A stretch of 64,000 nt of DNA from the IMG/VR virus record IMGVR_UViG_638275558_000001, positions 65,909 through 129,908 of that record; one strand, written 5' to 3'. Each line of letters begins with the position of its first letter. The first letter of the stretch is position 1. Source of the DNA: a virus. Taxonomy: Duplodnaviria; Caudoviricetes. The notes under the pieces were generated by a model. That model worked only from the letters and a program-made list of their open reading frames with translations. It was not told the origin of the DNA and did not search any database. Shown piece by piece: positions 1 to 64,000 of this stretch. A program made the position numbers and the translations under genes.

Positions 1-2
1 CA

Positions 3-368
3 CGTTTTGATGTACCTACCATTGTAGGGTACCGCATTAAACAAAGTGGTAGCGTTATTTCTTATTCTGTTACTTTGAACAATGAACCGCCGGTATGGTA
101 TGTAATTACGGCAAGCATTCCTTCCATCGATCTTTCTGATCCGATTTTTACCGATCATAGAAACGAAGCCGGCATTATTATAGGGTCGCTGTACGGGTAT
201 CTATATGATTATCAGCTTGGAGATGTCGGAAATCTTTCGGCTATTTATCGGTGGGGATCCAAGGGTATTTACTTTTATGAAGCACTGTTATATACCCGCT
301 CGCTTGACGATGCAGAATACCAGCAAGTGAACGAACACCTTGTTAAGAAATACCGATTCGGGCTGTAA
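3..368 (+). CDS. C-terminal part of a LamG/ConA-like virion protein (5' truncated by window edge)
   Basis: Frame is open from position 3; ends EALLYTRSLDDAEYQQVNEHLVKKY, a terminal motif shared with paralogs at 1659, 6063 and 41480. Confidence 0.65.
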   Translation, partial: RFDVPTIVGYRIKQSGSVISYSVTLNNEPPVWYVITASIPSIDLSDPIFTDHRNEAGIIIGSLYGYLYDYQLGDVGNLSAIYRWGSKGIYFYEALLYTRSLDDAEYQQVNEHLVKKYRFGL

Positions 369-1639
369 TGGGAAGAATAAATACGACATATTTTATTTAT
401 CTGTATTTCCCGCGTATAGATATAAGCGGTCTTGATAATATACATATTGAAATAGAAATATTGGGTGGCTTTAGTTTTACACCCGTTTCTTATACCTACA
501 ATACATCTGGCTCTTTTATTACAACAGAAACCCCCGTTGTCAGGGTGATGGAAAATCGCACACCGGATATATACCTTCATGTTGTGAGTTTAAGTGCTTT
601 ATATAGTAATTTCGACCCCTCTCTTCATTCTTGGCATATCTGGCTTGATTTCACAAGGCTTACGGCTTCTAAAACCGACGGTCAACCTGTTTATACATCG
701 GATATACAATCCATTCAGAGTGATATATCTATGGAAAACTCCGGAGGCTATACGTATTATGAAAATATTATGAATGGGCTTCCTATGGTGCGAACCAACA
801 ATACAGGATTGACAAAAACCGGTGGCATTCTGACGGATGATCCGATCATGGTAGTCGCAGCGGTTTATATCAGCCAATCCGCTACATATTGTCGTCTTAT
901 AAGCTGGGGATATAGTATTAATGAAGCATGGGATGTATATGCTGAGTTTTCTGGCGCGTTGGTAAGATTTATATTTGTCACCGATACGGCGACGGCTGGG
1001 AGCGGTCCTACTATAACCAGTGACTGGTTCAGTTATCCTCAGGGGTTTGTACTTGCCGCATGGCAAGAGGATGACGAAACCATGCATTTCCGGATTATGG
1101 ATGAAAGCGGAAATGAGTACGATTATCCTGTAATTACCGGACGCGGGGGCGGATTTTCAAACTTCAGATTGTTCGATATTTATTATCCAAGTTACAACTG
1201 GGGATTTAATAATTATGTGGGAGAAATCATTGTTCACAATGATATATATATGGTTGAAGACGTCTTTCATTATATGGCTTTCAAATGGGTGCCGGGATTA
1301 ACCGGAAGGGTGCGGATAAATCGCTTGTGGGAAAATCTTTATAAACCTGAATTATATACATCGCTCAATAGTGTTGTACTTATTACAGGCTCAACATCTT
1401 TTACCGGTTCTATTATTAATAACGATCCAATTATTCTAACTTCAATAAATAACATAGATACACTACAATGGAACCCGCAATTTACCGGATCTATTGTCAA
1501 TAACAACCCAATCATCCTAACCCCGGTAAACAACATAGATACACTACAATGGAACCCGCAATTTACCGGATCTATTGTCAATAACAACCCTGTTTTGTTA
1601 ACAACGATAAGTAACGTATTACTTTTGATGTTTAATTAA
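368..1639 (+). CDS. Putative virion/fibre protein with LamG-like domain and C-terminal 27-aa repeats
   Basis: 423 aa; start overlaps upstream stop (TAATG); ENIMNGLPMVR and GEIIVHN motifs resemble paralogs. Confidence 0.65.
   Translation: MGRINTTYFIYLYFPRIDISGLDNIHIEIEILGGFSFTPVSYTYNTSGSFITTETPVVRVMENRTPDIYLHVVSLSALYSNFDPSLHSWHIWLDFTRLTASKTDGQPVYTSDIQSIQSDISMENSGGYTYYENIMNGLPMVRTNNTGLTKTGGILTDDPIMVVAAVYISQSATYCRLISWGYSINEAWDVYAEFSGALVRFIFVTDTATAGSGPTITSDWFSYPQGFVLAAWQEDDETMHFRIMDESGNEYDYPVITGRGGGFSNFRLFDIYYPSYNWGFNNYVGEIIVHNDIYMVEDVFHYMAFKWVPGLTGRVRINRLWENLYKPELYTSLNSVVLITGSTSFTGSIINNDPIILTSINNIDTLQWNPQFTGSIVNNNPIILTPVNNIDTLQWNPQFTGSIVNNNPVLLTTISNVLLLMFN
1400..1600 (+). repeat. 81-bp (27-aa) tandem repeat, about 2.5 copies
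   Basis: FTGSI(I/V)NN(D/N)PIILT..NNIDTLQWNPQ units start near 1400, 1481 and 1562. Confidence 0.9.
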
Positions 1640-1658
1640 TAAAAAAACCACGAAAGCT

Positions 1659-3272
1659 ATGCCTTATTATTTCGAGTTTAAAGTTAGAGAACTGGATCTT
1701 GAACCGGTAAGTGTAACGCTCTCTCCGGCTCCAAGTTGGGTTTCGGTTTATAAATACAACACCCAGCCTTTTGACCAATTTTACGGAACTTATGACATTA
1801 CAGTGTTTCTGGTAGCAAACCCACCCCCGGGAACACCGGATGGTACCTATTCGATAGGGCTTACTTTGAGCGACGCGCTGGGCGGAATAACCACACATTC
1901 AGTCAATTTCATAATCAACACTTCTGGAACCATTACATTTGATCCTGTTTCGGTGCCGGGGCTCTGGGGTTGGTGGCAACCCGGAAACTGGCTTACTCAG
2001 AGCAGTGATACTTTCAATGATGTGGCTATATGGTATGACGCTTCTCCGGGGGCACATCATCTTACACTTGATAGGAGAATTACTATTTTACCATGGAATA
2101 GTACAGATGCTGGAAGTGCTTATGTCGGATCTTACATAAAAACACTTTCGGATAATTCACTTCTGTTTTCATGGAGCCATGTCAATCACCAATTTGCCAA
2201 TATGAATTATTCGTCGGGGGCTGATAACTACAAACCCGAAAATGTTTTGATTACAAAAGATACTTCTTTTTACTCCAATCAGTACTCTATTTTCTTTGTT
2301 TATAGAAATCATCTCGACTGGTTTTCTCATCGTATAACCGGAATGAGATTAACTATAAATCACTATGAATACTGGGCAACCAATATATGGGACTTTGATG
2401 TTGAACGGGGTAATAATCATCTTGCAATGCCGGTCTATTCCCCGGTGGTGATTAACAGAGCGGCGCCTTATACAACCGTCTCTTATGGATCATACTGGAA
2501 TGACGATTATAATCACGGGTTTGTCGGCGGCTGGTTTATTGCGTTCTGTCTTCCTCCCTATGCCGCTAATCCGTCAGCCAGAGACGCTTATTACTATGAT
2601 GACGGGGGCGGACTTACCACCATGAGCGTATTCAACTATGCCCCCGGCTATTACCAGAATAATGTTCCGCATCAACCTTATATTACCATATTCAAAGTTA
2701 ATAAATATGCTTCTCAAACAGATGGGTCTCTCGGTATTCACCCTATTAAATTGTTTTATTACACCAATGAAGAATATGCGTCTATGTCGCTAATTGAAAG
2801 AAACAACAGGTTCAGCAGATTTGTCTTTACTAAAGATCAGTGGAATGCTGTTGGATATATTGTTGAGGAAAATCCCCTTATTTCCAACAGCGTTGTTATC
2901 GGTTATTCCTACACTTACAGCATTTATTTCAACGAAACAACTTCCGTTACAAAATCTCTGGAAGTAACATTTTATGACATAAATGGCAATTTCAGACCCC
3001 CGACAACTTATGCTTATATTGACGGTTCAGACAACCAGCAGGCATATATAGACGTATATGGTGGGTTTGGCATAGGAACACGTTTTGCGACAGCTCAGAG
3101 TCAATATTATGCCAACACCGGTACTATAGGATGGAGAACTTATAACTTTACACCCGGGGTGTTTTCTCTCTCTTTCAAGGAATGTCTGTTTTATACCCGC
3201 GCATTATGGAACGAAGCGCCCCAGATCATGGATTATCTTATGAAAAAACACGGTATCCCGTTTGTAAGCTGA
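1659..3272 (+). CDS. Putative virion protein, N-terminal Ig/cadherin-like plus LamG-like domain
   Basis: 537 aa; APSWVSV...GTYSIGLTLSD Ig-like start; ends ECLFYTRAL...MDYLMKKHGI. Confidence 0.7.
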   Translation: MPYYFEFKVRELDLEPVSVTLSPAPSWVSVYKYNTQPFDQFYGTYDITVFLVANPPPGTPDGTYSIGLTLSDALGGITTHSVNFIINTSGTITFDPVSVPGLWGWWQPGNWLTQSSDTFNDVAIWYDASPGAHHLTLDRRITILPWNSTDAGSAYVGSYIKTLSDNSLLFSWSHVNHQFANMNYSSGADNYKPENVLITKDTSFYSNQYSIFFVYRNHLDWFSHRITGMRLTINHYEYWATNIWDFDVERGNNHLAMPVYSPVVINRAAPYTTVSYGSYWNDDYNHGFVGGWFIAFCLPPYAANPSARDAYYYDDGGGLTTMSVFNYAPGYYQNNVPHQPYITIFKVNKYASQTDGSLGIHPIKLFYYTNEEYASMSLIERNNRFSRFVFTKDQWNAVGYIVEENPLISNSVVIGYSYTYSIYFNETTSVTKSLEVTFYDINGNFRPPTTYAYIDGSDNQQAYIDVYGGFGIGTRFATAQSQYYANTGTIGWRTYNFTPGVFSLSFKECLFYTRALWNEAPQIMDYLMKKHGIPFVS

Positions 3273-3273
3273 T

Positions 3274-4260
3274 ATGCTGGAATTTACCTACAGTGGTACG
3301 TTTTCATACCCGGATAGTCAAACACTTTCCAGTTTTTACTGGATTATTAACGCCCCGTCTGGAAGTGTTGTTACTTATTCCGAAATTTTAAACCCCCCGC
3401 TTAAAGAAATCCCTATTGAAGTAACCATTTCCCTCGATACCACAAGTATACCGTCAGGAAATGTAACATGGAGTGTTAACTTTTTTGCATATACAACCAC
3501 CTCTATTACAGGAGAAGTTTATCTTTATATTTCCAATATCTCAGGATTGGAACCATATAGCATATCTATCTTTCTGACTTCAAGTTATGAGAAAGAAGGG
3601 CTCTGGAGAAATCTCGGGTTGGGTGAATCTTTTTACTGCTATTCGCTTTCCACCACTCCGAATGTACGATTTATCAAACACACCATTTCTCTTCAGAGTA
3701 TCAGTTTGATACCAGCCGGTGGTAGTATCAAATGGGAAAAACCCCCGGAAAAAACTTATTATTCTTTTTCGATTTTCGCCAAAGGGTTTTTCCTTAGAAC
3801 AGTTGATTTTGAGGGGTTGACTACAAGTCAGCTTAGCTGGTATAATGATATTCCATTTGCTGTTTCAGGAGCCTATCTGTATACCGGATCAGGATTTCCG
3901 CTCATTACTTTTATCAACCAGAGTATGCTTTATCTGGTAACTTCATCGGGGGACTTCAGTAACTTTGTTTTTAGAGATCTGACAACTAACACCGATGTGT
4001 TTTCTTTCAGTGTGGAATATCCAACGCTTTCTCTTGCAAGAATATATATCACCTACGATGGGAATGATTTTGTCATAACATTCAGCAGTACTGTTAGTGA
4101 TTATTACTATACCTATAATTTGCCCGGACTCAGTTTTTCTGATCATCTACTTATTGGGAATTATCAATCTTTTTCGGGTCATTCCGCATGGAACTCTTTT
4201 ATTGTACTTGACTATAATGCGACAGGAAGTGCGTACCAGACAATAAGCAACCTGATATGA
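3274..4260 (+). CDS. Hypothetical beta-rich structural protein
   Basis: 328 aa, S/T/Y-rich, tightly coupled to neighbours. Confidence 0.6.
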   Translation: MLEFTYSGTFSYPDSQTLSSFYWIINAPSGSVVTYSEILNPPLKEIPIEVTISLDTTSIPSGNVTWSVNFFAYTTTSITGEVYLYISNISGLEPYSISIFLTSSYEKEGLWRNLGLGESFYCYSLSTTPNVRFIKHTISLQSISLIPAGGSIKWEKPPEKTYYSFSIFAKGFFLRTVDFEGLTTSQLSWYNDIPFAVSGAYLYTGSGFPLITFINQSMLYLVTSSGDFSNFVFRDLTTNTDVFSFSVEYPTLSLARIYITYDGNDFVITFSSTVSDYYYTYNLPGLSFSDHLLIGNYQSFSGHSAWNSFIVLDYNATGSAYQTISNLI

Positions 4261-4523
4261 GCCATTTTGATGAACTACACGAACATTACAGCACCACCAC
4301 GCTCAGCGTTAACGGGGTAGTGGTAAGTCATAGTTACAGAGCATTTCCTTCGCTTAGCTACGTTGAAATTACGCTGTACAACGTACCTGCACCTACTGGA
4401 TCAAATTATTTCTTTGTTTATGATCACGTTTACAATCAAAACATATTTCTTTATGCGCTGAAACCTCAGGATATAGGGAAAGAAATTCTGGAAACGGTTA
4501 GTTTCAGGATTATTGTTGATTGA
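4257..4523 (+). CDS. Hypothetical protein
   Basis: 88 aa; ATGA overlap with upstream gene. Confidence 0.6.
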   Translation: MSHFDELHEHYSTTTLSVNGVVVSHSYRAFPSLSYVEITLYNVPAPTGSNYFFVYDHVYNQNIFLYALKPQDIGKEILETVSFRIIVD

Positions 4524-4526
4524 TCA

Positions 4527-6050
4527 TCAATAGATAATAAATTCTGGTTTTGTAAGCGTAATATTGATCTCAAACCACCCGTCTTCGATAAACAGTGCCC
4601 CTGCTCCTGAAAGTGTGTAATTTCCTGTAATTATATTGATTCTTCTGTTGAAATGGGATGTAGTCAATTCCCATATACTACCACCCGAAACAAACGTCTC
4701 AAATTCTTCTTCCTCTATAACAGGTTGATGTTCTATCTCAACCAGACTCATAGAAGCAATTATGGTGCGCCTGTAGTTGAATTCAGATATATGATTCATT
4801 TCTATTGTGCTGTAGGAAACGAGTCGGAATTGTTGATGTTCGGGAATGGTGATAACCGAAAGAGATATCCCGTCTACTTTGTGAGAAAAGAAAATTCTGT
4901 TTTGAGCGAAGTTTGAGTAAATAGAGTCGTGGGTTTTGGTATATGTCCCAAGCCCGATATATCTCAAATAATATCTTACCGGATATTCCAGACTACCGCT
5001 GAAGTTGTAGATTTTATCAAGAATGCGTTCCTGAAGTGCAGCATATCGTATTTCACTTGCTGTAAATACATAAGGTATGGTGGTGCGGATATACGGGAAT
5101 GTAATATAATCCAGTTCAGAGCCGGTAAGTGCTATGATACCTTTGAAAATCTCATTTGGAAACGTGATATAACTTATAGATAATTGTGTATAGGTATAAA
5201 GATAGGTAAGTCTCCTGTTTTCAAACGTTTCTACAAAGGAAATGGTATCCATTGAATGGCTTGCGAAGAAAAAGAGATAATTTTCAATCAGATGCTGTAA
5301 AGTAGCATTAACAAGAGATTTTGTTAAACGATTAAAATAGAGGGTTCTGTTGAAATGAAAAGATACATAATCTAACCCGTAATTATTGGTTCGAAGTGCA
5401 ATAAGATCAGTGTTTTGCTCAACAGGAGCATTTACAAACCCTGAAAGCGTTCTAAAAAGGGTATATATTTTCCCCGTCTGAAAAGCCTCTAAGTTCAATC
5501 CGATCGGATCGGTAAGATATCCCCTGAAATATTTTTCATTGCGCAATTGTGTATTGAAGCTTACGTAATAGCTGAAGGAGTAAAGGGTAGTTGGATCAAC
5601 TGTATCGTGAACAGGAGGAACAATCAAATCATAAGTCATGGGGAGAAAGTCTATTTTTTCAATGCTGATTGGATCATAAAACTCATTTTTCCACCCAATG
5701 CGGTTGAACACAAAGAACGGAGGAACTCCTTCGGTGGAATAAGTGCCAGCGGGTATGGAACCAGACAAAACGAATTCTGAATAAGTGGGTCTGTAGGTGT
5801 AAAGCCGATAGATGATAGATTGGGAATACTGAGATGTAGTAGACTGATGATATACCGAAACGGTGAACGAATGGGTTCCGGATACGAACCCACTCATTGT
5901 GATATAAAGAACCAATTCTTTGTATTCAGGATTTCCCTGATAGAAATTATCAATTATGCTGTGCGAAAAAACAAAAGGTGGAAGGGATGATACCACTTCC
6001 ACCTGATTGAGAAATACCCTTCTTACAGGGTAAGAAACTGAATAAGTCAT
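4527..6050 (-). CDS. Hypothetical structural protein
   Basis: 507 aa ORF in the fibre-like cluster. Confidence 0.6.
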   Translation of the reverse strand: MTYSVSYPVRRVFLNQVEVVSSLPPFVFSHSIIDNFYQGNPEYKELVLYITMSGFVSGTHSFTVSVYHQSTTSQYSQSIIYRLYTYRPTYSEFVLSGSIPAGTYSTEGVPPFFVFNRIGWKNEFYDPISIEKIDFLPMTYDLIVPPVHDTVDPTTLYSFSYYVSFNTQLRNEKYFRGYLTDPIGLNLEAFQTGKIYTLFRTLSGFVNAPVEQNTDLIALRTNNYGLDYVSFHFNRTLYFNRLTKSLVNATLQHLIENYLFFFASHSMDTISFVETFENRRLTYLYTYTQLSISYITFPNEIFKGIIALTGSELDYITFPYIRTTIPYVFTASEIRYAALQERILDKIYNFSGSLEYPVRYYLRYIGLGTYTKTHDSIYSNFAQNRIFFSHKVDGISLSVITIPEHQQFRLVSYSTIEMNHISEFNYRRTIIASMSLVEIEHQPVIEEEEFETFVSGGSIWELTTSHFNRRINIITGNYTLSGAGALFIEDGWFEINITLTKPEFIIY

Positions 6051-6062
6051 GGTTTCATATCA

Positions 6063-8105
6063 TCACTTAAGGATTACAAAGTGGTCAGCATGAACGTCTG
6101 CACGGTTCATAAGCGTGAAGCTACGCGCGGCAAGATACTGTTCAAGCAGGATAATATCGCGCTCCGTCGGTGATTTGATAATAACCAGTTCGTAAATGCT
6201 ACCGACAAGCGGGCGCACGCCGTCGGTACCAATTGTGAGAATATTGATTCCGTCTGGACCCACCGCCACATTGTTCATCAAGGGGATACCGGAAATCCGG
6301 AGCGAACTGTTCCCGCTGAACACACCCACTACCACCTGATCGCGGGTAGCGAGTGAAAGCGTATATTCCGTGCTGGAGCCTCCGATTCCCCAGTTGTGGG
6401 GCATTTCACAGAAAATATGGGGGTTGACAGAAAGTGTACCACCGGAGAACAACCCACCGTTGGCGAAAGAACCCACAATACCGATAGCGAACGGCTGCTC
6501 GATTTCCAGACCGGTACCTTCGAGACCCATCGACCGAAGCCATTCGTTTCCACGGAACACCACCGCCGACAATCCGTTGTATGCATCCCGCACGAAAATG
6601 GGCTGGTTATCCGGGTTGGATTGTGTGAGGGAGTAAGATAGATAAGCCGATGTTGAAACATATGCTGGCACCCACGCATCAACCTTATCGCCCGTGTTGT
6701 AGGAAGCCGTGAGGGTGTTCGCATCAAAGCGAAGCACCACTTTGGGCACCCAGCTTTCAATGGTTTCCGCCGGATCGACAAAATAGGGGATGTTATATTT
6801 CTTAGCCAGATAGTTTTCAACGTTCTGACGTTCAGCGTTGGTAAGTTTACGGTCAAACACGCATAGCTCAGCAATATAGCCTCTCAGGTTCCACCCTATG
6901 AACATATTCGATTCAACACGGTTACCGGTCTTACCTTCCATATACCGCACACCGTTGATGTAAATGCGGTCAAGCGGATATTTGGGGTGGGAAGTAGCAA
7001 AGCGAACATCGTTGGTTGTTGGCGAACCAGAGAGACCACTAATGTGGTACAGATTGACATATGAACCTGTTTCATTTTCAAGTATCACCGTAATGATATT
7101 CCAGTCATTCAGGGGTACAAAAGCGTCTGCGGGTTGTGGAACAGTATTGTACCCACCGTAAGAGTCCGGTAGTGCGTTGGAGACTCGAGGGTTGCGATAT
7201 GAAGAGTTCAAATAAATCCAGTGTTCAACCTGATTTTCTTTTACTTCAAGGCGGGGCACAATTACTGAATAACTGTGAACATTATTTTCATCAACCATTC
7301 TGAAATAAGGTACATCCGTATCGTCTGTGTTGTGAGTATCCGACTTTGGTTGAGGATCCCACATGGAGAACATCCACAGAAACCTACCCGGAATGTTTCC
7401 GTAATTTACTGAATTGTTAGGAATGGGATTAGAAGAATTGGTTGTAATATTGCTGTAATTCGGATGATAAACCCACACCGATCCACTCTGCACAAACACC
7501 CCAGATGTCGTATCCGGGAGTCTATCCAGTTTGGCAACCATGATAATGGTGCGTTCAGTATTCTGAGAATAATCTCCGGTGCCCGGATAGTTAATACGCA
7601 TAACCGAACCGGAACCGAAATACCAAGCCGGATAACCGTTGACAATATTTTCGACGAAAATAGGTTTGCGGAAATCGTTAACCTGAGTAGCTTTAAATCC
7701 GGAATATGCGGGAACAAGGTTGGGAATTTCGTCAACGTAATCGCCGGTTTCAAGCTGAGGAGTGGAGCCGTCGGCGCTCATCCAGATTTTGCAGTTGGGG
7801 ACGTCCGACGGCGAAGAATACGCATTGATCGTCTGAACATAAATGGGATAAGTGCGAACTGTTTCCGGGGTAACGCCATCGGTAGAGCGTACCGTAATGC
7901 TGTAGGTGCCCGGCGCTACACCCGACAGATCACCGTATACACTCAGAATCCCTTCGGTGCGCCCGTCGGGAAGAATGGACTGGGTAAAATCATATCCGGT
8001 AACCCAGCTCGGGGCGGCGGAAACCGTAGCAGTAATCGTATTACCGTCGTTATCGTAGATATAAATGGAAAACGTTACGGTGTTAGAACTCTGGTAAGTC
8101 GGCAT
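6063..8105 (-). CDS. Virion protein: Ig/cadherin-like domain plus two LamG/ConA-like domains
   Basis: 680 aa; DNDGNTITATVSAAPSW start; two modules ending ELCVFDRKLTNAERQNVENYLAKKY and ELVIIKSPTERDIILLEQYLAAR; TATTTAAA motif upstream. Confidence 0.75.
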   Translation of the reverse strand: MPTYQSSNTVTFSIYIYDNDGNTITATVSAAPSWVTGYDFTQSILPDGRTEGILSVYGDLSGVAPGTYSITVRSTDGVTPETVRTYPIYVQTINAYSSPSDVPNCKIWMSADGSTPQLETGDYVDEIPNLVPAYSGFKATQVNDFRKPIFVENIVNGYPAWYFGSGSVMRINYPGTGDYSQNTERTIIMVAKLDRLPDTTSGVFVQSGSVWVYHPNYSNITTNSSNPIPNNSVNYGNIPGRFLWMFSMWDPQPKSDTHNTDDTDVPYFRMVDENNVHSYSVIVPRLEVKENQVEHWIYLNSSYRNPRVSNALPDSYGGYNTVPQPADAFVPLNDWNIITVILENETGSYVNLYHISGLSGSPTTNDVRFATSHPKYPLDRIYINGVRYMEGKTGNRVESNMFIGWNLRGYIAELCVFDRKLTNAERQNVENYLAKKYNIPYFVDPAETIESWVPKVVLRFDANTLTASYNTGDKVDAWVPAYVSTSAYLSYSLTQSNPDNQPIFVRDAYNGLSAVVFRGNEWLRSMGLEGTGLEIEQPFAIGIVGSFANGGLFSGGTLSVNPHIFCEMPHNWGIGGSSTEYTLSLATRDQVVVGVFSGNSSLRISGIPLMNNVAVGPDGINILTIGTDGVRPLVGSIYELVIIKSPTERDIILLEQYLAARSFTLMNRADVHADHFVILK

Positions 8106-8139
8106 TGTTTATCCCGGTTTTGTTTTAAATATTCTTATT

Positions 8140-8391
8140 TCACTCAAAATAAAAAGTCAAATAGAGATAAGGCACAGAAATACTGCTATAGTCATTGATG
8201 GAGTCTATATAGTCTTTTCCAATATACATGTGTGTGATAACATCTCCGCTATTATAGTCATACATCAAGATGTATTCGGCTACATCGGGAGGAATGTTGT
8301 TCATAAAGAACCCTGAAAATGTTATGGAGTAAATATTTCCGTCAAACTGTTCGTCAATCATACTGACAGTTTGCGTCAGATCCCCCCCCAC
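8140..8391 (-). CDS. Hypothetical protein, possibly the frameshifted C-terminus of 8354-10060
   Basis: 83 aa; begins inside a G8 tract in the +1 frame of the upstream ORF. Confidence 0.45.
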   Translation of the reverse strand: MGGDLTQTVSMIDEQFDGNIYSITFSGFFMNNIPPDVAEYILMYDYNSGDVITHMYIGKDYIDSINDYSSISVPYLYLTFYFE

Positions 8392-10060
8392 TACCCGTTA
8401 CAACATACAAACTGAAAGATGAGTGTGTAACGTTAAATTCCGGATAATAAGAATTAACCGGCACCACTGAAAGAGTTTTTCCATAGAAAATATTTCTTAC
8501 CGCTTCTTTAAAAGCATTCATTATGGTTTCTTTTCGGTAAAAAGGTTCGGTGTTGTAAGATAGATTGATAAATCCATAGATTTTATCTCTGTATAGAGAG
8601 TAACTGTAACCTACTCTATAGTTAATTAAGTTGTATTCCTGATTTAGTGTATGGTTAACAGGCTGACTGTATACCCATTTGTAAGCAAGCCAGCGGTGTT
8701 TTTCATACATGCTGGATATAAGCGGCTTTCGAGAGATCACAGGCGATGTGTTTCTTTGAGTAGCATTTATCCAGTAATTGATAGGCGATTCCACCTTTCT
8801 GCTCATGATGTTTGTTCTATTTCCGGCAATGATCGCTCTTCTTAATGTGTGTTTATTAATCGTTTTGAACAATTGTCGATAGATAGTGCGGGTCTTGTTT
8901 TTGACAGTGTTTCCGGTTCTATGATATGCTATAAGTATCTGTCGGAGTTGGTTGAGATCAAGGAGAAAATTTTGAGTTTTCTTTACAGAAGTGAGCAGGA
9001 CGTTACCCTGAAAACTTGGAAAGAAGTCTCTGGTGGTACGGATAACTTCCCGGATTTTTAAAAGTCTCCGGTCAAAATGGGGGATATCATAGCTTGCATA
9101 AATGTTAGTGCCCCTGAAGAACAATCCGATTATTCTATCAATGGTTGTTTTATAGTTTAATTTTATTGTGCGTATGGTTAATTTTATCAAACGTTGCATC
9201 TGATTTGCTATAAGGTTAAGGTACTTTTTAAAACTCAGAAGTCTGATGGTTACATATGGCTCTAAGGTGGAATAAATGATTTTTCCAACAAATCTGACCT
9301 GTTTAATAATCTGTTGGTAAAAACGTAGCACATAGTTAACCGGTGTGTATCCGGTCAAAGTTTTAAAGAAAGTTTTATTCACCAGAGTCGATTTAATGAG
9401 TGATCTGGTCTTGATGATAGTTTTAATAAAAAAGTTTTTGATTGAATTCAACAGACTGTTAAAGGAGGTAGATATATTTAAAACTTTAAAAAATTCTTCA
9501 GTGCTCCATACAAAAGCGGAAAGCAATTTATTGAAAGTTTTTAAATTGGGAAATCTCAGTTTTAAAGTGGGGGTGTAGTTGACAGGTGTGTTTTTTGTTT
9601 TCAAGATATACTTGAACTCATTAGAACTAAGAGGTTGGTTGACAGCATTATATCCATTGAAAAGCGTAAGTGCGTAGGGGTTGTCGTAGTTGTTGTCAAG
9701 GAAAAGTCGAAGTGCTGTCGGGTCATCATTTTCTATCAACAGCGGATCATCAATCGGGTCTATATAAGGATCATAGGGAACGGAAAATATATCCCTGAAA
9801 TCGTTTGTCGAAGTATAAATATAAGATAATGTATAGTTAAAGATTACCGACTTTGTTTCATATTTGTCAGTTGAATAAAACCTGAACCGTATACTTCCAG
9901 TATACCAGTCAGGCGGAAAGGAAGATGCCGTTAAAAGATTGAGATAGGTTATAGTAGACCCGGAGTGCGATACACCAAACCAGAACTTATTGGGTGGGGA
10001 TTGTTGAACGATAAGTGGGCTGAATACTCCTCTTCCTTTGTGGTCTACTTTAAATCTCAT
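8354..10060 (-). CDS. Hypothetical protein with long basic central region
   Basis: 568 aa ORF; K/R-rich, acid-poor middle segment. Confidence 0.65.
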   Translation of the reverse strand: MRFKVDHKGRGVFSPLIVQQSPPNKFWFGVSHSGSTITYLNLLTASSFPPDWYTGSIRFRFYSTDKYETKSVIFNYTLSYIYTSTNDFRDIFSVPYDPYIDPIDDPLLIENDDPTALRLFLDNNYDNPYALTLFNGYNAVNQPLSSNEFKYILKTKNTPVNYTPTLKLRFPNLKTFNKLLSAFVWSTEEFFKVLNISTSFNSLLNSIKNFFIKTIIKTRSLIKSTLVNKTFFKTLTGYTPVNYVLRFYQQIIKQVRFVGKIIYSTLEPYVTIRLLSFKKYLNLIANQMQRLIKLTIRTIKLNYKTTIDRIIGLFFRGTNIYASYDIPHFDRRLLKIREVIRTTRDFFPSFQGNVLLTSVKKTQNFLLDLNQLRQILIAYHRTGNTVKNKTRTIYRQLFKTINKHTLRRAIIAGNRTNIMSRKVESPINYWINATQRNTSPVISRKPLISSMYEKHRWLAYKWVYSQPVNHTLNQEYNLINYRVGYSYSLYRDKIYGFINLSYNTEPFYRKETIMNAFKEAVRNIFYGKTLSVVPVNSYYPEFNVTHSSFSLYVVTGSGGGSDANCQYD

Positions 10061-10763
10061 TTTGTTCGTAGGTTATGTCATATTCGTCCAGTATCAAAGC
10101 GTTGTCAACAAATAGAGAATTTTCATATCCGTGCATGAATGGAATGGGTTCTCCATCGAGTGATATGTCTTGAATACCAATGAATATGGGAAAATACAGA
10201 CTGATCGATATATCCATTACTTCTATAATCGGATAATGATATTCGATAGTTATATTGAATACTGTTATTTCAGGGTAATTCAAACTTATGGTGAAGATAA
10301 ACCCATATTCCATAAGAGGGTGATATAGATTAATTGAAATGGTGTTGAAGTTAATGTCAAAATCGAGGGTGGATTCATATTGTGTGCTGAACGTTTTGCC
10401 GTTTATGTCGCTGAGATCAGGTGAATAAAGATAAATATTAAAATCGAGGGGGGTATCTATAATCAAAGCTTCCATATCTATATAATAGAGGTCTATATCG
10501 GCAATCTTTTTTCCTTGATAATACACATCATATTCCAGATCTTTTGAAAAACTGGTACTGAAAAAATACCGGTAAGTGTCAAACAGATCAAGAATTATTG
10601 AAACTGTGTGTTCGTTTTGGAAGACCAGACTATAACTGACATCTGAAACTAACGTCAGACTACTGGTACTTACAGGATATCTGAAATAAATGTCTCTATA
10701 ACGTAAATACCTGTCGGCTGATTCGGTATATACTTTTATTATGTAATCTGTATTAATACTCAT
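10050..10763 (-). CDS. Hypothetical acidic protein with IxIxL(Y/N)xP repeats
   Basis: 237 aa; overlaps both neighbours. Confidence 0.6.
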   Translation of the reverse strand: MSINTDYIIKVYTESADRYLRYRDIYFRYPVSTSSLTLVSDVSYSLVFQNEHTVSIILDLFDTYRYFFSTSFSKDLEYDVYYQGKKIADIDLYYIDMEALIIDTPLDFNIYLYSPDLSDINGKTFSTQYESTLDFDINFNTISINLYHPLMEYGFIFTISLNYPEITVFNITIEYHYPIIEVMDISISLYFPIFIGIQDISLDGEPIPFMHGYENSLFVDNALILDEYDITYEQNEI

Positions 10764-11070
10764 AATTTATCGATATAAGTTCGTTTCCCTTTTTAACCAG
10801 AATAGTACTGATGGGTACATTTCCGTTCATGAATTCACCAAGCATATCGATAATAAAATCTACTTCTTCCCTCACTTCCAGCATAAGTGTGGGGGGTATT
10901 TCAAGATAGACAATACCATCTTGATAGGAACCTTTTACATATTCACGGTTTTTATACCAATTGATATATCGGCTCATAGAATGTTGAATTTTCCAATCGT
11001 CTTTTTTAAAGGAAAACATTCCTTCATATTTGTTGAAGGGATCGTAAACGAAACCGACGTAGTCTTTCAT
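10753..11070 (-). CDS. Hypothetical protein (late-motif promoter)
   Basis: 105 aa; preceded by TTATTTAAAGAAAAAC-ATG. Confidence 0.7.
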   Translation of the reverse strand: MKDYVGFVYDPFNKYEGMFSFKKDDWKIQHSMSRYINWYKNREYVKGSYQDGIVYLEIPPTLMLEVREEVDFIIDMLGEFMNGNVPISTILVKKGNELISINYEY

Positions 11071-11134
11071 GTTTTTCTTTAAATAAACAGGCGGTTGTGT
11101 TTTTATTCAGAAAAAACTTATTTAAAGAAAAAAG
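11071..11134. promoter_or_regulatory. Divergent pair of putative late promoters (TTATTTAAAGAAAAA)
   Basis: The same 15-mer sits on each strand immediately before the ATGs at 11070(-) and 11135(+). Confidence 0.75.
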
Positions 11135-11503
11135 ATGTATACCGAACTGTTCAAGAAAAGCAACCCGCACAACTCATATTACTATCATTACGTGCATTTT
11201 GACAGTAATTCAAACACACATTCAATCGATGTTCCCGGCGGAAATGCGCTCAAAAACATTCTTATTGTGGGTAACGCTTCTACCCCTTATTTTGTCTCTT
11301 TTAAAATCTATACATCGCATAGCGGGTTTGTGCCGGTTCCAGTATCCTACGATTACGAAGCGCTTGGAAACAATGCGCTGATTACCCCTAATATCTCTTC
11401 ATTTGCAGTTTTTTCCTCTATTCAAACCTCATCGCTTCGCATTAGCATTACCAATATCACCCCGTTTAGCGGAAGTGTTTACATACTGTTTAAAGTCGAG
11501 TAA
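11135..11503 (+). CDS. Hypothetical beta-sandwich protein
   Basis: 122 aa; late motif upstream. Confidence 0.7.
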   Translation: MYTELFKKSNPHNSYYYHYVHFDSNSNTHSIDVPGGNALKNILIVGNASTPYFVSFKIYTSHSGFVPVPVSYDYEALGNNALITPNISSFAVFSSIQTSSLRISITNITPFSGSVYILFKVE

Positions 11504-11506
11504 CGT

Positions 11507-12595
11507 ATGTTTTACGAACCTTCTGTAAGCTTTTTTGCAGTATATCCTCAGTACAGCACCAGCGCGGCTTTTCTCACAGAATTCAATAAATCATCGGCGT
11601 GGGTGCTCCACAAACTGGGCTACCCGGTGGTATCGGTGGAATTGACGAAAGATCAGCTTATGTTTCTCTTTCACGAAGCATGGCAAGAATACTCTCAGTA
11701 TATTTCAGAATTTCTGATTCAGGAAAACTATGATAACGTTTTAATAAAAAACATTTTCCAGACGGAAGGGGAAATCTTTGAGAAGTTTCCCAAACCTAAC
11801 AGTTCGCTTATCATCGAGCTTTCTGATCGCTATGGAATGTACGACATGAACACCGAATATGTAATCATTCCACTTACCGCTTCTCAATCGGTTTATGACT
11901 TGAAGAATTACATTACCGCATCCGGAAAAATTCACGTTCAGCAGGTGCTTGTCAATAGACCGCGCGTTGGTCTTGGTTCTACGCTGTACGGTAATGCTTT
12001 TGTCTTCAACAACTATTCTCCCTTCACCGTAGGATACGGCGCGGGCTGGAATATCGGTCAGGTGCTCACGCCGCTTTCCTATCTTGCCACCACCATGCAG
12101 GCTACCGATCTTGCCTACAATATGTATCGCAAGCTCCACTTCTTTGAAATTGTCTCTGGAAGTATGATTCGCATTTCTCCTGTTCCCGATTCCAACGACT
12201 CCCGGCTTACAATCAGATACAAACTGGAACGGGAAGAAGGTGATCTTATTGAAATGTACAATTCAATATTTTATACGAAAACAGGTCTCCTCGATCTGGA
12301 AAAACTAAATGAAAACTCCCTTATTGTGCTTCGGCATATCTTCCTCATGAAGGTGATCGATACGCTTATTTTCATCCGCAAGAAGTACGACAACTACGCA
12401 CTTCCCAATGCGGAACTTACGCTGAACGTCGACAACCTGAAGGAACTCAGGGAATCCACCAAGGAAAAGATCGACAAATACAAAGAGTGGCTTGACAACA
12501 TGAAACTTCACGCAAGGCTTCAGCGGAAAGGAGAAGAAGCAGAAGCGCTGGAGCGGGAACTCCAGCGCTATCCTATGGGGTTCCTATTTATGTAA
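11507..12595 (+). CDS. Neck protein, T4 gp13-like
   Basis: LGYPVVSVELTKDQL resembles the gp13 N-terminal LGxPxIxVExxxxQ motif; C-terminal LPNAELTLN and P-x-G-F end. Confidence 0.8.
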   Translation: MFYEPSVSFFAVYPQYSTSAAFLTEFNKSSAWVLHKLGYPVVSVELTKDQLMFLFHEAWQEYSQYISEFLIQENYDNVLIKNIFQTEGEIFEKFPKPNSSLIIELSDRYGMYDMNTEYVIIPLTASQSVYDLKNYITASGKIHVQQVLVNRPRVGLGSTLYGNAFVFNNYSPFTVGYGAGWNIGQVLTPLSYLATTMQATDLAYNMYRKLHFFEIVSGSMIRISPVPDSNDSRLTIRYKLEREEGDLIEMYNSIFYTKTGLLDLEKLNENSLIVLRHIFLMKVIDTLIFIRKKYDNYALPNAELTLNVDNLKELRESTKEKIDKYKEWLDNMKLHARLQRKGEEAEALERELQRYPMGFLFM

Positions 12596-12599
12596 TCTC

Positions 12600-12755
12600 T
12601 CACCTGCAATCACTCAGCGTGCAGGCGCCCATGGGGTGATCTCCTCTACCGGGCTTTTTGAACGGCGGTGGAATCTTATGTCCCGGTTTGTGGTGTGCAG
12701 TAACTTCCTCAACCTTTCCATAGGTTGTGAGCATGGGGGTAATCCACCTTTTCAT
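12600..12755 (-). CDS. 51-aa peptide with lasso-RiPP-like leader (not in ORF track)
   Basis: Manual translation MKRWITPMLTTYGKVEEVTAHHKPGHKIPPPFKKPGRGDHPMGACTLSDCR; GGAGA RBS and gccATG start context; stop 4 nt from the convergent gp13 stop. Confidence 0.75.
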   Translation of the reverse strand: MKRWITPMLTTYGKVEEVTAHHKPGHKIPPPFKKPGRGDHPMGACTLSDCR

Positions 12756-12887
12756 GGCTTCTCCGATTTTTTATTGTTGGTTCTTATAGATAAATAACCC
12801 TGTGGCACGCATCGTAAGTGAAAAACCACCCCAACAGCCACCACCGGTTCACATAACGGAAAAATTCTTTGCCTTTTTTAAACTCTT

Positions 12888-13160
12888 TCATGATTGTTCT
12901 TCTTTTGGAAGATTCAGCTTAATGGTGATATAATCCGAGTCGGGGAATTCTTTTCTTAAATCCTCCAGCGACTCATACACAAAAATCATCCCGACGGCAC
13001 CGGTGTTAGCTATCTTAGAAAGTGGATAGACGACTTTCTGAACGCCGTTATTGATGACAACCTGCAGGTCATCCAGAAAGTTAAGCTGCATCGCGACGTA
13101 ATACACGCGCTCTTCGTTATTGTTGTCGTTCATGGCACACAGGGTTTTAAGGTTACGCAT
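12888..13160 (-). CDS. Hypothetical protein
   Basis: 90 aa at the end of the polymerase gene run. Confidence 0.6.
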   Translation of the reverse strand: MRNLKTLCAMNDNNNEERVYYVAMQLNFLDDLQVVINNGVQKVVYPLSKIANTGAVGMIFVYESLEDLRKEFPDSDYITIKLNLPKEEQS

Positions 13161-13689
13161 GGTAGTCTATTTTTACAATGTAGGTTTTGTCGTTATATTC
13201 TATCATGTGATAATGCGCCTGATAAATATGGGTTCCTTCCAGAAATAGGGGCTCGTTACCTTCAAGGTAGACGAACACCATATCTTCGTCTCCACCCCCC
13301 TGAGAAAGGCGGATAAAGGGAGTGTGCTGACTCTGGTGAGTAATACCGATAACAACATCGGGGTTTTTCTCGATAAAATCGAGAATTTCCCGCTCCTGTT
13401 CAGTGGGTTCAAAATGCTTCCATTGATACACCCGGTAGGGGCGATTCGAAGCGATGTAATAGGGAAGAGAAGCTACATGTCGGTTATAAATATCCAGAAC
13501 AATCTCTTCAATATCAGTATTTTCTTTATTTTTAATTTCTTCCTCGAGTAGCATGTTAAGATCAAGTATCATGTGAGCCAGCGTGCTGACTTCTGCTTCA
13601 TGCATTTTAATACCTTTCTTTTCAAGGATACGAACAATGCCTTCAGTGTCGAATTTGAGAATCATGGCGCTAATGGGTTTAGTTTTCAC
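13153..13689 (-). CDS. Hypothetical protein
   Basis: 178 aa; overlaps the polB stop. Confidence 0.6.
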   Translation of the reverse strand: MKTKPISAMILKFDTEGIVRILEKKGIKMHEAEVSTLAHMILDLNMLLEEEIKNKENTDIEEIVLDIYNRHVASLPYYIASNRPYRVYQWKHFEPTEQEREILDFIEKNPDVVIGITHQSQHTPFIRLSQGGGDEDMVFVYLEGNEPLFLEGTHIYQAHYHMIEYNDKTYIVKIDYHA

Positions 13690-15247
13690 TCTCTACAAGA
13701 AAACGAATAAGATCCTCAACGGTTTTTATCTTTGTAGTATTTTCAACATACCCGAGACTTTTCAGCAGATCAATTGTTTTCTCTGAAATGATCTGACAGT
13801 ATTTGTCTCTATCTATGTATTTTTTAACGATTTCAAGACCCTCCTCATCATCCTCACGTATGCTAAGTGCGTGGATATTGCGGAGCCTGTTGATATGCGT
13901 TTTCTTTCCCGCTTTCAGAATATCCCACACGCCGCTCCCATGTTCGGGGTTAACTTCTTCCAGAGAAAGCGGGAGATTGGTTCTGGAAGGATCCAGCATG
14001 GTGCAGTAGAACCAGTAGATCTTGTCTCCCATTTGCGGGGGTTTGCATCCTATAATGGAAGCGAAAAGCGCTCCCTTATAATGAATGGGAAGTGTATGGT
14101 CATACATTTTTATGAATATCTCAGAGATTGGGACATTCTCCTTTTTCATCTTCATAACTTCCTCTACATACTCCACATATCTTTCGGCGCTGTCAGACGA
14201 AGATATTTTCATTTTGTGATAGAGATCTTCAATAGACCAGAAATTCTTTTGAGACACAAAGTTATTGTAGAACGCTATGGTGGCGGAAATGACATCGATG
14301 TCGGGTTGGCTGATATACTTCAGGTAACCCCTGAAATACTTCTTGACAATTTCAGGCACCGAAGAGTTGATCACTTCGATTCCCTTCATCTCTTCTTTAC
14401 CGTCTACAGTAACCGCAAAGTAGCGGTTGATTTCTTTGATAAGAATGGATTTGAACACGAACTCCTGCTTTAACTCCAGCTTGAAATCTTCTCTTGCATT
14501 AAAGTTATTTTCCATATAGTCATTGATAAAAGAGTTGAGATGTTCTTGAAGCTCACCGGCTTCCGCCACCGGATCATCCGTAAAAGCTTTGACGAAAATG
14601 GAGTCGGTATGCGAATAAATGAAGCGATCGCGAATCTGAGAAATCACGGAGCGAATAGACATGCGCCCGGCGGCGGTTACACTTTCCGCAATGGGAAGGC
14701 ACCCCATGTACACCGAACGGTTTCCGAAGATACCGTACATGGAGTTCATCATAATTTTAAGTGCCCATTGACGGAAATGGTGTTCCATGTTGCCAGTTTC
14801 TTTGAAAAGCTTACGTTCTTCCTTACGTCGGGTGAAAATCTCCCGAATGATAGAAGGAAGCACGCCAACCGGCTCTTTCCTGTAAAACCAGCAGATACCC
14901 GACGGGTTGGGCACCATAATGATATTTCGACTTTTTAAAAATTGCCGGAGTTCCTCAAAGCTGTTGATGACAAAGAGGGGTTCACTCCGGTAAGAAGGGT
15001 TCATCCCTGAATCGAAGATGTAGAGGGGAAACCCGAATTCCGGTTCTTCCTGATCTACCGGAATCACTTTGTTCTCCACCCGCATACACCCGTAAAACTC
15101 CGTTACGAACGTAGCGGGATCGATATTGAATTTGCTGATTACAGAGGGGTACAGCGATGTAAAATCAAGATCGAATACGTTGAAGTAAATATCGGGGTTG
15201 GTAAGTTCAATGTAAGCACCGCGATAACGATACTTGTTGATGTTCAT
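13679..15247 (-). CDS. Family B DNA polymerase, polymerase domain only (no 3'-5' exonuclease)
   Basis: Motifs DFTSLYPS, KIMMNSMYG, YSHTDS and KGIE; motif A lies near residue 29, leaving no room for an exonuclease domain. Confidence 0.95.
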   Translation of the reverse strand: MNINKYRYRGAYIELTNPDIYFNVFDLDFTSLYPSVISKFNIDPATFVTEFYGCMRVENKVIPVDQEEPEFGFPLYIFDSGMNPSYRSEPLFVINSFEELRQFLKSRNIIMVPNPSGICWFYRKEPVGVLPSIIREIFTRRKEERKLFKETGNMEHHFRQWALKIMMNSMYGIFGNRSVYMGCLPIAESVTAAGRMSIRSVISQIRDRFIYSHTDSIFVKAFTDDPVAEAGELQEHLNSFINDYMENNFNAREDFKLELKQEFVFKSILIKEINRYFAVTVDGKEEMKGIEVINSSVPEIVKKYFRGYLKYISQPDIDVISATIAFYNNFVSQKNFWSIEDLYHKMKISSSDSAERYVEYVEEVMKMKKENVPISEIFIKMYDHTLPIHYKGALFASIIGCKPPQMGDKIYWFYCTMLDPSRTNLPLSLEEVNPEHGSGVWDILKAGKKTHINRLRNIHALSIREDDEEGLEIVKKYIDRDKYCQIISEKTIDLLKSLGYVENTTKIKTVEDLIRFLVESEN

Positions 15248-15264
15248 AGCAGAATACGTTTGTT

Positions 15265-15819
15265 TTACATTGCGGGATCAAAATGGGTATCTTTCACCTC
15301 GATAAGGTAGGTGTCTTTTAAATCACATTTGTATAATACGCCATCGAGTGGAGAAAGATCAATAATTCTCAAAACTTCATCCGTATAGAATTTTCGCTCG
15401 ATAAGATTATGCGTTTCCAGACGTTTGCAGTACTCGAAGATAGCGTCTCCAACAACATAGCTTTCCAGGTGCCAGCAGGCAAGCCCATCATAATGATAAA
15501 GCCCCCACCAACCATTTGCTCTTTCCCTGACCACTGCAGGGATAACCCCCAGATCTTCAAGAAATGCTTCAAGTTTATTTTCATCCATATAAAGCAAATC
15601 GCGTCGCATTATGTTTTTTCCCCGCTCCTCAAGAAACGCATCAACATACATCCACCCGGTTTCATCCCGGATAAGCTTGCGAAGTGAAGGGTATGCCTCA
15701 ACCGATGTAAACCCGGTCTTCAAATCGGTAATAATATCCCGCGAAAACCGCATAACGAAATAATAAGGGGTTTCGTAGTCGATAAGTTTTTCAATAATTT
15801 TAATGATTTCGTACTTCAT
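15265..15819 (-). CDS. Hypothetical protein
   Basis: 184 aa. Confidence 0.65.
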   Translation of the reverse strand: MKYEIIKIIEKLIDYETPYYFVMRFSRDIITDLKTGFTSVEAYPSLRKLIRDETGWMYVDAFLEERGKNIMRRDLLYMDENKLEAFLEDLGVIPAVVRERANGWWGLYHYDGLACWHLESYVVGDAIFEYCKRLETHNLIERKFYTDEVLRIIDLSPLDGVLYKCDLKDTYLIEVKDTHFDPAM

Positions 15820-15849
15820 GGCTAAAACGCTACTTCATGGCTAATACGC
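15812..15849. repeat. 19-bp tandem duplication spanning a start codon
   Basis: tacttcatggctaaaacgc followed by tacttcatggctaatacgc. Confidence 0.9.
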
Positions 15850-16344
15850 TACGGTTAGTTTAAGTGTCGGGTAAACCTTTCCATTAACTAATGCCACGCC
15901 CACCCCCCCGTAAATGGATCCGAAAAATCTCTTCTGGAAAGAAAAGTCGTAATAATTGAGCCCTACGGAAGCGCTGATAAGGTTGTGCGTTTTTCTAACC
16001 TTCAGCGCAAAATCTTCCTGCATGAAACGTCCGGTTTCCGGGTTGAAAAACGTTACGCGGAGCGTGTTGCCCTTCCACGTGGCATATCTTTCCGGAAGAA
16101 GCCCGTAGAGTTTCATGTCCACCGGCTTCGGACACTCCACCGTGTCAATCTTCCCCACGGGCGTCTCCCGGTAAATGATCTGTTTGACCGGCTGGGCAAA
16201 CTTCCCTTCAACCTTCAATTCTGAAGGAAAAACTCTGTCCGAAAGTTCCACTCTGACTTCCGGTCTGTAAACGGTGCGGTTGACGTAAAGATGTATGTTA
16301 ACCGCGATCAGGATCAAAAGGAGTGCTTCTTTCCAGTACTTCAT
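15841..16344 (-). CDS. Membrane-anchored protein (possible spanin-like/lysis accessory)
   Basis: N-terminal hydrophobic helix; C-terminal amphipathic beta strands. Confidence 0.5.
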   Translation of the reverse strand: MKYWKEALLLILIAVNIHLYVNRTVYRPEVRVELSDRVFPSELKVEGKFAQPVKQIIYRETPVGKIDTVECPKPVDMKLYGLLPERYATWKGNTLRVTFFNPETGRFMQEDFALKVRKTHNLISASVGLNYYDFSFQKRFFGSIYGGVGVALVNGKVYPTLKLTVAY

Positions 16345-16670
16345 AAGTCTTCCTCTTCTTGGAATTTGTCTTCTTCGTCTCTGATCATAGCGTATAGAAT
16401 GATCAGATAGTTAATTGCGTCAATGATTCTACCTTCGACAGCATCCCGCTGGTTTTTAACCCCTCTGATCCAGCGTGCCACCCCTCTTAAATGTTTATCC
16501 AGAAATACATACAGCACTTCTTCCCTTGAAATACCCAATCGCTTTGCAGTTTCTTCAAAATTCTGAAATACATTGTCGGTTTCGGCATACTCCTGTTGGG
16601 CTTGGAGTCGGACACGATTTACTTCTCCAATAAGCTCTTTTACAATGCGTTCGAATTTTGTGGTATTCAT
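16341..16670 (-). CDS. All-alpha nucleotide-modification-associated (DUF1599/Nmad1-like) protein
   Basis: QEYA...FQNFE...DKH...EGRIIDAINY pattern. Confidence 0.6.
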   Translation of the reverse strand: MNTTKFERIVKELIGEVNRVRLQAQQEYAETDNVFQNFEETAKRLGISREEVLYVFLDKHLRGVARWIRGVKNQRDAVEGRIIDAINYLIILYAMIRDEEDKFQEEEDL

Positions 16671-16718
16671 GGATTTCCTCCATTAAGTTTCTGGTATTTA
16701 TCTTATTTAAAGAAAAAG

Positions 16719-16988
16719 ATGAATACTCCCCGCAAAATATTTCTTAATCCACCCACCTCAAGATCCCTACAGGATATTGAATACCTTTACCTCACCAACA
16801 AACACATCATTACCGGCGCGATAAATAAAGCCGGTATGAGCATTGATGAAGCTTGTGAATGTGTTGTGGGGGGGATCGTGCTCGAATATAAAGAAACACA
16901 CGGCATCAATATTTTTGATAATCTGACTATGGCGGTGGAGTATTTCATTAACAGGTACAAAGAGGATTTAAAAACCGGGCGCATTTAA
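16719..16988 (+). CDS. Hypothetical protein (start revised to ATG 16719)
   Basis: TTATTTAAAGAAAAAG-ATG late motif directly precedes MNTPRK. Confidence 0.7.
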   Translation: MNTPRKIFLNPPTSRSLQDIEYLYLTNKHIITGAINKAGMSIDEACECVVGGIVLEYKETHGINIFDNLTMAVEYFINRYKEDLKTGRI

Positions 16989-17530
16989 CTCATCATCTTT
17001 TCGTTGATAAATTGAATGAGTTCCTGTACGGAAGGATAAAACTGTTCCTCGAAAATCTGGTGGTTTGTCTTTATCAATTCTTCAAGTTTATCCACATCCG
17101 CCCCGATCTTTTCAAAAAAGGTACGGGCTTCGGAAAACAGTTCCCCTCTGGTTTCACATTCGGTATAAACCAGAAGAGGAACCATAACCCGGTAGAAAAA
17201 TTCTTCCGGTGCTTCCCTATCAACATACTCTTCAATAAGTTTCTCTGTAATAGGAACCCCGCACGCCTCAAACACGTCATCCTGCACGGCGAAGTGAATG
17301 ACGCCGTTATACAAAAGGTGCCGCAACCGCACCTTCCACATCAGGGAAGGGTCGGTTACGAACTCATACACCATTTGGAGAGCATTCTCGAGAGGAACCT
17401 CCTTTAACGGAAGCTCCTCAATTTCTTCTTCGATCGGGTAGAAGACGTTCTCTTCTTTGGAGAACTTACGCTCCGGGGTAATTATAATCCAGAGCGCTTC
17501 TTTGACCTGAGCAGCGTTCAAGTTGCCCAT
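16985..17530 (-). CDS. Hypothetical acidic protein
   Basis: 181 aa; AGGAGG RBS upstream. Confidence 0.7.
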   Translation of the reverse strand: MGNLNAAQVKEALWIIITPERKFSKEENVFYPIEEEIEELPLKEVPLENALQMVYEFVTDPSLMWKVRLRHLLYNGVIHFAVQDDVFEACGVPITEKLIEEYVDREAPEEFFYRVMVPLLVYTECETRGELFSEARTFFEKIGADVDKLEELIKTNHQIFEEQFYPSVQELIQFINEKMMS

Positions 17531-17554
17531 GTTGTACCTCCTTGTTTTTGTTAG

Positions 17555-19138
17555 TTACAGATTAAACAATTTGCTGGTTTTCTCGAACTCCTCGAACCAC
17601 TGTTTCCGGAGTTCATCCGAACCCCTGTATTTCAGGGGCTTGCTATCTTCTTTAACTTTCGATTCCGGTTCAGGTTGCTCCTGGGTTTCGAGTTTCAGGG
17701 GAATTTCAACTTTCCCTTTGAGTTCTTTGAGCTTGTTCTCAATACCCGGCGGAACAATCCGATTTTTGAAGACCAGTTCCACCGCTTTGTTAATCACTTC
17801 ATCAGCGGCTTTACGGGTGCGCTGATAAATGGCATCCTGCTGAGCCTCTTTGAGTAAATACAAAGCGCGGCGTTTTAGATAATCCTCGCTGGCGCATCTC
17901 TGCATGGTGAACTCCAGCGAACGTCGGTTGTGGATTTCGCTGTTAGCCATAAGGCTCTCCCACCACATATACTCTTTTTCAGAATTGAGGATATAAGCCC
18001 CCTTGAATCTGACATAGGTATCCTCATCAAGCTTGAACCAGTATGCATCATAGAAACTGTACCCCCGCAAGGAATCGTCAATAACGTACCCCGCAAGGGG
18101 TTCGACAAAAACAAGCTCCAGATCGGCTACTGATAGTACATCGATCATATAGTCGCATCCTTTGTTCATAGCGTCTTTGAATTTTTCTCTAATCATGGCT
18201 TTTTCCTCCTTTGGTTTATCGTTAAACCCACCAACGTCAAAAAGAGGGAGTTTGTTTTTCGGATGGAGACAGAATTCGGAGTTTTTGGGCATACCCCGCT
18301 TCCAGTGTTCCACCCAGCTATGACATACTTCCTCAAACATATCGGGGTATGTCTCTCTGAACTTGGGAATTACGTATCGATAGAATTCGATATCGTATTT
18401 GAATAGCGCATTTCTTATAACCGTAGGATCTTTTTCCATTGTGCTCTGTACGCGGAGATTTCTATGAAAATCAAGACTCTGGTACAGGAAGAAAAACGTT
18501 GCGTTCACAACAAAAAGATATGCTGTAAACTCGATCCAACTAAATGCTCTATATTCGGTTGCAACAGGGTAAAATTTGTAAAGCCAGTAGCCCACGAAAC
18601 CAAACGCCACAACCTTCAAAGGTTCGTGTACCTTGTTCACAACACGCGGGCTGTAAAGCTTAAAACCCGAAAGCACGTTGTACGTGCCGGTAACGAACCA
18701 CCTCCCAATCCAACACAAACCGATAGAACCCGATACAAGAATGGTGATCATTGTCTGGCTCATGTGGGCGACGGCTTCGTGGTGCCCGAGCATAAACGGG
18801 AAACCAATAAACCGCCCGAATATTAGCAAGACCGGGAATGACAGAAGGTCCCCGGTTATAATGCAGACGGCGGCAATGAATGCAATCCACGCAATACCGG
18901 CGGCAAACGTAAACGACAGATAAAGGGCGTCGTTAAACGCTTCCGCCTCCTTGCGCCACAGCTTCAAATTATCTCCATAATAAAACCCCAGAACCGGAAC
19001 CGCTACAAGATAGCGATCCAGCCCCTCCACCACTTCCTTCTTGCTCAACTCAAGTTCGCCCTTACCCCACTTGAGGAGCTTATCTCGATAAAGCTTGAAA
19101 GCTGTAAGGGCGTACTTTCTTGTTACTCCGGCGTACAT
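17555..19138 (-). CDS. Multi-pass membrane protein, early-promoter driven (start revised)
   Basis: Several hydrophobic segments in the N-terminal half; the track's start lies within the promoter-proximal leader motif, and gccATG at 19138 fits better. Confidence 0.7.
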   Translation of the reverse strand: MYAGVTRKYALTAFKLYRDKLLKWGKGELELSKKEVVEGLDRYLVAVPVLGFYYGDNLKLWRKEAEAFNDALYLSFTFAAGIAWIAFIAAVCIITGDLLSFPVLLIFGRFIGFPFMLGHHEAVAHMSQTMITILVSGSIGLCWIGRWFVTGTYNVLSGFKLYSPRVVNKVHEPLKVVAFGFVGYWLYKFYPVATEYRAFSWIEFTAYLFVVNATFFFLYQSLDFHRNLRVQSTMEKDPTVIRNALFKYDIEFYRYVIPKFRETYPDMFEEVCHSWVEHWKRGMPKNSEFCLHPKNKLPLFDVGGFNDKPKEEKAMIREKFKDAMNKGCDYMIDVLSVADLELVFVEPLAGYVIDDSLRGYSFYDAYWFKLDEDTYVRFKGAYILNSEKEYMWWESLMANSEIHNRRSLEFTMQRCASEDYLKRRALYLLKEAQQDAIYQRTRKAADEVINKAVELVFKNRIVPPGIENKLKELKGKVEIPLKLETQEQPEPESKVKEDSKPLKYRGSDELRKQWFEEFEKTSKLFNL

Positions 19139-19171
19139 GGCTTTCCGGGTTTGAGTTATCAATCTGCTTAT

Positions 19172-19200
19172 AACATACGCCGGAAATCCAGAAAAGTCAA
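19172..19200 (-). promoter_or_regulatory. Sigma70-like early promoter
   Basis: TTGACT-17nt-TATGTT followed by ATAAGCAGATTGA. Confidence 0.8.
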
Positions 19201-19205
19201 GGGGA

Positions 19206-19778
19206 TTACGTTAATTTTTTACGAAGAAGAAGACGTGCTACGTCGTCAAAGTAAATGGCGGTTTTAGTGGCGTTGAGACGCTTGACTTTGAGCGGTTTAT
19301 AAAGTCTGTTCTTGATAAAAAACGAAGCTCTGATAATTTTCCAGACGTTTACGTAAAAACTACTATTCTTTTCGTAAAAAATGCAGAGGGCGATAAAATC
19401 GTCAGATTGGGGGTTATAGACAAGCCGGTCATTTTTCTGAAACACCCAAGACCTCTCTATTCTGGTGTATCTATATCTGGGTACATCCTCACAGGTTTTA
19501 ACATGTATATATCTACCCTCGCATATCAGATCAGCCGCATAGGATTTGTCTGAAGTGATAGTCAGATCGGGTGGGGTGCATTCATAACCAAGGTTGGTGA
19601 GATATTCATAAACGGCGAATTCTCCTATTTTACCAACAAAATAATTCCATTTTATTCTTTCGGGGTTGTGCTGGTGGCGCTTTTTGTATTGCTCAAGCAC
19701 AATCCCGTCGTTTATCTGATTCTTAGCATATTCCATGCAGATGGGCACATACTGATCTACTTTTATCATCTTACCCAC
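19206..19778 (-). CDS. PD-(D/E)xK nuclease-like protein
   Basis: GKIGEFAV...ADL...IHVKT restriction-endonuclease-like pattern. Confidence 0.55.
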   Translation of the reverse strand: MGKMIKVDQYVPICMEYAKNQINDGIVLEQYKKRHQHNPERIKWNYFVGKIGEFAVYEYLTNLGYECTPPDLTITSDKSYAADLICEGRYIHVKTCEDVPRYRYTRIERSWVFQKNDRLVYNPQSDDFIALCIFYEKNSSFYVNVWKIIRASFFIKNRLYKPLKVKRLNATKTAIYFDDVARLLLRKKLT

Positions 19779-19780
19779 CC

Positions 19781-22700
19781 TTACCCAAGAGCGATACTTG
19801 TGGACGGATTGATAAGGTACATCACCGCCGTTTCACGGTAAAACGTTGATTTTGTGTAATGGATCCCAAGCGAAGAGACAAAGGGAGTTCCCGGATAAGC
19901 CATTTGTGTGTTGTATCTATTGACACCGCTTTTCGGAAATGTATCTGCTACAATGGAAAAGACCGCACCCTCGCGCTCTGTTGCTATACGGTCGACTGTA
20001 ACGGTATCCGGAATTGGAATTTCACCATCGAAAGATTTGAACATACTGAAAGAAAATTGCTCAAAATGAGGGATTGACTGAGTCATCTGAAATGCGTAGA
20101 AAGGTTTACCTTCAATTACCACTCCCGCGAAGAAATTCTCTCCGGCAAAAAGCTGACGAAGCAACAAGATAGCGTCGCGGGTTTTGTTTACCACCTCAAG
20201 CATATCCTGATTGCGGGTTTCAATAACGTGTACATTATCCCCCTCCGCCAGATTTCTAACGCGGTTGGAAAGATTTCGCTGCAAAAACACCACGGCGGAA
20301 TAAGGAGTATCTTCGAGTTTTTGAACAGGGTTTTCGGTAATGATATGATCCGGTTGATAAATCGAGCCTTCGAAAGCGTTATCCGTAATGACTCCGATAT
20401 GTCTCAGATTGGATTCCATGTAGGAAAGCGTTGAAACATAATAACTGTAACTGATCGTCGATGTGGTAACCTCTGGAAACATGCTGTAGGTGTGGTTGTC
20501 AATGAGCCACATTGAGATAGTACTGTCAGATGTACCTTTCAGGTAGAAATAAACCGAAGTGGAAATAACAGTAGGCATTACCATCATCATGTAGCTCATG
20601 CTGTAAAGCTGATCTATTCCGGGGAAAAGCAGCGTAATCACTTTCCCCTGAAGCACCACATTGAACGGAAGCAGCGAAAGACCATTTTCCAAATCTCTCA
20701 TGTAGCAGACGCCGTGGAAATTCAGACTATCTACAACAAAACCGGAATTATCAATAACATTTACAGAAACTGAAGTTATAAGCTCGCCGCGAGATGTATA
20801 GACCGGATAGTTAAAAGCCCCGGTTACATAATAGGGGTTGGCGTTGCTGACGGTAATGGAGAAGGTAATAGAATCGAGAAAGCTATTGGCGGTAACTTCA
20901 TAATATTCTCTAATATCCTTATGTTCATTATAGGGAATGAACCCGTAAAACGTAAAATAATTATTCAACACAATATCTTCCGGAGGAATGTTTTGACTTA
21001 CCGGTATAATGTGTTCCGTGATGTAATACTGATCCCCCAGAAACGCGTCATGAATGATCACATCAAACTGATAATCTTTATTTCGTAAATCCAGCGATTC
21101 AGCCAGCGTGTTTAACCATTTAACTTTCATTTTGCGATTGAAGGCGTGATAGGTAATACGATTGATCTGATCGTGCAGCGCGTCGAACGCATCGAGAAGT
21201 TTTCCGGTAAGCTGCTCAAGCGTTTGAGACGGGTTCTGAGTTGTCGGTTCATTCAAAATATTTGTTTCCACAAACTGAAGATCATTGCGGAAGTAGAAAA
21301 CATCCATGATATTCCCGATCATATCCATATAGGTGAGATATGAAGGATCGAACACTTCTTCAGGAAGTCTTGAAGAAAGGCGATACGGGTTGGATACGTC
21401 GTATTCAGTCGCAGCATAAAGGTGCATATCAAGAAGCACCTGATACGGATTGACGCCCGGATAAATTGAAGAAAACGAAGGAAATACTTCTTCCCAGAAA
21501 TGTATGGGGAGCAGATAAAAGGTACCCGGAAGCGATGTCGAGTTGTAGTAGTAATCCAGATATCCCAGCGCGTAACTCTGACGAATGGAGTCGTCTCTAA
21601 AGTAATGGTTGATGTGCGTTACGTCTTCCGAAGCAAACCATTTAATGAATGGAAGGAAGCTATCGTAGAGTTTATTTTTTATTTCCTTATATTTTTCAGC
21701 CTTCTCCGGATAAAAACCTGAAAGCGTGGTGATAATCTCATCATATTTCCTGAGCAGCGTGATTCCTTTGAACGCCGCCTGAATGAGCGCTTCTGCTGAC
21801 CCGAATTTGACAAATCCGGAGAGCAGATGGAAATTGGATTTCTGCTCCATACTTCCGAAGCTAAAAGACGGGATATAGGTGTTGATTCGATTGTATTCAA
21901 TGTATTCCAGTAGATCGACGGGACTCCTATCTTCAAATTCGAGATGAAACACGTTGTTGGCAAACGCATCTTCCCTACCCCCAATGGCGCTGAAGGTAAC
22001 CGTGTCTGTTTCCGTGAGATTTACCGGAATGGATTCCTGCAAATCCACCTGACGCACAAGATACACTTCTTTTGTCGAGTGAAGGAGTGATGAAGTTCCA
22101 TATACATAAAACGTTTCCTGATAATAAACCGGGGTACCCAGTTTATGAATATTCCCGTTTACTTTAACCAGAATACTGTAGCTATTCTGGATTCGAGCGG
22201 TTACTTCAGCGTAATAGTTGAACAGGTCTTCAAAAGTGATACTGGTGCTGATGTAGTTTTCAAAAGCTTCGTTAATCTGGTTTTCAAGTTGTTCTATGGC
22301 TTCGACGGCAAATGAAATGGTGAGGAATATCTGATTGAGACCGGTTTGCGCAGAAAGGTATTCTTTCGAAAGTGGTTCGGCTTCTTCAAGAACTTGCTGA
22401 TAAGCGGAAATTTCATTTTGATAAAAATTATTGAAAAACTCCTGTACATCGTTGAAACTGACGGTAGAGGTGAGTTCCAGCCGGGAGGTTGTAAAACTAA
22501 ACGCCTGCTCTTCTACGTAGCTGTAAGTTCCTAATTTTTTGAAATAAGCGTAGACGGGATAGGAGTCTACAGAGAAGGTATAAACAAACGGAAGCGAAAT
22601 GGTGGGTTTTTCAATTCCTTCAAAAACTTCAGCCGGAACAGAGTCAACCACCAGATAGACGTTTCCACTTCTTACATACTTGGAGGTTACTTTGCCAATA

Positions 22701-22840
22701 AAATCAACGGAATAAATGATTTCCCCGGCTGAAGAACCGCTGAAGTGTTCAATGTAAATGTAAGGATTTGTGTAGGAAAGAGAATATGGAGTAAACCCGG
22801 CTACAATTTGAGAACCCGAAATAATTATAAAATCTTGCAT
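19781..22840 (-). CDS. Large putative structural (baseplate-like) protein
   Basis: 1019 aa; S/T/Y-rich composition like the other virion genes; function inferred. Confidence 0.55.
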   Translation of the reverse strand: MQDFIIISGSQIVAGFTPYSLSYTNPYIYIEHFSGSSAGEIIYSVDFIGKVTSKYVRSGNVYLVVDSVPAEVFEGIEKPTISLPFVYTFSVDSYPVYAYFKKLGTYSYVEEQAFSFTTSRLELTSTVSFNDVQEFFNNFYQNEISAYQQVLEEAEPLSKEYLSAQTGLNQIFLTISFAVEAIEQLENQINEAFENYISTSITFEDLFNYYAEVTARIQNSYSILVKVNGNIHKLGTPVYYQETFYVYGTSSLLHSTKEVYLVRQVDLQESIPVNLTETDTVTFSAIGGREDAFANNVFHLEFEDRSPVDLLEYIEYNRINTYIPSFSFGSMEQKSNFHLLSGFVKFGSAEALIQAAFKGITLLRKYDEIITTLSGFYPEKAEKYKEIKNKLYDSFLPFIKWFASEDVTHINHYFRDDSIRQSYALGYLDYYYNSTSLPGTFYLLPIHFWEEVFPSFSSIYPGVNPYQVLLDMHLYAATEYDVSNPYRLSSRLPEEVFDPSYLTYMDMIGNIMDVFYFRNDLQFVETNILNEPTTQNPSQTLEQLTGKLLDAFDALHDQINRITYHAFNRKMKVKWLNTLAESLDLRNKDYQFDVIIHDAFLGDQYYITEHIIPVSQNIPPEDIVLNNYFTFYGFIPYNEHKDIREYYEVTANSFLDSITFSITVSNANPYYVTGAFNYPVYTSRGELITSVSVNVIDNSGFVVDSLNFHGVCYMRDLENGLSLLPFNVVLQGKVITLLFPGIDQLYSMSYMMMVMPTVISTSVYFYLKGTSDSTISMWLIDNHTYSMFPEVTTSTISYSYYVSTLSYMESNLRHIGVITDNAFEGSIYQPDHIITENPVQKLEDTPYSAVVFLQRNLSNRVRNLAEGDNVHVIETRNQDMLEVVNKTRDAILLLRQLFAGENFFAGVVIEGKPFYAFQMTQSIPHFEQFSFSMFKSFDGEIPIPDTVTVDRIATEREGAVFSIVADTFPKSGVNRYNTQMAYPGTPFVSSLGIHYTKSTFYRETAVMYLINPSTSIALG

Positions 22841-23757
22841 TCCTCTTTTTCTGTTAAATAATAACGCAATAAGTCAAGTGCATCTTTGGGATAGAAAGGC
22901 TGATAGTCTTTCATGGAATGTGGATATTCGCCCCAGTCTTTGTAACCGGCGGGAGGAAACAGAAAACCAACTTTACATACGCCGCTATAGAGTTCCAACA
23001 CTTTAGAAATTTCTTCAACGCTTACATCCGAATCAAAACAGAACACCAGTTCTTTAACCTTTAATTTTTGCACAACGTAGGAATCCGGAATACGATTCTT
23101 TCCACAGAGTACGCACATTCCCACACCCAACCCATCCGTTGCATGGGGAAGCATATCGAACATTCCCTCGAACAGATAAATCTTTCCTTTTCGAGCCGCT
23201 TCGTAGAAATAGACCGGGAGCTTACCCACCATATAGGAAAGATACCGAACCTTATCGAAAGGTTGATAGAATTGAACGTTTCCTATGGAATCACCGAAGG
23301 CAACCCGCTTTTCATCTACCACCTTGAAAAATCCTTTTGACGACATATAGCTGAGAAGTTCCGGTTTTACCCGGCGCTCTTCAATGATGTGTTTGATAAC
23401 CGGATATTCGATATTTTCCTCTGAAAGAGGAGCCGCCTTTTTAAAAAGCGAGCGGTAGTAAAAGTTTTTCTTGACGTTTGTCTGTTCAACATCCGTAAAA
23501 TCGATATCACCCGAATTCTTATAATATGAAATGAGTTCGACAGGTTTAAATCCGAAAATGCGCTCGAAGTCTCTATAAACGGTGCCTGAAAACCCACAAC
23601 GGAAACAGATGAAAAGAGGGGCGTCTATGGAAAAGTAAAGCGTGAGTCGGCGGTTGTTTTTATGCGGGGCGCACTTAGGGCACAAACAGGCTACTTCTTT
23701 ACCGCCCCCGGCAACTTTAGCTTCGCTGAAGTATTTGGTGAGGATTTCTACAATCAT
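22825..23757 (-). CDS. DNA primase (T4 gp61/DnaG-like)
   Basis: Zn ribbon CPKC...CFRC; TOPRIM motifs EGMFD and FDSD; KDWGE. Confidence 0.9.
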   Translation of the reverse strand: MIVEILTKYFSEAKVAGGGKEVACLCPKCAPHKNNRRLTLYFSIDAPLFICFRCGFSGTVYRDFERIFGFKPVELISYYKNSGDIDFTDVEQTNVKKNFYYRSLFKKAAPLSEENIEYPVIKHIIEERRVKPELLSYMSSKGFFKVVDEKRVAFGDSIGNVQFYQPFDKVRYLSYMVGKLPVYFYEAARKGKIYLFEGMFDMLPHATDGLGVGMCVLCGKNRIPDSYVVQKLKVKELVFCFDSDVSVEEISKVLELYSGVCKVGFLFPPAGYKDWGEYPHSMKDYQPFYPKDALDLLRYYLTEKEECKIL

Positions 23758-23776
23758 GGTTTTTTCTACAAAAACT

Positions 23777-24382
23777 CTAAGGAATCACAATGGTTCCCGG
23801 TGTAGTAATCACAGGATGATTTAAAGTAATGTTCACATCGGTTACCGTTATATCCGGCGGAATCGTTGAAATGTCAATCGGGATATCGCAGTATTTGCTC
23901 TGAGAAATCTCTACGGCTTCGACGGTTACGGAAAAATTGAAATCATCGTCGGTATCGAATGCAGCCATGAAAAACTGTTCATCGGTACGTACGTTGACAA
24001 TTTCATACCATCTTCTGGATTCCCCAAGCACCAGATCTCCCGGTTGTGGAAAATAGTCGAATTCTTTCAGCACATTCCTAAGAAGATGAAGTCGGAGTTT
24101 CCGCACCGATCGCATTCCAACCTCCTCTGAAGCCGGTTCCCCAACCTCATATTCCACACGACAGGGGATCCGGTACATTTTATATTCTCTAATATCTTTC
24201 TTAGGAGACTCTCCATACAGATAGTGCAATACGTCGTTTTCGTCATCTTCCACCGCGTTTTCAATAATACGAACAAAAAGGAAGTTGGCGTTGAGAATAT
24301 CCTCAAGCGCTTCAAGGGCAAAATGCTGAAGAAGATTGAGTTCCCGTCTTCCCCAGAAAAGAGGATTACGCTTTTTTATCAT
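23777..24382 (-). CDS. Neck/head-completion protein, T4 gp14-like
   Basis: LYGE and PQPGDLV...WYEI motifs; late motif upstream. Confidence 0.7.
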   Translation of the reverse strand: MIKKRNPLFWGRRELNLLQHFALEALEDILNANFLFVRIIENAVEDDENDVLHYLYGESPKKDIREYKMYRIPCRVEYEVGEPASEEVGMRSVRKLRLHLLRNVLKEFDYFPQPGDLVLGESRRWYEIVNVRTDEQFFMAAFDTDDDFNFSVTVEAVEISQSKYCDIPIDISTIPPDITVTDVNITLNHPVITTPGTIVIP

Positions 24383-24384
24383 TT

Positions 24385-25701
24385 TTATTTAAATAACCCC
24401 TTTTCAATTCTCTCCGTTAGAAGCTTCTTTTCCGACTTTTGCATTTTCTCTTCGTCGCCGTCAAGGCGGGCAAAAAACCAACTTTTATCATGATAATCCA
24501 TAAGTCGAAGAGCGAACCTTTTGCGAAACTCTCCGGGGTTTTCTTCCGGAGAAACCTGTTCGGAAATCTCTTTATAAATCGTATCAAAAGATGACTCAAG
24601 CTGATTTCGCATATCGGTATAAATTTCTTTGAGTTTCATCACGGTTTCCTGTTCATCCGGGGTAAGTACAAAATCATCAAGTTTGTTTTCAAGAAAAAGA
24701 TCGGCGAGCTTCTCAGGAGTGATTGTAGTTTTAATCCGGTGGAGCTCCAGATATACCGGGTGCTTGATCTTTGTGCGGTAATAAACACGCGGGGCAATTT
24801 CCTGTACGGCTACAAATCCTTCATATACCACCTCATAACCGTCTCTCAGGCTTTTGAAAAGCGGTGTAACTTCCTCAAATAGTTCCTGAAGGCGATTGGC
24901 ACGAAAAAGAGTATAGTTTTGCTCTTGAGACAGAACAGCCGGTAGCTTAAGATTTATTTTTCCGCCACTTTCGTTGAAAATGCGTACGGCTTCTTCGGAG
25001 GGACCCACCTCGAAATATCCCTTCTCCGGATCCACCGAACGCACACCGATCAGAATGATATTTGGCTCCTCATAAGGAACCACCACTCGCGCGTCCGGAT
25101 GAACCATTTCAAATATGTAACAGTATGAGGAGTTCAAATGATAGAGAAGGTAAGGCGGATATTTCTTTTCAAAGGTTTCCCAGAACAATTCTCGATATGT
25201 TTTATCCATATGAGTGGTAACCATTCCGTTTTTGACAATGGATCCATTTGCGTCAATACTCCCAAGAGTGTGAATTTTCCACCCTTCATCATAATATAAA
25301 ACCACACAAGTACCATCCAGCTTTTCAACCAGTTTCATGGGAAGTTTGAACATGAAACCGGCTTTGCGCTTTTCATTCAGGGGAGACGCGTAACGAAGCG
25401 TCTGATAATAGTTTACGATTTCCGGCTGGAGTTCTTCCCCCCAGTTGAAAAATTTGTCAAAGGGATAAGACAGAACTTTCCAACCACTATCCGTTTTGCG
25501 GAGAATCGCCCCGCGACAGGCAAGGTGATATATCTTATCAAACTTACAACCAAGGTGATATTTGAACATGTATAGATCACCCCGGTTTTTGCACATAATC
25601 CCCTCCTTGCGAAGGGATTCGACGGCTACTTCCGGAGACTCAAAAGAGTTCAGGTGTTCGATAAGGTACTCAACCGGGTATTTTACGTTCATCGATTCCA
25701 T
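24385..25701 (-). CDS. rnlA: RNA ligase 1 (T4 Rnl1 family)
   Basis: CRG, PFDKFFN, EKLDG (motif I), EGFV (motif IV) and KIK (motif V). Confidence 0.95.
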   Translation of the reverse strand: MESMNVKYPVEYLIEHLNSFESPEVAVESLRKEGIMCKNRGDLYMFKYHLGCKFDKIYHLACRGAILRKTDSGWKVLSYPFDKFFNWGEELQPEIVNYYQTLRYASPLNEKRKAGFMFKLPMKLVEKLDGTCVVLYYDEGWKIHTLGSIDANGSIVKNGMVTTHMDKTYRELFWETFEKKYPPYLLYHLNSSYCYIFEMVHPDARVVVPYEEPNIILIGVRSVDPEKGYFEVGPSEEAVRIFNESGGKINLKLPAVLSQEQNYTLFRANRLQELFEEVTPLFKSLRDGYEVVYEGFVAVQEIAPRVYYRTKIKHPVYLELHRIKTTITPEKLADLFLENKLDDFVLTPDEQETVMKLKEIYTDMRNQLESSFDTIYKEISEQVSPEENPGEFRKRFALRLMDYHDKSWFFARLDGDEEKMQKSEKKLLTERIEKGLFK

Positions 25702-25797
25702 AGCGTACTATAAGTCTTGTTTTGAGTTTTCGGAAGCGTCGGTTGATCAGGGAGTTCGTCTACAACTTCATAGTTTCCGGATAGGAAACCGTAGCAA

Positions 25798-27765
25798 TCA
25801 CACACCTCCTTCGTAAATCTGTTTACGGGAATTGGTTACAAGTTTTTCAGCTACGCGCAACATTTTGTTACTCCACTTTTCAACCGGGGTTTCCACAAGG
25901 AAATGACCAATACGGGTATCAAACCGGTTGAAGCCCACATTGTTGCGCTGAGCCGCGCGGTCTTTATCCAGCGCCGCCACGATCGCCAGCTTCTGCTGAA
26001 GCTCCAGCGCATAACCCCGCTCTTCCTCCGAAATGGTTTTACTTTCTTCTTCCTCCTCCCGCTGCTGCTTCTGCTCAGACGTAGTAATCACATCGAGCAG
26101 AGATACAGGCTTCTCAAGTTGAGTCTTCATACGCTCATGATTGAGTGCCTTTTCGATAATTTCAATCTTGCGCGTCAGGTAATCGGCAAAGTTTTCATCC
26201 AGCGTATGACGCGCAACAATGTAGTGAATATCCACACATTCGGCTTCCTGACCAATGCGGTGGAGACGATCTTCCGCCTGCAGGATATTGCCGGGTACCC
26301 AGTCCAATTCCACAAACACGGCGGTCTTAGCACGCGTCAGCGTAATGCCGACACCAGCCGCCAGAATGCTGCAGAGCACCACGTCCACCTTACCACTCTG
26401 AAAATCCTCCACCGCCTTTTGACGCTGCACCACATTTTCCTCGCCGGTAATGCGGGCGTAGGTAATACCTTTAGCTTCAAGCACCTTCTGAATGATCTCG
26501 AACACATCATGATGGTGTGCAAACACAACCAACCCGTCCACTTCTTCCTCTTTCACAAGAGAAACAATATAGTCAGCAGCGAACGGGGCTTTGTGAATGG
26601 CATAAAAGCGCCGCATTTCTGCAACGCGCTCAAACATAACCTTCATTTTTTCATCAAACTCCGCCATTGCCTCAGCCAGATCAGCGCTTTCAACCCCAAC
26701 CCGCTCAAACTCGCGGAGAACGGAAATATAATTTTTGAGATTCTGGAGATCTTCAGCCAGCTTGAAAATTTCTTCTTCAGCAAACATCTTATTAAGTTTT
26801 ACAGGAACGATTTTACGGCTTTTCGGCGGAAGCTCCTTGAGCACATCTTTTTTCAAGCGACGAATCATGATAGTGGAGCGAAGCTTTCCCTGAAGTTCTT
26901 CAAGGTTACTTGCACCACGAAAATCCCAACCATACCCATTATAGTAAGCGTTGCAATACCGCTTGGCGTAGCCCCAGAAATTACCAAACACCTTCGGAGC
27001 CGCCATCTCAAGAATGGGATAAAGCTCAATCGGTCTATTGACGATAGGAGTACCGGTAAGAAAGAGCACCTTCCCGCCCTGTTCTATGGAAGATTTGACA
27101 ATAGATTTTACAAACCCGGAGCGCTTCGTCTTCGGGTTTTTGATATAATGGCATTCGTCTACGATCACAAGATCGTAAGCATAATCCTCTTCCGAAATGC
27201 GGTGGAGAATGTCATAATTGATAATGTAAATGGTGTTTTTCAGAGAAAAATCGACTTCATTGCCGTTAACCACAATAATTTCTTTTTCGTGAACCACCCA
27301 GCGCTTCAATTCCCGCTCCCAGTTGTACTTCAGAGAAGCGGGACACACTACCAGCACGCGATCGGGGTTCATTACATTGATAACCCCGGCGCTCTGAATT
27401 GTTTTTCCGGTACCCATTTCGTCTGCAATGAGAGCACCCGGATATTCTTTAAAAACTTCGGTAACAAAATGCACCCCCGCCTTCTGAAATGGGAAATAAT
27501 CATATCCGGTAGGTGCAGGTACGGCAAAATCGCTGCTGGTGACGCTGCTGAGCTCGAGCTTGTGATTTTTTTCTTCCAGGAGAAGGTTGTACTGCTGAGC
27601 AGCCTTTTCGTCGAAATAACCTTTCAGTTTACTCGCATAATCGAGAATTGTCGTATACCATACCCTCTTATCCGGATCCCACTTCCACCCGGCATTTTTG
27701 GGGATCAGACGTTCTTCGTAGGTTCCTTTCCACTCGAACCGGTTGTTGTAAGTAACGTAGCCCAT
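25798..27765 (-). CDS. SNF2-family (HARP/SMARCAL1-like) helicase (start revised)
   Basis: ADEMGTGKT, DECH, LTGTP, RRLK and QAEDRLHRIGQ motifs; the track's start overlaps the early promoter. Confidence 0.9.
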   Translation of the reverse strand: MGYVTYNNRFEWKGTYEERLIPKNAGWKWDPDKRVWYTTILDYASKLKGYFDEKAAQQYNLLLEEKNHKLELSSVTSSDFAVPAPTGYDYFPFQKAGVHFVTEVFKEYPGALIADEMGTGKTIQSAGVINVMNPDRVLVVCPASLKYNWERELKRWVVHEKEIIVVNGNEVDFSLKNTIYIINYDILHRISEEDYAYDLVIVDECHYIKNPKTKRSGFVKSIVKSSIEQGGKVLFLTGTPIVNRPIELYPILEMAAPKVFGNFWGYAKRYCNAYYNGYGWDFRGASNLEELQGKLRSTIMIRRLKKDVLKELPPKSRKIVPVKLNKMFAEEEIFKLAEDLQNLKNYISVLREFERVGVESADLAEAMAEFDEKMKVMFERVAEMRRFYAIHKAPFAADYIVSLVKEEEVDGLVVFAHHHDVFEIIQKVLEAKGITYARITGEENVVQRQKAVEDFQSGKVDVVLCSILAAGVGITLTRAKTAVFVELDWVPGNILQAEDRLHRIGQEAECVDIHYIVARHTLDENFADYLTRKIEIIEKALNHERMKTQLEKPVSLLDVITTSEQKQQREEEEESKTISEEERGYALELQQKLAIVAALDKDRAAQRNNVGFNRFDTRIGHFLVETPVEKWSNKMLRVAEKLVTNSRKQIYEGGV

Positions 27766-27798
27766 GACCGCCCTGTCTTTGGCTGTCAATCTGCTGAT

Positions 27799-27827
27799 AA
27801 TATACGACACTGAACAAGAAAAGTCAA
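27799..27827 (-). promoter_or_regulatory. Sigma70-like early promoter
   Basis: TTGACT-17nt-TATATT followed by ATCAGCAGATTGA. Confidence 0.85.
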
Positions 27828-27847
27828 CCCCTTGACAGAAATTTCAA

Positions 27848-29641
27848 TTAGAAGGGAAACGAAAGTTGAACAAACAGGTGATTGAAATGCTTCCGATAGC
27901 GCGTCGGAAGATCAAAGGTGTCGTGGATAAACTTTTCAAATTCATCTTTTTCACCCTCTAAAACATCATCAAGCCATAGTCTTCGACGTTCAAGGCTCCC
28001 AATAATCGCCTCAATCGGATATGCTTCTATAAAAGCATTACCGGGATAATCATCTACAACACTCCTCACAACTTCTTCAATGTTTGTTGTATCTATCAAT
28101 CCCCTTTCCGTATAATACACTATATGTGGTTCTTCGTTTGATCCGTAATCTGATTCTAAGTATACTATAACTTCATATTCTACTATATCTTTAACATACT
28201 CGATAATACTTTCTATTCCACTTTCAACCATTTCCTCTACTTTCTCCCCCCACTCTTCATCAAAATGATCTAAAATATCATCCGAGTTGATTATTTTTTC
28301 TATAAGATCATAGTTTACATTTTCAGGTTTAATTGTGCTGTAAAAATATTCAAAACAGCCGGTTGTCGACATATTTTTATAAAGAGAAGCAACTACATCG
28401 GGATATGCTTCGTGTTCCGCCCATTTACCAATATGTTGTTTGAAAAGAAAATAGGCGATACGATAAGAACCTCTGTTGGCTCTCCTTTTTTCTATATCTT
28501 CTGGCAACTCTATATTAAGATATTCATGAAGGTCTTTAATACCCTCCGCTTCCCCCATATGATCAATTGCGATATCTACAAATTGTCTTATGAGATCGAC
28601 AACCACCGAAAGATTGATATATTCCTCGAATTTATTCTTCTGATAAAGCACAAATACCTGCAGGGTTTCAGCGGGAATATAAACAGTATCATAATTATAA
28701 GCGAGGACGCTCCTTACACTGTCTAAAGCCATATTAATATAATATTCGATTGCATCTTCTGAAGGTGCAAGATTTTCTACCAGATGGGGATATTTTTCAG
28801 CAATCACATCCAGCATCCGCGCCGCATAAGTAGCATAGGGTTCTTCGTCAATCGGTACCATTGTATTATCAGGAAGGTGAAATTCCTTTCCCTTACCAAA
28901 TGTAGCGATTGCGTAAACAAGTCCGTCATACGGATTGCTACTATCGGCTTCGAAATCTATTCCCGGTTTGATCGCCGAAGGATGAAATACCCCCACGAAC
29001 AAGGGATAATAATAGTTGAAATGTTGATCGCCAAGTCCCACACACACATGAATATGATTACCAATCATCCCGAGAATACGTCTGTTTTCCACCACATTTT
29101 GGGGGTGATATATGATCATAGAATTGTCTTCGTAGATAATCAAATCCGCATATTCTGTGTGCATAAGCTGACGAAACTTCTCCCACAATGCCAGATAAGA
29201 AGCCCCCACCTCTTCCACTTTTCCGGCGCGTTGATATGCCCCAACGACTTTTCCGGGATCGAGAAGCTGAAGGTTATCCGTAAGATCAAATTCCCTCAAA
29301 ACGGAGGGTTGGTGTCGCACCGAAAAATACCAGCGAAATGGCTCGATGTAAAGAGGGAGATCGATCGGATCGATTTTGTCGCTCATCACCATACGATAAA
29401 AATATTCAACCAGCGCATTTGTCGAGATAAGGTTATATTCGGGATTGTTGCGAAGCGGCTCAAAAATAGACTGAGCAACTTTGTGAAGAATATTTCCAAA
29501 AAATAAAATACGCTCCCCCGGATCACGGGGAACTTCTCCAAGATTTAATTGCTGAGCCAGAAACCTGAGTTTGTTTTCGGGAAGTTTTGCAAGTAGTTCT
29601 TTACCCCTACGGGACCCCGGAGCAGGAAAAGTAAACGCCAT
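27848..29641 (-). CDS. Hypothetical protein, paralog of 36373-37986
   Basis: 597 aa; late motif upstream; shares the I(Y/F)xP...C...YYP block. Confidence 0.7.
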   Translation of the reverse strand: MAFTFPAPGSRRGKELLAKLPENKLRFLAQQLNLGEVPRDPGERILFFGNILHKVAQSIFEPLRNNPEYNLISTNALVEYFYRMVMSDKIDPIDLPLYIEPFRWYFSVRHQPSVLREFDLTDNLQLLDPGKVVGAYQRAGKVEEVGASYLALWEKFRQLMHTEYADLIIYEDNSMIIYHPQNVVENRRILGMIGNHIHVCVGLGDQHFNYYYPLFVGVFHPSAIKPGIDFEADSSNPYDGLVYAIATFGKGKEFHLPDNTMVPIDEEPYATYAARMLDVIAEKYPHLVENLAPSEDAIEYYINMALDSVRSVLAYNYDTVYIPAETLQVFVLYQKNKFEEYINLSVVVDLIRQFVDIAIDHMGEAEGIKDLHEYLNIELPEDIEKRRANRGSYRIAYFLFKQHIGKWAEHEAYPDVVASLYKNMSTTGCFEYFYSTIKPENVNYDLIEKIINSDDILDHFDEEWGEKVEEMVESGIESIIEYVKDIVEYEVIVYLESDYGSNEEPHIVYYTERGLIDTTNIEEVVRSVVDDYPGNAFIEAYPIEAIIGSLERRRLWLDDVLEGEKDEFEKFIHDTFDLPTRYRKHFNHLFVQLSFPF

Positions 29642-29658
29642 TTTTTTATTTTAAATAA

Positions 29659-30429
29659 CTACGCCCCAAAATCCACATAAAGATAGCAAATTTTCCAGCT
29701 ATCCTCCATCGAGATAGTATATTTTTTATCCCCCTCTTTTTTAATCTGATAATCTTCCTTACCGACATAATGTAAAAATTGCCTTATAAGTTGCCACAAC
29801 CTATCATATTCCTCCGTTTCATCAGTGCAAGCCAGCTTGTACTGATAATCAACGAAGGACATATCGTTTATTTCATCATAAAAATTGTCATTGCCCCCCA
29901 CAATGATAACTTCTGGATCAAATACAACCCATTCGATAAAATCAAGCATAAACTGGCTTAATTCCGGATTTTTAAGAATATAACGCCAGTTCCAGCGCGA
30001 TTCATGATCACATCGATCAAGCCTTTCTATCACCTTATAATCTTCATTATATCTGGCAAGTAGAAAACGTCTCATTTCGGCAACGTTCATATCGTAGCTC
30101 AGATTATCTGAAATATCGTTCAACATCTCCCGAAGTGCGTCTATAAAGAGACGCTTGATAGGCTCGCGTTCAAACATCAATTCTACAAACTTCACAACCA
30201 CACAATCCAGTTCTCTATGATTTTTCAGATAAGCGTCAATGTATATATCCGACGCCGCGTTGGCAATCAGATAGCACATCTTAGCCAGCGGCGTTTTGCA
30301 GACAAAAAATTCCCACCCGAAATCGCAAGGGTAAAAATCCTCCTTCACCTTATCAGGATAACGGCTGATAAGGATGGAGTGGGAAGACGATGAATTTGTG
30401 GAAAGACCGAAACGAATGAATGCTTTCAT
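29659..30429 (-). CDS. TNSSS-motif protein
   Basis: N-terminal IRFGLSTNSSSSHS; also FGWE, DHES and GGNDN motifs. Confidence 0.75.
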   Translation of the reverse strand: MKAFIRFGLSTNSSSSHSILISRYPDKVKEDFYPCDFGWEFFVCKTPLAKMCYLIANAASDIYIDAYLKNHRELDCVVVKFVELMFEREPIKRLFIDALREMLNDISDNLSYDMNVAEMRRFLLARYNEDYKVIERLDRCDHESRWNWRYILKNPELSQFMLDFIEWVVFDPEVIIVGGNDNFYDEINDMSFVDYQYKLACTDETEEYDRLWQLIRQFLHYVGKEDYQIKKEGDKKYTISMEDSWKICYLYVDFGA

Positions 30430-30638
30430 GACTTCCTCCTTTGTTTGTCAATGGTTACATAGACAACGTAAAAAACAACGGTAAGAATAAAAAGAAGTAA
30501 AAACTTTATGTTCAACCAGAAGGGATTCTCTCCTCTTAGCACCAGCGCTGCAGGGTTTCTCAAGTATAATGAAAGATAAACCAAATACAGCGCAAGCGCC
30601 AGCGAAATAGAGCCTATCAGTATTTTGAACACTTTCAT
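30426..30638 (-). CDS. Small two-TM membrane protein
   Basis: 70 aa with two hydrophobic helices; ATGA-type overlaps on both sides. Confidence 0.7.
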   Translation of the reverse strand: MKVFKILIGSISLALALYLVYLSLYLRNPAALVLRGENPFWLNIKFLLLFILTVVFYVVYVTIDKQRRKS

Positions 30639-31474
30639 AGTTTTTTCCAGATGTTGAGAAAAGTTACCGGATCGAACAGTTTTTCCCTCGACACCCTGAA
30701 ACCCTTTTCTTTCAAATAGGATCCCGGAGCAACAAGTGCTTCCGGCTCACTCATGTCGATGTAGCAGGAAAAAAGTCCTTCCTGATCGGTAGTGCTATGT
30801 GGAAATTCTCTTTTGAACACCGGGTAAGTTTTAACAAAAAGGGAATCCACCGAAATGGTGAGTTCTTTCATAAAATACTTCACCGCTTCCAGTGTCTTGT
30901 TTTCTGGAATTGGTATGTTATTATAAGTTTCTCCCCTCCCCACTTTCTTAAAACCAAGTAGCAGAAGATGGCTCCCCTCTACCTGAGAAAGCATTTGCAT
31001 CATTTCAATGGTTTCTTCAAAGGGAACGCTCCCCCATACGTGCTGAGCCACCAGTTGCACATTGGGGGGCTTCTGATTCAGAAGATCGATATACGACTCC
31101 ACCGATTTCAAACCATGCACGCTGAAACCTATCCCAAAAAGCCGATTCGGAAAATAATGCCGGTAGAACTTCATAAGCTTTCGGGCAAACGAAGCATTGA
31201 AGGTGGTTACGTTAACATAACCCCGGCTGAACGTTTTGACAATGCGATATAACTCTTCCAGAAATCTCCCCTTCCAGAAAAAGCAGGGGTCTCCACCCCC
31301 TATGCTGAGTTCGTAGGTACCCATTTCGTTTAACATTCGTGCGAACCGGATCATGTCACCCGGATCACACTCTGATCCCTCCGGGGTGGAGTTTTCATAA
31401 CAGAAAGCACACCCAAAATTACACACGTTGGAGGGTTTGACATCAACGATATGCGGCACCTGAGTCTTAAACAT
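30635..31474 (-). CDS. Radical SAM enzyme
   Basis: CNFGCAFC (CxxxCxxC), GGGDP motif, NVTT; no Cys-rich SPASM tail. Confidence 0.9.
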   Translation of the reverse strand: MFKTQVPHIVDVKPSNVCNFGCAFCYENSTPEGSECDPGDMIRFARMLNEMGTYELSIGGGDPCFFWKGRFLEELYRIVKTFSRGYVNVTTFNASFARKLMKFYRHYFPNRLFGIGFSVHGLKSVESYIDLLNQKPPNVQLVAQHVWGSVPFEETIEMMQMLSQVEGSHLLLLGFKKVGRGETYNNIPIPENKTLEAVKYFMKELTISVDSLFVKTYPVFKREFPHSTTDQEGLFSCYIDMSEPEALVAPGSYLKEKGFRVSREKLFDPVTFLNIWKKL

Positions 31475-31598
31475 GATTACCTCTGAGTTTTGTTTTCGGT
31501 GCGTATGTTTTCCACAAAAACTACATAGGCTGAAAATACACCAAGAATAAAAATCTGAGCAAACCCCACAACCCCCGTTTTTGGATTTACTTCCGCTT

Positions 31599-32042
31599 TT
31601 ACTTCAAAAACGATACATATGATTCAAAGGTCTTTGATTTTCGGAATTTCTTCACAAACTGCTCAAGGGCTTCGTAAACGTCGGGGCGAACCAAGTTCTT
31701 CTCCTTCGTGAACACCACCCGCCTTGACTCCCAGTCAACCCCGAAGTTAAAAAAGTTATTAAGGCTGACACAAAGCGAAGTGAGGGGAAACTCATATATT
31801 TTTACAATTTCCCCATTTCTGTCTATAAGCACCGAATAATATCCTCTAAAAGCGTCGCACAGGTTGCGCACAGTCTCCAGAAAATCCGAAACCGGCGCAA
31901 AGTCTTCAAGCACATAGCAGGTTAGTTGAACGGCTTTTTCTTCATTCAGGTGCGTTACGGAATACATTACCGGCTTGACTACCATACTTCCTCCGTTTTT
32001 TTGACCGGAAAACCGAATCAAAACACCAGAGTTCCATTCCAC
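31599..32042 (-). CDS. Hypothetical protein
   Basis: 147 aa upstream of the radical SAM gene; start uncertain. Confidence 0.55.
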   Translation of the reverse strand: MEWNSGVLIRFSGQKNGGSMVVKPVMYSVTHLNEEKAVQLTCYVLEDFAPVSDFLETVRNLCDAFRGYYSVLIDRNGEIVKIYEFPLTSLCVSLNNFFNFGVDWESRRVVFTKEKNLVRPDVYEALEQFVKKFRKSKTFESYVSFLK

Positions 32043-32151
32043 ACAATACTAATTACCAGTATTTAATTCCCTGTTATTTCACATACCCTCTGGATCATTC
32101 TGTTTTCTTTCTTATATATTCCATTGTCAGTTGAAACCAAACAGATGAGCC

Positions 32152-33237
32152 ATGCCGAACTTCATTACAAACATCAGGAATTCCCGTTTTAAGGAAGTTC
32201 TGACCGAAATGTACCATTGCCATCACGAAAGCGAGTACCACCTTGAGGGAAATGTTTTAAATCACACGCTTATGGTATTGCAGGTGGTAGATAAGATAAC
32301 CGCTGATCACCGGGAGCAAACTAATCTATCCTTAACCGCCCTTCTTCATGATAGTGGGAAACCCTATACCCGTGTTGTCGAAAGGGGAAGAGTAATGTTC
32401 CCCGGTCATGAAGGGGTGTCTACGTATATCGCTCCTCTTCTGCTGTGTGAAGTATTGAGGGATTCCCTCATCACACCAAAAGACGCCATTCAAATCCTTT
32501 ACGGCGTCAATTACCATATGTTGCACTGGAAAAATCCAAACCTTTTTATGCGGCTTTTCACCGAAATGGTTAATTATACCTGTTTATATAACTTCTTGAA
32601 AAAATTCAATCAGTGTGATCTAAAGGGTAGGGTTTCTACAAAACCCCAAAAGCAGGAATTCCCCGTAATCCATTATTTTGAGAATACCCCGATCGGTACT
32701 GTTGAGCGCCATGTTTATTTTATGATCGGGGTTCCGGGGAGTGGAAAGAGCACGTTTCTTCAGAAAGTTGGAGAGGGGGCGATTGTATCCCGTGATGAAA
32801 TCATGATGGAATACGCCGCTGAAATAGGGATCACAGGAGACTACAATACTGTTTTCCGGGAGATTCACAACAACCCTATGCATAAAACCAAGGTCAACAA
32901 CCGCTACATGAACGCTTTCCGTAAGGCGGTTGAAGAGAATGAAAAGGTATTTGTAGACGCAACCAACATGAGTTATAAGAGCCGGAGACGTTTTTACAAT
33001 GCGCTTCGGCGGGATATTGCGGAAACCGTGGGTTACCATTATATCGTAATGCTTCCCGATTATTTTACGTGCATTGAACGCGCCGAAAATCGGGAAGGAA
33101 AGTCGATTTCAAGGGAAGTGGTAACCGATATTGCGCGGAGTCTGCTTCTTCCGTGCAGGGAACATCCCAACAGCATTGATACGACAATTTATATGTCTGA
33201 TGGGCATGATGAACATGTGTTGAGAGTAGCTTGGTAG
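32152..33237 (+). CDS. pnk: Polynucleotide kinase with N-terminal HD phosphohydrolase domain
   Basis: YHLEG...HT...LLHDSGK...H HD domain; P-loop GVPGSGKST, SRD, DATN and RAENR. Confidence 0.92.
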   Translation: MPNFITNIRNSRFKEVLTEMYHCHHESEYHLEGNVLNHTLMVLQVVDKITADHREQTNLSLTALLHDSGKPYTRVVERGRVMFPGHEGVSTYIAPLLLCEVLRDSLITPKDAIQILYGVNYHMLHWKNPNLFMRLFTEMVNYTCLYNFLKKFNQCDLKGRVSTKPQKQEFPVIHYFENTPIGTVERHVYFMIGVPGSGKSTFLQKVGEGAIVSRDEIMMEYAAEIGITGDYNTVFREIHNNPMHKTKVNNRYMNAFRKAVEENEKVFVDATNMSYKSRRRFYNALRRDIAETVGYHYIVMLPDYFTCIERAENREGKSISREVVTDIARSLLLPCREHPNSIDTTIYMSDGHDEHVLRVAW

Positions 33238-33257
33238 TTTTTAAGATTCGACGATGC

Positions 33258-33290
33258 TCCCCCTGCTCAAGCGGGGGGATTTTTTATTTA
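33258..33290 (+). terminator. Intrinsic terminator after pnk, abutting a late motif
   Basis: tccccctgc-tcaa-gcgggggga stem followed by a T-tract, then TTATTTAATCAAAAA-GTG. Confidence 0.8.
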
Positions 33291-33298
33291 ATCAAAAA

Positions 33299-35971
33299 GT
33301 GGAACCTTTAGAGAAACTACTTGCCGTTCTCAAAAAGCTTGAAGCGTTTGAGGAATATCTTTCAAAGATAGATCTTGGAACGCTGGATCAGGTGATTACC
33401 CGGCTTAGAAAGCTCCGGGAATCCAACGAAAAACTGTACAAAGACTATCTTGAAGAACTTGAAAAGCTTTTCAGCACCAATCAGGAAACGCTCGAAAAGC
33501 TGGTAGACGCCCTTTCGGAGTTTACGGAAGAGGAAAAGGAAAAACTTGAAAATTTCCTTGAGACGCACCAGAAAGACGCCGCACGACTTCTTGGATATAT
33601 TGACGTTTTTGAAGCGTCGTGGAAACACATGAGCGCCGAACAACGGGCGGCATTTGAATCCTTTATCGACAGACTCAGAGAACTTCGTAGAAACCTCAAT
33701 CTCGATCGATTCAAGACGGAAACAGCATTCGATGTTTTCGACAAAGCACGAAGAGACCTTGGGGTGCCTTATGAATATATCAATCGGTTTGCATTAGACT
33801 TTATCAGATTTCGCCAGCGATCAGAAATTTTCTTCAAACAGATCATGGCATTTTTCACCTATGAAAGGGTGACAAGGTATACCGCTTATGGAATGGCAAT
33901 TAATCTGGTACAGGGGGCGCTTGAACGCTACATTGAAACTACTGATGAAGTGATCAGAGTTACCGGTATTTACAACCGGCTGCTTAGGGATCAGGCGCTT
34001 CAGTTTTACCGCGCAAATATTGATCTGAGACGCTTCGGTGTTCAGCTCCGGGATACTACCCGCTTTATTGCCGAATTTTATGCATTTACGCGCACGCGCG
34101 ATCCGTTCGCGTTGATAGCTCAGACAGCAGCGGGTGCTGGAGACAACATCGACGGATTCATGCGTCAGATGATTCTCTTGAATCAGCGCCTGAATATTGA
34201 CAGCCGCACGCTAACACGTAACATGCTACTTGCAGCTACCACGCTGGAAGATAATATCATGCAACATATTCAGCTTATCACTGCTTTTGCAAATGAAGCA
34301 AATTTGAGCGCTACCGAACTGGTCAGCGATCTTGTTGAAAGTTATTCAGAATTTGTCGTGCTGCTTGGAAGCGGGGCGCGTCAGATCACGCAAACTCAGA
34401 TTGCACTGGCGCGGTGGAATATGTCGCTCAGAGACGGCATGAATATTCTGAAAGGTCTCTATCAATCTCAGGAATCGGTGATCGACTCGCTCATTCAGAT
34501 TCAGATTCTCTCGCGCCAGCCGGTTGATTTCGAACGCTTCTTTGGAGCCATGCTCACCGGCGACATTGAAGGAATCGTCGATCAGCTTGCGGAAATGGCA
34601 ATGCAGATGCGGGGCATGATGGATGAACTCCCCATTTATCGTATGCAGTTTGAGCGGGCACTTGAAGGGTTGGGCTTAACCTCCGAGCAGATCGCAACGA
34701 TTCTTGGAAAGTCCAGAGAGCAGCTTACAGGGTTCGGCACTATCGTGGAAGATTTCCGCCGGAAGCTTTCACCTGAAATGCTTATCCAGACTTTTGATGA
34801 ACTTCTGAGACCCAACGAATGGGAAGAATTGAAGAATGCGGTGGATGCATTCTTCGAGACGTTTATGCTTTACGGCGCTGAACTCATTCGCAACATGATT
34901 CCGGTGCTTAGAATTCTGACACAGGGAATGCAATTGATGTTCAAGTGGTCTCAGGCTATGACCGATCTTATCGATAAGGTTGGTAGCCTTGGTGGATTGT
35001 TGAAAGACAACGTTCTTGGAGATTTCTTCAAAAGCATTTTCGCGTTTCTTGGACCCGGTGCCGCGCTTTACGCTATTGCGAATATCGGAAAGCTTGGAAC
35101 TGCACTCAAGATGTTATTTGATTTAATCATTTCCATTCCTCGCCGCATTGGGGGAGGGGTTGTAAACCGTATTGGTTCCTTTTTCAGTCGTCTTGGAGAT
35201 GTGTTCAAGAAGTTCTTCGGTAGCCGGGAAATGAAACAGGTTGCGGAGGATGCAACTTCAAGAAGAGGAATTCTCCGTCGAATCACCGGTGGAGTCAAAG
35301 ATTTTACCAAAAACCTCTTTCAAAGCTTTTCGCTTGGATCGATCGTTCGTTTTACAGCAGCGGTGGGGGTGCTGGTTGGTGGTATTTATCTTTTCGGAAA
35401 AGCTGTGAAATCACTTCAGGGAATCGACTGGGGTGAGACTTCGAAAGGATTGCTTGCCTTCTTTGGAGCGCTTACCACTACGGTAGGGTTGATCAGTCTT
35501 GGTGGTCTTCTTTCACTTCCCGCACTTCTTACCGGTCTTGCAGCTTCCATAGGCGCTATTGCCGTGGTGGCGGGCGGTCTCTATCTCACCGGTGAAGCTA
35601 TGGGAGTGTTTGCCAGCAACCTTCAGAGACTTGCTTCCACGCTGGAAACCTACCCCAATCTGACTTCCGGTATATTCCGTCTGGCTGGAGCACTTGGTAC
35701 GCTTGGTGCCGTCGGTACGATTGCTGCTCCGGGCATGCTGGTTGGAGCTATTACCGAAGCCGTAAGTGCGGCGATCAAACCCGATGTGGCTGTAAAAGCC
35801 ATTATCGATCCAGATGTAATTACCGCCGGAGAAAAACTGATCGCAAACAAACTTGACCGGATTATTGCGCTGCTTACGGAAATGCAAAATAGAACGGAGC
35901 CAAGAGTGGTTACGCTGAATAAGCCGGAAAAGCCGGTTGAAAAACCAATCTTCAGCACATTTAACTTTTAA
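33299..35971 (+). CDS. Tape-measure-like protein (start revised to GTG 33299)
   Basis: About 890 aa, helical/coiled-coil with G/A-rich hydrophobic C-terminal segments; the track's ATG lies at the edge of the terminator, so its 5' end would run through the hairpin. Confidence 0.6.
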   Translation: MEPLEKLLAVLKKLEAFEEYLSKIDLGTLDQVITRLRKLRESNEKLYKDYLEELEKLFSTNQETLEKLVDALSEFTEEEKEKLENFLETHQKDAARLLGYIDVFEASWKHMSAEQRAAFESFIDRLRELRRNLNLDRFKTETAFDVFDKARRDLGVPYEYINRFALDFIRFRQRSEIFFKQIMAFFTYERVTRYTAYGMAINLVQGALERYIETTDEVIRVTGIYNRLLRDQALQFYRANIDLRRFGVQLRDTTRFIAEFYAFTRTRDPFALIAQTAAGAGDNIDGFMRQMILLNQRLNIDSRTLTRNMLLAATTLEDNIMQHIQLITAFANEANLSATELVSDLVESYSEFVVLLGSGARQITQTQIALARWNMSLRDGMNILKGLYQSQESVIDSLIQIQILSRQPVDFERFFGAMLTGDIEGIVDQLAEMAMQMRGMMDELPIYRMQFERALEGLGLTSEQIATILGKSREQLTGFGTIVEDFRRKLSPEMLIQTFDELLRPNEWEELKNAVDAFFETFMLYGAELIRNMIPVLRILTQGMQLMFKWSQAMTDLIDKVGSLGGLLKDNVLGDFFKSIFAFLGPGAALYAIANIGKLGTALKMLFDLIISIPRRIGGGVVNRIGSFFSRLGDVFKKFFGSREMKQVAEDATSRRGILRRITGGVKDFTKNLFQSFSLGSIVRFTAAVGVLVGGIYLFGKAVKSLQGIDWGETSKGLLAFFGALTTTVGLISLGGLLSLPALLTGLAASIGAIAVVAGGLYLTGEAMGVFASNLQRLASTLETYPNLTSGIFRLAGALGTLGAVGTIAAPGMLVGAITEAVSAAIKPDVAVKAIIDPDVITAGEKLIANKLDRIIALLTEMQNRTEPRVVTLNKPEKPVEKPIFSTFNF

Positions 35972-36306
35972 TCTTCATCCTTTTCTTCTCCCTTTTTCCA
36001 GACCGGATGATACCAGTCGTTTTCTTTCATCAGGTTGATGTAAAATACATATTTATAATTTTCAAATTTTTCATTCATGCGAAGCTTATAGAGATAATCA
36101 TCTTTGAACTTTTGGATAGGTATTCTTCCTCCAACATAAAGCAGACCACCTTTTCCCACCACAAAGAACATATCTTCGGGGAAACGTTTGATCTGAAGCA
36201 CTTCGATCACATCGTCAATGGTAAAAAACTTGTATGCGGTTTCTTTGGATGCGTTGTAAATGTAATAATGATGCGCAACGTTGGATTTTCTGTTATCCGT
36301 AATCAT
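35968..36306 (-). CDS. Hypothetical protein
   Basis: 112 aa; TTATTTAATAG motif upstream. Confidence 0.6.
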   Translation of the reverse strand: MITDNRKSNVAHHYYIYNASKETAYKFFTIDDVIEVLQIKRFPEDMFFVVGKGGLLYVGGRIPIQKFKDDYLYKLRMNEKFENYKYVFYINLMKENDWYHPVWKKGEEKDED

Positions 36307-36372
36307 AGAAGTTTCTGCTTAAGTAGCTAAATATCACTATTAAATAACCGGATTTGATATTTAAAGAAAAAG

Positions 36373-37986
36373 ATGAAATTAACCGATCTCAGAAATAAAG
36401 TTACAAACGCATATAACCAGATTTCCAAGCAGAACCGCGAGTTAATCGCCGCCAAACTTCGTAAAGACTCCAGTGCCACCATTTACTTCGGGGCTGCTGT
36501 CGAAAAACTTGACGACGCTACGATCAAAGAACGTATGATCGACGTTTTTGCCACGATCATTGCTCAGGCGTATGATCGCGCGATTTCCTTGCGCAAAGGA
36601 AAACCGACACATCTACCCTCCCCTCAGTCAATGGTACTTACGCTGGCAAGATTTTACGTGGAAAATGAAGACATTACGCTCAGCAAACTTAACGAAATTT
36701 CCATTGCGCTGGGCTGGTATATCGCGCTGGTAAACGAACCGAATTTGCTTCAAAAATACAACCTCCCCAAACAGATCACGGAACTTGAGCCGGAGCAGCT
36801 TCTGCACACTTACAACCAGATCGCAAGATATTCCGACACCTATCAGGTGGAACTGGTAAATCGCTATAAAGAAATTATCGATTTCCTGACGCAAAACGGT
36901 GAAGAGTTCTGGGAAAAAGAATACGGGGTTATTTTCAAACCTTCCTCTTACGAAATCAACGCCAAAGTGCTTCAGCTTGCCTCCGATCGTCTTTTTATCT
37001 GCACCGCACTTAACCCTATTTTCCACGACACCTATTATCCTTACTATGTGCTTGTAGTCAACCCGGCTTACAAGGGAGACGGCAATGTTCACTATATCAA
37101 AGACGGCGTCAAGGGATATTCAGGTATGGAGTTTTATCTTGCCACCTTCTCCGACAAACACCCCTACCAGAAGGGATTATTTGCTCAGTTTCGTAGCCAG
37201 TATAATATCGCCACCCCTCTCAGCTTTATCGAAAGCAGACTGTATCTGGGGGATTTTATGGAGTTTTTGTGGAAACGTAAAGATCTTCAGCCGCATATCT
37301 CTAAACTCATAAACCTTTACAAACAACACCCGGCTTATCTTTTCGATGAGAACGCAATGAAAAGGTTTGTGGAAAATGAGCTTTTCGATTTCAAAAATAT
37401 CAACGACTCACCCGGCGCACGCGAAGCCGTAGCTTATTTTTATTCCAAGATCGACAACCGTTCTTTTATCGAGGGGCTGACTCCGCTGATCGGAGCCGCC
37501 GTTGAAACGGTTATGGAATCGGGAGAAGACCCCAATTACAAAAATGTACTTCCGGTGCTGGTAGAGCTTATGGTCAAAAACAACTACGCTATGAAAAAGA
37601 TTGAAGAAGCTGTAATCGAAGCGGTGCATAGAAAAGCGGAAAACATTCTCAAATTCACCCCGGAAGACCATATCAGATATATGGCAATTCATTTCGCTCA
37701 TAAAAATATTCCTTCAAATTCTGAAGAAGAAGGAAGAGATTTTGCCGAACAGATTTATTATAACATAATCAGACCTCAGATTACAGGCACCTCACCGTAT
37801 GCTATTATGTTTAAACGTTTTATATATTCAATCATTCTTGCCGAAATGAAAGGTATTCTCAAAAACAAGATAAATCAGGTGGTTAAAGAAATGGAAGAAG
37901 AATTCGGGTTTGGAGACATTTCCCTTGCCGATTTCGACTGGGGGGGCGGTGAAGAAGACGAAGATTCGTTCGAAATGGAACTTTAA
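36373..37986 (+). CDS. Hypothetical protein, paralog of 27848-29641
   Basis: 537 aa; ATATTTAAAGAAAAAG-ATG upstream; acidic tail. Confidence 0.75.
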   Translation: MKLTDLRNKVTNAYNQISKQNRELIAAKLRKDSSATIYFGAAVEKLDDATIKERMIDVFATIIAQAYDRAISLRKGKPTHLPSPQSMVLTLARFYVENEDITLSKLNEISIALGWYIALVNEPNLLQKYNLPKQITELEPEQLLHTYNQIARYSDTYQVELVNRYKEIIDFLTQNGEEFWEKEYGVIFKPSSYEINAKVLQLASDRLFICTALNPIFHDTYYPYYVLVVNPAYKGDGNVHYIKDGVKGYSGMEFYLATFSDKHPYQKGLFAQFRSQYNIATPLSFIESRLYLGDFMEFLWKRKDLQPHISKLINLYKQHPAYLFDENAMKRFVENELFDFKNINDSPGAREAVAYFYSKIDNRSFIEGLTPLIGAAVETVMESGEDPNYKNVLPVLVELMVKNNYAMKKIEEAVIEAVHRKAENILKFTPEDHIRYMAIHFAHKNIPSNSEEEGRDFAEQIYYNIIRPQITGTSPYAIMFKRFIYSIILAEMKGILKNKINQVVKEMEEEFGFGDISLADFDWGGGEEDEDSFEMEL

Positions 37987-38876
37987 CTGGAAGTGTACAC
38001 CGTTTCTCCGACGATATAGAGACGCTGTCCACGAGATGTTCTTGAAACCTGAAAGGTGGCATTGTAAATGTCGTGATCTTCAACCACTTCTTCAAGCTTT
38101 TTCTTAATATCTCGATAAAGAAATGACTTTTCATCCACGTAGAAGAAGTACATCCACGTCTGATACTCTTCTCCCCCCATTTTTTCCGAAGAGTGATCTT
38201 CCTGATACAGGTGAAATCCGTAATCCTTTAAAATAGGTATATGTTTTTTGATGGCGTCGGATGAAGCCTCGCTTCCGTCATAAAATACCTTGAGAATCAT
38301 ATTCTCCATTCCGGTGGAAGGAATGACAACTTTCCCTTCTTCCGTATACGCACCCTGAATGGCAATAAGCAGCAGCCCCGGAGATATTTCATCAAAGAAC
38401 TGGTAGGTATCCTCGACGGCGCGAATATCGGTAATCAATGTAATCTTGGTTTTACCTTTTTTGACAAGGTTGCGAAGGGCAAAAATGGAAAGGAAAACAA
38501 CCGCTTCGAGAACCTGATCCGGAGACAAATCTTCCGATCTTCTTATGCTTAAGAAATACTCCCGGTGGTAGTCTCTCAGACGAAATCTCAGATCTTCCTC
38601 TTTCCTCAAAACCCTCGCAATGCGACGGTCTGTTTCAACAATGAAGTCGGTATGCGTTATTTTTTTCTCCCATTCTCCGTCGAAAAATTCTACATCGTAA
38701 ACAATAAAACCTATCGTGTTGTAGTGGTAGTTGATTTCTACTTCGATTCCCCATGAACTATCAGGCGCACGAAACAGAAAGTTTCGCGGGGTAAGCTTCC
38801 ACTTCTCCAGAACCGCGCTTTGAAAATTGACGAAGTTTGTAATGATTTTCCTGAGTGCATTCCTCAGTTCACTCAT
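37983..38876 (-). CDS. Hypothetical protein
   Basis: 297 aa; ATGA overlap with the protease gene. Confidence 0.7.
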   Translation of the reverse strand: MSELRNALRKIITNFVNFQSAVLEKWKLTPRNFLFRAPDSSWGIEVEINYHYNTIGFIVYDVEFFDGEWEKKITHTDFIVETDRRIARVLRKEEDLRFRLRDYHREYFLSIRRSEDLSPDQVLEAVVFLSIFALRNLVKKGKTKITLITDIRAVEDTYQFFDEISPGLLLIAIQGAYTEEGKVVIPSTGMENMILKVFYDGSEASSDAIKKHIPILKDYGFHLYQEDHSSEKMGGEEYQTWMYFFYVDEKSFLYRDIKKKLEEVVEDHDIYNATFQVSRTSRGQRLYIVGETVYTSS

Positions 38877-39406
38877 AAATAGCGATAAAGAGTTTTCTCA
38901 ACCGTTTCCAATATCTGAAGCGACTGTTTGGTTCCAAATCGAGATTCCTGAAGCACTCTTGCACTTTGAAAAGAAGGAACGGCTACAACATCTATCGCTG
39001 TGATAAAGAAGTCGTCAACAATTTCTACCCGTTTTTGCTGGCGGTAACCTACTTTGGTTTTACCGCTCCCACGAAGGGAAAACCCGAAATTGATACCGTT
39101 TTCAAGAAGCGATTTGACCAGATTTCCGTAAGGAGTTGGGAGAATGCGGAATTTTCCGTACACTTTATTTCCTTCCATCCATACGTCTACCCACTGCACG
39201 GCAAGGCGCTCAAGCGACACGAACCCGATTCGAAAATCGTTCTGGTAGGGGTGATCCAGCTCGCCGTACATCTGACCCTTTTCAATCTCCTGCTTCATAC
39301 GCTCCACTGCTTTTTTTACGGCTTCCGGCGTGTAGAGTGTACCATTGTCGGAAATGACGTCGGCTTCCATAATCAGAGCCGTATAAGTTTTATCGTTAAC
39401 TTCCAT
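38873..39406 (-). CDS. Prohead core protease, T4 gp21-like
   Basis: NGTLY, GELDHP, GFSLRGSG and DVVAVPS motifs. Confidence 0.92.
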   Translation of the reverse strand: MEVNDKTYTALIMEADVISDNGTLYTPEAVKKAVERMKQEIEKGQMYGELDHPYQNDFRIGFVSLERLAVQWVDVWMEGNKVYGKFRILPTPYGNLVKSLLENGINFGFSLRGSGKTKVGYRQQKRVEIVDDFFITAIDVVAVPSFQSARVLQESRFGTKQSLQILETVEKTLYRYL

Positions 39407-39411
39407 AGCGG

Positions 39412-40281
39412 TTATTCTTCAGTTTTATTGTTTTCTTCTTCCTTTTTGTCTTCGGCGTACAGGAAAACGGCTTCCACCGAAGGAAGCATTTCGCGAAGCC
39501 GCGCAAGCACATCGGTAAGCGCAACCAGCTTGGAAACACTTCCGCGAGAAGCTTCGATCGTGTTGATAAGCTCGCGAATGTAATTGCGATAGTTTTCATC
39601 CAGCGTAATCTTGTCAATGATCTCTTCGATCATTTCACACAATTCCTCGCTCACGCGGGCAATATCCTTTTCCAGTTCTTCCGTGATTTTTTCGGCTTCT
39701 TTCACCCTCTTTTCTTCGGGGATTTCATAACTATTCTGATCGTTTTCCTCCTCCATTAACACCTTTTCCTCTTCATCTTTCTTGTCCTGCTTGACATCTT
39801 TACGGATTTTTTCCACATCACGGCTGGAGTAACCTACCGGCGCGTCATACCCCGCAATGTCGCCGGTGGTGGTCATCTCCTCGATCTGTTTCAACGCCGA
39901 TTCATAAAGGTGCGAGAGGATTGCCGCCACTTTAGCAGGTTTCCTTGCGCTCAGGAAAAGCTCAGCCACACCAGCCGCGCGATAAATGCGGGGATCGATA
40001 CGGGTTTCGTAAACTTTTGAAAGCTGTTTTTCTCCAATGATCTTTTCCAGCGCTTCATGGAAACCGTTGTACTGGCGCTTTTTGCGGTATTCGTGGACGA
40101 AATAGGGAACCCTTTCATATTCCTGATCTATGCAGGCTTCGACAATTTTGGTAATGTAATAAACATCGTCAGATTCCACGAAATTCATCAATTCACTTGC
40201 GGAAGCCGACTCCAGCAATTTCTTGTCTTCCGAAGAAGCCTTCATGAACTGGAATAGAAGGATTATATCCTTCTGCTTCAT
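39412..40281 (-). CDS. Putative prohead core/internal head protein
   Basis: Acidic and helical, adjacent to gp21; several (L/I)xE-(A/S) sites; late motif upstream. Confidence 0.55.
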   Translation of the reverse strand: MKQKDIILLFQFMKASSEDKKLLESASASELMNFVESDDVYYITKIVEACIDQEYERVPYFVHEYRKKRQYNGFHEALEKIIGEKQLSKVYETRIDPRIYRAAGVAELFLSARKPAKVAAILSHLYESALKQIEEMTTTGDIAGYDAPVGYSSRDVEKIRKDVKQDKKDEEEKVLMEEENDQNSYEIPEEKRVKEAEKITEELEKDIARVSEELCEMIEEIIDKITLDENYRNYIRELINTIEASRGSVSKLVALTDVLARLREMLPSVEAVFLYAEDKKEEENNKTEE

Positions 40282-40330
40282 AACAACCTTTTTTTTCTTA
40301 AATAAATAAAATCGAAGGAGAATTAAACAA

Positions 40331-41455
40331 CTACGGTATTATAACCCCATCCACCGATATAGTTGTAATTGTGGCTGGTTTTATATACGGGTAACAGTCA
40401 TGAAATACTCTGTTTCTGATGTGGCGAATTTGTTCTTGTGTCATATCACCCGGTATTAGAGTGGAATTCAGATAGGCTGCATCTTTAGTTATTGCTATGT
40501 GATACAAAAGGGGCGCCATTTCACTGTAAGTGTGTGTATCTCTAAATATAAGTCTATTATTCAAATAAAATGAAACAGTAAGATCATTACTAAGAGGGTC
40601 CATTTCATAATGAAATTCATGGAACACAAAATAAGACCGGTTTGGATTATAAAATCCCCATTCAGATACTGTTATACTATGAGTTACTTTCTTTGTTAAA
40701 AATGGGGTAACTATAGTCGAATAAGTTACTCGAATACCCAGATTCCCGGAAGATAATGTAGAATAATATATTGAAATAATATTTTCACCACTTAAAATTC
40801 TACCTATGTAACTAACATCTACATTGAACACCGAAGAGTCATCTGCATAACCGTCAAGAAATATTGTCTGAAATAAATGGAATTTTTCTTTTTTACCATT
40901 TATAAAAAGTTCGATATTGTTTACAGTTCCCCAATAATCCAAATCGTAAAAAAGACTAAAAGAATAATTGGGGAAATGACTCTGATACGCCGCTTGACTA
41001 CCACCAGCATAGCTATCTGCAATATAAAATTGATTCCATCTACTTATAGCTCCATAATTGATATTTGCCCTGGCAATAAAAGCATTATGACCAAAATCAT
41101 AGAAAAAAGAAGAATTAAAAAACTTTGTTCTAACTGATTGGGTACCATTTATTCCATCTGTATATTCGGTTACTATATAATAGCCCGAACCCGTTTCAAT
41201 AGTGGGGTGATCTGTTTTGATTAAATAATATACATCTCTGACGCTCATACTCCCTTTATATCCCCCAGCTACCAGATATTGATTGGAAACTGAAACCGTC
41301 AACCAGTCGGGTAAAAAGGGTGTAACATCAACACCATTTATAGCCGAAACATAAGTGTTCAAGACACTGATGTTATCTTGATCCGGGTCAAATAACGAAA
41401 ATGAAATGGTAACATAGCCGTTTGCATCCGGGGTATATAAAATCTGGTATGCCAT
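40331..41455 (-). CDS. Ig-like N-terminal virion protein paralog
   Basis: SLFDPDQDNIS...LPDWLTV resembles the N-termini at 1659 and 6063. Confidence 0.65.
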   Translation of the reverse strand: MAYQILYTPDANGYVTISFSLFDPDQDNISVLNTYVSAINGVDVTPFLPDWLTVSVSNQYLVAGGYKGSMSVRDVYYLIKTDHPTIETGSGYYIVTEYTDGINGTQSVRTKFFNSSFFYDFGHNAFIARANINYGAISRWNQFYIADSYAGGSQAAYQSHFPNYSFSLFYDLDYWGTVNNIELFINGKKEKFHLFQTIFLDGYADDSSVFNVDVSYIGRILSGENIISIYYSTLSSGNLGIRVTYSTIVTPFLTKKVTHSITVSEWGFYNPNRSYFVFHEFHYEMDPLSNDLTVSFYLNNRLIFRDTHTYSEMAPLLYHIAITKDAAYLNSTLIPGDMTQEQIRHIRNRVFHDCYPYIKPATITTISVDGVIIP

Positions 41456-41479
41456 AACTTAAATGTTTTTTATTAAATA

Positions 41480-43018
41480 TTACAAGCTGTAAATGAAGAC
41501 TGCAGCCGCAACCGAAGAAGTAAACCTGTCAAGTCTGAACAATTCGTAAATAAATTTAATATTATCACTTCCGGCAACTCCGCTGTATGAAAACACCCCC
41601 TGTCTGCGTGTGATGATATTGTCGGTAAGCATATAAACATACATGCTGTTGGTAACATAAGGAGGGAAACCATCTGGATTGATCCAATTGACAACATAGC
41701 TATGGGTTTCTCCCGGAGCAATTGATGAAGAGGGATAAGTGTACACCGTAGAGTTAGTAACAAACTCAAAATAAGATGTACTGTTATACGTATCGGGTGT
41801 GGAACCGCTCAATGTATAAAATAGAGAAAAAGTGTTGTTAATATGAGACATAATTGAAAGGGTAAACGAAAATGTATACGGTTGTGTCGAAAGAGTCCCC
41901 ATTAAAGACGGATAATCAACAGATCGACTGCTCAGTATGTTGAATGACTTACCTTCATATAACAGCATATTGTACTTATACTTATGATAATAATATTTTC
42001 GAATCATAGAGACTGTAGGAGCCGGGAGAGAAGTACTAAAAACAGCGATTTCGTAAAATTTAAAAGCAGGGTCTCCAGCATGATCTCTGATAAGCAATCT
42101 GTTAATATCTCGCCTTGTGTCTGTATTATACTTTTCACCAACAAAAACTCCGTTGATATAAAATGATGTTGTAGAATTGTTATGAGACACTTCAAAAAGA
42201 AGAGGATAAGATAATACATCTGAGTAAGAAAACTCCAGACCATAGCCACTACACGTATATGCGGTGCTCCCAACAGAAGAACCGCTATCAAGACTGAAAA
42301 GCACTACATTTAGTTTATTGTTGTTGTTTACAAACCCTGTTCCTATAAAGCGGTTGTTGTCTGTACTGGTATTTAACATCATCACATCCATAAACTGGGA
42401 AATGCTATGTAGCATTGCAGGAGCAAAAACCATAAAAACATGGAATGGTGAATCTGGGTTATTGTCTAACAGATTAACACTAAATGTGTTGTTATAATTA
42501 TAACTATTTATATGGCTGGCAAGATAAGAATAGCCTTTGTCCCAGTAATAATGCCAACCTTGCCCTGTTGAATATAAAGATACATGGCGATTACCCGTTA
42601 AAGACGGTAAAACAGAAATGGTTGGGGTATATCCACTTTGTGTTATAGTTATATACTCGACACTCCAAATTTCACTTAAACTACTCAAAGAAACAATTTC
42701 AAAATTGGAAGTAAAAAGAGACAGATTATAAAACTTTACGTTATTATCAAAATACACATAAACACCCATATCATACACACTTTCAAGGGAAAAAGACGGG
42801 TGTGTATGGTCAAAAGATATTGTAACATCAATGACACTTCTGGTGCCGATGTAATATAAAGAACTGGTAACAACCGTAAACCAGGGCGGTGTAACAGAAA
42901 AAGATATATTATTTTCTTTCAATATGGAAGCACTTACTGAAAAGGGTATTCCATAATCATCTTTCACTGAAAAGGTGATAATGATGGAGTTACTGCTTAT
43001 TATGTAATCTCTGTTCAT
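41480..43018 (-). CDS. Ig-like plus LamG-like virion protein paralog
   Basis: FSVKDDYG...PPWFTV; FYINGV; EIAVFSTSL...IRKYYYHKY. Confidence 0.65.
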   Translation of the reverse strand: MNRDYIISSNSIIITFSVKDDYGIPFSVSASILKENNISFSVTPPWFTVVTSSLYYIGTRSVIDVTISFDHTHPSFSLESVYDMGVYVYFDNNVKFYNLSLFTSNFEIVSLSSLSEIWSVEYITITQSGYTPTISVLPSLTGNRHVSLYSTGQGWHYYWDKGYSYLASHINSYNYNNTFSVNLLDNNPDSPFHVFMVFAPAMLHSISQFMDVMMLNTSTDNNRFIGTGFVNNNNKLNVVLFSLDSGSSVGSTAYTCSGYGLEFSYSDVLSYPLLFEVSHNNSTTSFYINGVFVGEKYNTDTRRDINRLLIRDHAGDPAFKFYEIAVFSTSLPAPTVSMIRKYYYHKYKYNMLLYEGKSFNILSSRSVDYPSLMGTLSTQPYTFSFTLSIMSHINNTFSLFYTLSGSTPDTYNSTSYFEFVTNSTVYTYPSSSIAPGETHSYVVNWINPDGFPPYVTNSMYVYMLTDNIITRRQGVFSYSGVAGSDNIKFIYELFRLDRFTSSVAAAVFIYSL

Positions 43019-43026
43019 CTCATTCT

Positions 43027-45012
43027 TTAAAATTTAAACCTTAAATAATCAAGATCAACTTCGGGGGTTGTGGTTGGATAACTTTTATTGGCTGCTTTAA
43101 GCTCCCATTTAAACCCGGCATTAGAAAATGGTGGAACTTGAGAATATGTATCAAACGGATAATTTGCCGCCTTGAGTTCCCATTTAAACCCGGCATTAGA
43201 AAATGGTGGAACTTGAGAATATGTATCAAACGGATAATTTGCCGCCTTGAGTTCCCATTTAAACCCGGCATTAGAAAATGGTGGAACTTGAGAATATGTA
43301 TCATATGGTATTTCAGATGATACAAGTTGGGTGTTAAGAGCAGCGGAAGGGGTTAACCCTAAACTCTGGAAGGAATTTTTCATAGAAGAATTGCTATTAG
43401 TCAGATAAACGTTACTAACAGGCACATAATTTACCACCGGAGCAATCTGTCTGACAAATTTTGATACCGCTCCAATAAACGACACGCTTACACTCGATTT
43501 GGGAGATTTGAAAAGTCCCCATGCACTTCCGGTTACCGCTGAAAAGAAAAGGAGATTGACCGGCTCATTCCAGACGTTTTCCCAATCGACTTCCAGCGCA
43601 CCCATTTGAGGAGATGAGTAGAAAGTCAGATTGTTACCCGTACTTTTGAGAACAACGTTTGCTCCGGATGACGTCAGATAGAAATACTGAGTAGATGTAG
43701 AGACATATACTGAGAAGTAAGAAAGATAACTTACCGTCAGAAATCCTGAATTAATTGGGTTGAAGAAATAGGGTGATGTGGTTGTATAACTGGCATATTT
43801 CAAATAAGGTGTATTATCCGTGTAATACAGAACACTTGTCGAATAATTCAAATCCATGAAAATGCTTGCCGTTCCGAAAAAGTCGGAGAAGGTGACTAAA
43901 TAGGGTGATTTCCGAACCATGTATGTTCCATTATCAGCCGAAACGATAAAAACAGATTTTGTTATATCGTAAAGTAATGCGTTGAATGTGGTGCTACCCT
44001 GATTGGAAAATGTTATATAATCTTCAATATATCCGCCGCCAAGGAAAAGACGTTTGATTGAGACGGTTTCGGTGCTGGATGTCGTGTAATAATCCAACCA
44101 GAACACATCATATCCCCATGCAGCTACCCCACCGTATTGAATGCTGGTGGTGGTAACCTGTTTATAACTTCCACTGGAATCCAGGAGTCCCACTTCTCCG
44201 GAAGATCCATCGTGCAGATTGAGAAAGAGTGCGGGAGATTGATCGTAAAAGAATCCAAGCGATACGATTATATCCGAAGGGGTAGTAATATCCGGGAAGT
44301 AAAGAGAGATATTCGGGTCTGTAGTTGTAATGTTCGGGAAATACAGTTCTATATTAACGTCGGATGTAGTAATCGGAGGCGGTTCACTTGGGGATGGGGG
44401 CGGAGGAGGAACATACGAATAAGAGGGGATCAGAATCTTCTGCACGAAAACATAAGCTTCATCCAGCTTGATCGGTTGAGAAAACTTCGATACAAACACC
44501 ACGTCCCCATTCTGATTCATTCCATAGATTCCGCTGACATAAGGAGAAACCCCCGGAACAGCCGTGGGATTGGTGGTAAAGTTTTTGGCTACAAATTCGG
44601 CAACGAGAAGCTTCAGAGGCTGCAATTCATAAAGCGTAAGGGTAAAGAAAAGCGGGGAAATAGCCGGTACTTTCTTTCCCACAACCACAAACGATTCATT
44701 TCGAACAAGGATAAAATCCGGGTGATCATAATAACTGTCATTCACAAGCGAGATAGGATTTCCTCCATACGTAATGGAATGTATGTGATAGTACTGTCGC
44801 TTGATTCTCACAATTTCAAAAGTGAGCGCATCAAAATCGATATTCAGCTTACGAAAAAGATCGATAAAAAGCGCACGAATCTGAGCTTTGAGTTGATCAT
44901 CCGGGGCAATTTCCAGTTTTATATTATCATTTTCGTAGCTACCGGGAGAAGGGAAACCAACAACTTCGGTGAATACTTTTATATCGGTTTTATAAAAATC
45001 CTTCGCTCTCAT
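43027..45012 (-). CDS. Putative tail/baseplate protein with Pro-rich linker and C-terminal repeats
   Basis: 661 aa; YVSGIYGMNQNGDVVFVSKFSQP resembles the C-terminus of 50368; PPPPPPSPSEPPP linker. Confidence 0.65.
   Translation of the reverse strand: MRAKDFYKTDIKVFTEVVGFPSPGSYENDNIKLEIAPDDQLKAQIRALFIDLFRKLNIDFDALTFEIVRIKRQYYHIHSITYGGNPISLVNDSYYDHPDFILVRNESFVVVGKKVPAISPLFFTLTLYELQPLKLLVAEFVAKNFTTNPTAVPGVSPYVSGIYGMNQNGDVVFVSKFSQPIKLDEAYVFVQKILIPSYSYVPPPPPSPSEPPPITTSDVNIELYFPNITTTDPNISLYFPDITTPSDIIVSLGFFYDQSPALFLNLHDGSSGEVGLLDSSGSYKQVTTTSIQYGGVAAWGYDVFWLDYYTTSSTETVSIKRLFLGGGYIEDYITFSNQGSTTFNALLYDITKSVFIVSADNGTYMVRKSPYLVTFSDFFGTASIFMDLNYSTSVLYYTDNTPYLKYASYTTTSPYFFNPINSGFLTVSYLSYFSVYVSTSTQYFYLTSSGANVVLKSTGNNLTFYSSPQMGALEVDWENVWNEPVNLLFFSAVTGSAWGLFKSPKSSVSVSFIGAVSKFVRQIAPVVNYVPVSNVYLTNSNSSMKNSFQSLGLTPSAALNTQLVSSEIPYDTYSQVPPFSNAGFKWELKAANYPFDTYSQVPPFSNAGFKWELKAANYPFDTYSQVPPFSNAGFKWELKAANKSYPTTTPEVDLDYLRFKF
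43089..43303 (-). repeat. 75-bp (25-aa) near-perfect tandem repeat, about 3 copies
   Basis: cccatttaaacccggcattagaaaatggtggaacttgagaatatgtatca at 43104, 43179 and 43254; encodes DTYSQVPPFSNAGFKWELKAAN. Confidence 0.95.
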
Positions 45013-45061
45013 TTTATACTTGATGTTCTTCTCTATTAAATAAGAAAAGTTTATTCAGGGG

Positions 45062-45826
45062 CTACCTTTGATAATATTCCCTGTACACCCAGCCGGTAAA
45101 CCCAAGGTCCAGAAGTTTGGGAATATCCCCTTCTCTTCCCCACTGCTTTTTCTGAAATACATCCCCCACGTTCAGATCAAAACTCATAACCGGATCCTGT
45201 AAATCTTCAATGTAACGGCTGGCGAAACCGTTATCTCTGATCCTCAAAATTTCTTCATCGGTTATCTGATCATGAGGAAGATCATAAAGCTCTATCAGCT
45301 TACGACAGGATTGAATATAGCGGTTATCTTCATAAAAATTAGGCGGATGTGGGTTAATCCAGCCGGATAAAATATCGGAATAAACCTTACCGGCAATCAG
45401 TTCGTGAGCTTTGTTTTTCATATCGGGTTCGAGAATATCCAGAAGTATATAAAGCTCTTGATAGGTTTTAACCGGCTCATAATACCTGAGTATGGAAGCG
45501 ATCGCCATTCTGGTTTTTGTGTTCTCATAAAAAGCATGGAGTTCCGGTAGAATATACTCCGCCGAAGAATGTCTTATTATATCCACTTCCGCCATATTCT
45601 GAGCCATACCCTTTTGATTGTATGCAATTTTTATAACATAAGGAGTTCCAACTATGCGATAAACCTTACGAGAAGAACCACCTCCTATATACTCCACAGA
45701 AGGCAATTCATCCATCAAAGCTTTAAGTGCTCTGAAGGAAAGATGATTGTTCAGCAACTCTTCAAAATACTCAAATAAATCCTGATCTAACGATATGTTG
45801 TAACCGTAAACAATTTTCTCTTTCAT
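45062..45826 (-). CDS. Protein-kinase-like fold protein
   Basis: GGGSSRKVY Gly loop, VIKIA, NMAE, GD...WG and LLDLG. Confidence 0.7.
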   Translation of the reverse strand: MKEKIVYGYNISLDQDLFEYFEELLNNHLSFRALKALMDELPSVEYIGGGSSRKVYRIVGTPYVIKIAYNQKGMAQNMAEVDIIRHSSAEYILPELHAFYENTKTRMAIASILRYYEPVKTYQELYILLDILEPDMKNKAHELIAGKVYSDILSGWINPHPPNFYEDNRYIQSCRKLIELYDLPHDQITDEEILRIRDNGFASRYIEDLQDPVMSFDLNVGDVFQKKQWGREGDIPKLLDLGFTGWVYREYYQR

Positions 45827-46035
45827 TACTTCTTCTTATTGTTTTTCTCCGTTCGCTTAAGATAAGCGCGAGCCGATTTGAAAACCCGTTTATTACTGGT
45901 ATTTGCTGCAAAATTGATCATTTTCATAGCCCGATCTCTACCCACTTTTCTGATAAGGGCACGCGCCAGCGATTCACCCGACTTGTACACATCATCAATA
46001 TCTTTGTCTTTGGGGATTCCAAGCACTTCATGCAT
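45826..46035 (-). CDS. Basic helical domain, in frame with and paralogous to the C-terminus of 46069-46746
   Basis: MHEVLGIPKDKDI...FAAN versus MKEVLGIPEDEDI...FAAN. Confidence 0.65.
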   Translation of the reverse strand: MHEVLGIPKDKDIDDVYKSGESLARALIRKVGRDRAMKMINFAANTSNKRVFKSARAYLKRTEKNNKKK

Positions 46036-46068
46036 TTTCCCGCGCTTGACTTTACCGCTTTTGAATGC

Positions 46069-46746
46069 TTATTGAATCCACTTTTCTTCCTTTTTAGCCT
46101 CAGCCAGTTTACGTTTCTTGAGTTCCTTGATATACTTCAGAGCGCGGTCATAAATATTGTGTTCAGGGTTGACGTTGGCGGCAAAAACCAACATCCCCAC
46201 GGCTTCTTTGTACGAAACTTTCTTCAGGAGATCACGCACCAATTTGCGGTGATCTTTGTAATGATCGACAATATCTTCATCTTCGGGGATTCCAAGCACT
46301 TCCTTCATGTGCCCGGCTTCACGCTTGACCTTGCTCACCCAGTCTTTTTCCCGCGCTTCTGCAACGGTTTCCCCACCTTCATCCAGAAGTGCAATAGCTT
46401 CCGTATAGAAGAAAGAATCCCCCTCCGTTTCTTCCAGAACGCGCAACGCTTCTTTCAGAAGCTCCTTGTGTTCAATATGCATACGCTTTGCCATTTTCAA
46501 CAAATCTTTGACAAAAGACCGGGCATCATAACCGTAATACTTGGCGACAGAAACGACGGAAGGAACTCCAAGATACTTACGCAACTTCATTGCTATGCGT
46601 TCAGCCGTTGCCTCTGGATTACCCATCTTTTGAATGAGTTCTTCGCGGGTGACATTTTCGGTCAGCAGTTTCTGGCGAAATTCGTTAAGCTTGGTTCTGG
46701 TCTCCTGCAAAAGCCGCGCAACACGGAGAATTTCCTTTCGGTTCAT
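46069..46746 (-). CDS. Putative internal head protein
   Basis: 225 aa with repeated LxE(A/T/N) sites; late-type motif upstream. Confidence 0.6.
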   Translation of the reverse strand: MNRKEILRVARLLQETRTKLNEFRQKLLTENVTREELIQKMGNPEATAERIAMKLRKYLGVPSVVSVAKYYGYDARSFVKDLLKMAKRMHIEHKELLKEALRVLEETEGDSFFYTEAIALLDEGGETVAEAREKDWVSKVKREAGHMKEVLGIPEDEDIVDHYKDHRKLVRDLLKKVSYKEAVGMLVFAANVNPEHNIYDRALKYIKELKKRKLAEAKKEEKWIQ

Positions 46747-46790
46747 ATCTTATTCTCCTTTTCTTTTAATTAAAGAAAAATAAAGACTCT

Positions 46791-47087
46791 ATGAAAACAG
46801 AAGACAGAAAAAAACTTGCTCAGGAAATCCTCGACAAAATCGTAAACAAAGCCATGCAGCTTGAAACGTTGATTGACGATGAATACAACTATCTCAACAG
46901 AACCAGTGTGCTGGTTGAAGAGGAGAGCAATCTGATGTCGGCAAAGGCTCGAATGCTTGAGCTACATATTAAGATTCTCGACACGCTGCAGAAAGTGTAT
47001 AAAGATCTGAAAGAAGGGATTCAGGAAGAAGACGAAACGGAAAAGATTCTCATGGAGATTATCAATCAGAGCAAGGCTAACCTGTGA
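46791..47087 (+). CDS. Small coiled-coil protein (weak resemblance to T4 gp16 small terminase)
   Basis: 98 aa; ARMLELHIKILDTLQKVYKDL helix; TTAATTAAAGAAAAA upstream. Confidence 0.4.
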   Translation: MKTEDRKKLAQEILDKIVNKAMQLETLIDDEYNYLNRTSVLVEEESNLMSAKARMLELHIKILDTLQKVYKDLKEGIQEEDETEKILMEIINQSKANL

Positions 47088-48228
47088 AAACAGGTAGTTC
47101 ATTCAATTTTTTAGCTATATTGATTCCCTGAGCTATCACCTGATCCATGTTGTAATAGTTATAAGTAGCCAGTCTACCCACCAGTATAATCCCATGGCAC
47201 TCCAGTTCGTTCTTCATAGAAGCCGCCTTTTCTCTGTAGGTTTTCTTGTTAATCGGATAGGCTTTGAACGAATTTTCCTGAGGATGTTGAGAGGGATACT
47301 CTATGGTATAAACCCTGTCAAGATTCAGCCTGGAGTGATCGATAACGCGGGTAAAGGGTTCTCTATCAGAGGAAAGATGAAATCCGATGGATTCGAGCGT
47401 ACTCCACTCTTTCAGTTTGCGAAGCACATAGGGATCGGAAGATATACCTTCAAGTTTTTCTCTGGTTTCAATTCTGAGATGAATGTAAGGGAGATGTTCT
47501 TCTTTACCTGTTACTCTCTGGTAAAGCCTATCAAGGTCCCCGGTATAAATAAAAGGGTTATTTTTTATGTCGTTTAGATGATCAAGCGCGTCTTCGGAAT
47601 AAACTATATTGACTACCGGCACATAATTTCTGATATAATCAATCATCCGTATAATCATTTTCCAGTAACCATCAACCGGGAGCGCCACCATTTTATCGTC
47701 AAAATAAGAGTGATATCTTTTCCAGTCGGTAAAGAAGGGAACGCGGGAAGCTACCGTTTTTACCATCTCTTCATCCCAGTAATCTCCCCACACCTTTTTT
47801 GAGTAAGGGGCATACCAGTTTTCATAGACGAAAGATTTAAGCGGTTCCGGGAGATTGCCTACCGGAATTTTTCTGTTAAGAAGTTCTTCTTCCAGCTCAA
47901 TTTCTCCAAGATACAGCCGCACCCAGAAAAGAGATGAAGGAATAAATGAACATATATCATTTTCGGTAACAGCATAGGCATTGTAACTGATAGAGTAAAA
48001 GGAAGAGAATCGCGACACAAATTTGATCACTTCGGGGGAATTGGTATGAAAGATATGAACCCCGTATCGGTGATATTTTTTCCCCCGGTCAAAATCCCAG
48101 ACGTTCCCACCGGGGTGGTTGCGCTTTTCAAAAAAAGTAATCTCTTCAAATCTGAAGCCACGATCAAGGAGAGAAATAACGGTGCTGAGTGCCGCAAGAC
48201 CTGTTCCCCCTACAAACAACCGTTTCAT
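47077..48228 (-). CDS. glf: UDP-galactopyranose mutase (start revised to MKRLFVGG)
   Basis: FAD-binding start, EKRNHPGGN, YGVHIFHT, YFDD and GRLATYNYYNMDQ motifs; ATGA overlap with upstream gene. Confidence 0.9.
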   Translation of the reverse strand: MKRLFVGGTGLAALSTVISLLDRGFRFEEITFFEKRNHPGGNVWDFDRGKKYHRYGVHIFHTNSPEVIKFVSRFSSFYSISYNAYAVTENDICSFIPSSLFWVRLYLGEIELEEELLNRKIPVGNLPEPLKSFVYENWYAPYSKKVWGDYWDEEMVKTVASRVPFFTDWKRYHSYFDDKMVALPVDGYWKMIIRMIDYIRNYVPVVNIVYSEDALDHLNDIKNNPFIYTGDLDRLYQRVTGKEEHLPYIHLRIETREKLEGISSDPYVLRKLKEWSTLESIGFHLSSDREPFTRVIDHSRLNLDRVYTIEYPSQHPQENSFKAYPINKKTYREKAASMKNELECHGIILVGRLATYNYYNMDQVIAQGINIAKKLNELPVFTG

Positions 48229-49274
48229 AATTTTCTGACCTCCGGGTCTCTTAGCACTTGAGGAAACATACCCTGTACCTGCTTTCCGACAAAATAATCC
48301 ATGTTGACGCGCCGAACGGAGAATATCCGAGAAGGTCTGTACATATGTGCGTGAGATAAATACGGAAGCGTGGCATATCTCCACTTGAACGCATGTGCCA
48401 CATGGATTAAAAAAGTTTCCGTGTGGGTTGGAAGATAATCGTAATACTTTCTCAGAGATTCGAGATAATACCTGTTAATAACGTGCCCCCCGTCAAGATG
48501 CATGAAAACGCCGCGCTTGTGCAGTTTGTTTGAAGTGAAATAATTGTAGACATAATCGGCATATTCATTAAAAAGCTTTACATCGAAATAATCGAGAAAA
48601 TGTTCTTCTCTGATAACAATCTCTCTCCAGTCTTTTTTTGCGAAAGTCTCCACATAACATGCGGCGGCGTAAATGTAATATCCCTCAGGGGTTTTTAACC
48701 TTTCATCGGCAAGATGATCGGGAAGCTCAATTCGCTCATACGGATCTTTGAAAGGTGTTTCGTTTTGATAGGGAACAACCCCGTAAGGTTCTACCATGTT
48801 GGAGCAAATCATAAAATATTTATCGAAACACCCCTCCTCGAATGCTTTATCCAACCCTTTCAGATATGCCGGGGGAATATAAACATCGTCGTGCACAAAC
48901 ACCCCGGCTTCTACACCAAGAAGACCAAGTGCGTCAATAAATGCAGCAAACTGAGAGTACTGAATTTCATCTACAAGAAAAACATTAAGTTTGTGATGTT
49001 CCAGTTGATTTTTAAGCCACGATCTCCAAACTTCTTTATCTTTTACCGGTTGAAGGTTGAAATGCTGGAGCAATTTATAATCCGGGTGAAAGCGCATTTC
49101 CGGATAAACAAAAATATAAAAATAATCCCGAAGGTGTGAAATGTGTGGGTAAATATTTTTAAGCCACACTTCGGGAATTTCCCCGAGCGTTATCATTACA
49201 AAGGCGATTTCCCCGCGATAAAAAGAAGGGTTCGGGGAAGAAGAAATCTTCTCAACCTTCATTGTTTTCCGCAA
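48225..49274 (-). CDS. Putative GT-A fold glycosyltransferase
   Basis: FVHDDVY DxD-like motif; translationally coupled to glf. Confidence 0.6.
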   Translation of the reverse strand: MRKTMKVEKISSSPNPSFYRGEIAFVMITLGEIPEVWLKNIYPHISHLRDYFYIFVYPEMRFHPDYKLLQHFNLQPVKDKEVWRSWLKNQLEHHKLNVFLVDEIQYSQFAAFIDALGLLGVEAGVFVHDDVYIPPAYLKGLDKAFEEGCFDKYFMICSNMVEPYGVVPYQNETPFKDPYERIELPDHLADERLKTPEGYYIYAAACYVETFAKKDWREIVIREEHFLDYFDVKLFNEYADYVYNYFTSNKLHKRGVFMHLDGGHVINRYYLESLRKYYDYLPTHTETFLIHVAHAFKWRYATLPYLSHAHMYRPSRIFSVRRVNMDYFVGKQVQGMFPQVLRDPEVRKL

Positions 49275-49617
49275 TTTTAATTACAACCCGGTTTTCTTCA
49301 AAGTTAAGCTCGAATTCCTTTTCCGACGCATTGATTCCAAGTTCTTCCAGTTCCTTTTGAAGTTCCCCCATGATCTTCATGCGCTCCCGCTTGGCTTTAA
49401 GCGCATGCTCGAATACGTTCACATCGCCTTCATCGACGATTTCCACCAGCATATCAAAGACAAGCACCGCCATTTCAATGTAGGCGTTGCGGAGTTGCAT
49501 TTCACGAAGTGCAAGGGATTTGAGCTGGTCAACCTTCTCTTTGTCTTCTACGACAATGGTATTTTCAGAGCGTGTAACGGTAGGTTCACCCACTTTAATG
49601 AAATCTTTCCCTTTCAT
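49252..49617 (-). CDS. Hypothetical coiled-coil protein
   Basis: Probable start at gccATG 49617. Confidence 0.6.
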   Translation of the reverse strand: MKGKDFIKVGEPTVTRSENTIVVEDKEKVDQLKSLALREMQLRNAYIEMAVLVFDMLVEIVDEGDVNVFEHALKAKRERMKIMGELQKELEELGINASEKEFELNFEENRVVIKIAENNEG

Positions 49618-49658
49618 GGCTTTTTTTGATGAAAAAACGATCGGGTTCAAGAAAGGTT

Positions 49659-50366
49659 TCAGAAGGTGTTAAGCGGATATTCTTCAGACGCCTGAGCTTC
49701 CGAAGCCGCATCGTAATCGCCAACCGTAATATAAATATCCTCAATTCCAAAAAATTGGGGCGGATAGCGAAATTCATAAAGCGTAAGTTCAGACGGCGTT
49801 ACAACAATATCAAATATCCACACACCACCTTCATCATTTCCAAGAATAATCGCTTTGCAGTTGATCTTATCCGATTCGGTAAAGAAAGGTTTGCTTCTGA
49901 GAACAAATCTTCTCCCTACCGCAACAAAAAGGTTGGTGCCGCTTTCCGGGTAAAAATCGACGTCGTTGTCTTCAGAATCAACGATGGTAAACACATTGGG
50001 TTGAATATAAAGCGTATAAGATTTGTTGACTCCATAAGCGGTTTGTGGTTCGATGATAAAGTTCTGAGGATACTGTGTTTCATAGAGGATATTTACGTTT
50101 ACGATCATCGGCATGAAATCCCTTCGATCCCCTTCATCCGTTTCATACAGCGTAACCAGATGAAATTTGCTGTCAAAAATATTCCCCACTTCGCGAGGTT
50201 GACGAATGATAGAAACAGTTGGGGAGTATACATTATAAACCACTTCGTCATCTGAAAGGGCGAATTTTCCCATCGTACGAAGATAATCGGCAATGGAGAT
50301 TTTCTGGCGAATGAGCTTTGCAATCAAACGCTGACCGTATTCTGTAAGAGACGCCGTAACAAGCAT
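49659..50366 (-). CDS. Putative baseplate/tail protein, paralog of 51623-52240
   Basis: ASLTEYGQRL...FALSDDEVVY. Confidence 0.6.
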   Translation of the reverse strand: MLVTASLTEYGQRLIAKLIRQKISIADYLRTMGKFALSDDEVVYNVYSPTVSIIRQPREVGNIFDSKFHLVTLYETDEGDRRDFMPMIVNVNILYETQYPQNFIIEPQTAYGVNKSYTLYIQPNVFTIVDSEDNDVDFYPESGTNLFVAVGRRFVLRSKPFFTESDKINCKAIILGNDEGGVWIFDIVVTPSELTLYEFRYPPQFFGIEDIYITVGDYDAASEAQASEEYPLNTF

Positions 50367-50367
50367 A

Positions 50368-51618
50368 TCAGAATTCCACCTTCAGTTTAATCACGTATTC
50401 ATCTTCGTTGGTCTTACGAAGCGGAGAGGAAAGTCTTCCAAGCGCCACAAGCTGATTGTTCTGATCATAGATTCCAACGGTGGTAATATAAGTACCCTGA
50501 TCAGGATACAAAATGCGTCCGGAAGTGGGATCGTAGAATGTGGGATTGAGCGAGTAATTGAATTCGCCAGCCTTTACGCGACAGAAAATAACCATAGAGT
50601 GAATGTTATCCACCATTGAAAGCGTCATGTCAAGAATAAGGTTGGCGATGTTTTCATGAAGTTTCGCAACGCCACCGACCGGAGGATTGCTGTCAATCGG
50701 GAATCCGGTTGGATCCAGCATGTAAAGCGAAGTGCTGTATCCCCCCGATCCAACCCCAAGCGAATGAGAGACAAAATCGCCGCATGCATCCAGATCGATC
50801 AGAAGCAGCGCCGACTGAGGGAATACGATTCCAAACACCTTCTGAGTTATGGAGTGGGTTACAGGAACCGCCTTTCCACTCTGAAGTGAACCCGACACCA
50901 GATAGTAGAACGGCTGCACCTGGGTGCGGATCGGAGTAGCGAGGTTGGTTTCGCCGCTGTTGTCAACCAGAGACAGGGTTGCGCGGTTTGATCCGTCGGT
51001 GAAAGACAGGTTAATCTGGAAATTACCAACATCAATTGTATCGGCAAAATTATGGAAGGAGACTACCATGAAGTTCTTAAGTTCACTGAATCCGGCACCG
51101 GGATTTGCGGGATCACGGGGAACAGTAATAACATCAGAAGCCAGATTGGTTTTGAATTGATTGATAAAAGCCAGATAATGCTTTCGAGTAATTTCATTAG
51201 TTCCACCGCCATAGTTCCCTTTGGAAGCAAACGCCACGGAAAACTCCGGATCGGTGGTAAGCGATCCTTTGAAGATATTCACATAGTAATCGTTGTAATG
51301 ATCGGGTTGCGAAGAATAAGTTACAAAATCGTTTCGTGCAATAACTCCGCTTTTATCCCAGAACCCCGGAACGGCTACATTTCTCGTGCTGTACACCACG
51401 TCGTCAATTTGCTTGAAGACAAACCCCTGAGGCTGCGGAGCCGTCTCAGCTTCCGTAGCGATGTTGTTGACAACGTTTCGTATAGTTTCGAGCTCTTCCG
51501 TAGTGATAGACAGATTCGATTGCAGATAGTTCAGAAATCCCTGCAAAATCTGTCGCTTGGAATAATCGGTAACCGTTCCAAGTAGCGTGGTAATGTAGGA
51601 AATAAGTTGCTCTCTCAT
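50368..51618 (-). CDS. Putative baseplate/tail protein
   Basis: C-terminal FNYSLNPT...YITTVGIYDQNNQLVALGRLSSP. Confidence 0.6.
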   Translation of the reverse strand: MREQLISYITTLLGTVTDYSKRQILQGFLNYLQSNLSITTEELETIRNVVNNIATEAETAPQPQGFVFKQIDDVVYSTRNVAVPGFWDKSGVIARNDFVTYSSQPDHYNDYYVNIFKGSLTTDPEFSVAFASKGNYGGGTNEITRKHYLAFINQFKTNLASDVITVPRDPANPGAGFSELKNFMVVSFHNFADTIDVGNFQINLSFTDGSNRATLSLVDNSGETNLATPIRTQVQPFYYLVSGSLQSGKAVPVTHSITQKVFGIVFPQSALLLIDLDACGDFVSHSLGVGSGGYSTSLYMLDPTGFPIDSNPPVGGVAKLHENIANLILDMTLSMVDNIHSMVIFCRVKAGEFNYSLNPTFYDPTSGRILYPDQGTYITTVGIYDQNNQLVALGRLSSPLRKTNEDEYVIKLKVEF

Positions 51619-51622
51619 AATC

Positions 51623-52240
51623 TTATGTAATCAGTTTTACTTTCAGTTCAGCTTGTGCACCACTTTCGTTGCCCCTGATAAGCACAATGGTTTCGGTGTT
51701 GGGCGTAGCCGTTTGCGCCGGTTCGATCACAAACTTGCGCCCGGAAATCGCTTTATAGTCGGGGTTGCTTGTCGGGAAGGGGAACGGCGCCTGTGTCGAC
51801 GGTTCAGCAACAGAAATGTTTAGCTGTTTGCTATCATAAAGCAATGAATAACCAAGAATCTTATCAAGTGCAACCACAAACTTTGTACTTGGGATGAAGA
51901 GATATCGGCGAAGGTTATCTGTAGAAGTAACCCTGAGCACGATTTCACTCTGATCCAGAAGCAAAATGGGAATTTCGTTGACAATGATATTCGGATCGCC
52001 TACCACACTGAAAAGATGATAGCGCGGCACTTCAAACGGCTTGGGTTCTACCAGCGAATAGCTCAGAATTTGCGGAGGGTTACCCGCGCTTGCAGAAAAC
52101 ACATATTCATAATCGATTCCGTCGTCAGAAAGTGCAAAGTAGGCAATATCGAAACTACCGGACGCAAACAACCTTCTACCGTATGCCGTGAGCGTGGCTA
52201 CGGAATATACCGTGTTTTCTGATTTGGTGGGGATAAACAT
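51623..52240 (-). CDS. Putative baseplate/tail protein
   Basis: ATLTAYGRRL...FALSDDGIDY; TTATTTAAAGAAAAAA-ATG upstream. Confidence 0.65.
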   Translation of the reverse strand: MFIPTKSENTVYSVATLTAYGRRLFASGSFDIAYFALSDDGIDYEYVFSASAGNPPQILSYSLVEPKPFEVPRYHLFSVVGDPNIIVNEIPILLLDQSEIVLRVTSTDNLRRYLFIPSTKFVVALDKILGYSLLYDSKQLNISVAEPSTQAPFPFPTSNPDYKAISGRKFVIEPAQTATPNTETIVLIRGNESGAQAELKVKLIT

Positions 52241-52261
52241 TTTTTTCTTTAAATAAAGTTT

Positions 52262-52663
52262 TCAGTTACCCACTACAAGTTTTAAAAGCTCAACCAGTAT
52301 CGAAGGGTCTACAATAGCCAGCGCAATGAAGGGAAAAAGTGGCAAAATCAACCCGACAATAAATCCGGTGAGTAGCAATTTGATGAACAGTTGTTGTTGA
52401 TCTTTTCTGTTCTGCAATGCATTGTCATAAGCGCCCTGCAATAGATCACGATATTTTTCACCCACCTCCGTTTTATCTTTAAGAGACTCGATTTGAACGC
52501 TCAGTCGATTCAATATATCTTCTATATCATCAAGTTTTTCTCTAATGTTGTTTCTATCCTGTACAACGGTTCTGAGCACATCTTTAATATCTTTAATCAT
52601 TTCAATGATGTTCGATAGAATGAAACGTATCTGATAATCTCTGTCAAACTGTTCTTCGTTCAT
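52262..52663 (-). CDS. Coiled-coil protein with C-terminal TM helix (holin-like candidate)
   Basis: Heptad-rich N-terminus and hydrophobic C-terminus. Confidence 0.45.
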   Translation of the reverse strand: MNEEQFDRDYQIRFILSNIIEMIKDIKDVLRTVVQDRNNIREKLDDIEDILNRLSVQIESLKDKTEVGEKYRDLLQGAYDNALQNRKDQQQLFIKLLLTGFIVGLILPLFPFIALAIVDPSILVELLKLVVGN

Positions 52664-52682
52664 CCCTGTTTTTAAATTAAAT

Positions 52683-52716
52683 AAAAAAGGGGAGACGACA
52701 CGTAGTACATCTCCCC
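52683..52716 (-). terminator. Putative intrinsic terminator
   Basis: ggggaga/tctcccc stem with A-tract on the plus strand (U-tract on minus). Confidence 0.6.
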
Positions 52717-52739
52717 CATAAAATTATTTTTTATGCGAA

Positions 52740-53366
52740 TTAAGGCGTGCGCTTTTCCAGAAGATACATCGTAAGAACATCGCCATTTACAGCAAGCAGT
52801 TTGGTACCTTCCCGGTTGGGGAAAGGATTGATCCGGTTGAAATCAATGCGGCGCATTTCCTGACGACTATCCTTTTCAAAATGGTTTCTCAGGAAATTCA
52901 GAGCATTTAGCGTATAATACATGTCATTTTCTTTCCAGTAGTGCGCAATGATCTTGCGTTTGTGGTTCAGCACGAAATCCTTTTCGCGGTGGAATTCCGG
53001 AACGGAATAAATGACATTATCCACCAGCGAGCAGTAATCGGCAAGATCCTGAAGATGAGCATATTCAGTTGAAAGAATATCAGGAACCTCGCTGGGAATG
53101 TACGTGTCATAATCCCCGTAAACAATTCCCCGGATATTAGCCGCATTGTAAGTCGAAGACTCGACAAAATGCGTTTTCAACCGCTTGTCTGAGTAATCCT
53201 TGGAAAACAGAAATATCCGGCTTGGATTTTCAGGATCGTCGAACATTAAAAGCTTTTCAGCCTTAACAAACCACTCATATTCCGACTTGAATACCGGCTT
53301 GAAATAGAACACGGTGCGGAATTGAGTGGAACGTCGAGAGCGTCTTGGTTTTGCCAACGTACCCAT
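52740..53366 (-). CDS. Hypothetical protein
   Basis: 208 aa; AGGAG RBS and TATTTAAAA upstream. Confidence 0.65.
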   Translation of the reverse strand: MGTLAKPRRSRRSTQFRTVFYFKPVFKSEYEWFVKAEKLLMFDDPENPSRIFLFSKDYSDKRLKTHFVESSTYNAANIRGIVYGDYDTYIPSEVPDILSTEYAHLQDLADYCSLVDNVIYSVPEFHREKDFVLNHKRKIIAHYWKENDMYYTLNALNFLRNHFEKDSRQEMRRIDFNRINPFPNREGTKLLAVNGDVLTMYLLEKRTP

Positions 53367-53471
53367 AGTCTTTCTCCTATTTTTTTTTTGTTTGGTTTTA
53401 AATACATTCTGTGTAACAATAAAAATTCATAAAGGTTTCAAAGATTTTTACAATTTCTTATTTAAAGAAAA

Positions 53472-53891
53472 ATGCCCGCAAAATCAAGAAAACAACAGAG
53501 ATATATATTCTATCTCAGAAACAAATATGGATCACCGGAAAAAACCCCCAAGAAATACAAATGGATATGGCACAAAGATTGGGAGAAACTGGAGGAAGCC
53601 AAACGTAAAAAGAAAAAGAAGAAAAGACGTAAAAATAAACGCTCTTACCTGAAGCCGGATTCCTATTATAAGAAACCATACGGTTATTACGGAATCTGGT
53701 ATTACCATTATGATGACGGTGTGGATGATGGGGGAGATGCGGGTGATGGTGGAAGTGGTGCTGGTGTGGGTGAAGCTAAAGGTGCAAAACCTGCTAAGAA
53801 ATCTAAAAAAGAAGTGCTCCGCGATCTTGAGGTCAAACTGCACGACTTCAACAAGGAGTTGAAAAAACTCCTCGAGAATCTCGGATTCTAA
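53472..53891 (+). CDS. Highly basic low-complexity late protein (possible DNA-binding/internal head protein)
   Basis: MPAKSRKQQR start, poly-K run, Tyr-rich and Gly/Asp-rich blocks; TTATTTAAAGAAAA-ATG upstream. Confidence 0.7.
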   Translation: MPAKSRKQQRYIFYLRNKYGSPEKTPKKYKWIWHKDWEKLEEAKRKKKKKKRRKNKRSYLKPDSYYKKPYGYYGIWYYHYDDGVDDGGDAGDGGSGAGVGEAKGAKPAKKSKKEVLRDLEVKLHDFNKELKKLLENLGF

Positions 53892-53930
53892 AAAAAGAAA
53901 GCCGGGGAATCAACCCCGGCATTTTTTGTT
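53891..53930. terminator. Bidirectional intrinsic terminator
   Basis: gccgggg/ccccggc stem flanked by A- and T-tracts between convergent genes. Confidence 0.85.
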
Positions 53931-54107
53931 TCACCAAGGTAAATCGTTATTATCCGTCTGACACGACTCAATCAATTCCTCTTCTTCCGGTTCTTCTTCT
54001 TCATAACTGTAAAACCATATATGAAAGTAATATCCCCGCCCTTCTTCCCACTCTCGCATTTGCTGCTCTTCGAAGACGTCTTGCAAAAAACGCTTTGTCA
54101 AACTCAT
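53931..54107 (-). CDS. 58-aa acidic early protein (not in ORF track)
   Basis: MSLTKRFLQDVFEEQQMREWEEGRGYYFHIWFYSYEEEEPEEEELIESCQTDNNDLPW; AGGAGG RBS, own promoter and terminator. Confidence 0.8.
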   Translation of the reverse strand: MSLTKRFLQDVFEEQQMREWEEGRGYYFHIWFYSYEEEEPEEEELIESCQTDNNDLPW

Positions 54108-54148
54108 GGCTCCCTCCTATTTTTGGTTGACAAATCGATTCTACTGGT

Positions 54149-54177
54149 AATATACGCATTGATCAGAGAAAAGTCAA
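54149..54177 (-). promoter_or_regulatory. Sigma70-like early promoter
   Basis: TTGACT-17nt-TATATT. Confidence 0.85.
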
Positions 54178-54189
54178 ATGAAGAATCTG

Positions 54190-54765
54190 TTAAACAGAGA
54201 TATATCCGCACTCAGCGGAAGTGTAGATGTCAACCTCAGATACAATCTTATAAAGTTTTTTCATTAGCACCACAAAGTCTTCTTCCGGAAGCTCTAATAG
54301 CAATTCCTCATTATATTTGAGAAGGGGAAGCATAGCTTTACTTCCGCTACCCACCGAATAATAGGGATCACGAATGAACATTGTCGTGAAATTGTCGGAT
54401 ACCACAAACACCCCGTGCTGACTGATTCCCATAATTTTCCCGTTCATATCCCCATTATCATTCAGAAGATTCAACCCCTTCAGATGATCTCTCCACTTGT
54501 ACGTAAACGTCTCTACAATCGTGTTTTTGCTGTAGGATTCTCTGTTAAAGATAAGCGGCGAGGAAAATTTTGCAAAGGCGTTCTGATAGATTACCCTTCC
54601 GACAAAACCAAGCGGAATTCGATCCACCAGTTCGGACGGCGTCTGAATATCCAGAAAAGCGGCTTTGGGGTCATCCCTGACCACCAGCATGCCGTCCATT
54701 GTGGTGGTATAGTCAAAAAAAACATACCGCTTATCGGCTCTGTCAATGGCTACTACCGTGCTCAT
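54190..54765 (-). CDS. Ntn-hydrolase, proteasome-beta/HslV-like peptidase
   Basis: N-terminal (M)STVVAI, SVGSGS and DIYT motifs. Confidence 0.6.
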   Translation of the reverse strand: MSTVVAIDRADKRYVFFDYTTTMDGMLVVRDDPKAAFLDIQTPSELVDRIPLGFVGRVIYQNAFAKFSSPLIFNRESYSKNTIVETFTYKWRDHLKGLNLLNDNGDMNGKIMGISQHGVFVVSDNFTTMFIRDPYYSVGSGSKAMLPLLKYNEELLLELPEEDFVVLMKKLYKIVSEVDIYTSAECGYISV

Positions 54766-54767
54766 GA

Positions 54768-55661
54768 TTATTTAAGGGTTTGCGTTAAGGTGTCTTTCAA
54801 ATGATACACAATGTCTCTAATCTCAGCAGGTATAAGTTCTCTGATGGTAAAAAATTCGTCAGGAAATATTATCTGTCTCAGATTAATATATCCTATTCGG
54901 TTGTGATAGCGAACTCCGTTCCCCACCGCTACCACAATATGCTCGAAAGGTGAGCGGTGTCCGTTTTTGTAAAGTCTTCTTGCAAGTTTTAAATTTTTAT
55001 CTAAGTCGGATTCATCAGAAGCATAGGAAACGCGGGCTATACGCGCCACCGATGTAACCAGTAGTTTGGAATTCAATTCCTCCGGTGAAATAACTCCCTG
55101 AAGAGGATCGACAATATCTCCGGGATTGGCTTCGAAAGCCGGGGAGTTGTCGTAGATATAGCGAATCAGGAGCGCTATTTTTCGGAATTCGGGTTGTGCG
55201 TCGGAAGCGCAACGAAGTCTGAAAAAGTTGTCAAGCGAATACGGATCGGCAATGGAAGCGATGACATCTGTATATGCATAGGGTGAAAGTATTCGATTAG
55301 CGTGTTGCTTGTGTACATTGAGTTTCTCGAGCACAAAATGCAACCCCGCTGATGTATATAACCCGGTATACCAACACCACCTTGCCAGCACATCTTTCCA
55401 CCCTCCTATTTTTTTATCGGAAAACATTGCCCCTGAGTTTTCCACAAAATCATCTGGAACAAAGGGGTTTTCAAGTACACGCTTCCGGTATTTTTTCAAG
55501 GAAATGGCTCTTGTAGAAGCGGCATTCCTCGAAAAGGCGCGATGTGTATTAAATTCAGCCAGTATGACTGTGGGAATTTGAAAGCGAAAGCAGAAGAAGA
55601 TATCGTTATTCGTCTTCGTTTTGATCAGATACCACACCATTGCTTTCTGAGTTTTTTCCAT
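54768..55661 (-). CDS. thyX: Flavin-dependent thymidylate synthase
   Basis: EFNTHRAFSRNAASTR, FFRLR...AQPE and HRSPFEH motifs. Confidence 0.9.
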   Translation of the reverse strand: MEKTQKAMVWYLIKTKTNNDIFFCFRFQIPTVILAEFNTHRAFSRNAASTRAISLKKYRKRVLENPFVPDDFVENSGAMFSDKKIGGWKDVLARWCWYTGLYTSAGLHFVLEKLNVHKQHANRILSPYAYTDVIASIADPYSLDNFFRLRCASDAQPEFRKIALLIRYIYDNSPAFEANPGDIVDPLQGVISPEELNSKLLVTSVARIARVSYASDESDLDKNLKLARRLYKNGHRSPFEHIVVAVGNGVRYHNRIGYINLRQIIFPDEFFTIRELIPAEIRDIVYHLKDTLTQTLK

Positions 55662-55797
55662 TTAAAACCGATCCATTTAAACAAAGTTTCATTTCTCTGA
55701 TTTCATCTTTCAGGGTTTCAGAAAGGTGTAATATTTCATCCCACTCGCGAGTATTGCGCTCAAAAATCTCAACTCCACTGGAAACATCACTCATCAT
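55606..55797 (-). CDS. Hypothetical small protein
   Basis: 63 aa with strong AAGGAGG RBS; overlaps the thyX 5' end. Confidence 0.5.
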   Translation of the reverse strand: MMSDVSSGVEIFERNTREWDEILHLSETLKDEIREMKLCLNGSVLNGKNSESNGVVSDQNEDE

Positions 55798-55917
55798 TTT
55801 TTTCCTCCTTGTGTTTAATGTTGTGGTAAATCTATAATTTGCGGGTGTTGCCAGAAGCGCATTTCATAGATACCCCACTTTCTTTTAAATAAAAGAAAAA
55901 TAACTTTTTTTAAAAAA

Positions 55918-56355
55918 TTATTTACCCCGGTCGTCAAGTCTTCCAATATCCGGCTCTTTATAGGGATGAATGCGATATTTCTTCTGGAAAAACTCCTTCC
56001 ACTCCGGCGATTTTTCAAATACGACATCCAGATTGTCGATAAGTGCCTTTGCCACCATGTGTTTGCAGATTCTCCCCCGGTAGTAATGATCCGGGCACGT
56101 ACATTTGAATGTGCGGGTGTCAAAATTGACGCGCGTTACGTATTTTTTGTAGGAGCCGCTTTCGAGAGTATCACGGGCGCGTTCAAGCAGCGTTCTCCCC
56201 TGTTTGTCTTTCTGAGTCTGACACCATTTGAGAAAAGAGAGGAGTTGTTTATATCGCTTATCGAACGTTTCAAGCCGCTTGCGCTCGCGTTCTTCAATAG
56301 AGCGCTTGAGTTCTTCAGCCTTTTGCTGTCTCTCTTTTATACTTGGCGGCGGCAT
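55918..56355 (-). CDS. SWIM zinc-finger protein
   Basis: CTCPD...ICKH. Confidence 0.8.
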   Translation of the reverse strand: MPPPSIKERQQKAEELKRSIEERERKRLETFDKRYKQLLSFLKWCQTQKDKQGRTLLERARDTLESGSYKKYVTRVNFDTRTFKCTCPDHYYRGRICKHMVAKALIDNLDVVFEKSPEWKEFFQKKYRIHPYKEPDIGRLDDRGK

Positions 56356-56359
56356 ACGC

Positions 56360-56710
56360 TCAGATGTTTAAAATTCTCCGAAGCAGACTTTCGATCTGAT
56401 CTTCGGTAAAATCTCTTTTGGATATATAAAGCACAAGATTGCGCTCCGTGTTGTTTTTCGGTGGGGTGTTTCCTTTGAGAAGGTTTCTGAAATATTCGAT
56501 GAACTCTTTTTTAAGCTCTTTTTCCGACTTTCCGGTTTTATTCTGCACAAGTGTTTTTTCGGTGGAAGTAGCCTCTTCTTCGTTGACGGCGACATTATAT
56601 ATAGAGAGCATGAGAAACATCTCTACCGCCGGATCGGTAGCATGACGTGCAGCCATATCGGCACTTCGGCGCTGAATGGCTTCATATAGCAGTGATTCCT
56701 CGCGGGTCAT
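56360..56710 (-). CDS. Hypothetical protein
   Basis: 116 aa; TTATTTAACAGAAAAGA-ATG upstream. Confidence 0.65.
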   Translation of the reverse strand: MTREESLLYEAIQRRSADMAARHATDPAVEMFLMLSIYNVAVNEEEATSTEKTLVQNKTGKSEKELKKEFIEYFRNLLKGNTPPKNNTERNLVLYISKRDFTEDQIESLLRRILNI

Positions 56711-56812
56711 TCTTTTCTGTTAAATAAATGTGAATCCGTAGGAAAGGGAAAACATCAGGGGAAAGCACACATATAAGAACCAGAACCCAGAACAAAAAAT
56801 AGGAGGAAGGTT

Positions 56813-57958
56813 ATGGGTAAGATCGATGTTTCGAACATCAAAACCGCCGTTGCCATCTCCCAGAAAGCCAATGTTCCTCTTTATCTGTGGGGTGGTGTGG
56901 GAATCTCCAAAACCCAACAAATCTATCAGTATGCCACCAGCACCAATCAAAAATGTGCTGTCGTTACGGGGTTGGCAATAGATCCAACCGACGTAGTGGG
57001 TCATTACATTGCCGACTTCAATAAACGTATCACCTACCAGACCAAACCCTATCTTTATGAACTCTTCGGTGAGGAAGAGCGGGGAATCATCTTCCTTGAC
57101 GAATTCAACAACTCAGAAAGTGATGTGATGGGGGTGTTTCTAAAGCTTCTCGACGAAAAGAGGCTTGGAAGCTACAAACTCCCTGATGGAATTCACATCA
57201 TTGCAGCCGGTAATCCCCCCGAACTGGCTCCAAATGCTTCCTCGCTTCCGCTTGCCGTCGCTACTCGATTTGCCCATCTTTATGTGGAAGCGGATTTCAT
57301 CTCCCTTAAGAGATGGTTGAAAGGAGCGGAAGATGAAGAGGATTATGTAAAGATTTTCAATCTTGAAGTCGGGGAAGATGTTGTTCAGCAGGTGTTCGAT
57401 ATTTTCGTTGACTACTGCATTGAAAACGGTCTTTTCCCGGCTTCAGAAGATTCTCGTAGTTGCGAGTGGGAGGGGAGCCTGAATTACCGCACATTGCACT
57501 ATGCAGCAAAAATCGGGGCTGTATACAAAGTTGCTTACAAAAATGTATCAAATCAATCGACACTGTATAATGTAACTGTAGAAATGATCCACGGTCTGGT
57601 TGGAACCATCGCTTCCAACCTGATGGAACATCTTGAAAACAAGTGGCTTCCATCGGCAAAAGAGATTCTCGAAAACTATGATATTGTGCTCAAGCATCGA
57701 GACGCCTATGCCGCCCTTGCCTACAACCTTATGAGCGGCATTCAGGAAGAAGACTATCCGAGGTTGGTGGATTTCATGCAATGGTTAGAAAAGAAAAACG
57801 AACTTGTAATGCTTGCGGCGATAGTGGAATCTTTCCAGTCGTTCATTCCGAAGAAAAGGTTTCTGACAAGCCGGTTCGAATACTACAACCAGATTTTCAA
57901 AATCATTAATCGATCGCTGGACGTCTATAAGAAAGTCAAACCCACAAACAACAAGTGA
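56813..57958 (+). CDS. MoxR-like AAA+ ATPase
   Basis: Walker A-like GGVGISKT, Walker B IIFLDE, AAGNP and TRF; AGGAGG RBS. Confidence 0.85.
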   Translation: MGKIDVSNIKTAVAISQKANVPLYLWGGVGISKTQQIYQYATSTNQKCAVVTGLAIDPTDVVGHYIADFNKRITYQTKPYLYELFGEEERGIIFLDEFNNSESDVMGVFLKLLDEKRLGSYKLPDGIHIIAAGNPPELAPNASSLPLAVATRFAHLYVEADFISLKRWLKGAEDEEDYVKIFNLEVGEDVVQQVFDIFVDYCIENGLFPASEDSRSCEWEGSLNYRTLHYAAKIGAVYKVAYKNVSNQSTLYNVTVEMIHGLVGTIASNLMEHLENKWLPSAKEILENYDIVLKHRDAYAALAYNLMSGIQEEDYPRLVDFMQWLEKKNELVMLAAIVESFQSFIPKKRFLTSRFEYYNQIFKIINRSLDVYKKVKPTNNK

Positions 57959-57964
57959 TTGATT

Positions 57965-59248
57965 ATGGAACCGATTGTCGAAAAAAAGCTCTATGAACTG
58001 ATTAACTGCATTGTAAAAAATCATACCCCACTCGCCATGATTCTTTCCCGAATCAAAGTGCGGGTAGGGGGTAGGGATAAATACACACTGGGACTCTGCA
58101 AAGAACGGGAAATCATTCTCAGCCGGTGTCTCTTTGATGATGAAATCGTTTATCCCAAACTTGTATTTATCAAAGACCCCGACACCGGCGAGATCGTAGA
58201 CTATGATATTGAAGACTATGTTGCCAAAATCGATGATGAAGGGCGGTATCATACCCTGCTGGAAGAAATCATTCATGCCGGTCTCATGCACCCCATGCGT
58301 GTAGACCGGTTTCAGAAAACATATCAGGAGCTTTTTGAAAAGAACAAGCGGCTGGTGAATTTTCTGTACCTTTGTCTTGAGGTTGAGCGTCATGCAATAC
58401 ATACCGCTGTAGCCAACATCGATCTACTTAAGCCCGTGTTCAAAGACAACACGCGGGATGAAAAGATTGTGGAATTCATTAAAGTTATTCAACATGATCA
58501 TCCCGATCAAAAGCTGTTTGGGTTTACTTTTGAAAGACTGTTTTTGAAGTATCTCAACGATTTTGAGGGAGGTAAAATTGCAGCCCCCGCAATTTACGAT
58601 CTGATGGAATACGACGGGAATACCGTTCCCGACAAGTTCATAGAAGCAATCGAAAAATCTCTTCATAAAGGGAAAAAGTATGGAAATCAGACACTGGATG
58701 AAATCTTTGAAATCCGGCGTGTGGATCAAAAGGGGTTGCAATTGACGCAACTCCTGAAGCAGATTTGCTTCCGCAGGGCACGTAAAAAACCCTCGCTGCA
58801 CGTGCTCGACAAAAAGCGGAAGCACTACGAACCGCTCAGGTTTGGGAAAATCAAAGAAAAAACTTCAAATATCGCCATTATTCTGGATGTGTCGGGAAGT
58901 ATGCTTCGTGATTTCAAAAAGCATCGCCTGATTGACATCGCGACAAGTATGATCGTGGAAACTTTCAAAAACGCACCCAATATCGATGTATACATCGGAG
59001 ATACCGAAATCAAGGATAAAGCGAAGATCCGCACCCTGTTTTCCCGTTTCAAAGGGGGCGGTGGAACCGATATGTCTAACATCTATAAACAACTGAAAGA
59101 TCGATACCAGAAAATACTGGTTGTTACCGACGGGGAGACACCCTTCCCCGAACCAAAAGACTACCGCCCTCAGGATACTTTTATCATCATTAATGATGAA
59201 ATGCCCGAAATTCCCAATTACATCAAAACCCTGAAGGTGAAACTATGA
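57965..59248 (+). CDS. Metallopeptidase-like plus vWA domain protein (DUF2201-like)
   Basis: EEIIH...H; MIDAS motifs DVSGSM, GGGTD and VTDG. Confidence 0.8.
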   Translation: MEPIVEKKLYELINCIVKNHTPLAMILSRIKVRVGGRDKYTLGLCKEREIILSRCLFDDEIVYPKLVFIKDPDTGEIVDYDIEDYVAKIDDEGRYHTLLEEIIHAGLMHPMRVDRFQKTYQELFEKNKRLVNFLYLCLEVERHAIHTAVANIDLLKPVFKDNTRDEKIVEFIKVIQHDHPDQKLFGFTFERLFLKYLNDFEGGKIAAPAIYDLMEYDGNTVPDKFIEAIEKSLHKGKKYGNQTLDEIFEIRRVDQKGLQLTQLLKQICFRRARKKPSLHVLDKKRKHYEPLRFGKIKEKTSNIAIILDVSGSMLRDFKKHRLIDIATSMIVETFKNAPNIDVYIGDTEIKDKAKIRTLFSRFKGGGGTDMSNIYKQLKDRYQKILVVTDGETPFPEPKDYRPQDTFIIINDEMPEIPNYIKTLKVKL

Positions 59249-59586
59249 ACGAAAAAGCGTTCCAGTTCCGCAATCTTCTAAAGGAAGTGATCGGCATGCG
59301 AATCCTCGAGCGATTCAACCACATAGAACCTGAAGGAAAAAGGAAATGGGTAATTTTATCCGCCTACATTCTAATAGTGGAAGAAGAAAATGCACCCCAG
59401 ATCTGCAAGGAACTTGTTCGAAACAATACAGAGATAGATCCTCTGGAATTTGTCAGATCTTTCAAAGAAGAACTTATAAACATGATCGAAAATCAAAATT
59501 ATCGAAATGAATTTGAGAAATACGTTGCAAACTACGCGATAGAAAACGAAATCAATTACAGAAACATGATAGCAAACTTTTTCTGA
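59245..59586 (+). CDS. Hypothetical protein
   Basis: 113 aa; ATGA overlap with upstream gene. Confidence 0.65.
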   Translation: MNEKAFQFRNLLKEVIGMRILERFNHIEPEGKRKWVILSAYILIVEEENAPQICKELVRNNTEIDPLEFVRSFKEELINMIENQNYRNEFEKYVANYAIENEINYRNMIANFF

Positions 59587-59589
59587 TAT

Positions 59590-59626
59590 AAAAAGGAAAA
59601 CCCCCGGTTCATCACCGGGGGCTTCC
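59590..59626 (-). terminator. Terminator after the major capsid gene
   Basis: cccccggt/accggggg stem; U-rich tail on the minus strand. Confidence 0.8.
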
Positions 59627-59660
59627 TCAGCGTCTATTCCCTATCGGGTAAGTTCCGCCA

Positions 59661-61232
59661 TTACGGCTGCAGGAGCTTCACATACAGCAGACCATAGAAC
59701 TCTGGACGCACCACCTCCAGAGCGTAGCGGGTCATCAGACCACGCCGGTAAGAGAAGTTAACGGGATCGACGATCGTCGGCGTGAACAGCAGCGGCACAT
59801 ACGGAGCGTAAACCGCACCCGTTTGCCACGGCGTGTTCAGATCTTGATTACCCATGATGATCACCGGCTGGTTCTGATAGATGTTCTTGTACAGGCGGTA
59901 GCGTCCCTGCACCATACCTACATAGAAGATACCGGTACCACCATCGCGGTTGTCGTTACCCGGCGTAAAGCCCGGCATCGACTCCAGCAGCGCAGCCACC
60001 TGTGGGCTGGTAACAAGGAAGTTGGCACCCGCAACCGCCGTCTTCTGCTGAATGCGGTTGCTGACCTTGTTCAGTTCGATCATCAGGGTAGCCAACCATT
60101 CCTGCTTCGAGCCGTAGAAGTTGCCGGCAACAAAGTTACCCGACGTTTCATCGTAGTATTCACCGACCACTTCCGACCAGAAGCCATAGTTGTCAGTGCG
60201 CCGGGCATGCGCCATGATCGTCGACAGGATTTCCAGATCGATCTCACGGGCAATATACTGAGACATGAGCGTAACGATTTCGTTTTCAAGATCGACGCCC
60301 TTATGATAGGCGGCGAGATCCTGCATCGCTTCCGGCGTCCAGGCGGCACGCAGCTTACGGGTCTTGGTAGCCACCGGACGGCTCCGAAGCTCAAGGTTGA
60401 TCTCCGGAATATCCAGCGACTGGAATCCGGGATCCGGATAGTCAGGATCCGTCGACTGGTCTTCGAAGTCGTTTCGAGCATCGATGTAGTAGACCAGATC
60501 AAGGTCTTGAGTCGACGGAGTACCACCGGCAACGGTCGCAAAGTCAGAGCCGGTTACGAAGAACAACCGCGCGTACAGCGCCGAACCGACGGCACCGACG
60601 ATCCGGTTGTAGCGCGGAAGCGGGTAAGCGACCGTGTTTTCAGGATCACCGGAAGCGTCGTCATATTGCCAGAAGCGCACCGTATTCACATCGGCGACAC
60701 CGGGAAGCGACGCAACCGGCACATCCACATAGTACACCGCACCGCTCGAGACCAGTGAAGCAATGCCGGTGTCAAAACCGACATCCCGCATCGTCGCCTG
60801 CTGGGCGGTAGCCAGATCCACGGTGATCGTGGTCTCATACTCCCGACGCGACAGGCGAGCGTTTTCATCATACAGACCGCCCGTAGCCGTGTCGGTGGTC
60901 AGACCGGTACCACCGTAGACCGAGCCGTTTCCGGGAAGCTCAGGCGACTTGAAATCCAGATAGAAGACCAGACCTGTTGGGAGCGACAGCGGCTGCACCG
61001 ACACCAGATCCGTCGCACGCAGGTTGGCGAACACACGGCGCACAATCGGAAGTGCCAGATTCCAGCCGTCAACCTCCGTGGTCTGGGTGGTCTCCATCAG
61101 GTGCTTCTTAGCCTCGCGGTACTGGTTCTCCAGCAGGGTAGCGAGCGTATGCCGCTCCCAGTCGTTACGGCAACCCTCCAGAAGCGGTTGCCACTTCTCG
61201 ATAAGTTGTTCGTTAATTTTCGGTTGGCTCAT
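59661..61232 (-). CDS. Major capsid protein, T4 gp23-like
   Basis: KWQPLLEG, LLENQ, VQPLSLPTGLVF, KTRKLRAAWTPEAMQDL, YAPYVP and MTRY motifs. Confidence 0.97.
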   Translation of the reverse strand: MSQPKINEQLIEKWQPLLEGCRNDWERHTLATLLENQYREAKKHLMETTQTTEVDGWNLALPIVRRVFANLRATDLVSVQPLSLPTGLVFYLDFKSPELPGNGSVYGGTGLTTDTATGGLYDENARLSRREYETTITVDLATAQQATMRDVGFDTGIASLVSSGAVYYVDVPVASLPGVADVNTVRFWQYDDASGDPENTVAYPLPRYNRIVGAVGSALYARLFFVTGSDFATVAGGTPSTQDLDLVYYIDARNDFEDQSTDPDYPDPGFQSLDIPEINLELRSRPVATKTRKLRAAWTPEAMQDLAAYHKGVDLENEIVTLMSQYIAREIDLEILSTIMAHARRTDNYGFWSEVVGEYYDETSGNFVAGNFYGSKQEWLATLMIELNKVSNRIQQKTAVAGANFLVTSPQVAALLESMPGFTPGNDNRDGGTGIFYVGMVQGRYRLYKNIYQNQPVIIMGNQDLNTPWQTGAVYAPYVPLLFTPTIVDPVNFSYRRGLMTRYALEVVRPEFYGLLYVKLLQP

Positions 61233-61289
61233 TTTACTCTTATTTTTTTTTTGTTTTAAATCTCTAAAAACATTCGGTATTTAACCGAA

Positions 61290-62138
61290 TTAGAGTCCGG
61301 CAAGACGCTTAATGCGCTCCAGATCCAACAGCGGATCCTCAACCGAACCCGACGTGCGGGATTCGGCGACAGGTTTCACCACACGGGTTTCCTGCAGCTT
61401 GCGCTTGATCCGCTCACGAATGCGCTGGCGGGTAACTTCGTCAATGACGGGCTTCTTCACCCGGCTTTCCCGCATACGGCGCGGCGTCGGACACGAAGCA
61501 GCTTCCGCCATTTCCTCCGTCTCCTCACCAGCCACCTTGCGAAGCAGTTCGATAGCCTCCTCTACGCGCTCAAGAAGCGTGTGCAAAAGATCCATTTCTT
61601 CACGCACATGCTCCTCGCTTTCGACGGCACCCTTGATGTCAACATCAATATCGAGTTCTTCGTCGTCCGAAAGATCGGCATCCTTTAACTCGATTTCGGC
61701 TTCCAGCTCGCCGTCTTCGTCGACGTCTTCAACATCGATTTTGATGTCTTCGTCATCCAGATCCAGTTCCAGATCCTCCTCATCGAGATCCAGTTCCAGA
61801 TCTTCGTCTTCGTGTTCGGCTTCGGTAATCCGACGCTTCATTTTGTGTTTAGCTTCTCGCATTTCTTCCTGTTGTTTAGTTTCCCAGGCTTTTTGCAACG
61901 TTTGCGCGACTTCTTCGGCAAACGAAGCAAGCGTGTCATCGTCAGTTTCATCAACCTTCGCTTCCGTCAGGGGATTACCTTCAGGCTCTTCCACCTGCTC
62001 AAGCTCTTCTTCGAGTTCCTTCAAAGCCTCCCGAATTTCTTCGGTGATCGAGTGAATGGAAGCTTCCTGAAGATGCCTCTTCTGCTTTTCCTGACGAAGC
62101 GACTCAAGGTAACCCACAAAGTCTTTAAATTCCTGCAT
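61290..62138 (-). CDS. Prohead scaffolding/core protein (gp22-like position)
   Basis: Very acidic with many xxE-A/S sites; ends ERIKRLAGL; directly upstream of the capsid gene. Confidence 0.7.
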   Translation of the reverse strand: MQEFKDFVGYLESLRQEKQKRHLQEASIHSITEEIREALKELEEELEQVEEPEGNPLTEAKVDETDDDTLASFAEEVAQTLQKAWETKQQEEMREAKHKMKRRITEAEHEDEDLELDLDEEDLELDLDDEDIKIDVEDVDEDGELEAEIELKDADLSDDEELDIDVDIKGAVESEEHVREEMDLLHTLLERVEEAIELLRKVAGEETEEMAEAASCPTPRRMRESRVKKPVIDEVTRQRIRERIKRKLQETRVVKPVAESRTSGSVEDPLLDLERIKRLAGL

Positions 62139-62247
62139 AACTCAAATTTAAATATATTTAATCGCCATTCATTTTAAAAAATGGCACCTGCTACGTGGGA
62201 ATATTAAACCCCACATCAAATTTAAATATATATTTTTCCGCACGAAA

Positions 62248-62280
62248 TAAAAAAAAGGGAGAGAAACTGATCTCTCCCCC
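62248..62280 (-). terminator. Intrinsic terminator
   Basis: gggagaga/tctctccc stem with A-tract on the plus strand. Confidence 0.8.
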
Positions 62281-62420
62281 AGGGGTAACATGTATTTTAT
62301 AACTTGTGAACTACCACCACCTATAGATGTGGATGGCTTCGTGGTCAAGGTAGCTCTTGCTACCAGATTCCCCACGCTCAAAGGGCTGTTCCATCCCCGA
62401 ATTTGCCAATTATTGGCTAA

Positions 62421-63020
62421 TTAAATCACTTTCTTCTTCACAAGCGCCTCGCGCAATCTATGGCGTGCTCTGTTGATTCGAGATTTGACGGTTCCGATAG
62501 GAATGTTGTTTTTCTCAGCCAGCGCCTGCATGGCACATTTTTCCTTCAACTCCATGTACTGTTTCATTATATTGTAAAACGGGTTATCGCCTTTTTCAAG
62601 TTCTTCCTGAATCACCTCCACCGCACGTTTCAATTCATACTGCTCATCAAGCAGCGGCTCTCCGGATTCAATTTCTACAGGGGTATCCCGATCTCCAAAT
62701 GTAATTTCTTCCATGTAAATCCTGGGACCACGTCGAGAATTGTATCGATAACGGGTAATTACAACGGATTTGAATACAGTGTAAATATACGTAGCGAAAG
62801 AAGCTCCTTCAACCACGCTATAGGAATCAAATCTAAGAAGCCTTAGAAACGTATCCTGCACCATATCCTCGATTTCATGCTCCGACTTTGTATATTTCTT
62901 TCCGAAATTTTTGAGCCGCTCAGCATACCTACTGTAAAGCACTTCATAACGGATTTCGAGCGGAACGTTCTGAAGGAAAAGTTCTTCGTCGGTCATCTGA
63001 TAGTATTTACGCTTATCCAT
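62421..63020 (-). CDS. ECF-type RNA polymerase sigma factor
   Basis: EDMVQDTFLRL (region 2), SFATYIY and IPIGTVKSRINRAR (region 4.2). Confidence 0.9.
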   Translation of the reverse strand: MDKRKYYQMTDEELFLQNVPLEIRYEVLYSRYAERLKNFGKKYTKSEHEIEDMVQDTFLRLLRFDSYSVVEGASFATYIYTVFKSVVITRYRYNSRRGPRIYMEEITFGDRDTPVEIESGEPLLDEQYELKRAVEVIQEELEKGDNPFYNIMKQYMELKEKCAMQALAEKNNIPIGTVKSRINRARHRLREALVKKKVI

Positions 63021-63035
63021 AACTTCTCCTCTGTT

Positions 63036-63500
63036 TTAAAGGTTGAAAATGATTTCGTAGCCGTCAATGCGGTCATCAGTTATGAGCTTGTCATAAAGAT
63101 CGTCAATCTTTTCTATGTTGTCATAAATCATGAGCATTTCATCAATATCATGCACAACAACAGAAATGTAATAACCGTTTTCTTCATCAAAACAGAGTTC
63201 GGCGTAGCTTTTATGAAGATCCCCCACACATTTTTTGATATTCTCTACAAATACTTCTACAGGATAATATCTAACCAGACAAAAATCGAGATGCGGAAGC
63301 ACACTGTTCATTATCTGCTCCAGCACCTCTTCATTAGAAATCAGCAGTTCATAATCGTCAATGGTATTTACATTGTAGACAAGATGGTTGTTGGATGTAA
63401 TAGTAGGAATGACTTCGTGAGTTGGGTTGAAATATGTGTTTACCAGATCTTGAACGGAATCGAGCGCGTCGCGATAATCAATTTTAGTCTCCATAGCCAT
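63036..63500 (-). CDS. Hypothetical acidic protein
   Basis: 154 aa. Confidence 0.65.
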   Translation of the reverse strand: MAMETKIDYRDALDSVQDLVNTYFNPTHEVIPTITSNNHLVYNVNTIDDYELLISNEEVLEQIMNSVLPHLDFCLVRYYPVEVFVENIKKCVGDLHKSYAELCFDEENGYYISVVVHDIDEMLMIYDNIEKIDDLYDKLITDDRIDGYEIIFNL

Positions 63501-63540
63501 ATCCTAAAAGGTTGGTTGATATATACCGGTTATGGAAAAT

Positions 63541-63584
63541 AAAAAAGGGGAGAGAGGGTGTTTCCTTTCCCACACCCTCTCTCC
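63541..63584 (-). terminator. Intrinsic terminator after ssb
   Basis: 12-bp stem ggagagagggtg/caccctctctcc with A-tract on the plus strand. Confidence 0.85.
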
Positions 63585-63588
63585 GCGT

Positions 63589-64000
63589 TTATAGGGAAAG
63601 TCGTCATCGAAGTAGCCCTCAATCTCCTCCATCGAATGAGATTCTTTTTCGGGAGAGATTCACCTTTTTCTTGGGGGGATTACAAAATTCCTCTTCCGCG
63701 GGATCAAAGCCCCTAATGGAGAATCTCTTCCTGGCGGGAGCGGGTTCATGCTTCCCCAATCATTGTTATTTCCCCAGACAAACACATGGACGTCTCTTCC
63801 ACCAACAAAACGAACTTCTCCCGAATCGGCGGAGATGTTCGGGAGTTCACCGCGAACCCGGATCAGGGATCCCACCCCGGCTTTCCGCACAAGATCGGAA
63901 GGTCCCGTTGTAAAAGTAAATGTTGAACCACTCGGTGCTTTCTTGCTGACCGTCCCACCGACGGACCGCCAGCCGTACGGTGGTATAACTGTTTCCGCTA
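63589..64000 (-). pseudogene. ssb: Bacterial-type single-stranded DNA-binding protein, frame-disrupted in this sequence (5' end outside window)
   Basis: One frame gives TTVRLAVRRWDGQQESTEWFNIYFY; a second gives LVRKAGVGSLIRVRGEL and, past an in-frame TGA, EEIEGYFDDDFP. Confidence 0.7.

Follow-up and report, generated by a model that had tools for sequence, protein, structure and literature searches.

A 51-aa open reading frame on the minus strand of the genome of a lytic, thermophilic phage is, judging from its sequence, a genuine phage gene, and its product is best classified as a diverged member, in leader and core, of the lasso precursor family NF033534. Outside the phage this family is found only in Rhodothermus among the genomes and proteins that were sampled. 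The phage itself encodes no RRE (B1), B2 peptidase, cyclase, kinase or exporter. Because it has no maturation genes, the peptide most likely acts through the lasso machinery of the infected cell, whether as substrate or as decoy. Our leading explanation, which we hold tentatively, is that the peptide enters the host lasso pathway in trans as a substrate, so that a phage-specified variant peptide would be made. The region analyzed, referred to here as the window, is a stretch of 64,000 nt that forms the second half (positions 65909-129908) of a 129,908-nt virus record.

A short minus-strand gene with its own flanking signals

The ORF runs from 12755 to 12600 on the minus strand and starts with ATG. 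Its sequence is as the first-pass annotation had given it, and the GGAGA ribosome-binding site named there is present, 4 nt before the start codon. Read in the direction of the gene, the features are:

12778..12788, minus strand: promoter-like motif TATAAGAACCA, 22 nt 5′ of the start codon
12760..12764, minus strand: Shine-Dalgarno-like GGAGA, 4 nt 5′ of the ATG, read from the sequence
12696..12755, minus strand: leader, residues 1-20, MKRWITPMLTTYGKVEEVTA, with W4, P7, L9, G13, K14 and T19
12603..12695, minus strand: core, residues 21-51, HHKPGHKIPPPFKKPGRGDHPMGACTLSDCR, with the family-invariant K33, G36, D39, L47, S48 and C50
12600..12602, minus strand: stop codon TGA
12534..12569, minus strand: terminator-like hairpin of 11 pairs (7 of them G-C) with a loop of 4 and a T-rich tail

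The hairpin begins 31 nt past the stop codon and overlaps the 3′ end of the convergent plus-strand gene at 11507-12595. The promoter-like motif, the Shine-Dalgarno sequence, the 51 codons and the terminator-like hairpin together make up an apparently self-contained cassette, which ends a minus-strand block that includes the DNA polymerase gene. The plus-strand ORF at 12636-12797 was rejected as a real gene, as it is the minus frame whose third positions carry the substitutions.

The motif TATAAGAACCA occurs in three exact copies in the whole phage, each located 12-30 nt upstream of a same-strand ATG, as compared with 0.084 copies expected under a Markov-1 model. One of these copies had been reported to precede the MoxR operon, and it does so: it lies at 56772-56782 on the plus strand, 30 nt before the gene for a 381-aa AAA_5 (MoxR-class) ATPase. 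The third exact copy, beyond the window, precedes a 27-codon ORF by 12 nt. Repeated 11-mers are no rarity in this genome (1732 of 240,000 distinct 11-mers are present at least three times), and when one mismatch is allowed the count of the motif in the window was reached by 16 of 100 shuffles. For these reasons a promoter role for TATAAGAACCA is suggestive only.

Shine-Dalgarno-like cores are uncommon in the phage; a rough count gave 18 among 119 long ORFs. The start context gccATG, which the first-pass annotation described as one used by other genes here, is found in only 4 of the 119 long phage ORFs; it resembles the start context of the bacterial precursors, GGTGCTGC(C/T)ATG. The last precursor gene of each bacterial cluster also has a G+C-rich hairpin and a run of T behind it. 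The gene had further been called hidden, which it is not entirely: the exact 51-aa protein is already present in a protein collection, with NCBI as its source. Sequence searches of Pfam, PHROGs and PDB with the peptide gave no match.

Leader and core match the rhodolasso precursor family

Lasso leaders follow the consensus (Y/W)xxPxLxxxGxxxxxT, with the Thr at −2, and an Asp or Glu at core positions 7-9 closes the macrolactam. Residues 4-19 of the phage peptide were correctly read at first pass as fitting this consensus, with W4, P7, L9, G13 and T19 all in place. The pattern [YW]xxPxLxxxGxxxxxT occurs once in the six frames of the whole 129,908-nt phage, as compared with 0.07 occurrences expected from 30 shuffles. 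A run of lasso-leader HMMs had been proposed as a check. NCBIfam NF033534 ("rhodolasso, lasso peptide") matches the peptide with 32.4 bits (E 5.5e-8), a margin of 2.4 bits over its curated cut-off of 30 bits, and the match extends over residues 3-51 against profile positions 5-49 of 49. In a six-frame search the same profile gave 30.3 bits. The bacterial members score 50-114 bits as compared with 32 for the phage peptide. The match to NF033528 (lasso_cyano) is to the leader only, at 20.1 bits, under the cut-off of that profile.

We built an additional, bacteria-only HMM from 8 bacterial precursors, with the phage sequence excluded. With this model the phage peptide scored 44.9 bits, the leader alone 22.7 bits and the core alone 21.7 bits. 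None of 2000 shuffles reached these scores, and the best core shuffle scored 6.1 bits. The core score and the shuffles together argue that the phage core is a diverged homolog and not an unrelated sequence. The first-pass description of a non-lasso core is therefore set aside: K33, G36, D39, L47, S48 and C50 are shared with the bacterial cores. The idea of a new RiPP class goes with it, since the peptide falls within NF033534 and its core is homologous to bacterial ones.

The phage peptide is 38-51% identical to the 8 bacterial precursors. All ten rows of the alignment agree at M1, W4, P7, L9, G13, K14, T19, K33, D39, L47, S48 and C50, and 13 of the 17 columns that are invariant in the bacteria are kept in the phage peptide. 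The bacteria-invariant Lys-Arg pair is present at an offset of one residue. In place of the Cys-aromatic segment that is invariant in the bacteria (CWY, CWF or CYL) the phage has HHKPGHKIPPPF, with loss of the Cys; the bacterial Gly that precedes the invariant Lys is Phe; and the bacterial His that precedes Gly-Lys is Tyr, as it also is in the bacterial sequences P0019 and P0020. In composition the phage core (19% Pro, 13% His and 13% Lys) is unlike the bacterial A1/A2 cores.

A tBLASTn search for related phages had been suggested as well. In the phage collection tblastn of the peptide gave matches only at E values of at least 4, and megablast of positions 11500-14000 gave none. Peptide-based searches for related loci in genome, viral and metagenome contigs returned nothing, nor did a search of viral contigs with alignment A3 or of metagenome contigs with P0002, the fusion protein described below. 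A phmmer search of 1.84 billion representative proteins gave four matches, two of which are phage alleles. The other two, P0003 (a 940-aa repeat protein) and P0004, looked like chance matches on inspection.

Asp/Glu is absent from the usual ring-acceptor positions throughout the family

Counted from His21, the phage core has no Asp or Glu at positions 7-9, in agreement with the first-pass reading, and its first acidic residue is Asp39. Asp/Glu is also absent from positions 7-9 after the Thr-x site in every bacterial member, so the oddity is one of the whole family and not of the phage copy. The segment between Thr-x and Cys is 1 to 5 residues long in the bacterial members. On one reading, most of the bacterial peptides would form a Gly-to-Asp ring of 8, to which Phe32-Asp39 would correspond in the phage. 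We conjecture that a ring starting at Phe32 would put Asp39 at position 8, with a cleavage site that has no Thr at −2.

The terminal CxxxxC noticed at first pass is present in the phage core as C45xxxxC50. It is not kept among the phage alleles, as C45 is His in an allele found on 14 contigs. Leu-Ser near the C-terminus is invariant in all three host precursor types and in the phage peptide. Paeninodin-type clusters contain kinase-like genes, and their peptides are phosphorylated on Ser. By comparison with these, the invariant Leu-Ser and the presence of two kinase-like genes in the host suggest that Ser phosphorylation may take place here too.

The family is confined to Rhodothermus in the genomes sampled

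NF033534 is over its cut-off in 6 of 201 Rhodothermales genomes, 4 of which have tandem pairs of precursors. These are 6 of the 7 genomes of a single genus, that of genome G030, and in the seventh, G062, no precursor was found; none of the 194 other sampled Rhodothermales (0/194) has a member. Across the phylum, 401 sampled genomes included 4 with the family, all of the same genus; the other 397 gave 0. A profile search of 5.8 billion proteins yielded 13 clusters in the rhodolasso family. Those with names are annotated as "lasso peptide" of Rhodothermus marinus, Rhodothermus profundi or bacterium HR18, and the sole phage-type cluster is P0001.

The route to this family led through a TnpB-like ORF of the phage (record positions 44821-45708, 59.5% GC) that is 77% identical to a Rhodothermaceae ORF. 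This match led to the bacterial genome G001 and from there to the rhodolasso family search. A TnpB-type ORF this similar to that of the host indicates that host DNA does enter the phage. The CRISPR arrays adjoining Cas1 genes in G030, G003 and G048 comprise 226 repeat-spacer units. Spacer-length matches to the phage number nine and come solely from G030 and G003; the best are 38/38, 34/35, 35/38, 34/37 and 27/28. Two further hits of 15 nt were regarded as noise. The spacer matches indicate that the genus owning the rhodolasso family has met the phage.

The host has lasso machinery with unlinked components

Locus L072 of G030 contains, in this order, a gene for an HprK-like kinase, the cyclase, two rhodolasso precursors, an ABC exporter and a PqqD chaperone. 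The precursors are placed as follows:

L072:9586-9735 and 9790-9945: G030 tandem precursors, beside the cyclase

The search for host clusters that had been proposed was thus fruitful, with a cyclase/PqqD/exporter locus beside the precursors in Rhodothermus and leaders that align. The kinase-like gene is a distant HprK-like one (41.8 bits to TIGR04352, cut-off 200). The cyclase scores 838 bits to NF033535 (cut-off 525), and the PqqD chaperone 80.4 bits to NF033536 (cut-off 80) and 77.3 bits to Pfam PqqD. The cyclase adjoins the precursors in 5 of 5 bacterial genomes examined. A B2 peptidase scores above the NF033537 cut-off in 3 of 3 genomes and is unlinked to the precursor locus, at a distance of about 740 kb in G030 and about 163 kb in G075 and on another contig in G087. 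The host pathway would thus already work with an unlinked component. A second HprK-like ORF lies beside B2 in G030, and a second PqqD paralog lies within about 1 kb of B2 in G075 and G087. The PqqD paralogs are 32-39% identical across five genomes.

A third, different leader-bearing ORF is present in the same loci of 5 genomes, which indicates that several cores share one leader type. Kinship of the phage core with this third precursor type was rejected, as the HMM match was to the leader only (12.6 bits) and the core scored −0.3 bits. The 241-aa ORF that follows the host PqqD gene (L072:12514-13239) was considered as a B2 candidate and discarded; it matches no family and, being rich in Arg, looks spurious, and B2 lies elsewhere. 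The upstream 90-aa ORF had a tblastx match in the host PqqD region, which lies on the antisense strand there and was judged spurious.

In the whole phage (129.9 kb) there were 0 matches at E ≤ 10 to Asn_synthase, PqqD, Transglut_core3 and NF033537. The phage precursor is not beside a lasso cyclase or PqqD chaperone gene, and neither is found anywhere in the phage genome. The first-pass statement that no cyclase, peptidase or RRE is in the window holds there and extends to the rest of the phage. The occurrence of the precursor family otherwise in the host genus, the cyclase/PqqD/exporter locus and the B2 elsewhere in that genus lend strong, if indirect, support to the first-pass idea that the peptide may be aimed at a host RRE-dependent pathway.

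Origin and alleles of the phage gene

The phage region was compared with six bacterial loci and has no similarity to them at the nucleotide level; the only matches are tblastx matches in the ORF frame. With only protein-level similarity left, the capture is probably old, yet the motif residues have been retained. The GC content of the phage gene is 52.6% (top 7% of windows), as compared with a phage mean of 42.5% and with 54-62% for the bacterial genes. These values fit an old host capture that may have been partly adapted to the base composition of the phage.

The stretch or part of it is present in 20 sequencing runs from 12 studies, of which the contigs X1, X16 and X19 were compared with the phage. 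X16, a 17.2-kb hot-spring contig, exhibits five synonymous third-position changes, one codon altered at two bases (C45H) and 6 nt inserted in frame, with at most one more difference unlisted within 12300-12817. X1, a soil contig, has one extra synonymous change. Over X1 and X16, 6 of the 8 listed substitutions are synonymous, as compared with 21.6% of the possible single-base changes (P = 0.002), and the neighboring plus-strand gene exhibits the same third-position bias. The RNA-library contig X19, which may be DNA, covers only 12300-12649 and continues in unlike sequence. In the raw metatranscriptome run X24, of which about 3% was read, 0 reads matched.

The protein alleles are G38E+A44T, C45H+LS (14 contigs), G36S+C45H+LS, T46M and W4R. 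The leader is unchanged in 4 of these 5 other full-length alleles, the fifth being W4R (1 contig), and the allelic variation gathers in the core (G36S, G38E, A44T, C45H, T46M and the LS insertion). A leader that is constant in four of five alleles and a core that varies are a likeness to RiPP precursor families.

Larger changes also occur. X1 carries an 11-nt deletion by which, on our reading of the variant table, the stop and the two codons before it are lost. In P0002, a protein of 107 aa, the N-terminus of the upstream 178-aa gene is fused in frame to residues 12-51 (79% identity); the fusion is without residues 1-11, hence without W4, P7 and L9. A minor X1 joint (31-letter side, depth 4.3) skips 12596-12866 as a whole, and an additional stretch of about 340 nt at 12817/12818 is shared by X1 and X16. 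To judge from these variants, the region is plastic and the gene acts like an accessory cassette. Apparently host-derived, with its own signals, variable in its presence and without a PHROG family, it fits the description of an auxiliary or moron cassette.

Possible roles of the peptide

If the peptide is a substrate, its leader, W4-x2-P7-x-L9-x3-G13-K14-x4-T19, would be bound by the host PqqD-type chaperone, and the host B2 peptidase would cleave near Thr19-Ala20. The host cyclase, kinase and ABC exporter would then act on the phage core, so that the invariant Lys33, Asp39 and the Leu-Ser-Asp-Cys tail would be processed together with the phage-specific His/Pro/Lys-rich segment. The product would be a variant peptide specified by the phage and made by host enzymes. 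Transcription, leader binding, cleavage, cyclization, export and a benefit to the phage are all steps that we infer from sequence. That a lytic phage with the substrate gene only takes over or jams the host RiPP pathway during infection is a broader proposal, possible but doubtful.

We rank the readings as we do because the peptide has kept the leader invariants, the Lys/Gly/Asp of the core and the Leu-Ser-Asp-Cys-Arg tail, which would be readable only by host enzymes. Several observations were counted against processing as a substrate: the absence of Asp/Glu at 7-9, Phe in place of Gly, the lost Cys and the change of His to Tyr; the W4R allele, the stop deletion, the P0002 fusion and the gene-skipping joint; and an NF033534 margin of just 2.4 bits.

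Retention of every invariant leader recognition residue, in what is the most conserved part of the peptide among the phage alleles, would also be expected of a decoy or inhibitor. Such a peptide would bind the host PqqD chaperone, and thereby B2 or the cyclase, as a poor or dead-end substrate and would block maturation of the host precursors. We regard this as unlikely, and with it the purpose that it might serve, either counter-defense or the halting of an ATP-consuming pathway. The rebuilt N-terminal half of the core, where KIPPPF, a Pro-rich insert, takes the place of the Cys-aromatic segment and Gly has become Phe, is in keeping with it, as is the proposal, drawn from co-expression in a metagenome study, that host RiPPs including lasso peptides function in phage defense (PMC11118758). 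A core would be superfluous in a pure leader decoy, however, and this core scores 21.7 bits against the bacterial model and retains K33, G36, D39 and L47-S48-D49-C50-R51. The plasticity of the region (the ~340-nt extra sequence at 12817/12818, the gene-deleting joint and the 11-nt stop deletion), the in-frame fusion that removes the leader start in one relative and the W4R change in one allele would suit a passenger or relic, that is, a captured host precursor gene without present function that is drifting to loss; the TnpB-type ORF 77% identical to a Rhodothermaceae one indicates that host DNA could have entered the phage in this way. We consider this improbable. Despite the loss of all nucleotide similarity, the frame has stayed open with the leader invariants in place, 6 of the 8 listed substitutions are synonymous, and the gene has a strong Shine-Dalgarno sequence, a terminator and a phage-type upstream motif that recurs before two further phage starts. 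Intact alleles predominate, with five such sequences, including one found on 14 contigs, and the stretch or part of it occurs in runs from 12 studies.

Two further readings dispense with the lasso pathway. The peptide could be an unmodified small phage protein, such as a basic His/Pro/Lys-rich binder of metal or nucleic acid, whose leader-like N-terminus is historical. The composition of its core, rich in Pro, His and Lys, would agree with this, and the P0002 fusion keeps residues 12-51 in frame and discards W4, P7 and L9. We give this reading little credence, given that the leader is the best-conserved part among the alleles, that the C-terminal family invariants are kept and that no Pfam, PHROG or PDB match hints at another role. 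A chance open frame in an intergenic spacer, with no gene at all, is very improbable. Its shortness and the lack of a PHROG family would be expected of such a frame, but the HMM scores are far above those of shuffles and the curated family cut-off is passed, the polymorphism favors third positions of the minus frame, as it favors those of the neighboring gene, the only insertion is in frame, and the leader pattern is unique in the genome.

Comparison with known systems

The phage peptide resembles the Rhodothermus rhodolasso precursors in its length of ~50 aa, the leader KR-x-W-x2-P-x-L-x3-GK-x4-T, the mid-core Lys/Gly/Asp and the tail TLSDCR followed by the stop, and the genes have a similar start context, GG.G..GCCATG, and a terminator after the gene. 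In contrast to them, the phage copy is a viral orphan without a nearby cyclase, B1, B2 or exporter; it has no Cys-aromatic segment and has a 12-residue His/Pro/Lys-rich stretch, and its GC content is lower. Canonical lasso precursors (microcin J25, paeninodin and fusilassin; NCBIfam names lasso_cyano and lasso_PadeA_fam) are matured by a PqqD-type RRE, a B2 peptidase and an Asn-synthetase-like cyclase. They have the same Thr −2 leader motif and the same dependence on enzyme types that is seen in the host family, but they have Asp/Glu at 7-9, whereas the phage peptide and its bacterial relatives do not.

Other systems share individual properties with this one. Prochlorosins, with ProcM, are unlinked or multiple precursors served by one enzyme set, all in one cellular genome; the conserved leader and variable cores are alike, and the difference is that the extra precursor here is viral. 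Sublancin is encoded on SPbeta in a phage-borne RiPP locus with modifying and export genes. It too is a viral ribosomal-peptide gene, whereas the phage described here has the substrate gene only. The phage arbitrium peptides (AimP) are short phage pro-peptides that are matured by host proteases and transporters. They are alike in being short phage pro-peptides and in the proposed reliance on host maturation; they differ in having no sequence relation to the phage peptide and another leader type, and no receptor or regulator gene was identified here.

The literature searched gave no instance of a phage with a lasso precursor gene by itself. The term "rhodolasso" was absent from it, and no title or abstract concerned Rhodothermus lasso peptides. 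By co-expression, host RiPPs including lasso peptides have been linked to phage interactions or defense, in a study that removed viral contigs from its RiPP set (PMC11118758, 2024). Within the literature searched, then, the precursor family is known and the setting, a lytic phage that has just the substrate gene, is unreported.

Implications for the Rhodothermus lasso system

RiPP precursors are normally viewed as parts of cellular gene clusters. If the broader proposal of a takeover or jamming of the host pathway is true, a virus would be supplying only the precursor, matched to a genus-specific host pathway, and no virus-encoded "substrate-only" RiPP gene would have preceded it. Phages would then be able to reprogram or sabotage ribosomal-peptide biosynthesis with a gene of ~150 nt. 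The hypothesis is open to direct test, as host and phage are cultivable and non-pathogenic. With its leader kept and half of its core rebuilt, the peptide is a natural thermostable test case of leader-guided trans-processing. The analysis also brings to notice a lasso-type system of Rhodothermus whose cores depart from the textbook ring rule, with three leader-bearing precursors, none of which has the canonical ring acceptor, and a split gene set. If the broader proposal holds, this system would have a part in the conflict between phage and host.

Plasticity upstream of the peptide gene

Both metagenome relatives compared (2/2; the soil contig X1 and the 17.2-kb hot-spring contig X16) carry 339-342 additional nt between window positions 12817 and 12818, a point that falls within a 35-codon ORF (12784-12891). 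Because of this extra DNA in the relatives, the 35-codon ORF may be what a deletion left behind in this genome. At window 12906, close to the 3' end of a 90-aa ORF, X16 is also missing 13 nt. In P0002, a 107-aa protein from one metagenome relative, the initial ~64 residues come from a homologue of the 178-aa protein encoded at window 13153-13689 (-), and this N-terminus is joined in frame to peptide residues 12-51. The fusion implies a deletion of ~0.8 kb that took out the leader start together with both small ORFs (90 aa and 35 aa).

Candidate promoter element and start context

The exact 11-mer TATAAGAACCA found upstream of the peptide gene is also located at window 56772-56782 (+), 30 nt before the gene of an AAA_5 (MoxR-class) ATPase, and another exact copy is found at about position 4198 (-) of the whole phage record, 12 nt before a 27-codon ORF. 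The 11-mer is a candidate phage promoter element, which we take to be reminiscent of the T4 late-promoter TATAAATA. By a crude count over the whole phage genome, just 18/119 long ORFs are preceded by an SD-like core (-16 to -4), and the GGAGA of the peptide gene is thus unusual in this phage. The start context of the peptide gene, GG.G..GCCATG, is similar to the GGTGCTGC(C/T)ATG of the bacterial precursors.

Contact between phage and host

Spacers against the phage occur in CRISPR arrays near Cas1 genes in two Rhodothermus genomes (L090 in G030:C2; L093 and L095 in G003:C1), with the best matches at these phage positions:

11370-11407, spacer match (38/38)
38444-38471, spacer match (27/28)
59381-59415, spacer match (34/35)
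91654-91690, spacer match (34/37)
128809-128846, spacer match (35/38)

Outside the window, the phage also encodes the following ORF:

G000:C1:44821-45708 (+) (L003:1322-2209), TnpB/IS605-OrfB-like ORF, 295 aa

Its GC content is 59.5%, as compared to 42.5% for the phage, and residues 123-294 share 77% identity with an ORF at a contig end in a Rhodothermaceae genome (L004). It looks like a host-derived insertion element.

Host lasso genes and a third precursor-like ORF

The B2 peptidase is distant from the cyclase/precursor locus in the hosts, so that the lasso gene set is split:

L077 / L099 (G030:C1 around 1840487-1840909), B2 peptidase region
G075:C2:167042-167782, B2 peptidase region
G087:C63, B2 peptidase region

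The G030 peptidase adjoins a second HprK-like ORF, and in both G075 and G087 a second PqqD paralogue lies within about 1 kb of the peptidase. The 17 kb surrounding the G030 peptidase yielded no leader-bearing ORF.

Each host cluster contains a third leader-bearing ORF of 71-72 aa, with the rhodolasso genes on one side of it and the ABC exporter on the other:

L072:10114-10332 (+), third leader-bearing ORF
L073:10357-10575 (+), third leader-bearing ORF
L074:9044-9259 (-), third leader-bearing ORF
L075:9942-10160 (+), third leader-bearing ORF
L076:9150-9368 (-), third leader-bearing ORF

The leader follows the pattern KK-x-W-x-RP-x-L-x3-G-x5-T, and the core of ~45 aa, which in G075 has zero Asp/Glu, is rich in Gly/Pro/Trp/His and ends in LSGL or LSGP. 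Against NCBIfam nothing reached the cut-off, the top score of 17 bits being confined to the leader. The third ORF may represent an unrecognised precursor class served by the same chaperone.

Follow-up and report, generated by a model that had tools for sequence, protein, structure and literature searches.

Strong evidence from sequence comparisons indicates that the radical SAM (rSAM) protein and the TNSSS protein encoded in one operon of this phage DNA are the separated and re-ordered halves of a widespread two-domain phage family, and the evidence is likewise strong that the two proteins constitute one functional unit. The window, by which we mean the whole 64,000-nucleotide stretch analysed here, carries three minus-strand ORFs in the order rSAM, 70-aa protein, TNSSS protein, flanked by the other genes given below.

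24385..25701, minus strand: Rnl1-like RNA ligase (phrog_562, E 6.4e-56); context, with a possible link to RNA repair
27848..29641, minus strand: ORF for a 597-aa protein, the next gene downstream in the block; context only
29659..30429, minus strand: ORF for the TNSSS protein, 256 aa, the N-terminal half of the fused family
30426..30638, minus strand: ORF for the 70-aa protein with two hydrophobic segments, overlapping both neighbours by ATGA
30635..31474, minus strand: ORF for the rSAM protein, 279 aa, first gene of the operon; a stand-alone counterpart of the C-terminal half of the fusions
31599..32042, minus strand: ORF for a 147-aa protein upstream of the rSAM gene, found at the same position in locus L056; context only
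32152..33237, plus strand: HD phosphohydrolase plus P-loop kinase, polynucleotide-kinase-like (Pfam HD and AAA_33), divergent from the operon

The three genes are coupled through two 4-nt stop/start overlaps, as the earlier note had stated; both overlaps have the sequence ATGA. The TNSSS start is immediately preceded by AGGAGG on its 5' side, and the rSAM start by GAGG. Around the operon, the 597-aa downstream protein gave zero Pfam or NCBIfam matches and the 147-aa upstream protein no family match in Pfam or PHROG, while the divergently encoded kinase-like protein matches phrog_6931 (E 3.9e-127) and phrog_505 'polynucleotide kinase' (E 5e-11).

The family set comprises 135 clusters at 50% identity, and in 104 of the 135 cluster representatives related to the TNSSS protein the TNSSS domain is followed by the rSAM domain in a single chain of ~430-560 aa, compact fused members having 436-442 aa. 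An HMM of the N half of the fusions matches only the TNSSS ORF in the 129,908-bp genome (E 1.5e-33), and an HMM of the rSAM half only the rSAM ORF (E 4.1e-48); since each half-HMM matches exactly one ORF of the genome, the pairing is more than chance. The window differs from the fusions: in place of one polypeptide it encodes two, their order is inverted so that the rSAM gene comes first, and the 70-aa gene lies in between. Such a split arrangement is in the minority among the relatives. Among 47 viral loci, 36 encode a fusion, four a fusion with an extra rSAM piece, and three a split version with adjacent genes; at locus L015 the N ORF was recovered by a motif scan, which brings the loci with both parts to 44 of 47, and in the other three the N-domain occurs with no rSAM detected within the sequence examined. 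The earlier note had suggested that RxGxxTNSSSxHS proteins recur beside rSAM genes in large phages and had proposed counting this co-occurrence with an HMM; the linkage is indeed present and is stronger than was claimed, with 40 of the 47 viral loci fused and four more split.

Among cultured phages, Salmonella phage Arash encodes a fusion of 476 aa (gp146c), in Microcystis phage Ma-LMM01 the N part (gp130) lies two genes from the rSAM part (gp128), in Thermus phage phiYS40 gene 162, with a degenerate motif, overlaps the rSAM gene 161, and in the Lak megaphage Lak-B7 the rSAM gene is followed by four motif-bearing genes. The family extends over phages of Salmonella, Thermus, Microcystis and Prevotella, and further members come from contigs ascribed to many phyla of bacteria and archaea. 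The cellular contexts vary: one locus (L063) is a prophage, and two others (L075 and L071) are small islands amid housekeeping genes. SprT-like genes occur near L064 and L073. The fused-family gene carries inteins and homing-endonuclease insertions. All-against-all clustering of the 1,187 ORFs of the 47 viral loci recovered, besides the gene itself, no family in more than five loci, and a full-text literature search, as far as it reached, found nothing on the fused serine-loop/rSAM family.

It could be argued that the three genes are mere neighbours, the rSAM and TNSSS proteins acting independently and the overlaps reflecting compact phage gene packing. Overlaps of 4 nt are frequent in phage operons, a close relative of the window on a 4.7-kb contig (L054) has a different gene directly 5' of its TNSSS gene, and the N-domain stands without a detected rSAM in the three viral loci mentioned above. 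However, both halves are homologous to the halves of one fused family, and the linkage persists across phages of unrelated hosts; the existence of the fusions contradicts independence, which we regard as extremely improbable. It is also unlikely that the fusions are artefacts of assembly or gene calling, as they are seen in 104 cluster representatives and in a cultured phage.

The TNSSS protein contains IRFGLSTNSSSSHS as well as the FGWE, DHES and GGNDN motifs, all of which the earlier note had picked out, and these coincide with invariant or near-invariant columns of the family. Conservation was assessed in an alignment of 34 stand-alone N-domain proteins (A1) and in one of 140 sequences (A2). 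Across the family N12, S13, S15, H17 and W39 are invariant, and all are kept in the TNSSS protein of the window; R6, G8, S14, S18, G38, F42, K50, Y53, D141, H142, S144 and G178-N182 are at least 90% conserved. The conserved loop lies close to the N-terminus, the motif asparagine being residue 13 in 69 of the 135 representatives and falling within residues 8-22 in 122. The principal elements are placed as follows.

30373..30417, minus strand: IRFGLSTNSSSSHSI, residues 5-19, with the serine loop preceded by a short strand at the N-terminus; N12, S13, S15 and H17 are invariant in the 140 sequences
29998..30009, minus strand: DHxS motif, D141-H142-E143-S144; D141, H142 and S144 are invariant in A1 and at least 90% conserved in A2
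29884..29898, minus strand: GGNDN motif, G178-G179-N180-D181-N182, following a β-strand (E174-178) in the model; invariant in A1, at least 90% conserved in A2
29671..29757, minus strand: residues 225-253, a predicted three-stranded β-sheet (strands E227-231, E236-241 and E247-251; low confidence, with the TNSSS protein modelled alone)

Relative to compact members of the family the TNSSS protein has an extra helical insertion (~residues 60-135) and a longer tail. Its AlphaFold2 model has a pLDDT of 76.9, and the serine loop is of low confidence both here and in the model of a fusion (P0005). Judged by the consensus of the 140 sequences, the sheet of residues 225-253 is probably the counterpart of the hairpin region immediately ahead of the rSAM core in the fusions, and it may serve as a docking surface for the rSAM protein.

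As the earlier note had indicated, proteins of this type lack an assigned function: the TNSSS protein has no match in Pfam, PHROGs or NCBIfam, and the same holds for the N-domain of the fused family, which is also without a structural match. A scan of all 34 stand-alone members against Pfam (E <= 5) gave no family in more than one member, tblastn of the phage collection with the TNSSS protein gave no match, and single-sequence pattern scans of viral contigs gave none for either the rSAM or the TNSSS protein. With the TNSSS model as query, the best value was E 1.1 in Foldseek against the PDB and Z 3.2 in VIA-align against 48,161 chains, and a BFVD search returned only an identical protein, an rSAM fusion of 461 aa (E 5e-3) and an uncharacterised protein of 182 aa. 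The profile of the 34 stand-alone N-domains reached at best E 0.078 against PDB sequences, to an acyl-CoA dehydrogenase that we judged to be noise, and the ESM Atlas gave unnamed viral clusters only, with nothing named that was usable for the N-domain of P0005. Several enzyme families were considered and set aside. The GGND motif recalls block III of the SGNH/GDSL hydrolases, yet the order of motifs differs; the spacing of polar motifs is like that of PIN domains, but the first acidic residue is alanine in most members; both lack fold or profile support, as do PP-loop ATPases, 2H phosphoesterases, the alkaline-phosphatase/sulfatase group, and pyruvoyl or Ntn self-processing proteins. These likenesses were dropped.

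The rSAM protein exceeds the gathering threshold of Pfam PF04055 (37.8 bits, E 2.7e-9; threshold 29.5) and matches phrog_16999 'Fe-S oxidoreductase' at E 3.6e-122. Its cluster motif maps as follows.

31400..31423, minus strand: CxxxCxxC motif, C18-x3-C22-x2-C25, for the [4Fe-4S]/SAM cluster; cysteines invariant in the 92-sequence alignment A4

The SAM-binding glycines G59, G60 and G61, a GGE-like motif after the second strand, are likewise invariant and are followed by D/E-P, the window protein having GGGDP where the consensus has GGGEP. Outside the cluster motif the protein has just three cysteines, C36, C64 and C237, none of which is conserved in the 92-sequence family alignment; as no conserved cysteine occurs beyond the cluster motif, the protein has no SPASM/twitch cysteine set, in agreement with its earlier description as a compact rSAM enzyme without a SPASM tail. 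Its closest non-self relatives are fusions of 457-487 aa, and it is 27% identical to residues 177-336 of P0005 (BLASTP E 1e-21). The rSAM protein also falls outside the characterised families, among which NrdG and QueE had been singled out in advance as possible homes for it: the top NCBIfam match reaches 23.4 bits where the cut-off is 650. The scores are 12.5 bits for NrdG (cut-off 126.1), 19.2 for viperin (cut-off 450), 17.8 for prokaryotic viperin (cut-off 180) and 17-22.1 for MoaA (cut-offs 231-325), and no QueE model reaches E 1; assignments to NrdG, QueE, viperin or MoaA were accordingly rejected, the scores being far under the cut-offs. By sequence the closest solved proteins are viperins, in a weak match (E 0.003) confined to the cluster region (first ~90 residues).

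The model of the fused homologue P0005 (pLDDT 86.2, pTM 0.86) places the rSAM half among enzymes of the partial TIM-barrel fold; P0005, not the window protein, matches more than 30 solved rSAM enzymes at Z 13-19. The best matches are the RiPP maturases SkfB (Z 19.3, rmsd 3.1, 258 aligned) and SuiB (Z 19.2, rmsd 3.7, 277 aligned), with viperin, BlsE and MoaA at Z ~15, ~4 Z units lower, and a profile search likewise recovered SkfB (E 5e-10) and SuiB (E 7.5e-10), at 13-14% sequence identity. This Z margin may stem from extra flanking elements rather than from a common type of substrate. The SkfB and SuiB alignments begin at residue 139-141 of P0005, in the hairpin sheet before the rSAM core, where the strands at residues 143-170, probably equivalent to the C-terminal sheet of the TNSSS protein, have a pLDDT of 74-88. 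The least confident part of the model is the invariant loop (residues 14-24, pLDDT <50).

Comparison with known systems gives several partial likenesses. SkfB and SuiB, which have an N-terminal peptide-binding domain, offer the working analogy of an rSAM enzyme binding a strand of peptide and altering the stretch next to it; the three-stranded sheet before the core aligns with their N-terminal part, though there is no Pfam match to RRE/PqqD here. In contrast to these enzymes, the C-terminal region of the family lacks conserved cysteines and hence auxiliary clusters, and the presumed client is a folded 150-250-aa domain, mostly fused, rather than a short precursor peptide. The anSME/AtsB enzymes are rSAM proteins that turn an N-terminal-proximal serine or cysteine of a folded client enzyme into a catalytic residue, and P0005 matches them in fold at Z 13.6-13.9. 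However, anSME requires SPASM clusters, which are absent here, the TNSSS protein lacks the (C/S)x(P/A)xR motif of anSME clients, and no sulfatase family was matched in Pfam; the fold searches of the TNSSS model gave no match strong enough (best Foldseek E 1.1, VIA-align Z 3.2) to speak for or against a sulfatase fold. The glycyl-radical activases, such as PflA and NrdG, are small rSAM enzymes that likewise lack auxiliary clusters; their target is a finger loop of the client, and a single activase can serve several clients. A glycine loop of the RVxG[YFW] type is absent from the TNSSS protein, its R-x-G (residues 6-8) being spaced differently; the conserved loop here is N-terminal and serine-rich instead, and G8 is replaced by serine in three of four Lak paralogues. 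Viperin and MoaA, which act on NTPs, share the fold at Z ~15, but differ in that their NCBIfam scores fall far below the cut-offs and in that the sequence match of viperin is limited to the ~90 cluster-binding residues. In another phage module, the rSAM plus DUF483 pair of Thermus phages phiMa and Cumys, an rSAM is likewise linked to a functionally uncharacterised protein; fusions are cited there as evidence of coupling and the authors suggest an unknown DNA modification (bioRxiv 10.1101/2024.08.14.607894). DUF483 had no match in the operon proteins or the scanned family members, and phiMa and Cumys were absent from the tblastn matches of the window rSAM.

In four split loci several proteins share the N-terminal ~20 residues, with four such proteins in L006 and two each in L043, L051 and L056. 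Three of the four motif proteins of Lak-B7 lack FGW, DHxS and GNDN. The extra paralogue of L056, a close relative of the window, is identical to the window TNSSS protein in 19 of its first 20 residues and only ~30% identical overall, and has lost FGW, DHxS and GNDN alike. One rSAM with several clients sharing a short tag is the pattern of a maturase or activase. In loci of the Lak/Ma-LMM01 type it is the rSAM protein that carries the hairpin sheet, which is missing from the motif proteins, an arrangement that resembles a peptide-binding element with separate clients.

The 70-aa protein was described from the outset as a membrane protein, and its Kyte-Doolittle profile agrees with this: the 19-residue mean has maxima of 2.24 over residues 6-24 and 2.43 over residues 46-64, which fits two predicted membrane spans. 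It has no Pfam, PHROG or NCBIfam match. A 74-aa homologue at the same position occurs in L056 only, phmmer gave no match in the ORFs of 100 other loci, and the split loci L008, L030, L043 and L062 have no small gene between the N and rSAM parts. Judged by this distribution, it is probably a lineage-specific passenger that is co-translated with, and lies outside, the conserved unit, so that its earlier inclusion in that unit does not stand. Translational coupling at both ends and retention of its position in L056 would favour a working third component, for instance a membrane anchor of the complex. Given its absence from all other split or fused loci examined and the want of any family match, we consider such a role unlikely.

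What the unit does is best approached through its serine loop. We favour, tentatively and at somewhat less than an even prospect, a reading in which the rSAM enzyme acts on the serine loop of its TNSSS partner. We infer the following course of docking and chemistry. The TNSSS protein would dock on the rSAM enzyme through its C-terminal three-stranded sheet, and its N-terminal finger, consisting of the short strand and the invariant N-S-S-S-x-H-S loop, would be presented to the rSAM active site. The enzyme would then cleave SAM reductively, and the 5'-deoxyadenosyl radical would take hydrogen from a residue of the loop, most likely an invariant serine. The outcome might be a post-translational change or a protein radical needed by the rest of the N-domain, which appears to have a pocket-like invariant set of its own (W39, K50, Y53, D141-H142-x-S144 and GGNDN). 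As there is no auxiliary cluster and no conserved hydrogen-donor cysteine, anSME-type oxidation and epimerisation by the known route are not directly supported. The evidence for the loop as substrate is moderate. In its favour are the motif-only paralogues, the fold similarity to SkfB and SuiB, and the low confidence of an invariant loop within an otherwise confident model, which is expected if its shape depends on the site of a partner. Low pLDDT would be equally expected for a loop that is ordered only upon ligand binding. A maturase fused to its sole client would act a single time in each molecule, a wasteful arrangement, and fusion is more typical of multi-domain enzymes working on a common external substrate; the motif-only paralogues, moreover, are limited to four loci. 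On balance the evidence leans mildly towards the loop as a substrate rather than a part of a partner enzyme.

The principal alternative is that the two halves make up a composite enzyme acting on an external substrate such as a nucleotide, phage DNA or tRNA. The N-domain would be a second catalytic or substrate-binding domain, with the serine loop, DHxS and GGNDN forming a phosphate or metal site, and the rSAM half would carry out its radical chemistry on that same substrate; this is possible, and we place it distinctly below even. Fusion is the dominant architecture (104 of 135 representatives), and it is the pattern of multi-domain rSAM enzymes such as Elp3, MiaB and TYW1. The invariant residues R, N, S, S, H, K, Y, D, H, S, N, D and N resemble a polar ligand-binding site, and the NTP-acting viperins are the nearest solved proteins by sequence, albeit through the weak match limited to the cluster region. 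Inteins and homing endonucleases are typical of conserved genes of nucleic-acid metabolism. A sub-lead within this alternative would give the enzyme a part in repairing or modifying RNA or tRNA: the Rnl1-like RNA ligase and the HD/PNK-like kinase flank the operon of the window, and a survey of the 256 ORFs that lie no more than 4 kb away and encode 150 aa or more, at 40 dereplicated viral loci, found an RNA ligase directly adjoining the gene at two loci (L019, L021), a PNK-like gene at three (L017, L020, L033) and a Thg1-like tRNA-His guanylyltransferase at one (L031). In Arash an RNA ligase is three genes off, and in Ma-LMM01 a HisRS-like gene adjoins gp130. However, the association with RNA repair, at 6 of 40 loci, is a raw count among genes that share the early nucleotide-metabolism region of large phages, and no neighbouring family is conserved, the next-best cluster being present in 5 of 47 loci. 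The phosphoesterase, SGNH, PIN and PP-loop versions of such an enzyme find no fold or family match, and a composite enzyme leaves unexplained the paralogues that keep only the N-terminal 20 residues and have lost the other motifs.

A RiPP-like pathway would treat the N-terminus as a recognition or core peptide that is modified and cleaved to a small diffusible product, with the remainder as carrier. The nearest folds, SkfB and SuiB, are RiPP maturases, and several tag-sharing genes lie beside one rSAM gene in Lak-B7, L043 and L056. Against this, the surveyed viral loci have no recurrent protease or transporter nearby, the supposed carrier has invariant motifs of its own and is mostly fused to the enzyme, and the conserved piece, lying at the very N-terminus, is invariant, not variable; such a pathway seems very unlikely. 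The suggestion in the earlier note that the pair makes a nucleotide analogue or an anti-defence metabolite found no echo in the data, nothing having emerged that points there. Returning to the serine loop as substrate, a more far-reaching version, which we think decidedly unlikely, is that the family represents a new class of protein-radical or protein-derived-cofactor enzymes, in which the rSAM, as an activase either built in or encoded separately, would repeatedly produce a radical or a modified residue on the N-terminal serine-loop finger and the pocket of the N-domain (W39, Y53, K50, DHxS and GGNDN) would then use the radical or modified residue for catalysis. Such enzymes would parallel the glycyl radical enzymes while differing from them in radical site and fold and in having the activase fused, and if this were true the megaphages would have several clients per activase.

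The window offers a natural two-protein version of what is usually a single-chain enzyme, in which the rSAM protein and its partner can be mixed, omitted and mutated separately. Inteins and homing endonucleases target the family gene, something often seen with phage genes that are conserved and important. The family is common, yet its N-domain is without a curated family or structural relative, and the literature, as far as the searches reach, has nothing on it. The reaction, once found, would add either a new rSAM-made protein modification or cofactor, or a new phage activity on nucleotides or RNA.

The radical SAM (rSAM) enzyme, a small membrane protein and the serine-loop (TNSSS) protein of the window are encoded head to tail, in that order, on one strand; an ATGA at both junctions overlaps the stop with the next start by 4 bases, and purine-rich ribosome-binding sequences lie 5' of the starts:

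30635..31474, minus strand: rSAM protein, 279 aa (ORF; PF04055)
30426..30638, minus strand: protein with two hydrophobic stretches, 70 aa (ORF; hydropathy)
29659..30429, minus strand: TNSSS protein, 256 aa (ORF; motifs)

The three-gene operon described in the earlier note is real, in its minus-strand ORFs, its two ATGA overlaps and the motifs of the TNSSS protein, which starts MKAFIRFGLSTNSSSSHS and contains FGWE, DHES and GGNDN. The source virus record (129,908 bp) is rated complete, the window being its second half. The rSAM protein matches Pfam PF04055 at 37.8 bits (cut-off 29.5), with C18, C22 and C25 as cluster cysteines. None of its only three further cysteines is conserved in the family alignment, and it therefore has no SPASM or twitch cluster site, which bears out the earlier description of a compact enzyme without a SPASM tail.

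The TNSSS protein has no match in Pfam, PHROG or NCBIfam, or by tblastn of a phage collection. A word-indexed search with it recovered four close relatives and P0005, a fused protein of 442 aa whose first ~125 residues share two aligned blocks with the TNSSS protein (IRYGYATNSSSSHS...DFGWE and DHQS...GGNDN), and whose residues 177-336 align to the window rSAM with 27% identity (E 1e-21). When 1.84 billion cluster representatives were searched exhaustively with phmmer, 135 proteins were recovered at E <= 0.001. HMMs of the two parts of the fused members detected both parts in 104 of these, a partly circular result in that the HMMs were built from that set, and the N-terminal part alone in 31, which span 65-270 aa and some of which may be fragments; a plain pattern search, as an independent check, found CxxxCxxC more than 120 residues into the chain in 97 of the 135. 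The linkage of TNSSS proteins to rSAM genes put forward in the earlier note is correct. In the window's genome each family HMM matches a single ORF (E 1.5e-33 for the N-domain, 4.1e-48 for the rSAM), and the nearest homologues of the window rSAM outside its close relatives are fusions of 457-487 aa. The rSAM half corresponds to phrog_16999, labelled "Fe-S oxidoreductase", and no model for the N-domain is present in the versions of Pfam, NCBIfam and PHROGs searched. The two proteins belong, in split form, to a large and uncharacterised phage family that combines an rSAM enzyme with a serine-loop domain. A full-text literature search returned no title or abstract opening concerned with this family or its motif; a phage rSAM module described in bioRxiv 10.1101/2024.08.14.607894 differs in being linked to DUF483, of which no match was found here.

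A degenerate-pattern scan of viral contigs produced 47 loci. In these and the other loci ORFs were called by a crude longest-ORF rule, which failed in several high-GC loci.

Arrangement of the family genes in viral loci
36 of 47: one fused gene
4 of 47: fused gene and a further rSAM piece (L017, L025, L027, L044)
3 of 47: split, adjacent genes (L008 and L030, N gene then rSAM; L043, rSAM then two N genes)
1 of 47: split, after adding the motif scan (L015)
3 of 47: N gene alone within the contig DNA examined (L009, L016, L051)

No other gene family travels with the family gene, the next-best neighbour cluster occurring in 5 of the 47 loci. Among cultured phages, Salmonella phage Arash encodes a 476-aa fusion (gp146c, annotated "methyltransferase"), and Microcystis phage Ma-LMM01 a 165-aa N-domain protein (gp130) two genes from the rSAM gp128. 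Gene 162 of Thermus phage phiYS40, with the degenerate starting motif MTNSSSAS, overlaps the rSAM gene 161, and in Prevotella phage Lak-B7 the rSAM gene is directly followed by four genes starting MK[IV]Q[IV]R..VFETNSSSTH. Vibrio phage D479 (L003, 3788-4993) has a weak rSAM homologue (21.8% identity) with the N-terminal hairpin region and no serine-loop domain; since its cluster spacing differs and its C-terminus is cysteine-rich, it probably belongs, judging by sequence, to a different, SPASM-type family. Selfish elements also target the family gene: intein/Hint and LAGLIDADG domains lie within the rSAM part of P0106 (870 aa) and P0137 (664 aa), listed with P0039 among such members, and one stand-alone member also has an intein match. 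An HNH endonuclease gene (L027:5255-6214) and an unannotated 324-aa ORF (L017:8946-9920) each lie between two pieces of a family gene.

A scan of prokaryotes with one genome per species gave 27 family loci (L057-L083), mostly fused, on contigs assigned to many phyla; another 26 loci that matched only the generic rSAM pattern were left out. L063 is clearly a prophage, and three of the 27 (L061, L064, L067) are fused-gene copies on megabase-scale contigs (1.2-3.5 Mb) of one Myxococcales MAG. One of these copies adjoins DUF169 and a gene for a class-V aminotransferase (cysteine-desulfurase-like), and SprT-like genes occur close to this copy and to L073. In the isolate genome of Deinococcus lacus (L075, 7983-9461), RelA/SpoT and LepA enclose a small island of unannotated ORFs that includes the family gene; the serine-loop motif is downstream of where the rSAM starts and in another frame, suggesting either the rSAM-first order of the window or a frameshift.

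The N-domain is distinguished by five residues invariant in 140 aligned sequences (N12, S13, S15, H17 and W39) and by others at least 90% conserved in the same set (R6, G8, S14, S18, G38, F42, K50, Y53, D141, H142, S144 and G178-G179-N180-D181-N182). The spacing between the motif and the N-terminus is fixed: the Asn is residue 13 in 69 and within residues 8-22 in 122 of the 135 representatives. In the AlphaFold2 model of the window TNSSS protein (pLDDT 76.9), a helical bundle makes up most of the structure, accompanied by three short strands, and confidence is low at the N-terminal 17 residues and the C-terminal sheet; fold searches with this model recovered no structural relative in PDB or BFVD. 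The model of fused P0005 is confident (pLDDT 86.2, pTM 0.86) and shows an N-terminal strand (2-7) and a three-stranded sheet (143-170) immediately N-terminal to the rSAM core, its one conspicuous weak spot being the invariant loop (residues 14-24, pLDDT <50). The window TNSSS protein spans everything up to the core, sheet included, and the window rSAM begins exactly at the core start, PHIVDVKPSNVC, matching the consensus PELVDxKITDxC, whereas Lak and Ma-LMM01 types are split on the other side, with the hairpin region on their rSAM protein.

No curated family claims the window rSAM, its best NCBIfam score being 23.4 bits against a cut-off of 650, and fused members behave likewise. NrdG, which the earlier note had named as a possible alternative home, scored far below its NCBIfam cut-off, as did viperin and MoaA. 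In structure the fused model is nearest to SkfB (Z 19.3) and SuiB (Z 19.2), with alignments starting at the hairpin sheet, followed by viperins, BlsE, MoaA, EpeE, PqqE and anSME (Z 13.6-15.5). Profile searches of PDB sequences likewise gave SkfB (E 5e-10) and SuiB (E 7.5e-10) as best, viperins next. On this evidence the enzyme falls within the broad clade that comprises SPASM/twitch-type, MoaA-like and viperin-like rSAMs; it leans mildly to the peptide-modifying members, whose auxiliary clusters it lacks.

Two main readings compete: the serine loop may be the substrate of the rSAM, or it may belong to a two-domain enzyme whose substrate is external. Four split loci encode two or more proteins that carry the N-terminal motif (four in L006, two each in L043, L051 and L056). 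Of the four tandem motif genes of Lak-B7 (L006, 2896-5878), only the third (187 aa) has FGW, DH and GNDN; the other three proteins (100, 166 and 221 aa) have only the first ~20 residues in common. L056, a close relative of the window whose TNSSS gene is a 99% match over the available part, has an extra 224-aa gene between the membrane protein and TNSSS genes; its product shares 19 of the first 20 residues with the window TNSSS protein, with ~30% identity overall, and lacks all three other motifs. Different proteins beside one rSAM, with a short N-terminal tag under strong selection, are as expected of a maturase or activase with multiple clients. Because of this shared tag, the resemblance in fold and the floppiness of the invariant loop, we tentatively prefer, at somewhat less than even confidence, the reading that the serine loop is the substrate. 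Homology and linkage are shown; every step of a mechanism that goes further is inferred. Clues to the chemistry, such as an auxiliary cluster or a conserved hydrogen-donor cysteine, are absent from the rSAM, and a motif search found neither the anSME client motif nor the glycyl-radical motif in the TNSSS protein.

Most family members are fusions, and joining a maturase to only one client would be uneconomical. A composite enzyme, with the invariant polar residues as a ligand site, accounts for fusion more simply, but leaves the motif-only paralogues unexplained; we rate it as only slightly less likely than the substrate reading. Genomic context offers it one lead, as the window operon sits between two genes that look, by sequence, like an RNA-repair pair:

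24385..25701, minus strand: Rnl1-like RNA ligase (phrog_562, E 6.4e-56)
32152..33237, plus strand: HD phosphohydrolase fused to PNK-like P-loop kinase (phrog_6931, E 3.9e-127)

A scan of 40 dereplicated viral loci covered 256 neighbouring ORFs, each 150 aa or longer and no more than 4 kb from the family gene. An RNA ligase directly adjoins that gene in L019 and L021, and a PNK-like gene does so in L017, L020 and L033, while in L031 the neighbour is a Thg1-like tRNA-His guanylyltransferase; in Arash an RNA ligase is three genes off, and in Ma-LMM01 a HisRS-like gene adjoins gp130. By raw count, such neighbours thus occur in 6 of 40 loci and three named phages. Most other annotated neighbours are ordinary replication or nucleotide-metabolism genes (thymidylate synthase, helicases, polymerases, methyltransferases, homing endonucleases). 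NAD-salvage genes (nicotinamide phosphoribosyltransferase, ribose-phosphate pyrophosphokinase, a phosphatase, NAD synthetase) adjoin family genes at L051:9038-12561 and L027:8633-9853, and in L051 a second motif-only paralogue directly follows them.

The 70-aa membrane protein, whose hydrophobic stretches have mean Kyte-Doolittle values of 2.24 and 2.43 over 19 residues, is co-translated with its neighbours, and in L056 a 74-aa homologue occupies the corresponding place. A search of the ORFs of 100 other loci recovered none, and other split loci have no small gene between the two parts; we treat it as a lineage-specific passenger and consider its participation unlikely. In L054, another close relative, with no rSAM on its 4.7-kb contig, the TNSSS gene is directly preceded by a different gene, a 277-aa ORF (L054:1-834). 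The C-terminus of its product resembles by eye that of the 597-aa protein encoded downstream of the operon in the window, and the two may be paralogues.

Known families cover little of the window phage: of 57 further ORFs (at least 90 aa), only 10 have a PHROG match at E <= 1e-8, namely DNA polymerase, primase, RNA ligase, head protease, thymidylate synthase, ATPase, HNH endonuclease, major head protein and two unknowns. The SNF2 helicase gene (25798..27810, minus strand), which has strong Pfam and PHROG support, is overlapped along its whole length by an antisense open frame of 636 aa (25903-27813, plus strand); this frame is therefore probably a shadow ORF. Taken together, the rSAM and serine-loop protein are a good target for enzymology, and their natural two-gene form in the window is a convenient entry point.
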